Shown here one piece after another: positions 1-64,000 of a DNA stretch of 64,000 nucleotides. The notes below the pieces were generated by a model, which saw only the letters and a list, made by a program, of their open reading frames with translations, had not been told where the DNA came from and did not search any database. The stretch is from contig OZ024752.1 in assembly GCA_964016885.1 (NCBI GenBank), positions 8,370,001 to 8,434,000 of the forward strand. The letters run 5' to 3'. The position numbers were made by a program, and so were the translations under genes. How positions within the stretch are numbered: the stretch's first letter is position 1; each line of letters opens with the position of its first letter. This DNA comes from Eledone cirrhosa. Its lineage: Eukaryota.

Positions 1-170
1 ATATCTGAAGACCAAAGCACTTGATAGACATTTCGTCTCCACATCATAGCAGAAAAAGGGGAGGGGTGACCCTGACACATTAAAAGTGTTATGAGAACCT
101 ACTTTTCGTTTTGTAACAAATATCACATGGGTTCTTTATATACACACACACATACATACATATATATATA

Positions 171-416
171 TAGCGGCGTGCAGAGCCCTGGTGATGCCCG
201 GTGCAAATCTTGATTGTATGTCCCCAAAGACTCAAGTATAAGGCCTAATATACTGAGAAATATTACGAGAAATGAAAATATTTTCAATATATAAACTCAG
301 ATAAAACATGAAATAAACACTTTATACGATTTTAAAATAAATCAATCAAATTTATCAAGTTCTTTTCCCCAAAGGATGCCCGGGGCCAACGTACCGTCGC
401 CGCCTGCACGCTACTG
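171..416. mobile_element. short non-autonomous DNA transposon (MITE), hAT-like ends
   Basis: Imperfect terminal inverted repeats TAGCGGCGTGCAG...CTGCACGCTACTG, repeated subterminal GATGCCCGG motifs, AT-rich core, embedded in (TA)n. Confidence 0.5.
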
Positions 417-1978
417 TGTATATATATGTATATATATCTATATATGTATATCTATATATGTATATATATCTATATATATCTATATATGTATATGTATATA
501 TATCTATATATGTATATATATCTATATATATCTATATATGTATATGTATATATATCTATATATGTATATATATCTATATATATCTATATATGTATATATA
601 TGTATATATCTATATATATGTATATATATGTATATATGTATATATATCTATATATATCTATATATGTATATATATCTATATATATCTATATATATATCTA
701 TATATGTATATATATCTATATATGTATATATATCTATATCTATATATATATATATGTATATCTATATATATATATATGTATATCTATATATATATATCTA
801 TATATATATATATGTATATATGTCTATATATATATATATGTATATATGTATATCTATATATATATATCTATATATATATATATGTATATATGTCTATATA
901 TATATATATGTATATATGTATATCTATATATGTATATCTATATATGTATATCTATATATATATATATATCTATATATATATGTATATCTATATATGTATA
1001 TCTATATATGTATATCTATATATGTATATCTATATATGTATATATATCTATATATGTATATATATCTATATCTATATATGTATATATATCTATATATGTA
1101 TATATATCTATATATATATCTATATCTATATATGTATATATATCTATATATATATATATATCTATATATATATATATATATATATCTATATATATATATA
1201 TATATATCTATATATATATATATATCTATATATATATATATCTATATATATATATATATATATCTATATCTATATATCTATATCTATATCTATATATCTA
1301 TATATATGTATATATATCTATATATCTATATCTATATCTATATATCTATATATATGTATATATATGTATATATATCTATATATCTATATATCTATATATA
1401 TGTATATATATGTATATATATCTATATCTATATATCTATATCTATATGTATATATATCTATATCTATATATCTATATCTATATGTATATATATCTATATC
1501 TATATATCTATATATATATGTATATATATCTATATCTATATATATGTATATATATCTATATCTATGTATCTATATATGTATATATATGTATATATATCTA
1601 TATCTATGTATATATATGTATATATATCTATATATGTATATATATCTATATATATCTATATATGTATATATATCTATATATGTATATATATCTATATATG
1701 TATATATATCTATATATGTATATATATCTATATATGTATATATAGCTATATATGTATATATATCTATATATGTATATATAGCTATATATGTATATATATC
1801 TATATATATCTATATATGTATATATATGTATATATATCTATATATGTATATATATCTATATATGTATATATATCTATATATGTATATATATCTATATATG
1901 TATATATATCTATATATATCTATATATGTATATATATCTATATATATCTATATATGTATATATATCTATATATATCTA

Positions 1979-2011
<33 letters not shown>

Positions 2012-2028
2012 CTATATCTATATATATA
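417..2028. repeat. compound (TA)n/TATC/TATG microsatellite
   Basis: Directly visible; source of the spurious IY-rich ORFs. Confidence 0.97.
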
Positions 2029-3200
2029 TCACCCTTCGAAAGGAGGGCTGGGGATGCCGTGGCTAATGATGCATAAACACGCATTAAGGCTACGGCACCT
2101 CTACGTATTCCTCACCGGACAACCGGTGTGGGCCTCGTTTGTGAGACGAACCTTTCCCAGACTCGTCTCACTCACCGAGCTGCAATCCTGGGTCAAGCAA
2201 AGACCGAGAAAACTGGGCGCCTGGCACACTGAGTGTGCCCAGGCGCTCACCGCCCTCTGGCAGGCGGATCCGGTTATCAGTGGAGACTCCACCGCAACAT
2301 TCTATAGAGGGCTGGTACGCAGCAGGTGCGACGACGCCCTCGGAGAAGCCCTAGACATGGAGGAGGACGAACTGGCCAGCCTGTTCGGTAGGACATTCAG
2401 CCCGGGACCTATGGACAACTTCCAGAAGTCCCTGGCCTGGCAGTGCTACCGAGGGGCTTTACCCGTTCGAGAAAGGCTCTACAGTCACGGGCGCCCGGGT
2501 AGGGACCCCGCCAAAAAGATCTGTCCCAGATGCGTGTGCGACGAGGAAACCGTTGCACACGCATTGGTACACTGCTCGGGCGTAGCCGATCTGTGGGGCT
2601 ATGTCGAACAACTGCTGTCAAGGGTGGGACCGATCCGGTTGACCACCGAGTCTATTGTAATGATCAAGCCGCCTCCCCCCTTCAAAGATGAAGCAGAGGC
2701 GGTGTTTCTGTGCGTAATAGCCATGGCGAAAGAGGTTGTATGGTGGACGCGTCTGAAAGGACTGAGGTCAGGCACCTTTCTCTCTGGCCAACAACTGGTC
2801 CGTTTCTTCCGATATCATTTCGGAAGAAGGATCAGGATGGAGAGAGAGGTGCTGCACCCCAGCCGTTTCTATGAAAGATGGGTGAAAGTGGCGAGAATGG
2901 CCTGTGTGAATGGGCCTTCACTCTACATCAGACTATAGGTGAGGAAGATGAAAGACCAAGGGAGCACCCCTTCTGTGCTCCTGAGGAGAAGGGTTGCACA
3001 CTTTTTTCGGGGGTGTGTGCGACCCCCCAAGGCGCCTCCTCTCTATTGAGGATTTTGTTATAAATTTTATTTTTTGTTATATCTTATTTTATTTTTATAT
3101 TTTGTTATTGCCTCCTCCTTATTGAGGACGCCTTTTTGTGTAAACTCCCCCCTTTGTACTTGTCCCACTTTTGATGCCCTAGTGGCAAATAAAACATATC
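2029..3200 (+). mobile_element. 5'-truncated L1/Tx1-clade LINE (ORF2 C-terminus + 3'UTR)
   Basis: Frame 2029-2938 encodes [10 protein letters not shown] and the zinc-knuckle [18 protein letters not shown] typical of L1/Tx1 ORF2; T-rich 3'UTR ends AAATAAAAC then (TATC)n. Confidence 0.85.
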
Positions 3201-3223
3201 TATCTATCTATCTATCTATATAT

Positions 3224-3835
3224 TTGCCCTAGATGCGTGCGTCACGAAGAAACCGTTGCGCACGCATTGGTGCAATGTCCGGGCGTGGCTGATCTGTGGG
3301 GCTACGCCGAACAACTGCTGTCGCGGGTGGCGCCGATTAAATTGACCGCCGAGTCCGTGATGACAATCAAACCGCCTCCCCTCTTCACAAAGGAAGCAAA
3401 GGCGGTTTTTCTGTGTGTAATAGCCATGTTGAAAGAGGTTGTTTGGTGGACACGATTGAAAGGTCTGAGGTCAGGCAACTTCCTCTCTGGCCATAGTCTG
3501 GTCTACTTCTTCCGATATCACTTCGGAAGAAGGATAAGAATGGAGAGAGAGGTGCTTGGCCACAGGCAGTTTTATGAAAGGTGGGTGATAGTGGCGAGAA
3601 TGGCTCGTGTAAATGGGCCTTCTCTGTATACCAACATGTAGGTAAAGAAGTAAAGGAGAGGGGAGCACCTTCTCCATGTGCTCCCCGGGCAAAGGATTGC
3701 ACACTTTTTCGGGGGTGTGTGCAACCCCCATCACGTCCCCTCCCTTTTGAGGTTATTTTCGATTATTTTCATGTTACACCCTTTTTACTCGATTATATGT
3801 AAACTCCCCCTTTGTATTTGTCCCTTCATTTTATG
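3224..3835 (+). mobile_element. second, diverged L1/Tx1 3' fragment
   Basis: [18 protein letters not shown]...RVNGPSLY is paralogous to the 2029-2938 protein, with a similar 3'UTR. Confidence 0.85.
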
Positions 3836-4674
3836 TCCTAAATGCAAAGTATGGGTGCATAAAAGATGTAGTGGGATCACAGGTAAGCTCACTAAGAACA
3901 TAGATTTTACATGTGGCCGGTGCTCTGGTGCAATAAGTAGCAGCAAGTGCCCACAAAATACTAGCTCCTTCAACTGCGCAGAGGGTTCTATAGAAATAGT
4001 GGACAGCTTCCGTTACCTGGGTGACAAAATCAGCAGTGGGGGAGGGTGCTCTGAAAGTACAGTAGCTAGAGTCAGAACTGGATGGAAAAAGTTCAGAGAG
4101 CTTATACCACTATTAGCCGCTAGAGGGTTCTCCCTAAAAATGAAAGGCAGGTTATATGATGCCTGCATACGAACAGCAATGCTGCATGGCAGTGAGACCT
4201 GGGCATTGTGTGCAGAGGATATACGCAGACTAGAGAGGAACGAAGCTTGCATGCTCCGCTGGATGTGCAATAGTAATATACGTAAACGGCAAAGCATAAA
4301 CGAACTAAGGAAAAAATTAGATATAAGAGGGATCAGATGTTTACTCGAGAGAAGGCTACGTTGGTACGGTCACGTGATGCGCATGAAAGACGACAGCTGT
4401 ATAACAAAGTGCAGGGCAATAAAGATAGACGGTAGCCACGGAGTAAGCAGACCCAGAAAAACATGGGACGAGCTGATAAATTCCGACCTCACACGCTTAC
4501 ACCTCTCCAAGACAATGTCACTGGACCGAGACCTTTGGCGGTACTCAGTAATAGAGAAGACCCGCCTTACCTAAATACAAAGTAAAAACCTACTACAGTC
4601 AGTAGGCATCTCTAAAACCCCCGTCCAAACCCATGCAAGCGTGGAACACGGACGCTAAATCTGATGATGATGAT
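3833..4674 (+). mobile_element. RTE-clade LINE 3' fragment with PHD-like finger
   Basis: CPKCKVWVHKRC...FTCGRC, FRYLGD, LHGSETW and [11 protein letters not shown] motifs; 3' stem-loop and (GAT)n tail. Confidence 0.88.
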
Positions 4675-5591
4675 ATATATCTATATATATGTATATATAT
4701 CTATATATATGTATATATATCTATATATATGTATATATATCTATATACATCTATATACATCTATATACATCTATATATATGTATATATATCTATATACAT
4801 CTATATACATCTATATACATCTATATACATCTATATACATCTATATACATCTATATATATCTATATATATGTATATATATCTATATATATGTATATATAT
4901 CTATATATATCTATATATATGTATATATATCTATATACATCTATATATATCTATATATATCTATATATATGTATATATATATGTATATATATCTATATAT
5001 ATCTATATATATGTATATATATATGTATATATATCTATATATATGTATATATATCTATATATATGTATATATATCTATATATATCTATATATATGTATAT
5101 ATATCTATATATATCTATATATATGTATATATATCTATATATATCTATATATATGTATATATATCTATATATATCTATATATATGTATATATATCTATAT
5201 ATATCTATATATATGTATATATATCTATATATATGTATATATATCTATATATATCTATATATATGTATATATATATGTATATATATCTATATATATGTAT
5301 ATATATATCTATATATATGTATATATATCTATATATATGTATATATATGTATATATATGTATATATATGTATATATATCTATATATATGTATATATATCT
5401 ATATATATGTATATATATCTATATATATGTATATATATGTATATATATCTATATATATGTATATATATCTATATATATATCTATATATATGTATATATGT
5501 ATATATATCTATATATATGTATATATATCTATATATAAATCTATATATATGTATATATGTATATATATCTATATATATATCTATATATATT
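4675..5591. repeat. compound (TA)n/TATC/TATG microsatellite
   Basis: Directly visible. Confidence 0.97.
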
Positions 5592-6584
5592 AAGAATGTA
5601 GGATTCACATGCAGCAGCTGTGCTGAAACAGCAAGCAAACAGCCACAGGAAACAAGTACCACCAATCTCTGGGAGGGCCCTGTAGAAACAGTAGACAGCT
5701 TCTGCTACCTAGGTGACCGAATTAGCAACGGAGGTGGGTGCTCAGAAAGTACAATAACTAGGGTAAGAACGGGATGGAAGAAGTTTAGGGAACTACTACC
5801 ACTGCTAGCTGCAAAAGGCTTCTCCCTCAGAATGAAAGGCAGACTGTATGATGCGTGTATCCGAACAGCGATGTTGCATGGTAGTGAGACCTGGGCGCTG
5901 AAGGTGGAAGACTTACGTAGATTAGAGAGAAACGAAGCCTGCATGCTCCGATGGATGTGTAACAGTAATATACGTGAACGACAAAGCATAAATGAATTGA
6001 GAGAGAGACTGAGCATAAGAGGAATCAAATGCTGCGTGCAGGAGAGGCGGTTACGCTGGTATGGACATGTGATGCGTATGAAGGATGACAGCTGCATAAA
6101 AAGGTGCAGAGCACTAGAAGTTGATGGAAACCGCGGAGTGGGGAGACCCAAGATGACTTGGGATGAGGTGATAAAAGCCGACCTTACCCAACTACACCTC
6201 TCAAAGTCAATGACACACGACCGTGACTTCTGGCGTCACGCAGTAATACAGGGTACCCGACCTCCCATGGGTACATGCTGAAGCATATAAACAATATGCC
6301 CCCCCCCCCCCTCCACCGCAAGGTGGCCGTGGAGGTGCCACGGCAAAAAAGCACCCAGCCCACACTGTAAAGTGGACGTGTAGGCGCCACGAAAAAGCAC
6401 CCAGCACTCACTGTAAATGAGGTTGGTGTTAGGAAGGGCATCCAGCTGTAGAAATCAAGCCAGATCAGTTCCTGTATGAGCAAGGCATGGTCAGCCGACC
6501 AGACACTGCCCACAACAGGACAACCCGTCTAACCCATGCTAGCGTGGAAGAACGGACGTAAAACGGTGATGATGATGATGATGA
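5592..6584 (+). mobile_element. RTE-clade LINE 3' fragment, young family
   Basis: Open frame to 6281 ([24 protein letters not shown]), ~300 nt 3'UTR, (GAT)n tail; nearly identical to the copies at 12053 and 22083. Confidence 0.9.
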
Positions 6585-7880
6585 TATATATGTATATATA
6601 TGTATATATATCTATATATATATCTATATATATGTATATATATGTATATATATCTATATATATGTATATATATCTATATATATGTATATATATCTATATA
6701 TATGTATATATATCTATATATATGTATATATATCTATATATATATGTATATATATCTATATATATATGTATATATATCTATATATATATGTATATATATC
6801 TATATATATATGTATATATATCTATATATATATGTATATATATCTATATATATATGTATATATATCTATATATATATGTATATATATCTATATATATATG
6901 TATATATATCTATATATATATGTATATATATCTATATATATATGTATATATATCTATATATATATGTATATATATCTATATATATGTATATATATCTATA
7001 TATATGTATATATATCTATATATATGTATATATATCTATATATATCTATATATATCTATATATATCTATATATATGTATATATATGTATATATATGTATA
7101 TATATGTATATATATGTATATATATCTATATATATCTATATATATGTATATATATCTATATATATGTATATATATGTATATATATCTATATATATCTATA
7201 TATATCTATATATATCTATATATATCTATATATGTATATATATCTATATATATGTATATATATGTATATATATCTATATATATATATATGTATATATATC
7301 TATATATATATCTATATATATGTATATATATCTATATATATATCTATATATATGTATATATATCTATATATATATCTATATATATGTATATATATCTATA
7401 TATATGTATATATATCTATATATATGTATATATATCTATATATATGTATATATATCTATATATATGTATATATATCTATATATATGTATATATATCTATA
7501 TATATGTATATATATCTATATATATCTATATATATGTATATATATCTATATATATGTATATATATCTATATATATGTATATATATCTATATATATGTATA
7601 TATATCTATATATATGTATATATATCTATATATATGTATATATATCTATATATATGTATATATATCTATATATATGTATATATATCTATATATATGTATA
7701 TATATCTATATATATGTATATATATCTATATATATCTATATATATCTATATATATCTATATATATGTATATATATCTATATATATCTATATATATCTATA
7801 TATATCTATATATATGTATATATATCTATATATCTATATATATATCTATATATATGTATATATATCTATATATCTATATG
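6585..7880. repeat. compound (TA)n/TATC/TATG microsatellite
   Basis: Directly visible. Confidence 0.97.
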
Positions 7881-8199
7881 TAGGTTATATTTAATTTGTT
7901 GGGATACAACAAGCAAAATATTTTTATAACTGATATAAAGCACTCAACAAATTATTGGAGTAAATATACAATATAATAACAAATGGCAACTATATTTATA
8001 AAACCATATTTATTTCATACATATTTCAAGGGCCACCAAGGCAGATTATGGTGCGCTTTCACCAGATAAAATATAATATAGATTAGTTTTACAAATAAAT
8101 ATTGACATGCCCTGAAAAATGCAACCTTCACGGTTGGAGTGAAGGTTGCAATTTTTGAAAGTTACGATACACACGCAATTGTGTGTATATATATATATA

Positions 8200-8269
8200 T
8201 TTCATTTCATTTTCATTTTCATTTTACGTCCACTTTTCCCTGCTTGCAAGGGTGAGACGGGAACTGATT

Positions 8270-8270
<1 letters not shown>
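8200..8270 (-). mobile_element. very short RTE-type 3' end with (GAAAAT)n tail
   Basis: CCCTTGCAAGCAGGGAAAAGTGGACGTAAAA on the minus strand matches the RTE 3' terminal motif seen at 35790-35825. Confidence 0.65.
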
Positions 8271-10740
<2,470 letters not shown>

Positions 10741-11124
10741 ACACATACACATTTGTATGGATTGTAACTGTCACAAATTAGTTTCACTTTTGAGACCGCC
10801 CGTCTTGACGTATGCCATTATTATATCCATCACTAACAATTTAGCCATTAATATTTCGAAACTACAAACAGGTTTCGATTCTCGGCTAAAGTAATTTCTC
10901 TTCTCATTGCATTACTCAGTCTATACTTTGTGTGCGAGTCCTTAAGTACACCAACTACTTAGAGACACTACCAAAATTAAATTAAAGGTCTTAGAATATC
11001 AGAAACATGCGCCTTACCACCTGTAGAATAAGCTCAAAGATTCTAAGGAATAAATCTGAGCATCTATTAAGATGCTATTAAAAATCGATTGACATATATA
11101 TATATATATATATATATAAAATAA

Positions 11125-11383
11125 ACATCAAACAATTACAGGGATAATTTGTAAAGAGTGTAAACACAGTTACGGAGGTGACATGTTAAATTTTAACGAG
11201 AACCTTGATACGATTAATCATTATTGAAAGGTATCTATATTCAAGGTTCTAGGTTTCTATATTCAATGATTAATCATTATTGAAAGGTATCTATCTATAT
11301 TCAAGGTTAATTTTTAACATGTCACCTCCGTAACTATGTGCGTTTACTCTCTTTACAAATTATCCCCTGTAATTGTTTGATGT
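11125..11383. mobile_element. foldback MITE with ~70-bp imperfect terminal inverted repeats
   Basis: ACATCAAACAATTACAGGGATAATTTGTAAAGAG...GTTACGGAGGTGACATGTTAA pairs with 11310-11383; short internal duplication; flanked by (TA)n. Confidence 0.7.
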
Positions 11384-13690
<2,307 letters not shown>

Positions 13691-13739
13691 TTGTTATATT
13701 TGGGGAGGGTCATATTTGCGTAATATTGCCAGAATTAAT

Positions 13740-15150
13740 AACAGAACACATTCACTGTTTGGTTGGTTTTCGCTTCTCGCTGTCTTTTATATATATATAT
13801 CTGCGATCTAACTTACTCGGTCCTCAATGTTGCCATTGACTGACCGGCGGTCAAAAATAATACAGATACAATATAGACAAACACATATATATATAGTTTA
13901 CATAAATCTTTCGTTGCACATCTGCAACATCGTCAGTGGTGTTATATTCATTGTTCCTCCTGTTGTGTTGTATGTCTACGCCATTTTTTTTTGTTCAGTC
14001 TGTCTATATATTTATTTATTTATTTGCTTGTTTGTTTATCTTATTTTATTTTGTCTTCTTTGCGCATGCGTTTGCGTGTGTGTATAGTGTTATGTGTGAT
14101 GTGTGACTAGTGTGTATAGTGTTGTGTCTGCTGGGTGACTAGTGTGTGTTTATGTGCTTGTGTATGTATTTATTTATCTTATTTTATTTAATTTAATTTA
14201 CTTATTTATTTATACTTCTCTTAGGTCAGTGTTGTTTGTTTGGGTGTTGTTGTTGTTCCACTCATTCTTTCTGTTTAGCTTTGGTCTTCTAATTTCTATT
14301 TCACTGGCCTCTCTGATTTGCCTATCTGCTGGGTCATTCCTATGTTTAGATATTATTCTAATTTCTATGTTGTCTATGTTACCGTCATGATGTTGTCTAG
14401 CATGTTCGTATAGTACTGACCCTTTTTTTCGTCCTTTTAGTTCCCCCCAGTGTTGGTCTATCCTTTCACCTATGCTACGAGCTGTCTCACCTATGTATGT
14501 TGTTGTCGTGTTTCTGCAAGTACCCTCTGTACATCTTATGCTATAGACTACGTTTCTAGTTTTACAGTTTATCCGGGGGTTCACCTTACATATGATACAT
14601 TTCCTATTGGTACAGTGGGTTTTCTTAAAAGGGTAGGTTTTGCTGATCAGGGATTTTATGGTGGTTCCTGGCTTTTCTACCACCTTTATTTTTAAGTGGG
14701 TCTTTCTCAGGGCCTTTCTACACTGGTTAGCTAATTTCCCTCCAGGGGTGGCGTCCACAAACATGACACTCTGATATCTCTGGTTGTCGTACCATGATGT
14801 GGCCTTCCCTATCTTATGTCTAGCCCTATCTAAGCTATTCCATGATTTGCTCCTGTATAGTGGGCAAATTCCTTTCATGTCCAGTTCTATGAGGGTCTTA
14901 TACTTTTCCATGGCTCCTTCGTATACTCTGACTCTGTCTCTTTGGTTGTAGCCAGAGAACTGCATGCGGTTGATGAAGTGTTGGATGTGTCCTTCCATTT
15001 CTGTTGGGTCGCACATGCTGGACACATTCTTCATCACTCGTACCAAATCTGCGATCAGAATATTAAACTTAGCACTACTGGACATTGCTGAGTTTTTGAG
15101 TATCAGGTATTTGGAGGCCATGGGTTTAGCATAGTGTGAGTGGAGAATAT
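13740..15150 (-). mobile_element. Penelope-like element (RT C-terminus, GIY-YIG endonuclease, 3' pseudo-LTR region)
   Basis: Minus frame encodes [27 protein letters not shown]...[13 protein letters not shown] and [13 protein letters not shown]; degenerate hammerhead-like motif ~270 nt downstream. Confidence 0.9.
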
Positions 15151-15159
15151 ATTTATATA

Positions 15160-15243
<84 letters not shown>

Positions 15244-15278
15244 TATATATATATAAATAAATATATATATATATAAAT

Positions 15279-15309
<31 letters not shown>

Positions 15310-15401
15310 AATATATATATATATAGTAGAATAATCGAGTATCGAAAAATCGGCGCACGAGTTCACGATAAACAAAATTCGAGATGAGCGGCAGAGGGCT
15401 C

Positions 15402-15592
15402 AATAATTGTTTCTACTTTAGGCACAAGGCCAGCAATCACCCAGTGCATTACTGGTACTTTATTTTATCGACCCCGTAAGGATGAAAGGCAAAGTCGACC
15501 TCGGCGGGATTTGAACTCAGATCGTAAAGGGACGTAACTATGCTGGAAAGCATGGCGTCCGACCCTCTACTGATACTGCCAATCCACCGCCC
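15402..15592 (-). mobile_element. tRNA-derived SINE, family A. Other copies: ~19176-19357-, 20320-20508-, 23830-23985-, 25090-25265-, 25590-25710-, 37905-38025+, 41742-41930-, 47821-48012+, 50310-50745+, 55030-55142-, 57680-57833-
   Basis: A box TGGCAGTATCAG and B box GAGTTCAAATCC; central GCCTTTCATCCTTACGGGGTCGATAAA...AGTACCAG resembles the Meta/Sauria-type SINE domain; more than 10 copies in the window. Confidence 0.88.
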
Positions 15593-15781
15593 TTGAGAGG
15601 GCTCAATAATTCAGATAAATCAGAGCTATAACTATCGTTAAAATACCGTCACACGTAGAATATGTCTATAATCAACCAAATAACCGAAAAGTTCGATATG
15701 GAAGATTCGGGACACTCAGATAAATTATCAATAAATCAATAAATGAAATGAATGTAAAAAGCATACCCGGACCCAATATAA

Positions 15782-15821
<40 letters not shown>

Positions 15822-15839
15822 TAGGAGAAGGAAAACTCT

Positions 15840-16219
15840 GATATAACACCTGCAACCCTGATGGTATCCAATGATGTTGACTTGTTCTTCTTTTTGGTAA
15901 ATAGCATCTTGGTTAAGAGAGTGGGACTGGCTTTGTGCAGTGCCTTTGCTCACTATAAAAGCTTCACGGCACAGGCATTGCTTTATATCTGGAGATCTCT
16001 CTGCACTTGTCCTCACATGGGCCCAGCACTATGTGTCAATAATTGTCCTACCATGGGCCTAGCACTATGTGTCAATAATTGTCACAGGTGTAGTGTTTGT
16101 ACCAGAGGTTTCAAGTCGCTGGCTGGACTAAAAAGTCACACTCGTTCAGCGCTTCGGTAGGGGTTATCCTACATGGATGTAAAGTAGTGGCCGTACTCGA
16201 AAACGAGTTGGCAGCCACC

Positions 16220-16220
<1 letters not shown>
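15840..16220 (+). mobile_element. degenerate RTE (BovB-like) LINE 3' end with C2H2 finger
   Basis: [20 protein letters not shown] followed by the terminal hairpin GGCCGTACTCGAAAACGAGTTGGC and (TA)n. Confidence 0.6.
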
Positions 16221-16250
<30 letters not shown>

Positions 16251-16297
16251 TATATATATATAAATATATATATAAATATAAATATATATATAAATAT

Positions 16298-16430
<133 letters not shown>

Positions 16431-16970
16431 AATATATATATATATAAATATATATATAAATATATATAAATATATATATATATATTAATATATATATATA
16501 TACACACACACATATAATATTTCACATTGTCTATAATAAATCGAGGGCTGTGTGTCGTACTACAAAAAAAAAAACATAAGTAGTAATGATAACCATAAAG
16601 TAAATTGAAAGCTTTTTCATGTGAAAGAAACCGCCTGTTCTTCTGCCTCTAGTTCTAAACCTATGTCACTTGTGGCCCCTACAAGACTTGACCATCTCAT
16701 ACTCTTATGAATCTCAGTCTGTATATGGCCACAATATAAATAACAGTCAATATTTCTAGCCTTTGTCAACGAACAAAACAGAAAGGGATTATTTGCGTAG
16801 TTATCTTTGCAGCCATTAGAGCGTAAAACGAAAATATTATTGAAACAATAGAGGTATATAAATAGAAGAAAGACCCAACATCTTCAAACACCTGACAACT
16901 TTTAAAACAACCGTTTTTCTGTCATAGATCAATTAAATGAAGTTAACCAGACCTACTCAATAACATATAT

Positions 16971-17245
16971 CGTGTTTCCCCTATTATAAGACCTACTCCC
17001 CAAATAAGCCCTAACCCCCAACATAAACCCTCGCATAATTTTACAAGAAAAATTAATATAAAACACAGATTTCCAAGTCTTGTTAATTACTAAATAAATT
17101 ATATTAATTGTTTTTAACTGTATAATATATATCTTTATTGTGCTGTTATTTTTGGCGTAAAAACATAAGCCCTACCCTCGAAAATAAGCCCTAGGGTTAT
17201 TTTTTAGGGAACAATAATGTAAACCTGTCTTATTATAGGGGTAAT
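16971..17245. mobile_element. Tc1/mariner/pogo-type MITE
   Basis: CCCCTATTATAAGAC...GTCTTATTATAGGGG inverted ends with repeated ATAAGCCCTA. Confidence 0.55.
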
Positions 17246-18423
17246 TATATATAACTGATGTTTGGAGTGTTAAATGCGACAACTAATCATTAAACTATAT
17301 GTAATAAGAAAGTTATTTAATCCTACATCAATATAGATTAATTAGATATGTTAACAAAGGAATTCAAGAGGTGAATATAGTCTTTTTTTAAAAGGTATAA
17401 AAGCCTTTATTAAAGTATACGAGCCCTTTTTTAAAAGGTATAACAGCCCTTTTTAAAAGGTATACATCCCTTTTTAAAGGTATAATGTATGTGAAACTAG
17501 AATATCCAACGTTGTAAGACAGTGAGATGTAATTAGGTGAGGTTTGGCTGTTATTTCTAGCAGTCACCTATATGTTCCATCATATCCTTAAATATATGTA
17601 TACAACAAAACCAAGATTTCTGTGTAGTTTTAATAACAAATAACAAATAATACGAATGGAATATGATAATGTTGATAAAAATTAATTATATTTTATTACT
17701 AATCTATTTTTTCATCAACTATTTATAATTAACTAATTTAATTAGTTTCGTGTGATTTTAATTGTGAAATCTATCAGATCCACTTTGTTTTTATAATCCT
17801 TCCTAAATAATTAGTGTTTATTTTTAACAATAATTAATATACAAACCAGTGGGTTTAGATTTAATATTTAATATTAGATGTTTAAATATAGACATATATT
17901 CTAAGTTTACTATAAAAAAAACAAAAAAAAACATGTAATTCAATAAAGATATTTCTTGTAAATATTTGTCTCCTTATTTCTACAATATTACCTACTATTA
18001 CTTCCTACTATATAGTTATAAATATTAATTTTAACCATCAATCCAAACCAGTGTGTTTTATTATTTCTGGCAATATAACAATATGACCCTCCCCAAATAT
18101 AACAATAGTTATAAATATTGTTATATTTATGTGATGGTGATGTATTTGTTTTACAAGGTTTTTGGTGTGATATGTGTTGAAACAAATGTTATATTTGAGG
18201 AGGGTCATGTTATAATATTGCCAGAATAGGTTATAGTTATAAATATTTTGATATAGTTATAAATATAGCTTCCCAGTCAACTAAATACTTTTCTTTCTGA
18301 TTAATTTCTATAGATTTGATTCTTTTGTAATATATATATATATATAAATAAATGTAAGTATGTATATATAAAGTTTATTATTCAAAATATTAATAAATGG
18401 AGACATTCACATAATCAAAATAT

Positions 18424-18487
18424 GTTTTATTATATATATTTCGAAGGTACTGTGCTGTTTTTTCAGTACGTCCTCATCAGATAAAAT
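18424..18487 (-). ncRNA. minimal type I hammerhead ribozyme motif
   Basis: Minus strand: TTTTAT-CTGATGA-GGAcGTACTG..CAGTACcTTC-GAAA-TATATA-TA^ATAAAA; full core, stems I and II, palindromic stem III. Confidence 0.8.
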
Positions 18488-19131
18488 ACATGAATCGATG
18501 TATGACATACCTCAACTGTCTTGATGGTTCAATTCCAGTCTTGGCAGTATAATAAAACATTTTGATTAAGTGAATGTCTTCACTTATTAATATTATTCAA
18601 AATATTAATAACTCCAGAAAACCTACTGTAGAGTGCTTTTACTCTATTGTAAAACTATATTCAATGAGTAATCAATGAACCATATTAATATATATATATA
18701 TATAAGTTTATCCCGGGTTCAATCGGGGGTAACCACAGTAAGTAAGGTACTCAAGTATAAATATTTAATATAGAAATGGCTTCTACAGGATGATTTCTCC
18801 CAAATGAAACAGTTCTAGTCCTGTAGAAGCCATTTCTATATTATATATTCCATTCTGCTAGTTACACTACAGATGTTCACAATGGAAATATAAACACATC
18901 AATACAATTAATGATACTGTAAATAATATCAGGTTTATTCAGTTTTTATCATAAATATTGTTACATTATTGTGTTTATATGTAAATATATAAATTTCTCT
19001 GTGGTTCCTTAGAAAATACGAAGGAACTGTAATACTTTGATGTGATTTTATTTAAACAACCCAAAATATAATCACAATAGTAAATTTATAATAATTGTTT
19101 CTACTTTTGGTACTTTATTTTGTGGACCCCG

Positions 19132-19177
<46 letters not shown>

Positions 19178-19781
19178 ATTGTTTCTACTTTTGGCACAAG
19201 GCCAACAATTATCCCAGTGCATTACTGGTACTTTATTTTATCGACCCCGTAAGGATGAAAGGCAAAGTTAACCTCGGCGGGATTTGAACTCAGAATGGCA
19301 AAGGCCGTAACTCTATGCTGCAAAGTATGGCGTCCGACCCTCTACCGATTCTGCCAAAGGCAATATAATGTTGTTTTCTAAGGGACATGGCCGTAGGAGA
19401 TCCATTACTTTAGCCCCCTAACCTGGCATCGACCAGGGTTTAGCTGACCATATGAATGCATATAATACTGTTTCATTTATTGGCCTCAAGTGCCGACATA
19501 TAGGGGACAATACAATAGACGGGGACAGTTGGGAGGGTTTACACACAAATCGAGTAAAAATGTAATAACAATAAACAAGAAAAATACAGAGTTTCCTCAA
19601 AACAAAGGAATATCGACATGTTTAAGCAGGAATTGGCAATTATTGGAAGAAGAAAGACTGCTTAAGTTAATACCACCAGCCATACATGGGTTATGTGAGA
19701 GTTGAGACAATAAATATATAAATATTCTAAGCTACAATATTGTAAGACAGTTGTAAACATAAAATATGCTTTAAAGCTTAC

Positions 19782-19843
19782 CTATGAAGTGCCTGGCAGG
19801 TGGCAAAAGCCAGGCAAACCATTAAGAGGAAGGACACTTTCAT
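19782..19843 (-). CDS. first coding exon (signal peptide) of a secreted protein, probably a cathepsin D/pepsin-family aspartic protease; later exons not found in the window
   Basis: ATG encodes MKVSFLLMVCLAFATCQALH+AG followed by GTAAGC donor; '-ALxR' with a phase-2 intron matches exon 1 of A1 aspartic proteases; TATA and Inr upstream. Confidence 0.6.
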
Positions 19844-19869
19844 GATGTTGATTGCATACAAGTCAAACG

Positions 19870-19906
19870 AACTGAAGAGTGTAGTGCTCTGTAACTGGCT
19901 TATATA
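19870..19906 (-). promoter_or_regulatory. TATA box + initiator core promoter
   Basis: TATATAAG (19906-19899) ~30 nt upstream of TCAGTT (19875-19870), which is ~30 nt upstream of the ATG at 19843. Confidence 0.65.
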
Positions 19907-20160
19907 GTAGCAGCAGCCCGGTAACCTGCATAAACAGATATCACGTAACAACACTCTCTTCAACCGGCAGTAGCCCGATAATCTGTATAAATAGATAACG
20001 TACACGATCTTAGAGGACAGTAGCCCGGTAACCTGTATAAATAGATAACGTACAACAACATCTTAGACGATAGTAGCCCGATAACCTGTATAGATAGATA
20101 ACCTACAACAACAATCTCTCAGATGACAGTCGCCCGGTAACGTGTATAGATAGATAACAA
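19907..20160. repeat. ~50-57 bp tandem repeat, 5 copies
   Basis: GTAGCCCGGTAACCTGTATAAATAGATAAC repeated. Confidence 0.9.
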
Positions 20161-20616
20161 AATAAGCTTAAAGATCAAGTTAAATTTGAAGGTGTCCGTG
20201 TCGTAAAATAAAGAAAAAATGAAAGTTACAAAGGTTATTTTCTTAAAGATAAAATATTGAGTAATTTTTATTACTTCTTTAATAATTTACTAATTTTTTT
20301 TACTTTTCGAATAAAAAATATAATTGTTTCTACTTTTGGCACAAGGCCAGCAATTAATCAGTGTATTACTGGTACTTTATTTTGTCGACCCCGTAAGGAG
20401 AAAAGGCAAAGATATCTTCGGCGGGATTTGAACTTAGAGCGTAAAGGGGCCGTGACTATGCTGCAAAGCATGGTATCCGACTCTGCTGATACTGCCAATC
20501 CACCGCCGTTTCAAATAAAAAATATATTTATAAATATGGACGGACTGAGAGAAAGGAAAAAAGCCATTTATATAAACTAGAATTTTTTTCAACACACTGA
20601 CGAGTATGTGTGTGTA

Positions 20617-20649
<33 letters not shown>

Positions 20650-20663
20650 GTGTGTATATGTGA

Positions 20664-20897
20664 CATCATCATCACCATCACCGTTTTACGTCCGTTCTTC
20701 CACGCTAGCATGGGTTAGATGGGTTGTCCTGTTGTGGGCAGTGTCCGGTCAGCTGACCTTGTCTTGCTCATGCGGGAACTGATTCTGGCTTGCTTTCTAC
20801 AGCTGGATGCCTTTCCTAACACCAACCTCATTTACAGTGAGTGCTGGGTGCTTTTTTCCGTGGCGCCTACACGTTCACTTTACAGTGTGGGCTGGGT
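20664..20897 (-). mobile_element. RTE 3'UTR-only copy (related copies at ~23114-23375 and 53544-53762)
   Basis: Matches the 3'UTR at 6350-6584, with (GAT)n tail. Confidence 0.8.
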
Positions 20898-21479
20898 GTG
20901 TATGTGTATGTGTATGTACATATACATACATTTATATGTATGAGTATATATATATAAACGTGCAAACACAGACACACTTACAAAATACACACCCAGAGAC
21001 ATACATTCACACAGACACACACACATTTATACAAGCACACATATATACACACACACACACACAGCGTAGCAAATGGAACACCAGCCGTTGTTTTGGTACA
21101 GTTTGTTTACCATCCCCTTCCTTCCTTTTACACACACACACACACACACATACAGACACAGACACACACATACAGACACACCCACACACATACAGACACA
21201 GACACACATACATACACACCCACATACACACACATTGTGTGATGGACAGAATTTAGAATGAATCCTCACAGTATTTAGTATTGTTAAAGTTGTTGCTTCG
21301 AACGAATCTGATGAAATTTAATTGAGCTGAAATGACAAATTTTAAATAAAAATATGGTAAGGCAAAATAAAATCCAAGGAAAATCGACCACATACACCTT
21401 TGATGAGTTGTAGTACACCTGAACACTGTACACAATTTTCATTAATATTATATTATTACCTTGTTTTTGTTGTAAAGAG

Positions 21480-21682
21480 AAGGGAGAAGTATGAGGTAGT
21501 CATAACAACAGTGGTAGCAGCACCCTGTTGTTGTAGAGGGGAGTAGTATGAGGTAGTCATTACAACAGTGGTAGCAGCACCCTGTTGTTGTAGAGAGAGG
21601 GGAGTAGTATGAGGTAGTCATAACAACAGTGGTAGCAGCACCCTGTTGTTGTAAAGAGAGGGGAGTAGTATGAGGTAGTCAA
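21480..21682. repeat. ~59-bp tandem repeat, ~3.5 copies
   Basis: GAGTAGTATGAGGTAGTCATAACAACAGTGGTAGCAGCACCCTGTTGTTGTA repeated. Confidence 0.9.
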
Positions 21683-22082
21683 ACTACTCCTTGTAACAGA
21701 ATCGCAGAAATTTATATATACACTAGACGATCCTTGACCTGCTGGGTCATGTTCACTTCAAAATATTTTTTAAATAATTAAAATATACACAGCCATGTAT
21801 ATAATGTGAAATGAAACTGGAAGGCCCATATATATATACGTGTGTGTATGTATATATATAAATGTGTGTGTGTATATATATATAAATGTGTGTGTGTAGA
21901 TATATATATATGTGTGTATATATATATATATGTGTGTGTGTATATATATATATATATGTGGGTGTCCGTGATCTATATATACTGGTTATAGGCACACACA
22001 CACATATATATTTATATATATATATACCCACACACTCACATATATATACGTGTGTGTATGTATATATATATAAATGTATGTG

Positions 22083-22830
22083 TCATCATCATCATCATCA
22101 CCGTTTTACGTCCGTTCTTCCACGCTAGCATGGGTTAGACGGGTTGTCCTGTTGTGGGCAGTGTCTGGTCGGCTGACCATGCCTTGCTCATACAGGAACT
22201 GATCTGGCTTGATTTCTACAGCTGGATGCCCTTCCTAACACCAACCTCATTTACAGTGAGTGCTGGGTGCTTTTTTGCCGTGGCACCTACACGTCCACTT
22301 TACAGTGTGGGCTGGGTGCTTTTTTGCCGTGGCACCTCCACGACCACCTTGCGGTGGGGGGAGTGGGGGCATATTGTTTATATGCTTCAGCATGTACCCA
22401 TGGGAGGTCGGGTACCCTGTATTACTGCATGACGCCAGAAGTCACGGTCGTGTGTCATTGTCTTTGAGAGGTGTAGTTGGGTAAGGTCGGCTTTTATCAC
22501 CTCATCCCAAGTCATCTTGGGTCTCCCCACTCCGCGGTTTCCATCAACTTCTAGTGCTCTGCACCTTTTTATGCAGCTGTCATCCTTCATACGCATCACA
22601 TGTCCATACCAGCGCAACCGCCTCTCCTGCACACAGCATTTGATTCCTCTTATGCTCAGTCTCTCTCTCAATTCCTTTATGCTTTGTCGTTCACGTATAT
22701 TACTGTTACACATCCATCGGAGCATGCAGGCTTCGTTTCTCTCTAATCTACGTAAGTCTTCCACCTTCAGCGCCCAGGTCTCACTACCATGCAACATCGC
22801 TGTTCGGATACACGCATCATACAGTCTGCC
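22083..22830 (-). mobile_element. RTE LINE 3' fragment
   Basis: ORF 22387-22797 is almost identical to the 5592-6281 protein; same 3'UTR and tail. Confidence 0.92.
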
Positions 22831-24049
22831 TGTGTGTATACATATATATATATATGTATGTGTGTGTATTTATATATATATGTGGGTGTCCGTGATCTAT
22901 ATATACTGGTCATATACACACATATATATATACACACACACACACATATATATATATATGTACCCTTTTGGCTGTATTACATTACAGACAAGCAAGCAAT
23001 CACAGAGTTTTAGTAGTGTATAGATATACAGGTGATCTTTCGTTTAAGGTAGACATGATATAAATGACAATATTTTCCAGTGGAGCTGAGAGCCATTACT
23101 ATCACACACTCCCATCATCATCATCATCATCTTCGTTTAACGTCCATCTTCCACGCTAGCATGGGTTAGACGGGAGTTGTCCCACTTGAGGCAAGGTTGG
23201 TCGGGTGACCATGTCTCACTCGTATAGGACTATTTGGCAGGTTTTCTACAGTTGGATGCCCTTCCTAACACCAAGCACATTTACAGTGTGGAACTGGGAA
23301 CTTTTTACCGTGTTACCTACATGGCCACATTACAGCGTGGACTGTGTGTTTTTTTCCTGTGACACCTACACGATCTATATGTTCTATTGTGATGGTTATG
23401 TATATTTTGATAAATGTAATCTGAGTTTTTCGAATATTAATAATAATATTTGATTCGTTTGCAATTATACAAACAGCCTCTTTAAACCATGTAAGTAGAA
23501 TGACCACGTCATTCTTGCTCTTGTGTTGGCATGTAAACAGAACGGCAGACACTAATGTTTCTGGGTGATTACCCTTCATCAGTACAGTATACTGCTTACC
23601 TGCCAACTGTCAGAGCTAGTGAAAATATATGATATTTTCTAAACGATACAGTGACTGATCGGCCTGATTTGCATATATTTTAATATTTTCTTTCTTTTTC
23701 TTTTTACAAATAAAGAAATGAAACTTTCACAGAGAAAACAATACTAGAAGTTTTATTCACAGCTCTATAAATAACATTACAAATTGTTTATAATTTTTTC
23801 AGAATGAAAATATAAACACATAATTATTTTTATATTTAGGCACAAGGCCAGCAATTTTGGGGGAGGGAAAGTCAATTAAATCGATCCCAGTGCATTACTG
23901 GTACTTTATTTTATCGATCCTGTAAGGATGAAAGGCAAAGCTAACCTCGGCGGGATTTGAACTCAGATTGTAAAGAGCCATAGCTCTTTATTGTCTCATC
24001 TGCGATTCCACAGTCAGTGATTCTTTAGCCCTCTCCCACATCATGGACA

Positions 24050-24740
24050 CCTCAGTAAATGTGAGGGTCACTGCTTCTGTTGCCAAAGGAATCAAATCCT
24101 AAACTACCAGGAACTTCTTGTCATTGCTGGGGACTTACCTTGAGGGTGCCTGGTTTCAGCACCTTAACCTCGCCATCACCCAGCCTTACTGAGATGTCAG
24201 GTAATCCCCGTGAGAGTGCTTGGTTATTTCAGCACCTTAGTCTCGCCATCACCCGGCCTTACTGAGATGTCAGGTGATGCCCGTGAGAGTGCTTGGCTAT
24301 TTTAGCACCTTAGTCTCGCCATCACCCGGCCTTACTGAGATGTCAGGTGATGCCCGTGAGAGTGCTTGGTTATTTCAGCGCCTTAGTCTCGCCATCACCC
24401 GGCCTTACTGAGATGTCAGGTGATGCCCGTGAGAGTGCTTGGCTATTTTAGCACCTTAGTCGCGCCATCACCCGGCCTTACTGAGATGTCAGGTGATGCC
24501 CGTGAGAGTGCTTGGCTATTTTAGCACCTTAGTCTCGCCATCACCCGGTCTTACTGAGATGTCAGGTGATGCCCGTGAGAGTGCTTGGTTATTTTAGCAC
24601 CTTAGTCTCGCCATCACCCGGTCTTACTGAGATGTCAGGTGATGCCCGTGAGAGTGCTTGGTTATTTTAGCACCTTAGTCTCGCCATCATCCACTGTAAT
24701 GCTACCAGTGTGTTGGCTTACCTCAAAATATTCCCTTGAC
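24050..24740 (+). mobile_element. degenerate CRE-clade LINE C-terminal fragment containing a 73-bp tandem array (7 copies, 24184-24690)
   Basis: Unit encodes RESAWLFQHLSLAITR, homologous to 55814-55996 (EGAWLFQRISLAITRGNAASVLA); the array is followed by the continuing NATSVLA segment. Confidence 0.75.
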
Positions 24741-24897
24741 CTTGTGATGTGGTGTGCAACCAATTATCACACTTGGTGGTGAATTGATGGTTGTTTTTGT
24801 TCGTCCGTTTGTTTATTTTTTCTCTTGCTTTGATCATAAATTTTTGTGCGTTGTATTTGTGAGGTTCTGAGCAATAATTAATGGTATTTGATATATG

Positions 24898-24996
<99 letters not shown>

Positions 24997-25014
24997 TATA
25001 TATACATATACATA

Positions 25015-25054
<40 letters not shown>

Positions 25055-25329
25055 CATATATATATAGATATACATATGTGTGTTTATATATAATTGTTTC
25101 TACTTTAGGCACAAGGCCAGCAAAAACCCAGTACATTACTGGTACTTTATTTTATCGACCCCGTAAGGATGAAAGGCAAAGTTAACCTCGGAGGGATTTG
25201 AACTCAGACTGTAAAGGGACGTAACTATGCTAGAAAGCATGGCGTCCAACCCTCTACCGATACTATCTTTCTATAAGGAGTGTTCGTTATTTGTGAGATT
25301 CCTGGCAATAATTAATGGTAATTAATATA

Positions 25330-25497
25330 CCGTATTTCCCAGCATCGAAGATGCTACTTTTTCCCTAAAATAAGTCTCAAAAATCTATCATGTGTCCAGG
25401 AGGTCAAAGGTTGTTTATTATTTTTTTTCAAATTTTTGGTTGTCAAAATTAGGGTGCATCCTCGAGGATGAAGCGTCTTCGGCACCGGGAAATATGG
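25330..25497. mobile_element. pogo/Tigger-like MITE (longer relative at 50937-51278)
   Basis: TA-CCGTATTTCCC...GGGAAATATGG inverted ends; internal TTTTTGGTTGTCAAAATT shared with 51210. Confidence 0.6.
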
Positions 25498-26261
25498 TGT
25501 TTTTATATTTTTGTTTATATTTTCATTCTGTAAGAATTATAAACAATTTGTAATCATATTTATAGAACTGTGAATAATAAAAGTTTGTATAATAATGGTT
25601 TCTACTTTTGGCACAAGGCCAGCAATTGGAAGGGAAGGGGAAAGTCGATTAAATCGACCCCAGTATGTTACTGGTACTTTATTTTATTGACCTCCGTAAG
25701 GATGAAAGGAGTATGTATAGCATGGACGTACAACCTCTGGTCCAGAGATGACTAGCTGTTGCTTATATCACGGCAAAGCTCCTTTACAGCATGTTTGGAG
25801 GTAAGAGTAATTGGCAGCACACGAAAACTCTGTGGCAGGAGAGGGAGGGTGAAAAGTCCGAGGGTTCCCTCTCCCTCTCCTGCCTCCAGGGTGTGGAGGG
25901 AGTCCTTTGCAGCATATTTGGAGGTAAGATTAATTGGTAGCACACAAAAACTGTGAGGCAGGAGAGGGAGGGCGAAAATTCCGAGGTTCACCTCTCTCCT
26001 TCTCTGTTTTCCGGAGGGTGTAGTCCTTTGCAGCATCTTCGGAAGTATCAAAACTGATGAGTATAGGATCAGTTGGCTGTTATTTGCAGATAACATGGTG
26101 CTAATTAACTCATGGTGCTAATTAATTCATCAGAAGGTGATCTCTGACATGCACTTGATAGGTTTGTTGCCAAGTGCAGCACAGCAGGAATGAAAATTAA
26201 TGTTGCAAAGAGTGAGACATTTGTCCTCTCAAGAATCCTCTATAATATACTTTACATTTAT

Positions 26262-29200
26262 AATAATAATAATGAAATTATTGTGTACAGTGCTCAGGTG
26301 CACTACAACTCATCAAAGGTGCATGTATAGTACATAGAATAATATACAAATGTCAGGAAAATGAACAGTGTCTGAGTCATGATATACACACAGATACATG
26401 TGTGTGTGTATGGAGGGGGAATATCAGGTGTAGTGTTGGTGAATTTCAGGAAGCATGGAGGTTTTAAAGGATGCAGTGTCTCGACGGCTAACAACTGATG
26501 CAGGTAGTTTGTTCCATGGAGGTTTTAAAGGATGCAGTGTCTCGGCAGCTAACAACTGATGTAGGTAGTTTGTTCCATGGAGGTTTTAAAGGGTGCAGTG
26601 TCTCGACAGCTAACAACTGATGCAGGTAGTTTGTTCCATGGAGGTTTTAAAGGATGCAGTGTCTCGGCAGCTAACAACTGATGTAGGTAGTTTGTTCCAT
26701 GGAGGTTTTAAAGGGTGCAGTGTCTCGACAGCTAACAACTGATGCAGGTAGTTTGTTCCATGGAGGTTTTAAAGGATGCAGTGTCTCGGCAGCTAACAAC
26801 TGATGTAGGTAGTTTGTTCCATGGAGGTTTTAAAGGGTGCAGTGTCTCGACAGCTAACAACTGATGTAGGTAGTTTGTTCCATGGAGGTTTTAAAGGATG
26901 CAGTGTCTCGACGGCTAACAACTGATGCAGGTAGTTTGTTCCATGGAGGTTTTAAAGGATGCAGTGTCTCGGCAGCTAACAACTGATGTAGGTAGTTTGT
27001 TCCATGGAGGTTTTAAAGGGTGCAGTGTCTCGACAGCTAACAACTGATGTAGGTAGTTTGTTCCATGGAGGTTTTAAAGGATGCAGTGTCTCGACGGCTA
27101 ACAACTGATGCAGGTAGTTTGTTCCATGGAGGTTTTAAAGGATGCAGTGTCTCGGCAGCTAACAACTGATGTAGGTAGTTTGTTCCATGGAGGTTTTAAA
27201 GGGTGCAGTGTCTCGACAGCTAACAACTGATGTAGGTAGTTTGTTCCATGGAGGTTTTAAAGGATGCAGTGTCTCGACAGCTAACAACTGATGCAGGTAG
27301 TTTGTCCATGGAAGTTTTAAAGGATGCAGTGTCTCGACAGCTAACAACTGATGTAGGTAGTTTGTTCCATGAAGGTTTTAAAGGATGCAGTGTCTCGACA
27401 GCTAACAACTGATGTAGGTAGTTTGTTCCATGGAGGTTTTAAAGGATGCAGTGTCTCGACAGCTAACAACTGATGTAGGTAGTTTGTTCCATGGAGGTTT
27501 TAAAGGGTGCAGTGTCTCGACAGCTAACAACTGATGTAGGTAGTTTGTTCCATGGAGGTTTTAAAGGATGCAGTGTCTCGACAGCTAACAACTGATGCAG
27601 GTAGTTTGTCCATGGAAGTTTTAAAGGATGCAGTGTCTCGACAGCTAACAACTGATGTAGGTAGTTTGTTCCATGAAGGTTTTAAAGGATGCAGTGTCTC
27701 GACAGCTAACAACTGATGTAGGTAGTTTGTTCCATGGAGGTTTTAAAGGATGCAGTGTCTCGACAGCTAACAACTGATGTAGGTAGTTTGTTCCATGGAG
27801 GTTTTAAAGGATGCAGTGTCTCGACAGCTAACAACTGATGTAGGTAGTTTGTTCCATGGAGGTTTTAAAGGATGCAGTGTCTCGACAGCTAACAACTGAT
27901 GCAGGTAGTTTGTCCATGGAAGTTTTAAAGGATGCAGTGTCTCGACAGCTAACAACTGATGTAGGTAGTTTGTTCCATGAAGGTTTTAAAGGATGCAGTG
28001 TCTCGACAGCTAACAACTGATGTAGGTAGTTTGTTCCATGGAGGTTTTAAATGGTGCAGTGTCTCGATAGCTAACAACTGATGTAGGTAGTTTGTTCCAT
28101 GGAGGTTTTAAAGGGTGCAGTGTCTCGATAGCTAACAACTGATGTAGGTAGTTTGTTCCATGAAGGTTTTAAAGGATGCAGTGTCTCGACAGCTAATAAC
28201 TGATGCAGGTAGTTTGTTCCATGGAGGTTTTAAAGGATGTAGTGTCTCGACAGCTAACAACTGATGCAGGTAGTTTGTTCCATAGAGGTTTTAAAGGATG
28301 TAGTGTCTCGACAGCTAACAACTGATGCAGGTAGTTTGTTCCATGGAGGTTTTAAAGGATGTAGTGTCTCGACAGCTAACAACTGATGCAGGTAGTTTGT
28401 TCCATGGAGGTTTTAAAGGATGCAGTGTCTCGACAGCTAACAACTGATGTAGGTAGTTTGTTCCATGAAGGTTTTAAAGGATGCAGTGTCTCGACAGCTA
28501 ATAACTGATGCAGGTAGTTTGTTCCATGGAGGTTTTAAAGGGTGCAGTGTCTCGGCAGCTAACGACTGATGTAGGTAGTTTGTTCCATGAAGGTTTTAAA
28601 GGATGTAGTGTCTCGACAGCTAACAACTGATGTAGGTAGTTTGTTCCATGGAGGTTTTAAAGGGTGCAGTGTCTCGACAGCTAACAACTGATGTAGGTAG
28701 TTTGTTCCATGGAGGTTTTAAAGGGTGCAGTGTCTCGACAGCTAACAACTGATCTAGGTAGTTTGTTCCATGGAGGTTTTAAAGGGTGCAGTGTCTCGAC
28801 AGCTAACAACTGATCTAGGTAGTTTGTTCCATGAAGGTTTTAAAGGGTGCAGTGTCTCGACAGCTAACAACTGATGTAGGTAGTTTGTTCCATGAAGGTT
28901 TTAAAGGATGTAGTGTCTCGACAGCTAACAACTGATGTAGGTAGTTTGTTCCATGGGGGTTTTAAAGGATGCAGTGTCTCGGCAGCTAACAACTGATGTA
29001 GGTAGTTTGTTCCATGGGGGTTTTAAAGGATGCAGTGTCTCGGCAGCTAACAACTGATGCAGGTAATTTGTTCCATGAAGGTTTTAAAGGATGCAGTGTC
29101 TCGAGAGCTAATAACTGATTCAGGTAGTTTGTTCCATGAAGGTTTTAAAGGATGCAGTGTCTTAACAGCTAACAACTGATGCAGGTAGTTTGTTCCATGG

Positions 29201-29411
29201 AGGGTTTAAAGGGTGCAGTGTCTCGACAGCTAACAACTGATGCAGGTAGTTTGTTCCATGGAGGTTTTAAAGGATGCAGTGTCTCGGCAGCTAACAACTG
29301 ATGTTGGTAGTTTGTTCCATGGAGGTTTTAAAGGATGCAGTGTCCCGACAACTAACAACTGATGTAGGGAGTTTGTTCCATGGAGGTTTTAAAGGGTGCA
29401 GTGTCTCGACA
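26262..29411 (-). repeat. CR1 LINE 3' end carrying a ~48-copy 61-bp satellite derived from CR1 ORF2
   Basis: 26262-26455 matches the CR1 3'UTR/tail at 43130-43310; the unit encodes WNKLPASVVSCRDTASFK and matches 43310-43370. Confidence 0.93.
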
Positions 29412-30799
29412 GATGATGGTGCTAATACATACAAATATGCAGATATAGATTTATAGTAAAACAATAGACATAGTAATGTCATCAGAATATGAGAGAAATA
29501 TGTCACACAATGTCAACTTTTCAACAATTGCAACATTCCAGGAAGGTTCTGTCCAAATTATTAAACTTCTCTTCTTCCTCACAGCATAAATTTTATTCCA
29601 GTTTAAATTCATAGTTTCTTTGTTTTTATGATCAACCATTGTTAAGGATATATTGGATCAGATCTAATGTAATATTGTATGTTTTTTAGTGTTGTCGCTG
29701 GTACTGGACACAGCTTTGTCTTGGAAGTGTGTAGAGATTTATAGTAGACTAGATGAATGACCCGGCGTTGCCCAGGCTACTGCTGTTCTTATTCAGATTA
29801 GTAAATAACAAATATGAAAATATTTTTTTTTCTCATAATTATTCAAAATTGTAATGATAATAGAATTTAGAAATGAAAATCTGTCAATCTTGAAGCACCT
29901 CGGGGTAAACAAAATTCAGTGTGTAATTTTTTGTTAGTGCTTTTTTGTCATGACACCTACATGACCACTTTACAGTGTGGACTTGGTGCTTTTTGTCGTG
30001 TCACCTACACAACCACTTTACAGTGTGGAGTGGGTGCTTTTTGTTGTGACACCTACATGACCACTTTACAGTGGGAGGGAGGGGGGAGTATACTATCTAT
30101 ATACTTCAGCTTTGCTTTGTAAAAACCTACATACACACACTTTTTCATTTTATTCTTTAACACAACAATTAGGGGCTCAAATTTCATATAGCATAGGGCC
30201 CTCAATGTGTGAGGACCAAAGTTCTGCTCTGCTCTCACACACTCGTTGCACCCCAGAATAGTCTAAATAACACATGTTATCAACTCAGAGAATATAACCA
30301 CATGACATTTTCTTTGTCTATTTTTAACCTTCATAGTTTAATTTATTAAACATTAATATACTCGTGATTGCGTTAGTATCACAAAACAAATTAGCTTCGT
30401 CTTTGATAAGGATTAATACTTAAGCTTATTTCTGACTCTTCAATCTTTATGCTGGTCGTACGTTTTTGTTAGCTAATGAGATCAAACTTGTCTGGCCACA
30501 TAATTCTGTTGTTGCTTATTTTAGAGATTATCAATATAGTGTGGTTCAGAATAAAGACATATATATATTTACCCATTTCCCGCCCTCCCACCCCCACACA
30601 CCACCATTGCTCGCCCTCCCACCCCCAAACACCACCATTGCTATATGGTCTAATCATAACTCAGCGACTTTAGTAAGTTCTCTAACAAATCAGTATAGCA
30701 AAGCTACCACCCCGGTTACTACTCCTTAAGTTTAGACCTGTTTGATGGGTTGACTGCGGAAATTTGAAAAGTCTAAGCACTCAATGACAATGTCACAGA

Positions 30800-32135
30800 T
30801 AAAGATAAATTCACCTCCTGCAGCAAGACGAGAATACAAGGACCCCTCTTTATTTCAGACACAGATGACCAACAAAATCCTGTCTCCCCCCTCCCTGCCC
30901 CTCCAACACATCCATTCCACCCTCCCAACTTCAGAGTTGGTACCATGAACATAGGCACATTGAAAGGTCGCTGAAATGAGGTTGTAGAGATGCTTGAACG
31001 TAAAGAAGTTGATGTTTGTTGTATTCAAGAGACTAGGTGGAGAGGGGGGGGGTCTGCCAGATTCATCATAGGTAAAAAACGATGCTATAAACTTTTCTGG
31101 GTGGGAAATGACAACGGACTGGGTGGTGTAGGAATTATGTTAGCTGAAAAATGGGTAGATAAGGTAATTGACGTAAATAGAGTGAATGACAGAATAATTG
31201 AATTAAGACTAGTTCTAAATAGAACTACTGTGACAATAATATCTGCTTATGCACCCTAATCTAGTCTACCTGATGTTATAAAGGACAGGTTCTATGAGAT
31301 GCTAATGCACACTACCTCCCAAATAACCGACAGCGACTACTTAATTATTGCTGGCAATCTAAACGGTCACGTTGGACAACATAGTGATGGCTATGATGGA
31401 ATCCATGGAGGCTATGGGGTTGGAAATAGAAATGAGGAGGGCTTCAGAATCCTGGAATTATGTGACGCAAATAGCCTAACTATCTGTAACACAAACTTCA
31501 AAATATGTGAAAACCACTTGATCACCTATAGATCAGGGGAACATGCCAGCCAGATAGATTATATCCTTACTAGAAGACGGGACAAAATGGCTGTTGTAAA
31601 CACTAAATCCCTCCCCCGTGAAGAATGCACCTCCCAACATAGCCTAGTAGTTAGTGACCTCATAGTCAGGAATAGACGTACTCGACGACAGAGGAGGCCT
31701 ACCTTGAGGAGAAGAATATGGAAGTTGAAGGACCCCATAGCCAGTGACAAATTTAAAAGCTTATTACTTGATGCCTTTGACAATAAGGAAGAGCAAGTAG
31801 AGACGTGCAATATAGAGGAACAGTGGCAATTCTTGAAAGTGAACCTGCTGAAAGCAACGGATGAAATCTGTGGCTGGAGCAGACCTATTGGCAGGAGGAG
31901 AGTAACTTGGTGGTGGAACAGTGAGGTGGAAGAGACAATCAAGGCCAAAAAGCAGGCTTGGAAAGTATGGCAGGATGGGGGAAGTAGAGAAGACTATCAA
32001 GTGGCCAGGAGAGAGGCTAGGAGACAAGTGTACCTTGCAAAAAGGGTAGCAGAGGATAGAAAGTTCAAGCATGTTCTACAACGTGAGGACCAAAAACGTG
32101 AGGTGTTCAGGATTGCTAGACAATGTGTCAAGGAA
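30800..32135 (+). pseudogene. RTE LINE apurinic-endonuclease region, disrupted by stops
   Basis: VGTMNIGTL, CIQETRW, GVGIML, ISAYAP, AGNLNGHVG, SQIDYIL, SQHSLVVSD and TWWWNSEV motifs; in-frame stops at ~30972 and 31257. Confidence 0.88.
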
Positions 32136-32136
32136 A

Positions 32137-32532
<396 letters not shown>

Positions 32533-32967
32533 ATATATATATATAATATATATTATATATTTATATATACATATATTATATATATATATATACATATATT
32601 ATATATTAATATATACATATATTATATATATATATATATACATATATTATATATATATATATATATAATATATATTATATATTTATATATATATATATAT
32701 TATTTAAAATATTAATAAATGAATATTTTGAATAATATTAATAACTCCAGAAAACTTCACTGTAGAGTGCTTTTAATCTATTGCAAAACTATATTCATTG
32801 AGTAATCAATGAACCATATTAATCTTTGGTTATATATATATATATATTTGGTTATATATATATATATATATTTGGTGTTATATATATATATATTTGGTTA
32901 TATATATATATATATTTGGTTATATATTTGGTTATATATATATATATATATTTGGTTATATATTTGG

Positions 32968-33262
<295 letters not shown>

Positions 33263-33544
33263 TTCTACTTGATTACACCTGATGTCCCCCTTCCATACAC
33301 ATGCACACATGTGTATATCATGACTCATGCACTGTTCATTTTCCTGACGTTTGTACATTACCTTATGTACTATGCATACACTTTTGATGAGTTGTAGTGC
33401 ACCTTAGCACTGTACACAATATTTTCATTATTATAATTTATACCTGGAATTGTGACCGATAGATAGTACTAGCAACTGGAAAGACCGATGAAAACATTAT
33501 TTCCTCGGTCCGATCTGACGAAAGTCGATCGATGAGAGAGATAT

Positions 33545-33975
33545 ATCTAATTATACTGAGAGCTGTTGGCTAACTACCTTTCCCAGCCGGTGGCATTTGA
33601 GATGTTTAGGGGAGTTGGGTAACTAACTGCAAGGTTCTTGTCTTCACTGGTGGCTCGCCTAATTGAGGTAACTGGTGAATGCTTGTGAGGGTGCTTGGCT
33701 ATTCCAGCGCCTCAGCCTTGCCATCACCCGAGATAACTGGTGATGCTCGTGAGAGTGCTTGGCTGTTCCAGTGCCTCAGCCTCGTCATCACCCGAGATAA
33801 CTGATGCTCGTGAGGGTGCTTGGCTGTTCGAGTGCCTCCCCTCACCATCACCCGAGATAACTAGTGAATGCTCGTGAGGGTGCTTGGCTGTTCGAGTGCC
33901 TCAGCCTCGCCTTCACCCGAGATAACTGGCGATGCTCGTGAGGGTGCTTGGCTATTCCAGCGCCTCAGCCTCGCT
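33545..33975 (+). mobile_element. CRE-clade LINE fragment with ~64-bp tandem array (5 copies)
   Basis: FQPVAFEMFRGVG...FLSSLVARLIEVT...EGAWLFQRLSLAITR, homologous to 55814-56030. Confidence 0.75.
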
Positions 33976-34415
33976 ATAAAAATATATATTAAGCTATAGA
34001 AAATTAGTATTAAACCATGTAAAATGTATATTAAGCTATATAAAATGTATATTAAGCTATATAAAATGTATATTAAGCTATAGAAAATGTATATTAAGCT
34101 ATAGAAAATTAGTATTAAACCATGTAAAATGTATATTAAGCTATATAAAATGTATATTAAGCTATAGAAAATGTATATTAAGCTATAGAAAATTAGTATT
34201 AAACCATGTAAAATGTATATTAAGCTATATAAAATGTATATTAAGCAATATAGAATAAAACCTTATTCTCGTTATAATAAATCTATTGTGTCATTTTAGT
34301 GTAATGTTTGACTGTAATATCCACCAGCTGATGTACATGTTTCTCTCACATGACTACATGACCTTCTGACTAATGACTAAACTTCTTAACATCTATATAT
34401 AGATATAAATATACA

Positions 34416-34512
<97 letters not shown>

Positions 34513-34588
34513 CTGTATATGTATATCTATATATATATATATAGTGACGAAACATAAGTCAATTGCATGAACTCATAATCCTTTGTTT

Positions 34589-34644
34589 ACTGCTATATAT
34601 ATTTCGATGATAGCCATTGAATGGCTATGACCTCATCAGGCAGT
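34589..34644 (-). ncRNA. minimal type I hammerhead ribozyme motif
   Basis: Minus strand: ACTGC-CTGATGA-GGTcATAGCCAT(TCA)ATGGCTATcATC-GAAA-TATATA-TA^GCAGT. Confidence 0.82.
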
Positions 34645-34707
34645 TAGTTAGTCAGTTCTTAGATATGCCAGCTCTGTGTTTATGGTGTTGATGGTATCAG
34701 GGCCTTG

Positions 34708-34745
<38 letters not shown>

Positions 34746-34774
34746 TATCAGGGCCTTGGGATATATATATATAT

Positions 34775-35245
34775 AGAGGTACCTGGTCTTTCTACTATCT
34801 TAATATTGAGTTATGTTTATCTAGGGCCCTTCTAAATTTGTAAGCTAATTCACCTCTAGGGGTTGTATCGATGAACATTACACTCTGGTATTTATTGCTA
34901 TCATACCATGAGTTTATTCTATTAACCTTATTCCTAGTTCTTTCTATTCTATTCCAAAATTTGCTCCTATACAAGGGGCAGGTCCCATTTGTATCATTAT
35001 CTACCATTTTTTCCCATTTGGTTCTGGCTCCTCTATATACTCTGATTTTATCTCTCTGATTGTAACCAGAGAACTGCATATGACGGATGAAGTGTTGTAT
35101 GTGTCTCTCTAGTTCTTTGGGGTTGCACATGCGGGACACGTTTCTCATCACCCGTACCAAATCCGCAATCAGTATGTTGATTTTGGTATGGTCCGAAACA
35201 GCTGAGTTTCGGTGGATCAGATATTTGGAAGTCATGGGTTAGGAG
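34775..35245 (-). mobile_element. Penelope-like element fragment (RT C-terminal/linker)
   Basis: KPMTSKYLI...[10 protein letters not shown]...YQSVMFID, paralogous to 14700-15130. Confidence 0.85.
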
Positions 35246-35252
35246 ATCAGAT

Positions 35253-35848
35253 TAGCATGGGAGGGGGTGTTCCGAGGTCATAGTATCTAGAATAAGGATG
35301 GCTTGGAAGAAGTTTAGGGAGCTGCTTCCTCTGCTGACGAAGAAGGGTTTCTCCCTGCGTACAAAAGGCCGGTTATATGATGCCTGTGTGAGGAGCGCGA
35401 TGCTACATGATAGTGAGACATGGGCAGCAACTGCAGAGGATATGCGATGGCTGGAGAGAAATGAGGCAAGTATGCTCCGTTGGATGTGCAGTGTCAATGT
35501 GCGTGAACGACCCAGCATGAATGTATTGAGAGAGAAACTGTGTCTGAGAAGGATAGAATGTAGTGTACGGGAGAGGAGACTGAGGTGGTATGGACATGTG
35601 ATACGCATGGAGGATGACCGATGGGTGAAGAAGTGCCAGGAAATGCCAGTTGAAGGAAGACGTGGTAGAGGTAGACCACGAAAAACATGGGCGGAGGTGG
35701 TGAGAACAGATCTCAGATCGCTGAAGTTCACGGTGGAGATGACGAAGGACCGTGACGAGTGGAGAGATGCTGTGCTGAATAGGACCCGTCCCACCCTTGC
35801 AAGCAGGGAAGAGCGGACGTAAAATGATGATGATGATGATGATGATGA
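35253..35848 (+). mobile_element. RTE LINE 3' fragment (third family)
   Basis: [12 protein letters not shown]...[12 protein letters not shown]...GRPRKTW; (GAT)n tail. Confidence 0.9.
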
Positions 35849-35870
35849 TATATATATATATATATATATA

Positions 35871-36235
35871 CTTTGGGAAGCAATAAACATAAATGAACTC
35901 CAACCAAAATTAAATAGAAAACATGAATGGAATAGAAATATCACAACTTACAATTAAGGACAAAATGAAAACACACACTCATAGAACAAACAACCAACCA
36001 GTAACATGTAAATAAACAAATAAAAACACACACAGACACCCGGATGTAACACATGTTGCAAACTAAGCACACAACACACACAAAGACAAGATGGCGTAGG
36101 ACAGAACAAAAGAGAGGCACAGGGCAGTGAAAAGAATCCCCAGTCACTGAAGATGTCACATAATGTGTGGCGAAGGAACTTTGACAATATATGAACAACC
36201 GTCCGGTTGTGGAACCAACCAACCGGAAATTTATA
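35871..36235 (+). mobile_element. Penelope-like 3' end (GIY-YIG C-terminus + pseudo-LTR region)
   Basis: EAININELQPKLNRKHEWN matches [19 protein letters not shown]; AC-rich UTR and degenerate hammerhead at 36143-36185. Confidence 0.75.
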
Positions 36236-36382
36236 AATTTTTTGAAAAAAAAAGAAAAAAAAATTTTTTAATTTATAATAAATTGAAGTGAAAGCAACTG
36301 GTGCGTGTGTTTCTTATTGGCAACATGACCCTACCAAAGTATAACAATATCGGTTTCATCTTGCTAAACAAATTCAGAAACG

Positions 36383-36413
<31 letters not shown>

Positions 36414-36695
36414 CTCTCATACATGTGTGCATGCGTGTGTGTCTATGTGAATGTGAGTGTGTATGTATATGTGTGTATGTATGTGTGTATGTGAGTGTAT
36501 GTGTATGTGTCTGTAAGTGATATGTATGTGTGTATGTGAGTGTGTATGTGTGTGTATGAGAGTGTGTATGTGTGAGAGTGTGTATGTGTCTGTGAGTGAT
36601 ATGTATGTGTGTATGTGTATGTATGTGAGTATGTATATGTCTGTCAGTGATATGTATGTGTGTATGTGAGTGTGTGTGTATGTGTATGTGAGTGT

Positions 36696-36868
36696 AATAG
36701 GAGGGAGGAGACCCTGGACAGAAAGTAATCAACCAGGAAGGGGTCCCTAATAGGAGGGAGGAGACCCTGGACAGAAAGTAATCAACCAGGAAGGGGTCCC
36801 TAATAGGAGGGAGGAGACCCTGGACAGAAAGTAATCAACCAGGAAGGGGTCCCTAATAGGAGGGAGGG
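36696..36868. repeat. 53-bp tandem repeat, 3 copies
   Basis: TAATAGGAGGGAGGAGACCCTGGACAGAAAGTAATCAACCAGGAAGGGGTCCC. Confidence 0.92.
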
Positions 36869-37605
36869 AGAAGACAGAAAGGAGTGGAAGTGAATGTATG
36901 ACTGGCTCGAAAATCTCTTTGATTAATGTTTAAATATTCCTGGCTACATTTCCAATTATATATTTTTATAAACAGTAAGTTCAAAGTTATATATCCTACT
37001 ATATATTTTTATAAACAGTAAGTTCAAAGCTATATATCCTACTATATATTTTTATAAACAGTAAGTTCAAAGCTATATTTAATACTATATATTTTTATAA
37101 ACAGTAAGTTCAAAGCTATATTTAATACTATATATTTTTATAAACAGTTAACTCAACCAGATGAAATTTAATTTTCCAGATCTGGTACACTATTACTCAT
37201 TCTAATTACAATTGGATAACAATTTAATCTTTATCTTAAACCTACTGCAGTTGTGTATGATAAGCCACGTTTTATCTAGATGTGATTAATACCACCCCAC
37301 ATAACTGGTTAAGGATGAAACTTCTTAGTTGTTTGATTGGTCCAAGAATCTACAGACTTCACACTTTGAGGTGCTAGCTTTATCAGGATGAAAGGTTCAT
37401 GCTTTGTAGAACATTCTATGTTCCATGATATCAGAGATATGACTTATCTCACAGATCTCAAGACATTAATGGCTGATTTGTTCTTCGTATTTCCTGGTGG
37501 TGGTGGTGGTAGTGGTGATGGTGGTGGTGGTGGTGATAATGATGACAAGGATGATGATCACAATCATGATGATGATGACGATAGTGGTGATGATGACGAC
37601 AATGA

Positions 37606-37637
<32 letters not shown>

Positions 37638-38384
37638 ATGGTGATGATGATGATAATGGTGGTGGTGATGGTGGTGGTGATGATGATGATGGTGAACATA
37701 TATTAAAATGCTTGTATTATTAATATTCCTGATAAGACAGAACAAAGTTCAGACATTGTGCCCTTTAAAAGATGTCCTGATGTTCTACGACAGTAGTTGA
37801 CTTCTTAGACCCTCTTAACACTTTGATAAGATACAAACACTTATAACATATATATAAGGGTGGACTAGATAGATTATGTAAGGATCTTCTCCTCTTCTTC
37901 TTCAGAGGGCCGGACACCATGCTTTGCAGCATAGAGTTACGGCCCTTTATGATCTGAGTTCAAATCCCGTCGAGGTTAACTTTGCCTTTCATCCTTATAG
38001 GGGGTTGATAAAATAAAGTACCAGTCGCGCACTTAAATCCAATGCTCCTAGGGGCGGCCCTGGTTCTTCTTATTTGCGAGTGTAAAGTCGGTCAGATTAG
38101 ATTAGACAAGATATATTAACAAACATTTAGTCCTGACAAAAGGACGTTACAAAGACTTTACAGAGACGTTACAGAGAAAAATAAAATAAAATAACATCTT
38201 GTTACTTTGAACTTGTGTCTCATTAACATAGTAAATCTTATTTCACAGCAAAAAAGCACAACTTCCTTATTATTTCAATGTTTTAACTCTTTTGATACCA
38301 AACTGGCTGAAACTGGACACGATTCAATGAAATTTATTTTAAGTTTCCTGTTTAAATTAAAATCTTCCAACATAATTTCATACC

Positions 38385-38972
38385 CCACATTTTTTCACAC
38401 TCAGAGTTTCTGAAGCATGGAACAAACTACCTGCATCAGTTGTTAGCTGTCGAGACACTGCATCCTTTAAAACCTCCATGGAACAAACTACCTGCATCAG
38501 TTGTTAGCTGTCGAGACACAGCATCCTTTAAAACCTCCATGGAACAAACTACCTGCATCAGTTGTTAGCTGTCGAGACACTGCATCCTTTAAAACCTCCA
38601 TGGAACAAACTACCTGCATCAGTTGTTAGCTGTCGAGACACAGCATCCTTTAAAACCTCCATGGAACAAACTACCTGCATCAGTTGTTAGCTGTCGAGAC
38701 ACTGCATCCTTTAAAACCTCCATGGAACAAACTACCTGCATCAGTTGTTAGCTGTCGAGACACAGCATCCTTTAAAACCTCCATGCTTCCTGAGATTCGC
38801 CAACACTATACCTGATATTCCCTCTCCATACACATACACACACATGTATATCATGACTCATACACTATTCACTTCCCTGACATTTGTACATTATTCTATG
38901 TACCATACATGCACCTTTGATGAGTTGTAGTGCACCTGAACACTGTACACAATAATTTCATTATTATTATTA
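38385..38972 (+). mobile_element. CR1 3' fragment with 6 copies of the same 61-bp unit
   Basis: HFFTLRV...WNKLPASVVSCRD unit x6 (38416-38781), then CR1 3'UTR and (ATT)n tail. Confidence 0.9.
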
Positions 38973-39533
38973 TCATTTTTACTCTAATTTACTCCAAACT
39001 TTCACACTAATCTATCCACTGGTAAAGATACTATAAACATTTGAATTAACAAACCTGTTTTTACATATATACTGCTATATCATCACAGGATGTTAAGTGT
39101 TAAGTAACGGGGAAGAAATGGGGATTAAAGATTTCCTAGTTTTTAGTTTCCCTTCCATTTTTAGTGACAACTAAAATCAGATGACAGAAAGTTTCTTTGT
39201 TCATTGCTCACATGACTCTGTATTATATTTAGTTTAGTTTATTTTTGCTGTAGAAGGGAAAGTTGTATCTTTACCATAGGTAAAGAATAAAACATATTAC
39301 CGGATTACTTGAAAAGAGTTTTGCTGACGAACTGTAAAGGAAATAACTGAAGTATTTATAGGTGAAGAAAGAATAGAAGTATTTCTATGTTAAGAAATAA
39401 GTAGTTATCTAGCCAGAAACAGTCCTATATGGAGCAAGACATGGTCATCTGACCCATCTAACTTGTGCTTCTGTGGAACATAGACATTAAATGATAATGA
39501 TGATGATGTTAATAAATAAGTATTATATGTTAA

Positions 39534-41220
39534 CCCTTTACCATTTACTTTACTCTATAGATACTGTTGTAGTTTCACAGTAAAGACTTTACCTCACATA
39601 ATATCTCACATAACATTTACATTACTCTATATATACTATTGTATTTTCACAGTAAAGGCTTTACCTCACATAACATTTACATTACTCTATATATACTATT
39701 GTATTTTCACAGTAAAGGCTTTACCTCACATATCTCACATAACATTTACATTACTCTATATATACTATTGTATTTTCACAGTAAAAGCTTTACCTCACAT
39801 AATATCTCACATAACATTTACATTACTCTATATATACTATTGTATTTTCACAGTAAAGGCTTTACCTCACATAACATTTACATTACTCTATATATACTAT
39901 TGTATTTTCACAGTAAAGGCTTTACCTCACATATCTCACATAACATTTACATTACTCTATATATACTATTGTATTTTCACAGTAAAGGCTTTACCTCACA
40001 AAATATCTCATAACATTTACATTACTCTATATATACTATTGTATTTTCACAGTAAAGGCTTTACCTCACATAACATTTACATTACTCTATACTATTGTAT
40101 TGTCACAGTAAAGGCTTTACCTCACATAATATCTCACATAACATTTACATTACTCTATATATACTATTGTATTTTCACAGTAAAGGCTTTACCTCACATA
40201 ATATCTCACATAACATTTACATTACTCTATATATACTATTGTATTTTCACAGTAAAGGCTTTACCTCACATAACATTTACATTACTCTATACTATTGTAT
40301 TTTCACAGTAAAGGCTTTACCTCACATATCTCACATAACATTTACATTACTCTATATATACTATTGTATTTTCACAGTAAAGGCTTTACCTCACATAACA
40401 TTTACATTACTCTATACTATTGTATTGTCACAGTAAAGGCTTTACCTCACATAATATCTCACATAACATTTACATTACTCTATATATACTATTGTATTTT
40501 CACAGTAAAGGCTTTGCCTCACATAATATCTCAAATAACATTTACATTACTCTATATATACTATTGTATTTTCACAGTAAAGGCTTTACCTCACATAATA
40601 ACTCACATAACATTAACATTACTCTATATATACTATTGTATTTTCACAGTAAAGGCTTTACCTCACATAACATTTACATTACTCTATACTATTGTATTTT
40701 CACAGTAAAGGCTTTACCTCACATAATATCTCACATAACATTTACATTACTCTATATATACTATTGTATTTTCACAGTAAAGGCTTTACCTCACAAAATA
40801 TCTCATAACATTTACATTACTCTATATATACTATTGTATTTTCACAGTAAAGTCTTTACCTCATAATATCTCACATAACATTTACATTACTCTATATATA
40901 CTATTGTATTTTCACAGTAAAGTCTTTACCTCATAATATCTCACATAACATTTACAATACTCTATATATACTATTGTATTTTCACAGTAAAGGCTTTACC
41001 TCACATAATACCTCACATAACATTTACATTACTCTATATATACTATTGTAGTTTCACAGTAAAAGCTTTACCTCACATAATATCAAATCTATGACATTTT
41101 GATATTATTTATTTTGAGAACAATACCTTAATATAAGTAAGAGTGGCCAGTTACAGCCAGTTTAAAAAGAAAGAGGTGAGAGAATTCTGGCCAGATATGG
41201 CTGGTTTAAATGTTAAAGGG
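39534..41220 (+). mobile_element. piggyBac-type MITE expanded to ~1.7 kb by an internal 60/71-bp tandem array
   Basis: TTAA-CCCTTTACCATTT...AAATGTTAAAGGG-TTAA; the unexpanded form is ~205 bp (47063, 50484, 63635). Confidence 0.88.
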
Positions 41221-41449
41221 TTAATAAATATGTATTGATGTGATAAGAAATAACCTATCATGATCAGCATTAGAATAAGCTAAGTACAACAGAGAGTAAA
41301 AGGGTGCACTGGTTATATTGTGCCAAGTTTGTGACACCATTTCACTTCCTATTGACACCAGCTCAGTTAACTTTCATTAACATTCCTTGTGGGATTCACT
41401 TGTTTCAAAGCCTAATTAGGAATGATGGTAGTGGTGGTGGTGGTGATGG

Positions 41450-41482
<33 letters not shown>

Positions 41483-42840
41483 GGGTAATAGTGGTGGAGG
41501 AGGTAGTGGTGATGGCGGTGGAGTTCACAGTAAAAGCAAAGCCACATTAATTGTATGTTTATCATAAACCAAGTCCTCACTAGAGACTGGGTCACATTAA
41601 CTTATGATCAGGTGCCAAGACTTTCAGCTATTCCAGGACCCCTCTGGCACTTCAAACTTTTACTCCACTACAACGGAAAATATTGACAGGGCACCAGATC
41701 CCTGTAGAACCCTTTGTCTTCAGTCTAGTCTACTTTATGAATAATAATTGTTTCTACTTTTGGCACAAGGCCAGCAATTACCCCAGTGTATTACTGGTAC
41801 TTTATTTTATCGACCCCGTAAGGATGAAAGGCAAAGTCAACCTCGGCAGGATTTGAACTCAGATTGTAAAGGGACGTAACTATGCTGGAAAGCATGGCGT
41901 CCGACCCTCTACCAATACTGCCAATCCACCAATAATAATGAAAATATTGTGTACAGTGCTAAGGTGCACTACAACTCATCAAAAGTGTATGTATAGTACA
42001 TAGGGTAATGTACAAACATCAGGAAAATGAACAGTGCATGAGTCATGATATTCACATGTGTGCATGTGTATGGAAGGTTTAACCCTATGATGGACTGGCG
42101 TCCTGTCCAGGGGGGGGGGGGGGTCATGTACTCTCAGTTGCTTTACACCACAGAAACCAAGATAGGTACCGGCCTGAAGAGTCTGTAGGCTCCAGGGAGA
42201 CTTTAGACCTTTTCTTTTACTATTTAGAGCTACAAAGATAAAGCAAAACCTTCTCAGAAAGGTGACAGCTCTAAGATCTTTAATCATCGGTCTGCTTAAT
42301 GACAGTTGACCTGGGGCTAAACAACAACTACAACTACAACAACCTAGTTTAAAATCTGGGTCAGCATGTGACTGCGTGAAAGGAAACGAGAGATAAAAGG
42401 ATGTTGATATTTATATAAAGTATATTAAATGTAGACCTATATTTGGAAGGCTCTATTAATATTCGTTATTGTATTAAATCACTTTCAACACAAAAGATAT
42501 GCTTCAAATAAATGTAATATTTACATTAACCATTTTGTTATTATGTCTCTATAAAGTTGAATTCCTGTCTGTCTGTTTGTTTGTTTGTTCATGAACTCCT
42601 CCTATAGTTTTGGAGATAGACCCCCATAACCATATATATTCTGAAACTACATTGCCCAGGGTACTTAGATAAGTATATTTCATTTTAATCAAAGGGTTCC
42701 CTAGGGGCACAAAACCCCATTGAAAATTTTTTCCCTTCGATTTATATGTAACCATAGGTAAATGACAAGATATGATGGCTATTCAGGAAAGTTTTTAAAT
42801 TTAAAAAAAATTATTTACAAGAAACAAAATAAGAATAAGA

Positions 42841-44729
42841 TTAGCATTTAAACCAGCTATATCTGGCCAGAATTCTCTCACCTCTTTCTGTTCAATCTGG
42901 CTGCTCATACTTATGTTAAGGTATTGTACTCAAAATAAATAACATCAAAATCTCATAGATTCAATATTATGTGAGATATTATGAGAGTAAAGTCTTTACT
43001 GTGAAAATACAATAGTATATATAGAGTAATGTAAATGGTATGTGAGATATTATGTGAGGTAAAGACTTTACTGTGAAAATACAATAGTATATAGAGAGTA
43101 ATGTAAATGTTATATATAATATAAATATATAATGAAATTATTGTGTAAAGTGCTCAGGTGCACTACAACTCGTCAAAGGTGTATGTATAGTACATAGAAT
43201 AATACACAAATGTCAGGGAAGTGAATAGTGTATGAGTCATGGTATACATGTGTGTATGTGTATGGAGGGGGAACATTAGGTGTAGTGTTGGCGGATCTCG
43301 GGAAGCATGGAGGCCTTAAAGGATGCAGTGTCTCGACAGCTAACAACCGATGCAGGTAGTTTGTTCCATGCTTCAGCAACTCTGAGCGTGAAAAAATGTT
43401 TCCGAAAGTCATGGGAACTGTGGTGTTTTCTAACTTTGAGGGCATGCCCACGTGTGTTAGACACAGGGAAATCAAAAAGGTACTCAGGGTTGTTGTTGGC
43501 AAGATGGCTAACAATTTTGTGGGTGTTTACCAAGTCAGTTGCCAGGCGTCAGAGCTTCAATGTATCCATGCCCAGGGAAGCAAGGCACTCAGAGTATGGT
43601 AGATGCCTGATGGAGGGTATTCGCTTGGTTGCACGTCTCTTAACAGTTTCCAGGCGGTCAATGTTCTGAGCAAGATAGGGGTTCCAGACTGGTGATGCAA
43701 ATTCTAAGTGTGGCCGCACCATAGCCATGTACAGTCTTAAATAGATAGCTGGAGAGCGGCTGACAAAGGTCTTACTGAGTGATGCTAAGACACCCTCGGC
43801 CCTCTTGACAATTTTAGAGACATGCTTCGTCCAACGCAAATCGCTGCTGACCGTAATGCCCAGGTCACGTTCACAAGAAGACTTCTTGATATTAGTGCTG
43901 TGGAGGGAGTATGTGGACGCTGGGTTTTTACTCCCAAAATGCATGGTGGTGCACTTGTCCACAGCTAGCTTCAGTTGCCAGTCTGAGATCCATTGTTGCA
44001 TTGTGTCCAGGTCAGACTGCAAGCAAGATCTATAGTGTTCAGGATCTGTCCTTTTTATCTCAAGGTACAGCTTGATGTCATCTGCGTACTTTAGTACCGT
44101 GGCATTCTTTAAGTTGGCATCTATGTCATTAATATATGCCACAAACAAAAGGGGGCCAAGAACAGATCCCTATGGTACACCAGATGACATCTCATATGGT
44201 GAGGAATGCTTTCCTAGAACCGTGACTACCTCTCTTCGACTGAGAATGAAGGACTTCAGCCAGTTAAAAATATCATCCTTCACACCCATTGCAGAGAGTT
44301 TTGCCATAAGCCTTTTGTGTGGCACAGAATTGAAGGCTTTCACAAAGTCAAGGTAAACAATATCCACCCATGAGCCGCCATCAGTGATCCGGTTGATGTC
44401 CTCAAGAAACTCGATAAGTTGATCACAGCAGCTGGAGTTGGGGATAAATCCAAATTGCGAGGGCCGGATAAGACTGTGAGAGCTCCAGAAGTTCCAAAGT
44501 GTTTCTCTGACACAGGATTCCATCAGTTTGGCAATGCAACTAGTAAGACTGACTCGACGATAGTTCACAGGTGATGTGCGGTCACCCTTTTTGAACAGAG
44601 GAATGACACTGGCAGTTTTCCACTGTTCTGGAGTAGCACTGTTTTTCAGTTATGTGAGATATTATGTGAAGTAAAGCCTTTACTGTGAAAATACAATAGT
44701 ATATATAGAGTAATGTAAATACTAAAGGG
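42841..44729 (-). mobile_element. piggyBac-type MITE interrupted by a CR1 insertion
   Basis: MITE sequence at 42841-43113 and 44649-44729 (ends ACTAAAGGG-TTAA); GTTAT duplicated on both sides of the CR1. Confidence 0.8.
43125..44648 (-). mobile_element. 5'-truncated CR1-clade LINE (reverse transcriptase, inactivated)
   Basis: NYRRVSLTS, QFGF, YLDFVKAFNSVPH, SGVP*GSVLGP, KYADD, ERDLG, VRPHLEF and TRGH motifs; nonsense codons; 3'UTR with ATT tail. Confidence 0.93.
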
Positions 44730-46518
44730 TTAAACACCATTTTAATACTGAAAACAGTAGTGGTATTTTAAGTAAATCCCTCCAAAGGAAAGTAAGAATT
44801 GGAAGAAAGTTGGAGAAGATTTTTCTATTCCATGTAATCATAAAAAAAACTATAAGGATGATAAGAAAATTAGTTAGCTGTTCATTCTGTGATTATAAAA
44901 ACAGGAATTTATTAGTTTAAAGTACTTATGTCCTTAATACAGTAACAATAAAAATATGGGAGAAACACACAAGTGGAATTATTTATGTCAACATTTCCTG
45001 ACATTTTATCCATGGGTCTCAGTCTAAACACTAGTCTGACCGAGGTGTAGAGTGTCAGCCTCTCGCCTTCCCACTTTCTTCTGTTACCTAATAGTCTTTG
45101 CTCTTTCCCTCTCATTTATGGCATTTATAGTCCTTTCCAATACTGCTTTATTTTTCTGTTTGGCTAAAAATTCTAAATCTTTCTCTGTCTAAATTTCCTA
45201 AATTATTTCTATTGAACCAAATCTTTCTTTTAAATCTACTTCTCTCTCATTCACTGCCCCCCCCCCCCCTCTCATGTATTACTACACACTCTACCTCTCT
45301 CATTCACTGTCCCCCTCCCTCTCATGTATTACTACTTCTCTCTCTCCGCCCTACCTCTCACTTACTCTCCCTCCCTCCCTCTCATATATTACTACACACA
45401 CTACTTCTCTCTCACTCACTTCCCCCTCCCTCTCATATATTACTCCACACTACTTCTCTCTCACTCACTTCCCCCTCCCTCCCATCTATTACTCCACACT
45501 CTACTTCTAAAATATATTTTCTCTGTCACTATCTATTACCCTCTCTCTCATTTTCACCATATCTCTAATATTCACCTTTCTTAGACGTTTTTTGGCATCC
45601 TTCCTGTACACAGGTGCACACAAGTGCATCTATATGCACCTCCACATACCCCCCACAAGTGCATCTGCATGCACCTCCACACAAGTGCACCAACATGCAC
45701 CTCCACATACCCCCCCCCCCAAGGTGCATCTACATGCACCCCCCACACACAAGTGCATCTATATGCACCCCCACATACACACACATATATATATATATAT
45801 GCATTCTTTTATCCTTTGATTGGTTTCAGTCATTCGACTGTGGCCATGATGGGGCTCCATTTTCAACGGATCTAATAGACCATATCAAGTCCAGTACTGT
45901 TTTACTGGTTTCAGCCATTAGACTGTGGCCATGCTGGGGCACCACTTTGAAGGGGTTTAGTCGATCATATTGATCCCAATACACAACCTATAAATATTTA
46001 GAATTGTCAATGGGGTAAAGAAATGTCAAGAAATCCCAATGAAAGCTGGAGTTGAGAATGACTGAGAAAGATCTGGGTAGAAGTGGTGAGAGTTGATCTT
46101 AAAATACTGAACCTGAGTTGAAGGAACAAAAATAGAGGGATTGGATGTTGTACTGGAGAAACACCAAACTGTTAACCCACAGGAACAGAAGATGAGGGAT
46201 GCAGGCCTGCCAACCTCTAAAAACCCAAACGGGGAGTACCATGAAAAAAGATGCCCCAAAATAGGGAGAAATGAGGCAAAATGGAGAGATTTTACATAAT
46301 GAAAGCTATATCCATTTTCACAAAAATGGGGTGGGGTGGGGGGTGTTATACTGGAGAAAAACACACAAATTGTCCAACCCCAAGGAACAGAAGTTGAGGG
46401 ATGTTATACTGAAGAAAAAGACAAAACTGTCCGAGCCATGCAAGTATAGAAAAGTGGATGTAAAATGATGAAACAATCAAATGATTATAAAGGAAAAGTT
46501 TTAATACAGTGAAAAATA

Positions 46519-46884
46519 TTATTTTAAAAGTGATCGTTTTTCTTGAAGCTTAGCAGCAGCCTTTTTCTTCATCAGTTGTAGTCTTTTATCAGCATTAGCC
46601 ATTTGCATACCACTCGAGGTCTTAGATGAGCCTTTGGTGCTGGCTTTAGCAGCCATTGTTAGAGCAGCAGCAAATAAATTTTTCTCTGAAAGGTCAAGTT
46701 TTGAACCTGAACTGCTGCTAGATTTAGATTCTTTTGATGAAGATGAGGTAGAACTGTGTTTGGTCTGTTCGGACTTGGTCAGTAAAGACTTTGACATTAC
46801 ATCAGATGTTGCCTTTCCTGACAAATTAGCTGCAAGACTGACCAGACCACTCATCGGTTTGGCTGCCATGCTGCTGGCCGCTAC
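46519..46884 (-). CDS. INTS12: Integrator complex subunit 12, coding exon 6 (last)
   Basis: TTTTAG acceptor; VAASSMAAKPMSGLVSLAA...MANADKRLQLMKKKAAAKLQEKR-stop, matching the INTS12 C-terminal KRLQxxKKKAA motif. Confidence 0.88.
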   Translation of the reverse strand, partial: VAASSMAAKPMSGLVSLAANLSGKATSDVMSKSLLTKSEQTKHSSTSSSSKESKSSSSSGSKLDLSEKNLFAAALTMAAKASTKGSSKTSSGMQMANADKRLQLMKKKAAAKLQEKRSLLK

Positions 46885-47062
46885 CTAAAATAACAAAAAT
46901 AAACATTACAATTATTTATATTTGTTTTTTAAATATTTCAATGATTCTCTGGAATTTATTCTGTTACACATTCATTAAATATTTTTTTATATTTTAATTT
47001 AGTAAAGTAAAGAAAAGTTCAATTGATAAATACTATAAGTTTTGATTTGATCAAATATTTAA

Positions 47063-47267
47063 CCCTTTAGCGTTCTCATTACTCTATATTTACTATTGTA
47101 TTTTCACCATAAACACTTTATCTCACGTAATATTGAATCTTTGAGAATTTGATATTTATTTTGAGAACAATACCTTTAAATAAGAATGAGGGGCCGCTTA
47201 TGGCCGGTTTGAACAGAAAGAGGTGAGAGAATTCTGGCCAGATATGGCTGGTTTAAATGCTAAAGGG
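47063..47267 (+). mobile_element. piggyBac-type MITE (also 50484-50689+, 54548-54768-, ~58300-58494+, 63635-63838+)
   Basis: TTAA target duplication; CCCTTTAGCATT/AATGCTAAAGGG terminal inverted repeats. Confidence 0.88.
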
Positions 47268-47483
47268 TTAAATTATGAATAAAAGCTCTCTTTGGTCATG
47301 ACTAACTACAAGTTTGCACCTGTAAAGTTCCTCTCTAAGACACAAGCCTGGGCCAGGTGTTTTTTGTGGAAGACTAGCAGTTGCCCATGCTTTTAATAAA
47401 TCCCTCAAAATTCTTCATTAAGTAAATTAAACTGCTGCCATTCTGGAGCATTGATGGAATAAAATTTGATGAAAATATCTTAC

Positions 47484-47633
47484 TTTTGATTCTACACGCC
47501 GGAATGGAAGAACAGTGTCTGTCACATCAGTTTTACTAGGTTTACTGCCACTCGATGTTATCACAAAACTCTTACTACTTTCCATTGTATTTGTGAGTGA
47601 AGAAGACTTGATAGGCTTCGGAGGTTTGGTAGC
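47484..47633 (-). CDS. INTS12: INTS12 coding exon 5
   Basis: TTCCAG/GTAAG boundaries, 150 nt, phase 0-0; ATKPPKPIKSS...VLPFRRVESK resembles the INTS12 FKRxE motif. Confidence 0.82.
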
Positions 47634-49624
47634 CTGGAATAGAGAGAGTAATTATAAAAGACAGTAATTTTAATTATTAACGTTCTACCCATGATAGCGT
47701 GGAAGATAGACGTAAAACAATGATGATGATAAACGTCAGGTACGATGTGAAGCCACATAAATAAGACATTCTTTAAAAAGCATAAAACAACACCATGATA
47801 TTAATTATTACAATCATAAAGGGCGGTGGATTGGCAGTATCGGTAGAGGGTCGGACGCCATACTTTGACGCATTGAGTTACGGCCCTTGCCATTCTGAGT
47901 TCAAATCCTGCCGAGGTTAACTTTGCCTTTCATCCTTACGGGGGTCGATAAAATAAAGTACCAGTAATACACTGAGTAATTGCTGGCATTGTGCCTAAAG
48001 TAGAAACAATTAATTATTACAATCAATATTCTACTAAACTTTCCCAACAATATGTCCACTAGTAAATGTCATCATCTTGGTGTCCTGGTTGCATGGATCA
48101 CTATAACTAATGTAGAGGATGTGCAAAGGTGAGAAAGAAATGAGGCTAGCATACTCTGTAGGATGGAAACAGGGAATACAAATGAGTTGAATGAAAAACT
48201 GGGCGTATGGTGAAACAGATGTATTGGGCAAGAGACAAGATTGACATCTGATGTGGACATCTAATGTGGACTAATGATGATTGTTAGGTGATGGAGTGGA
48301 AGGAAGGTGTAAAAGAGGAAGACTGGGGAAAAACATGAATAGAAGCAGTGAGAGCTGATCTCAGAACTCTGAACCTCACAGAGATGACAAAAGAACTCGA
48401 CAAATAGAGTAAAGGTGTGTTGGAGAAGACCCCTCCAACTCATGCAAGCTTGGCAAAGCCGACAAAGATAATGATGATGAAAGTTGTGTGGAAGCCAGTT
48501 ATGGTTCCAGTTTTGGGGTGGTATATTTATTCTGTCATCTGATTGTAAACATTCAGACCTTGCAAAAAGTCACAGGAAATGTCAATCCTCCTCTTGTCAA
48601 TCCATTAAAACACACACAAACGTATAGTTAATCCATTAAAACACACACAACTGTATAGTTAATCCATTAAAACACACAATCGCATTGTCAACCCATTAAA
48701 ACACACAACTATATAGCCAATCCATTAAAATACACACGACTTTATAGTCAACCCATTAAAGCACACACCTTTACAACCAACCTATTAAAACACACAGCTT
48801 TATAGTCAACCAATTAAAACACACAGCAGTATAGCCAAAGGGAAACAATTTGAATGAGGAAAGTTATCTCCCCTTATAGGACAAAAGAAAGAAATCTACA
48901 ATTCGTTAATGTTTGCATATTTAAAAAGAAAAAAACAGTAAAAAGAATTAAAATAATGAAAATAAGGGAAAGGGTGGGGAGAGTGTCAGATTACACTCCA
49001 GTCAAGGTGAAGGTGTGTGTGTGGAGGAGAGTGTGAGACTACACTCCAGTCAAGGTGGTATAGCTCTGTTGAACCCTGCAGACAACACGACGAAAGCATT
49101 GCTACAGAGGACAGCCAGCATCACCCACTACATCAGCCAGTCTACCTCACAGAGCTACTTCTTCAAGTGTGATGCACTCATCCCGATTTTGCAGAAGAAA
49201 ATGGTAATTCAGGGCCCGAGGATACCAGAGGTCTCAACAGCAACTGGCATAATAAGGAAGTGACCCATCAAGTCCCAGTATTTAGCTATCTTCCTCCCCT
49301 TTGGGTTATTGGCAGCAATGTCTAAGTTTTCTTCTCTCCTCCCACTTATTCTTGAGAGGGTCGTTGGGGACTGAGTCCTCAAACACTCCCTCTAGTGGGT
49401 CCTGTCAGAAGCAACTGTCTCCAACTGATCCGACTGGGTCCCCAAATGAGACCAGCGAAGCTCATGGATGTTATCCAACCATCTTACTAGGGGTCTACCT
49501 CTGGGTTTCCTGCTGATTGATTTTGCCTGTAAAATCTGTCCAGTGATTCTTTCCTGAGACATTGAGAATCGCTGGGTTTCTGGCCAAAATGATAAAGTTG
49601 TTTTTTCTATATAAATTAACTCAC

Positions 49625-49717
49625 CATTTTTTCCAGACTTTTTACACATCTTGTACAATACCAGACAAATCTTGGATCGTTCACATCTTGTCCTATTACA
49701 GGGGGTTTGTGACATTC
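49625..49717 (-). CDS. INTS12: INTS12 coding exon 4 (PHD finger C-half)
   Basis: ECHKPPVIGQDVNDPRFVWYCTRCVKSLEKM; AG/GTGAG boundaries. Confidence 0.93.
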
Positions 49718-50804
49718 CTGGATAAAGGAAAAGAAAAATAAATTTTAAACATTGCACAAATCTACACAAAAATAGGGAGTTAGAATCAGGAAAAACATTA
49801 TGTATAAAGCAAGGTAAGATGGATGTAAAAGGGTTTTTATATAAAGTAGAAAACATGATTTTTAAATACAGCCTGTATCATAAATGGTGATAGCTTGTTA
49901 ATTATTACAACTGGTTTTATTAGTAGCTGGAAAATATAAAAAATATGTTGCAACAAATGCACCCAGTACACTCTGTATACTGGTTGGTGTTAGGAAGAGC
50001 ATCCATCAGTAGTAAAAATGCTAAAAATGGAACATATGAGAAAGATGTGGTTCCCAATCTAGTTTTGGATAATGACAAGCCAGCCAATCCAAGCTGGTAT
50101 AGCTTGGCACCAGTGTTGTGGTAACTCATTTTATTCTGGCTGAGTGAACTGGAGCAATATGAAATAGAGTGTCTTGCTCAAGGACATAACACAAAGGTTG
50201 GTCTAGGAATCAAACTTACAACTTTATGATTGTGAGATCAACACCGTAAAAACTAAATTATGCACCTTCAAACTGAGATATCTAACAAGTATGAACTATT
50301 ACTGTTGGCAAAAGGTGGTAGATTGGCAGTGACCAGTTGAGCATCAGACATCATGATTTGTGGCAAGAGTTGCAACCCTTTACGTTCTGATTTCAAATCC
50401 TGCTGAGGTTAGCTTTGACTTACATCCTTAAAGGATCGGGGCCAATATAATAAAGTACCAGTAATGCACTAGGATCGATTTAACCCTTTAGCATTCACAT
50501 TACTCTATATACTATTATATTTTCACAACAAATACTTTATCTCACATAATATTGCATCTATGAGATTTTGATATTATTAATTTTGAGAACAATACCTTAA
50601 CATCAGTATAAGTGGCCGGTTACAGCCAGTTTGAGCAGAAAGAGGTGAGAGAATTCTGGCCGGATATGACCGGTTTAAATGCTAAAGGGTTAATCGACTT
50701 TACTCTTCCCCAAAATTGTTGGTCTTGTGCCTATACTAGAAATCATTATTACTGTTGCCAAAACAGATTGAAATTTAAGGTGATTGCTTGCTCACTACTC
50801 TTAC

Positions 50805-50871
50805 CTGGTGATACAGGCTATGACACTCTTGGCATTCAATAAGTTGGTTACCTGAAGTGACTTCAAATTGC
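50805..50871 (-). CDS. INTS12: INTS12 coding exon 3 (PHD finger)
   Basis: [22 protein letters not shown]; phase 2 start matches the previous exon; GTAAG donor. Confidence 0.93.
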
Positions 50872-51529
50872 CTGGAAAGTAAGAAAAGCAATAATATTAC
50901 AAGTTGGTTTAAAAGGAACAAAGGCTGCACAAACTACAGTATTTTTCCCAGCATCAAAGTCGCTAAAAAATAAGTCTCGAAAATTTACCATGTATCCTGA
51001 AGGCTGAAGGTTGTGTTTCTCATAGATATATCCTAACCTCAGAGGTAAATTATTTCTGCTAGACTGTAATCTGAACTCCTGTATATGACCTCTCAATGAA
51101 GTGTATCAATTATACTTAGTTAAAGTAGTAAATAAACAAAATATCATTAAAAAATTAGGTAACAAAACCTAAAGTACCGAGACCTTATTTTTATGTTTAT
51201 CGTTGTTTTTCAAATTTTTGGTTGTCAAAATTGGAGTGCGTCCTCGAGAGCGAAGCGTCTTCGATGATGGAAATACAGTAACAAAATGAGATTGATTATA
51301 AAATACTAGGAGTTGCGACTAGAAGATAGTATCATTAATTGAAAGACCAATGGAAACATTGTTTCCTTGGTCCGATTTGACAAGTTCTACCTCACTTGAT
51401 AAGTGAATGAAGTCTAGGATCTTGTTGATTGAACTCTATCTATAAGATATAATATACAAAACTTTAATCTCAGTCAAGATATCTAAATATTAATTTATTT
51501 AAAGTTTTTAATAAGACATGATATTAACT

Positions 51530-51985
51530 TTTCTAGTACTGGGACTATGATAAAATATACCCAGTAGAATGGTTGGTGGTCAATTAGAGACAATATAGAG
51601 TTAAGAGGACTGTTTAGTTATGTTGAGGACATGACAACCTTTCTAGTACTGGGACTATGATAAAATATACCCAGTAGAATGGTTGGTGGTCAATTAGAGA
51701 CAATATAGAGTTAAGAGGACTGTTTAGTTATGTTGAGGACATGACAACCTTTCTAGTACTGGGACTATGATAAAATATACCCAGTAGAATGGTTGGTGGT
51801 CAATTAGAGACAATATAGAGTTAAGAGGGCTGTTTAGTTATGTTGAGGACATGACAACCTTTCTAGTACTGGGACTATGATAAAATATACCCAGTAGAAT
51901 GGTTGGTGGTCAATTAGAGACAATATAGAGTAGAGAGGACTGTTTAGCCATGTTGAGGACATGACAATGTCCATAGTACTGGGGC
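51530..51985. repeat. 110-bp tandem repeat, 4 copies, intronic
   Basis: GGGACTATGA recurs at 51541, 51651, 51761 and 51871; the unit resembles the adjacent RTE-UTR-like sequence at 52050-52130. Confidence 0.92.
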
Positions 51986-52410
51986 CACGAAATACACCCA
52001 GGAAAGAAGTTGTCATTAGGAAAAGAATGAAACCAAGTTAAAAAAAGAATTAAGAGGACTGTTTAGCCATGTTGAGGACAATACAACCTCTCTAGTGTTG
52101 GTGCCATGATAAAATACACCCAGTGCACTCTGTAAAATGTCTGGTGTTAGGAAAGGGATCCCTCTGTAGAAGTCATGAGAAAACTGGGATGTAAGTGAGA
52201 TGTGTCCCCACCTCCACCACCCCAGACTGTTGAAAGACAGTAGCGTGGAAAAACAGACATTAAATGTTGATGATGATAATGTCAATGATAATAATTATGA
52301 TGATCATTATGATGGTGATGATGATGATGATGATGATGCAGATGATAATAATGATGATGATGATAACGATGATTATGATGCAGATAATGATCCTTAAAGA
52401 TGCTACTTAC

Positions 52411-52769
52411 TGGCAGTTAACACAAGCGATACCAAGATCAAGAATGAAGTCAGTAGTATCCATATTATCATCACTGGAACCTAGAGTCTCTGGTTCCTTG
52501 TAAGAAGAAGATTTCTCAACAATCAACGCAGCTTTTTCTGTCTTCTCCGACTTCTCTGCAGCAGTTTTCTCCGCCAACATTTTCTCTCTTTTTTCCTTTT
52601 CTTCTTTATCCTTCAGTTCACGTTCTTTCTTACTTCTTTCTCTTTCTCGTTCTTTTTCCAACTCCCTCTCTTTCTCTTTATTCGACTTCTCCTCCTTCTC
52701 CAACGAAGAAAATAAATCCAATCTTGGTTTCTTGCTTTCTTGAAAACTTTCCATGAAGTCATGTTTGAC
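52411..52769 (-). CDS. INTS12: INTS12 coding exon 2
   Basis: CTTCAG/GTAAGT; VKHDFMESF, K/E-rich tract, DFILDLGIACVNC (PHD start). Confidence 0.92.
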
Positions 52770-54380
52770 CTGAAGATTAAAATATGAAATAGAGTACACA
52801 GGGAAACCTTGTAGATCCTTCTCCCAAAATAAACACTAATAATTGTTTCTACTTTTGGCACAAGGCCAGTAACAAATAAACACTAATAATGGTACTTGTC
52901 TAAAATCATGTCTTAAGCCAGAAGGCTCAGTAGGCCAGTGCTTATCCCGGCTTCATGGCATGAAGCAACTGAGAGTACAAGACTTCCCCTGAACAGGAGG
53001 CCAGTCCATCACAGGGTTAGATCCGCAGCTATTGCCAGTACTCATTTTCTGGCCGAATATGGCTGATTTAAATGCTAAAGGGTTAAGACAATAAGTAATG
53101 ATTTGAATAAAAAAGTCTGTCTTGTGCCTGGAGGTTCCTCAAACCAGTGCTTATCCCGGTTTCCATGGAGTAAAGACTTCCCCCTGGACAGGACACCAGT
53201 CCATTGTATGGTTACACCCCACCAGCTATTGCTGGTAGTCATTTTCAGCTGAATATACTGCAGCAACGTGAAATGAAGTGTTTTGCTCAAGAACACAACA
53301 CACAACCCAGCCCAGGAATTGGAACCCACAACATTATGTTCGTAAGTCCAACACCCTTACCACAAGGCCACACACCTCCACATAAAGGGATTTATAAGGC
53401 CCAATAATCAGACTCTGTAACCACTCCTTAAAAGAATGTCTTACACAGGCCTAAGATCATAGATTTACGGAGCTGAGAAAAATGAGATGTTGAAATGTCA
53501 ATGCCTTTCTAAAGAGGACAATGTCAGATCAATGAGGTGATTCATCATCATCATCATCATTTTACGTCTGCTTTTCCCTGCTTGCAAGGGTGGGACGGGA
53601 ACTGATTCTTGGCTTGATTTCTACAGTTGGATGCCCTTCCTAACACCAACCTCATTTACAGTGAGTGTTGGGTGCTTTTTTTCCATGGCACCTACACGTC
53701 CACTTTACAGTGTGGACTGGGTGCTTTTTTGCCGTGGCACCTACACGTCCACTTTGCAGTGGAATGATAAGGACCCCAGTCCTATCATCTCATTTCTACA
53801 GCTGAGTAAACTGGAGCAATGTGAAATAAAGTGTCTTGCTCAAGGAAACAACACATCACCCAGTCTGAGAATTGAACTCACAACCATAATTAAGTTCCAG
53901 ATATTCCCCCAATAACTTACTGCAACATTATAACAAAATGGAAGTAAATCTATTCCACATGTCACCACTGTAAATGAGACTTAAGGGTCAGTCAGCCTTG
54001 TGGTGGACAGGATGGAGAAGACATTACCCTGGAGGAAGGCAAGGGAGACATGTTTATGGAAAAAAATCTAATTCATATGCCACCACAATAAATGAAGCTT
54101 AAGGGTCAGTCCACTTCAATGTGGACAGGTGGACAGGTTGGAGAAGACATTACCCTGGAAGGTGACAAGGGAGACCCATTGGAACAGCCACTCCATCTCA
54201 CAGGGTTCGCACCTGCAGGTAATCAACTCTGCTCCGATGGCAGTGAGTAGGGATGAGGTTCAGGGGTCAACAATACTAGAAGTCACCACTGTCACGGGCC
54301 CAACCACAAACCTGAACTTGTCACAAATTCTTGTAAGAAACAATGAGAAAAATGTATTTGTAAACAGAATATAAACTTAC

Positions 54381-54509
54381 TGGGAGACCTTTCCTCTGAG
54401 CAACGACCTCTTCAACCATTAACCTCAGTTGATATTCCGCATCTTTGTTCTTGGAATGAAGTAACTTCAGAGCTTTTGTGAATAATGGATCCAGTTCTAG
54501 AGTAGCCAT
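54381..54509 (-). CDS. INTS12: INTS12 coding exon 1
   Basis: MATLELDPLFTKALKLLHSKNKDAEYQLRLMVEE matches the INTS12 N-terminal ELDPxFxKALxxLHSK; acceptor at 54523-54524 implies an upstream non-coding exon; six exons join to 1164 nt, 387 aa. Confidence 0.93.
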
Positions 54510-55301
54510 TTTATTTGGGAGACTGAAATAAAATTAGTTAGAATTAACCCTTTAGCATTTAAACCAGTCATATCCGGCTAGAATTCTCTCACCTCTTTAT
54601 GTTCAAACCGGACATAACCGGCCACTCATACTGATTTTAAGGTATTGTTCTCAAAATAAATGATATCAAAATCTCATAGATTCCATATTATATGGGATAA
54701 TTATGTAGGATAAAGTGTTTACCGTGAAATTACAATAGTAAATATACAGTAATGTAAATGTTAAAGGGTTAAGAAGAATTATAATACTAAACTTTCTGAA
54801 ATTTTATGATACAAAACTGTTTGTTTTAACTTTCACTATCTGGAAGGTTGGTGTTCACTGAAATGTAATGTAAGCCATTCTCTCACTCTATCACAGAAGC
54901 AAATGGATCTAGTGATCATTTGATTCTTAATAGGGTTTTTTTCCCATCTTCCTTCCAAATATAGAGTACCAGAGCCACAGAAACCAGCAAGAACATAAAC
55001 TGTATATTACTTTCGAACACAATTACCTTCGCCAGCAATTACCCAGTGTATTACTGGTACTTTATTTTATCGACCCTGTAAGGATGAAAGGCAAAGTTAA
55101 CCTCGGCGGGATTTGAACTCAGACCATAAAGGGCCGTAACCATATTTAAATAATAATAATAATGAAACTATTGTGTACAGTGCTCAGGTGCACTACAACT
55201 CATCAAAGGTGCATGTATAGTACATAAAATAATTTATAAAGTTTCTGAGAAAACAATTATACCTGGAAAGTAACTTAAAACAATTATAATAGCAGTAGAA
55301 G

Positions 55302-55335
<34 letters not shown>

Positions 55336-55644
55336 CACGTTTATAATAATTTCATTATTATGTGTATATCATGACTCGTGCACTGTTCATTTTCTTGATG
55401 TTTGTACATTACCCTATGTACTATACATACACATTTTGATGAGTTGTAGTGCACCTGAGCACTGTACACAATATTTCATTATTATTATTATTATAATAAT
55501 AACATATATAATGACACAATGCTTACAGGAAAGTCATGAAATCACTTATATCAACACAAGTGGATAAGTTCCTTCAGAATGAAAATATAAACAGAGCATA
55601 TAAATAAATTTACAGTAGAATAACATAACAAATATGTTTTAAAT

Positions 55645-56085
55645 ATCTACTTAAATAACATTACAAATGCCTCGGTAACACTACAAAGGATGATACAATG
55701 AAAGATATATTCCTTCAATGCTACAATGTTAAAGAAAATGTAAAAGAAGGGGTGAACAACGGGGGCAACACCAGAGCAAAAGACAGCAACGTCGCGAGTA
55801 CTGGGCAACCTCTCTAATGATTTTTGAGGCAAGCCAGCACACTGGCAGCGTTGCCTCGGGTGATGGCGAGGCTGATGCGCTGAAACAGCCAAGCACCCTC
55901 GTGAGATTCGTCAGTCACCTCTATTAGGCGAGCCGCCAGCGAGGAAAGGAACCTCGCAGTCAGCGGCCCGACTCCCCCAAACGTCTCGAAAGCCACAGGC
56001 TGAAAAATGTAGCTGGCCGCCGCCAGATCAGAGTATTTGAGGGTCTTACTCCGCTCGGCTGCGGAAGCTGGGTCTCTCGTCCTAA
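55645..56085 (-). mobile_element. CRE-clade (restriction-like endonuclease) LINE 3' fragment
   Basis: AAERSKTLKYSDL...YIFQPVAFETFGGVGP...QRISLAITRGNAASVL, typical of the RLE C-terminus. Confidence 0.8.
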
Positions 56086-56233
56086 CCGCAACACCAGGGT
56101 GTGGGAAAGAACAAAGGAGTCACTTAGATGGCAGATGAGAATAGAAAGAGTGAAGCAATATTAGAAATCTCCTTACAAAGAATTAATTCCTGTTTCATCC
56201 GTCAACTTACAACACAGTGATAACAACAACAAT

Positions 56234-56273
56234 ATACCGGAAGTAGTGATATATGTGAATCTACTTCCGGTAT
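56234..56273. promoter_or_regulatory. probable bidirectional promoter core: inverted pair of ETS (CCGGAAGT) sites
   Basis: ATACCGGAAGTAG-N14-CTACTTCCGGTAT between divergent INTS12 and HIKESHI; candidate INTS12 5'UTR donors (minus-strand GTAAG) at 56210 and 56176. Confidence 0.7.
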
Positions 56274-56289
56274 TGGTGTAATTTCTAAA

Positions 56290-56782
56290 GAAGTACCTGG
56301 TGAATTATTGGAGCAATCCCTGCTACAGCACTGTTCCACTGTATATACCTGGAGAAGTCCTGGCACCCTTCCACTGTATATCTTTGGTGAATTATAGGAG
56401 CAGTCGCTTATACAGCTCCGTTCTACTGTGCTACATCTCTGGTGAAGTCTTGGAGCCGTCCTTCATACATCTCTGGTGAATTATTGGCGCAGTCCTAGCT
56501 CCAGTTCCGTTCCACTCTACATCTCTGGTGAAGCCTTGGACCCGTTTCACTGTATATATATCTTGTTAATTATTAGACCACTCCCTGCTACATCTCTGGG
56601 GAAGTTTTGGACCCGTTCTACTGTATATATCTGGTGAATTACTAGATTCAATCCCTGCTACATCTCTGGGGAAGTCTTGCATCAGCCCCAGCTACAACTC
56701 TGGTGAATTATTCGAGCAGTCACACTGTATATATCTGGTGAAGTCTTGGAGCGGTTCCTTCTTCAGCTCCGTTCCACTCAAC
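56290..56782. repeat. degenerate ~30/60-bp tandem array upstream of the HIKESHI start
   Basis: Repeated CTCTGGTGAA(TTA/GTC)TTGGAGC and TTCCACTGTATAT blocks. Confidence 0.8.
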
Positions 56783-56812
56783 ATGTTTGGTGTGGTTGTT
56801 GCTGGACGATTT
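56783..56812 (+). CDS. HIKESHI: Hikeshi (HSP70 nuclear import carrier), coding exon 1
   Basis: MFGVVVAGRF followed by GTGAGT; matches the Hikeshi N-terminus MFGxxVAGRx. Confidence 0.9.
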
Positions 56813-58844
56813 GTGAGTCCTTTATACTTAATTGTTTAAATGAAAACTAGAATATTTTTAAAAATGTTGATGATTTTATTTCTTTAGAGATCGCACATGT
56901 TTCAAACTGTTGATTAAACCCCCACTTAACATTAGAAATTAAGCTATAACTACACTCTCAGGTCACTATAGCAATACAGATTCGGACAATATTATCGGAG
57001 ACAATTACATTACTTAGATTTTCACATTAAAAAAAAAAAATGTTATTCGTGCTTAAAACTTACATTAATATTTTCACTTAAATCGTATTAATAGAACAAT
57101 GTCTAGTAAACGGAAACGGTAGAGCACTGGACACCATTCCTGCTATTGAGTTACGTCCCTTTGTGTTCTGAGTTCGAATCTCGCCGATATCGATCTCGCC
57201 TTTCATCTTTCACTTGTGTTTATATAATGAACTGCCCCTTCCCACAAAAACTGTGGGATGGTCACTATGGCAGCTTGGTTTTCTACATAAATGAGAGAAA
57301 CCCCTAAAAACTATCTCTCCTACTTTTGCCGCTATATATAACTGGTTGGTTTATTTAATTAACCAGTTTATATATGACCCAGCTTGCTAAAATAAGCTAT
57401 CGAGCTAGTACATGAAATAAAATATTTCCTATTGAGAGAACATGATCAACATTGACTGACCCGATGTTGAGTGTTTAGAGATACTCTTAAAGTTACGTAT
57501 TTGGATTTTACTACGACTGATTTGGTGTCATTAAAGATAGATTTCTTGATTTGCTTCAAGGGTGCACAAGAAATGGGACATTACAGGACGTACGGCGGGG
57601 GTTTACAGTTAACCGTGTTTTAACAATTATAAGATAAATAATAATTTCTACTGTAGAAACAAGGCCTAAATAATGATTTATGATTTAGGCACGAGGCCAA
57701 CAATTTTTTGAGGAAGGGAAAGTCGATTAAATCGACCCCAATGCAAGATTTGATCTCAGAACGTAAGGGGCCGTTACTCTATGCCGTGAAGCATGGTGTC
57801 CGGCGCTCCACCGATACTGCCAATCCACCGCCCTAATTATAAAATAAATAATAAACAATCGATATCCCCAATAGGGTGGGAATGTTACAACTGGGTTGTT
57901 TTACACCCCGTAGATAGAACAAACCTCAACACCAGGAGCAGGTTTGGCAAGAAATAGTTTTCTTTTTATCAACTTCACGTTAATCATTTTACACACATAA
58001 AAAAAAAATAAAGATCCCCTTCGGTCACGAATAACCATGGGATTTGCACCTAGAAAGTTTCCCCCGAGGCACAAGTCCGGGCAAATTTGTTTATGGAAGA
58101 CCAGAAGTCACATAATGAAGGAGGACAGAGCCCTCTAGTGACTGCTGACTTCGAAAATGTCTAGGGTGACATCCCAACATTGTCAGTATATAATGGAGGA
58201 GGACAAAGCCCTCTAGTGACTGCTGACTTCAAACAGGTCCAAGTCTAGGACCTTATGAAACAAAGTGTCCCATTAAAAACCACAACAAAGACTGTGATTT
58301 AAATGGTTGTTCTGTTACTATTTTCGTGGTAAAGGCTTTATCTTACATAATTATCTCACATAATATCGAATCTATGAGATTTTGGTATTATTTATTTTGA
58401 GAACAATATCTTGACATCAGTATGAGTGGCTAGTTATGGCCCAGTTTGAACAGAAAGAGATGAGAGAATTTTGGCCGGCTTAAATGCTAAAGGGTTAAGG
58501 CATTTAACCCTTTCATTACCATATTTCTAATGAAAGACACTGTCTATGTCATTAACCCCTGTGTTAAAACAAACAGTTTTGCATCATAGAACCTGAGGTG
58601 TATGGAGCATAACTTAACCAAGGTTCTTACATAAAATGATGATGGAAGGTGTTTTAGATAAATATAAACATTTTAACCTCTTCAGTACCGTCCTAACATA
58701 TTTGAACTCTTTTCCAACAGTTCATAATTTCAAAGCTAGATGGAGTTACTAGTTTATTGATGTGATGTTTGTCAATCATTCAGATATGTTGTTAATAAAT
58801 TTTTGTTTAAAAAAATAGTCATTTTACTGAAAAAAAAAAACTGG

Positions 58845-59086
58845 CACAGCAACTGTAGCTGTGTAAAATATACACAGTAGTCAACACAGCAACTGTAGCT
58901 GTGTAAAATATACACACCAATCAACACAGCAACTGTAGCTGTGTAAAATATACACGGTAGTCAACACAGCAACTGTAGCTGTGTAAAATATACACGGTAG
59001 TCAACACAGCAACTGTAGCTGTGTAAAATATACACGGTAGTCAACACAGCAACTGTAGCTGTGTAAAATATACACGGTAGTCAACA
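58845..59086. repeat. 40-bp tandem repeat, 6 copies
   Basis: CACAGCAACTGTAGCTGTGTAAAATATACACGGTAGTCAA. Confidence 0.93.
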
Positions 59087-59196
59087 GGTTAAACAATTTC
59101 GAATGAGAGAACCCGGGATGGTTTCAGGAGATTTGGTATCAAAAGAGTTAAATTTTTTAAGAAACAATATTGGATTAATTAAAATGGAAATATTAA

Positions 59197-59844
59197 CTCT
59201 TGAGCATTTAAACCAGCCATATCTGACCAGAATTCTCTCACCTCTTTCTGTTCAAACCAGCCATAAACTGGCCACTCATTCTGATGTTAAGGTATTGTCC
59301 TCAAAATAAATAACATCAAAATCTTATAGCTTCGATATGTGAGATAAAGCTTTTATCATGAAAATACAATAGTATATATAGAGTAATGTAAATGTTATGT
59401 GAGATATTATGTAAGATAAAGCCTTTACTGTGAAAATACAATAGTATATATAGAGTAATGTAAATGTTATGTGAGATATTATGTGAGGTAAAGCCTTTAC
59501 TGTGAAAATACAATAGTATATATAGAGTAATGTAAATGTTATGTGAGATATTATGTGAGGTAAAGTCTTTACTGTGAAAATACAATAGTATATATAGAGT
59601 AATGTAAATGTTATGTGAGGTAAAGCCTTTACTGTGAAAATACAATAGTATATATAGAGTAATGTAAATGTTATGTGAGGTAAAGCCTTTACTGTGAAAA
59701 TACAATAGTATATATAGAGTAATGTAAATGTTATGTGAGGTAAAGCCTTTACTGTGAAAATACAATAGTATATATAGAGTAATGTAAATGTTATGTGAGG
59801 TAAAGCCTTTACTGTGAAAATAGAGTAATGTAAATACTAAAGGG
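59197..59844 (-). mobile_element. piggyBac-type MITE with expanded internal array
   Basis: Reverse-complement family sequence with several 60/71-bp internal units; ends 51 nt before HIKESHI exon 2. Confidence 0.88.
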
Positions 59845-59895
59845 TGTATATTTCAGCAGATTTGTATTTGTAAAGTATTATAATTCTGATTGCAG

Positions 59896-60025
59896 GTCCA
59901 AACAAACTGTGAACAGGTCACTGAAAACCAGTTTCTATTTAATATTTTAGAGTCTGAAAATATCAACCATATAGTTGTTTTCCTTACAGGACAAATACCA
60001 TTCCCTGATGGTTACGGTGGTGCTG
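59896..60025 (+). CDS. HIKESHI: Hikeshi coding exon 2
   Basis: TTGCAG/GTAAG; VQTNCEQVTENQFLF...INHIVVFLTGQIPFPDGYGGA. Confidence 0.94.
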
Positions 60026-60418
60026 GTAAGATCATCTGGTCTTCTTTCTCACTCATTTTCATGGCTAACATTTTTTGAATTAATGGGTTTAACGATCCCA
60101 AATTTAATGAAATATCGAATATTTTTGTTGATTTATATTAAATATAGATAAGTGTAGATATGACTGTATATAAGTGTAGGTATGTAATACTTATTACAGT
60201 GTTTACCTGTATAAACCAGCAATACTTAATTAGTGTTTACCTGTATAAACTAGTAATACTAATTACAGTGTTTACCTGTATAAAACTAGTAATACTAATT
60301 ACATTATTTACCTGTATAAAACTAGTAATACTTATACTTAATTAGTGTTTACCTGGATAAAGTAGTAATACTTATTAGTGTTTACCTGTATAAAGTAGTA
60401 ATACTAATTACATTACAG

Positions 60419-60523
60419 TGTACTTTTCATGGCCCAGCCTTAATGGACCCAGCTGGATTCTCCTCGGCCACATCACTAATATTAAACCAAGCGCCATCTT
60501 TAAAGTGTCTAAATTAAAGTCAG
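60419..60523 (+). CDS. HIKESHI: Hikeshi coding exon 3
   Basis: TTACAG/GTAAGT; [35 protein letters not shown] (conserved NxKPSAIFK). Confidence 0.94.
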
Positions 60524-60604
60524 GTAAGTTCCTTTACTGATTGCTTTGTCTTTTGTTACTGTTTTATATTTAACCCACCATTAACCTACCACTACCCTAT
60601 TTAA

Positions 60605-61359
60605 CCCTCCACTATCTCCATCTATTTACTATTATATTTTCATAGTAAAGGCTTTACCACACATAATATCTCACATAACATTTACATTACTCTATACATA
60701 CTATTGTATTTTCACAGTAAAGACTTTACCTCACATAATATCTCACATAACATTTACATTACTCTATATATACTATTATATTTTCATAGTAAAGGCTTTA
60801 CCTCACATAATATCTCACATAACATTTACATTACTCTATATATACTATTGTATTTTCATAGTAAAGGCTTTACCTCACATAATATCTCACATAACATTTA
60901 CATTACTCTATATATACTATTGTATTTTCACAGTAAAGGCTTTACCTCACATAATATCTCACATAACATTTACATTACTCTATATATACTATTGTATTTT
61001 CACAGTAAAGGCTTTACCTCACATAACATTTACATTACTCTATATATACTATTATATTTTCATAGTAAAGGCTTTACCTCACATAACATTTACATTACTC
61101 TATATATACTATTGTATTTTCACAGTAAAGGCTTTACCTCACATAATATCTCACATAACATTTACATTACTCTATATATACTATTGTATTTTCACAATAA
61201 AGGCTTTACCTCACATAATATCAAATCTATGATATTTTTATATTATCTATTTTGAGAACAACACCTTAACATCAGTATGAGTGGCTGGTTACAACCAGTT
61301 TGAACAAAAAGAGGTGAGAGAATTTCTCGCCAGATACGGACAATTTAAATGCTAAAGGG
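60605..61359 (+). mobile_element. piggyBac-type MITE with expanded internal array
   Basis: Degenerate left end TTAACCCT, several internal units, right end AATGCTAAAGGG-TTAA; fills most of HIKESHI intron 3. Confidence 0.88.
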
Positions 61360-61435
61360 TTAAATTTTTTGTTGTTTTGGGGACAAAGTTCTCAGTATTC
61401 TTACCCTTGTATACTTCTTTTCTTTTGTATTCCAG

Positions 61436-61749
61436 CTGAAGCATCTCTAAGTCCATTTGGAGTGATGGCAAGTCAACCAGTAAATGTATCACAGATTGGA
61501 ATATCTGTTGAGCCCCTTCAAGACTTATCTCAGCAGACCCCTGCAACAGCTGTGGCAGTGTCAAATATTGAACCCTTCATGGAGTTCTCAAAGAAAATGG
61601 TTGAAAATTTGTTCAATTTTGCTTCCTCTTTTGCCAGTAAAGCTCCTATGAATCCATCCGAAACATATATTCCATTTAGTACTCTTGAAAAGTGGTACAA
61701 CAGCTTTCTTCGGAAGATGCAGCAAGATCCATATTTTTGGAGATCATAG
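61436..61749 (+). CDS. HIKESHI: Hikeshi coding exon 4 (last)
   Basis: TTCCAG acceptor; QIGISVEP...KMVENLFNFASSF...KWYNSFLRKMQQDPYFWRS-stop; four exons join to 579 nt, 192 aa. Confidence 0.95.
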
Positions 61750-61947
61750 TAATGCATCTCCTAGCCATTATAAATAATTTAACTTTTTACATTATTGTTA
61801 TTGAAGTTATTTTATTAACTCGCTCATCCCTTCTTATGGCTACAAAAATGTCTTGACAGAAATAATGCAAAATATTTGAAGCTTTCATAAAAATTGAACT
61901 AAATTTTAATCTGTTATTACATTTGAAAGGATATCAGGAAATGTGTT

Positions 61948-61958
61948 AATAAAATAAA
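61948..61958 (+). terminator. candidate HIKESHI polyadenylation signal
   Basis: Overlapping AATAAA hexamers ~200 nt after the stop, followed by GT-rich sequence. Confidence 0.55.
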
Positions 61959-64000
61959 ACAGCAACTAAAAATAGATGTGTTTATTTGCAAGCTTTGCAG
62001 AAATTACTTTCTGGTTTATATTTACACTTATGTAAAGATCATCCTACGTTAAACATTTGTCATTTCATCTGCTTCCTTCCTCATATCGCTTTCACATTAA
62101 CTAGCAATGGTTTGGTTTTTAGTCATGTAGTTCTCTTAATGGTTCAATGGATGAAAGAGAGAGAGAGAGGCAGAAGATGATGGGATTAGAGCCAATGATG
62201 AATGTTGTGAAGAGAAATAGAATGAGATGGTTAGGTCATGTGTTGAGGAAGGATGAAAGTAACTGGATGATTTGAATAGAGCTAGTGGTGGATATTGTGA
62301 AGAGAGATGGAATGAGATGGTTGGGTCATGTGTTGAGAGGAGTGATGAAAGGAGAAAACCAAGAAAAATATGGCAAAACATGAGGGAGGATGAAATGAAA
62401 GCCATTGGGAATCAGATAATAGAGCAAAATAGAGAATCATGTCATATGGCTTGCAAGGTTAACCTCTGCTTTAACAGGGAAAGTAGTCATAAAATATTTG
62501 TTGTGTTGTTAAAACCTCTAAATGATTACCAACATCCTTTTTCTGTTAAAAAAAAAAGTACACATTCTTATAACTATTATAGTAACATTTCTGTACCTAT
62601 TCTCAATTGGTGAGAGACAGTGCAAGCCTTATAATTGCGTCCATACACAACCAACATCAACATTTTATATCTATTTTCACAATTCTAAACATCTCAAATT
62701 TCTGACAGTCATAACATAAAATGTTGGAAAAGATCTCAATTTAAGCTTCTCTCCTTGATAAACATACTTCTTATCTATTTGACATTGTTCCTTGTATGAC
62801 CACATGCAGAGCTGAGTGGTTAGAAAGTTCTCTCTGTAGTTATAAGGTCTGATCCCTCTATGTAGCGTCTTGGGAAAGCCTTGTGAATAAAATTGGGCAA
62901 ACATAAACTGTGTGGAAGCCTGTTGGATGGATTAAATCTGTAATTCACATACTGTGTGATACTGTTTGTGTCTAAGAGTTATGTTATAGGTTCACATTTC
63001 TGTACAATATTCAACTAGTAATGTGTTAATTGATGTCAGATATTCACTGAATACTCATTGTTGATACCATGGAGGTGGGGTGGGGATTCACCAGTGTTCC
63101 TTGCATCATCTCTCCTTCAGGCCTCTCTTTTATGACCCTCTCTACTATACCACACTCTTTCCAGTCCTCTCACCTTTTATGACCTTCTCTACTATATCAC
63201 ACTCTCCCTAATTGGTGTGTTGCTCCATTCATATTTCTAAGTTGAGGGTCACAGCAGGTACAAACCTTTTAATGTTGTAGTCTGTCTCCTTGTTACTCTT
63301 TTACCTGTTCTAGGCCGTGCTGGGGCACCACCTATTGTTAAATAGTGTTGCTTAATGAGTTTTTGAATTTGTATGTGGCGATAGGATTGCCATGGGTTCA
63401 GTTCCTGGACTGGGCTGTATGTTGTGTTCTTGAACAAAACACTTCATTTAAGATTGCTCCAGTATACTCAGCTGAAAATGTGTACCAGCAGCAATAGCTG
63501 GGAGTTTAACCCTGTGGTAAACTGGTGTCCTGTCCAGGGGGAAGTCTTGTACTCTCAGTTGCTTCACATCATAGAAACTGGGACAAACACCGGTCTGATG
63601 ATCTTTGGGGCTCAAAACAGACTTTAGACTTTAACCCTTTACCATTTACATTACTCTATATTTACTACTGTATTTTCACGGTAAAGGTTTTACCTCACAT
63701 AATATCAAATCTACCATATTTTGATATTATTTAGAGAACAATACTTTAACATAAGTATGAATAGCCAGTTACAGCCAGTTTGAACAGAAAGAGGTGAGAG
63801 AATTCTGGCCGGAAACGACCGGTTTAAATGCTAAAGGGTTAAGGGATTGTTCAACTTTCATACATGTCTTCTCCAACGTGTCCTGTATCTGAAGAGTTTG
63901 TCTACTTCTGGGGAAGGACTCAGTAACACAACCAACTGTCTATTTCCTGGTAGTTTGTCTGTTCACATCAGTAGTAAGTGATCAAATGACTGGCTGGGTC

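What the first reader, a model, noticed from the sequence alone, without database searches (positions are those of the whole stretch)
34589..34644. Two covarying minimal hammerhead ribozymes with a TATATA stem III (here and at 18424-18487)
Seen: both minus-strand motifs have CUGAUGA, then GAAA-UAUAUA-UA at the cleavage site, and stem II begins G-C, G-U, one Watson-Crick pair, then a C-C mismatch. Their stem I (ACUGC/GCAGU vs UUUUAU/AUAAAA) and distal stem II sequences are unrelated, so structure rather than sequence is conserved. Each sits in a ~200-350 bp non-coding cassette bounded by (TA)n. Known: minimal type I hammerheads with palindromic stem III occur in Penelope-like pseudo-LTRs and metazoan retrozymes and can cleave as dimers. 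Inference: this is a family of small self-cleaving, (TA)n-associated elements, possibly making circular RNA and mobilised by the Penelope elements also present here.
Basis: partly seen in the sequence, partly recalled or inferred. Interest (0 to 1): 0.75.

Follow-up and report, generated by a model that had tools for sequence, protein, structure and literature searches.

The report
Hydra-clade Penelope end-fragment hammerheads
Both hammerhead motifs are real, but they are the end pieces of a known kind of jumping gene (Hydra-clade Penelope-like elements) and not a separate small element; this lineage has an unusual all-A/U third helix, about 44,000 genomic matches, and is predicted to cut RNA only when two copies pair.

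Summary
Both motifs are present as described and beyond chance (0 of 200 shuffles). They are not stand-alone cassettes. Site 1 is the 172-nt 5'-truncated terminal repeat (pLTR) of a Penelope-like family whose longer copies carry RT, a CxCX5C linker and a GIY-YIG-type endonuclease, up to pLTR-ORF-pLTR tandems of 3.57 kb. Site 2 is a 171-nt pLTR of a sister family (RT 51% identical) plus an inverted, tail-bearing arm whose junction differs between copies. The protein motifs fit the Hydra clade, for which hammerheads, (TA)n targeting and an octopus member are published (PMC8557442). No short tandem arrays were seen, so the retrozyme/circle reading is not supported; the Penelope fragments in the window belong to another lineage. 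What differs from published Hydra hammerheads: an (AU)4 stem III that equals the DNA target, an AUA cleavage triplet, an invariant C-C in covarying stem II, 44,018 matches (control 24), and ~90-nt tails. Copies span the cut site (94 of 100), so uncleaved RNA is likely the template. Cleavage is untested. The scan noted Hydra-clade hammerheads and their tail hairpins before, elsewhere in this genome.

The parts
34589..34644 (-). Type I minimal hammerhead, family A: stem I 34644-34640/34593-34589, first core box 34639-34633, stem II 34632-34606 with C-C at pair 4, second core box 34605-34602, (AU)4 stem III 34602-34595; predicted cut between 34594 and 34593
34544..34715 (-). Solo 5'-truncated pLTR of Hydra-clade family A (172 nt with a 4-nt duplication); starts at the family's commonest 5' end and stops at its main 3' end, 50 nt behind the cut site; no tail
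   Evidence: same 3' end in 25 of 27 and same 5' end in 11 of 27 family A loci
34743..34761 (-). 19-nt duplicate of the element's 5' end between two (TA)n runs (complex 5' junction)
34391..34543 (.). (TA)n target at the 3' end, centre of a 148-nt palindrome (arms 34391-34464 and 34465-34538)
34776..35238 (-). Fragment of an unrelated Penelope-like ORF next to the insertion (62% identical to the ORF at 14210-15412; not the parent)
18425..18486 (-). Type I minimal hammerhead, family B; predicted cut between 18431 and 18430
18378..18548 (-). 5'-truncated pLTR arm of Hydra-clade family B (171 nt), starting at the family's commonest 5' end, 68 nt before the first core box
18548..18689 (+). Inverted pLTR arm: starts inside the TA run of stem III, repeats the 3' part of the pLTR and continues into the family B tail (about 18608-18689; 95 nt in complete copies), then (TA)n

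Best explanation
Both motifs are the terminal-repeat (pLTR) hammerheads of two related Penelope-like retrotransposon families with Hydra-clade protein motifs, and the window copies are ~170-nt end fragments, likely made when each family's own RT-endonuclease copied uncleaved pLTR RNA into (TA)n DNA. Shown: linkage to the ORFs, two fixed 3' ends per family (pLTR end and tail end, about 90 nt apart), variable 5' truncation, inverted arms with copy-specific junctions, covariation of stems I and II. Inferred from the Poseidon model (PMC11167929): the two 3' ends are internal reverse-transcription starts; the pile-up of 5' ends about 70 nt before the core is the 5' end of a pLTR-initiated RNA (about 50% likely), which would explain the excess of solo fragments; full-length copies need read-through RNA over a pLTR-ORF-pLTR tandem. 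Predicted, untested: the ribozyme is nearly silent as a monomer (closing stem III costs about 2.7 kcal/mol) and would cut only when two pLTR copies pair their (AU)4 palindromes (duplex about -3.2 kcal/mol), probably with protein help, trimming tandem transcripts to unit length; the two window copies have no same-strand partner and are probably inert.
For: Family A: 6 of 27 unselected core loci run 400 nt or more upstream; L031-L034 share ORF-end-to-hammerhead sequence; 7 of 10 long-ORF loci (L109-L118) show the hammerhead on the ORF strand about 1.1-1.4 kb behind the stop; the tail runs on into the ORF start in 22 loci; L323 is hammerhead-ORF-hammerhead at 3.57 kb. Family B: upstream-extended copies carry RT, CNCX5C and YIG ORF pieces on the hammerhead's strand (L221, L223, L224, L225); L224 holds the ORF from its start between an inverted tail-bearing pLTR and a downstream pLTR. 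Sister subfamilies C, D, E are ORF-linked too (L126, L128, L355-L359: 5 of 5 D/E loci fetched). At least 16 of 29 visible unselected family B loci have an adjacent inverted arm (by eye). 94 of 100 family A copies anchored behind the cut site keep the sequence across it and 0 of 100 begin at it in (TA)n. Covariation: 12 of 16 pairs change on both sides across 13 representatives, 93% of cells paired against 34-48% for slid controls; C-C in 214 of 225 distinct copies. Energies. Published context: PMC8557442 section 11, Fig. 2 legend, Files S1-S2; PMC4209133; PMC11167929.
Against: No cleavage or expression data. Clade placement rests on motifs read by eye, not a tree; Pfam gives only one sub-threshold RVT_1 hit (E 0.001, L224) and nothing for the family A and C ORFs, and the PDB search found nothing. 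Units are 3.6-4.1 kb, longer than the published Hydra families (generally under 3 kb), and tails are 88-95 nt against the 30-40 nt described. No intact family B ORF and no copy in which the family B tail continues into the ORF was found (2 matches, both ending in TA). The 5'-end pile-ups are confounded by microhomology (a 4-nt TA match in A; a 4-nt match to the inverted arm in B), and a TATA-like box about 32 nt upstream is visible only in B. Against 'never cleaved': 2 of 22 full-length-type A copies begin at the cut site (L249, L251), about 5 of 100 B rows stop in the TA run (by eye), and 6 of 100 A rows carry a foreign head joined at the cut site (probably one event amplified).
Confidence: 0.9

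Rival explanations
1. The ~170-nt units have become non-autonomous SINE-like derivatives: a solo pLTR is itself transcribed and re-copied in trans by the Hydra RT.
For: Short copies far outnumber long ones (11 of 27 A loci start at one position; 1,469 family B core matches against 236 for a 27-mer 100 nt upstream); both window arms have nearly the same length.
Against: Solo copies lack the tail and what follows it, where the Poseidon protein binds (PMC11167929); family B solos lack the upstream TATA-like box; junctions vary per copy and 5' lengths form a continuum up to full length.
Confidence: 0.07
2. One reading: retrozyme-like small elements that self-cleave from tandem transcripts, circularise and are mobilised by neighbouring Penelope elements.
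For: Palindromic stem III suits dimer cleavage; retrozymes derive from PLE pLTRs (bioRxiv 10.64898/2026.07.22.740005); earlier unchecked scan notes report real hammerhead arrays of other families in this genome.
Against: In 83 loci only 3 same-strand neighbours lay within 1.5 kb (at 359, 1,344 and 1,351 nt; the 359-nt one is another subfamily), against 21 opposite-strand entries (pairs counted from both sides); the only same-strand repeats found span whole ORFs; copies do not begin at the cut site; the window's Penelope fragments are another lineage.
Confidence: 0.03
3. The fold is kept for a non-catalytic role (protein-binding or packaging signal) and no longer cleaves in vivo.
For: Poseidon hammerhead mutants insert normally in vitro and no RNA reads end at its cut site (PMC11167929); minimal hammerheads cleave poorly even as dimers (PMC4209133); most copies here derive from uncut RNA.
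Against: The catalytic boxes are kept with covarying stems across at least five subfamilies whose RTs are only 45-73% identical (the search pattern itself fixed the boxes, but 44,018 matches against 24 is not chance); a few 5' junctions fall at the cut site. This rival concerns function only and is compatible with the pLTR identity.
Confidence: 0.25

Closest known systems
Hydra clade of C-terminal EN+ Penelope-like elements, including Hydra-1_Obim (Craig et al. 2021, PMC8557442; section 11, passages, Files S1-S2 read)
   Same: RT then endonuclease in one ORF; RWK/RWR and DKT motifs; CxCX5C linker; CxxC and CxH around the conserved E and N; hammerhead near the 3' end; insertion in (TA)n; inverted 5'-truncated copy.
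   Different: All 26 Hydra-clade rows of File S2 have a stem III that opens A-C and closes G-U with 3-4 bp; here it is (AU)4 with an AUA triplet and an invariant C-C in stem II. Units are 3.6-4.1 kb with a 1.1-1.4 kb 3' UTR (File S1: 1.1-3.0 kb). The Hydra-1_oBim hammerhead is a different sequence.
[quoted passage not shown]
   Same: Long stem II, short stem I, palindromic stem III, mostly single dispersed motifs from truncated PLEs, opposite-strand pairs 100-700 bp apart, full PLEs with two motifs about 3 kb apart.
   Different: [quoted passage not shown]
Poseidon_Ac (Frangieh et al. 2024, PMC11167929; parts 1-2 of 4 read)
   Same: Two 3' ends defining a tail; AT-rich target; uncleaved RNA as the main template.
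   Different: Other clade; there the ORF starts inside the hammerhead, here about 240 nt behind its first core box; tails here are 88-95 nt.
Metazoan non-LTR retrozymes (PMC7229834, passages; bioRxiv 10.64898/2026.07.22.740005, parts 1-2 of 5)
   Same: Type I hammerhead with weak palindromic stem III (like axolotl HHR_Amex1); PLE ancestry.
   Different: Retrozymes are non-coding head-to-tail repeats of 150-450 bp; these families are ORF-linked and show no such arrays.

Membership tests
Type I (minimal) hammerhead | Both catalytic boxes, NUH triplet, order stem I - II - III | tested here: met
   triplet AUA
Type I (minimal) hammerhead | Covarying stems I and II | tested here: met
   (12 of 16 pairs change on both sides; relatives, so not independent events)
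Type I (minimal) hammerhead | Palindromic, unstable stem III | tested here: met
Type I (minimal) hammerhead | Match to an Rfam hammerhead model | tested here: not met
   no hammerhead family at E up to 10
Type I (minimal) hammerhead | Self-cleavage | not testable with these tools
   needs in vitro transcription
Penelope-like element pLTR | Hammerhead repeat flanks an RT-endonuclease ORF in partial tandem | tested here: met
   A: L323, 3.57 kb; C: L126, L128; D: L358. B: ORF between inverted and direct pLTR in L224; direct tandem not found
Penelope-like element pLTR | Variable 5' truncation, inverted 5' copy, tail at one end | tested here: met
Hydra clade | RWK-type and DKT motifs in RT | tested here: met
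   read by eye: C has RWK and DKT, A has DKT and RWR in the leader-continuing loci, B has RWR (L224); DKT region of B not seen in broken copies
Hydra clade | CxCX5C linker; CxxC and CxH around E and N; no CCHH | tested here: met
   read by eye: CxCX5C in A, B, C; CxxC and CxH in A and C; B shows CxxC (L221), CxH not seen
Hydra clade | Insertion into (TA)n; hammerhead present | tested here: met
Hydra clade | Generally under 3 kb (descriptive, not defining) | tested here: not met
   3.57, 3.68 and 4.1 kb units
Hydra clade | RT phylogeny groups with published Hydra families | not tested
Non-LTR retrozyme | Head-to-tail repeats of 150-450 bp, each with a hammerhead | tested here: not met
   (83 loci); listings
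Non-LTR retrozyme | Non-coding full-length unit | tested here: not met
   ORF-linked parents
Non-LTR retrozyme | Circular RNA in vivo | not testable with these tools
   needs RNA data or bench work

The most novel reading that the evidence does not exclude
This Hydra lineage has replaced the usual A-C...G-U stem III with the very dinucleotide repeat it targets in DNA, so one (AU)4 palindrome serves as a dimer-only, slippage-tunable ribozyme switch (natural expansions to eight repeats would close stem III as a monomer) and as a built-in target or junction site for the element's own enzyme; and its tens of thousands of ~170-nt solo ends are a genome-scale record of transcription start to internal RT start on uncleaved RNA.
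Probability: 0.2. Interest if true: 0.6.

Novelty: new variant of a known kind. Interest (0 to 1): 0.33.

Why it matters
The role of hammerheads in Penelope-like elements is open. This lineage gives a young (one subfamily has intact 894-aa ORFs and near-identical copies), very abundant system with one invariant design, natural stem III length variants and thousands of ends, so dimer cleavage, protein assistance and internal initiation can be tested outside the Poseidon clade. It does not add a new class of element or evidence for circular RNA.

Tried and rejected
Rfam: no hammerhead hit; microRNA hits are TA-repeat artefacts. Pfam and PDB: uninformative apart from a weak RVT_1. Antisense second hammerhead: the family A 3' end reads as a hammerhead 3' half on the plus strand (34544-34566), but no matching first box with stem II partner was found upstream in the window or in the tail; rejected. 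Fixed-structure MITE reading of site 2, suggested by 30 best BLAST hits of equal extent: rejected, because the inversion junction differs per copy and the sample was selected for that extent. The C14 pair 2.66 kb apart showed no ORF of 130 aa or more. Tail hairpin: the shared motif is visible in A, B and C, but single-sequence folds were weak (z -0.2 to -2.0) and only one of four gave the expected fold; not confirmed here. Sequencing runs: no RNA holder listed; contigs of four runs of unrecorded type, from three coded organisms, hold family A, which says nothing on expression. A scripted 5'-end census over five subfamilies was not carried out; 5'-end counts come (A) and by eye (B), so C-E remain open. 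Literature searches listed no paper on this stem III variant; figures and supplements of PMC4209133 and the bioRxiv supplements were not seen and may hold similar motifs.

Full report
Observation. Both motifs are in the sequence on the minus strand. A hammerhead descriptor finds exactly these two in the window; 0 of 200 local dinucleotide shuffles reach two hits. Predicted cuts lie after 34594 and after 18431, each behind an AUA triplet. Rfam has no hammerhead hit at either site.

Abundance. The window lies in a 3.0-Gb animal genome (G000). A pattern built from the two cores has 3,251 exact matches, control 0; a family B 27-mer has 1,469; a family A 3' 25-mer has 3,102. A general pattern (both boxes, 16-42 nt between them, (AU)4 stem III) has 44,018 matches against 24 for the reversed control. 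These are pattern matches, not curated copy numbers.

Covariation. In all loci held, 225 distinct copies fall into five main subfamilies (A-E) and a few singletons; stem II pairs 1-3 and 5-7 and stem I pairs 1-5 are paired in 94-99% of copies with different base pairs, while pair 4 is C-C in 214 of 225 (the sample is weighted to A and B). On 13 representatives, 12 of 16 pairs change on both sides, 93% of cells pair, and slid controls give 34-48%. The sequences are relatives, so this shows conservation of structure, not independent origins.

Site 1 is a pLTR fragment. Of the first 30 core loci I set aside three (one family B, one other subfamily, one misaligned). Of the other 27, 25 end at the same base 50 nt behind the cut site, followed by (TA)n; 11 start 71-73 nt before the core, as site 1 does; 6 run 400 nt or more upstream. 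The long copies lead into an ORF with RT, a CxCX5C linker and a YIG endonuclease that stops about 1.1-1.4 kb before the hammerhead (7 of 10 long-ORF loci, where the pattern missed a degenerate 5' copy in L109). A second 3' end 88 nt further on has 133 matches; 13 of the 100 listed continue into the ORF leader and nearly all others stop in microsatellite. Twenty-two leader-continuing loci were found, 8 of them with the upstream 3' UTR in place, and L323 is a hammerhead-ORF-hammerhead tandem of 3.57 kb.

Site 2 is an inverted pLTR pair. The minus arm (18378-18548) holds the hammerhead; the plus arm (18548-18689) repeats the pLTR 3' part and adds the tail. The inversion junction differs among 30 similar loci, and at least 16 of 29 visible unselected loci have an inverted arm (by eye; one of 30 was cut from view; some rows are the two arms of one insertion). 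Copies that extend upstream carry broken ORF pieces 51% (RT) and 38% (linker-endonuclease) identical to family A. No intact family B ORF was found. Subfamily C has intact 894-aa ORFs and 4.1-kb tandems; 5 of 5 D/E loci fetched hold homologous ORFs between or behind hammerheads, L358 as a 3.68-kb tandem.

Clade. Section 11 of PMC8557442 defines Hydra by RWK, DKT, CxCX5C, CxxC/CxH, lack of CCHH, (TA)n insertion and hammerheads; these motifs are seen by eye in A and C and in part in B. The supplement lists an octopus member and tabulates Hydra hammerheads, all with an A-C...G-U stem III. No tree was built, and Pfam and PDB were nearly silent. Earlier scan notes call this genome octopus-type; I did not test that. 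The Penelope fragments in the window match each other (62%) but not the parent.

Retrozyme test. Of 89 unselected loci, 83 held a strict match; three had a same-strand neighbour within 1.5 kb and none formed an array, against 21 opposite-strand entries. Retrozymes are defined by short tandem units (PMC7229834; bioRxiv 10.64898/2026.07.22.740005), so membership fails.

Mechanism. Of 100 family A copies anchored behind the cut site, 94 keep the sequence across it and none starts there in (TA)n, although stem III offers a perfect TA microhomology (by eye). Uncleaved RNA is therefore the likely template, as found in vitro for Poseidon_Ac, whose two internal RT starts define the tail. 5' ends pile up about 70 nt before the core in A (11 of 27) and B (11 of 29 at 62-68 nt, 11 shorter, 7 far longer, by eye); B has a TATA-like box about 32 nt before that point. 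I read this as a pLTR transcription start with about even odds, since microhomology could contribute. Closing stem III in a monomer costs about 2.7 kcal/mol; two (AU)4 strands pair at about -3.2 kcal/mol. Dimer or protein-assisted cutting of tandem read-through RNA is the likeliest activity, following PMC4209133 and PMC11167929. Weak hints of cleavage in vivo: 2 of 22 full-length-type copies start at the cut site (confounded by TA microhomology), about 5 of 100 family B rows stop in the TA run, and a foreign 230-nt head is joined at the cut site in 6 of 100 rows, probably one amplified event. That AUA is a tolerated hammerhead triplet is recalled, not from a call.

Papers seen: PMC8557442 abstract, passages, section 11, supplement searches and part 2 of 59; PMC4209133 parts 1-2 of 4; PMC11167929 parts 1-2 of 4; the 2026 bioRxiv preprint parts 1-2 of 5; PMC7229834 and PMC13282606 passages (the latter mentions neither ribozymes nor Hydra in its main text). 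Seven searches listed nothing on an all-A/U stem III in PLE hammerheads; unseen figures and supplements may.

Verdict. Real motif, known context: new Hydra-clade families with a variant hammerhead at very high copy number. New variant of a known kind; interest 0.33.

Noticed in passing
L270, L317-L321 (e.g. G000:C1:63235049): A recurrent 230-nt foreign head is fused at the predicted cut site to the last 50 nt of the family A pLTR (6 of 100 rows); four loci also share the downstream flank, so it is probably one insertion inside a larger repeat that then multiplied. A junction without TA microhomology at that base hints at a cleaved RNA template.
   Followed up: partly
G000:C1:87080222, C1:82184047, C1:126910122: Natural slippage variants of stem III with eight, five and three TA repeats; eight would close stem III as a monomer.
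   Followed up: partly
L119, L126-L128: Young subfamily C: intact 894-aa ORF, near-identical copies, full pLTR-ORF-pLTR tandems and inverted pairs; many further 73%-identity hits with identical scores.
   Followed up: partly
tails of families A, B, C (e.g. L325:1330-1462, window 18608-18640): A shared short motif follows the first 3' end in all three families, and a similar one follows the second end in A; noted earlier by the scan as twin hairpins. Single-sequence folds were weak.
   Followed up: partly
window 18595-18601: The 7-nt loop of the A/T hairpin at the family B pLTR end is inverted in this arm relative to other copies.
   Followed up: no
window 18760-18849: 31-bp inverted repeat, 97% complementary, beside (TA)n; similar hairpins recur in flanks of L011, L080, L081 and L270.
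   Followed up: no
window 14210-15146 and 34776-35238: Two fragments of another Penelope-like lineage, 62% identical; further copies in L085 and L222.
   Followed up: partly
window 34391-34538: 148-nt palindrome centred on the (TA)n that abuts the 3' end of site 1, with non-TA sequence mirrored on both sides.
   Followed up: no
window 46519-46884, 52407-52835 (minus) and 61318-61749 (plus): Open frames that look like host exons; the one ending in a cysteine pair resembles the start of a PHD finger (recalled, untested).
   Followed up: no
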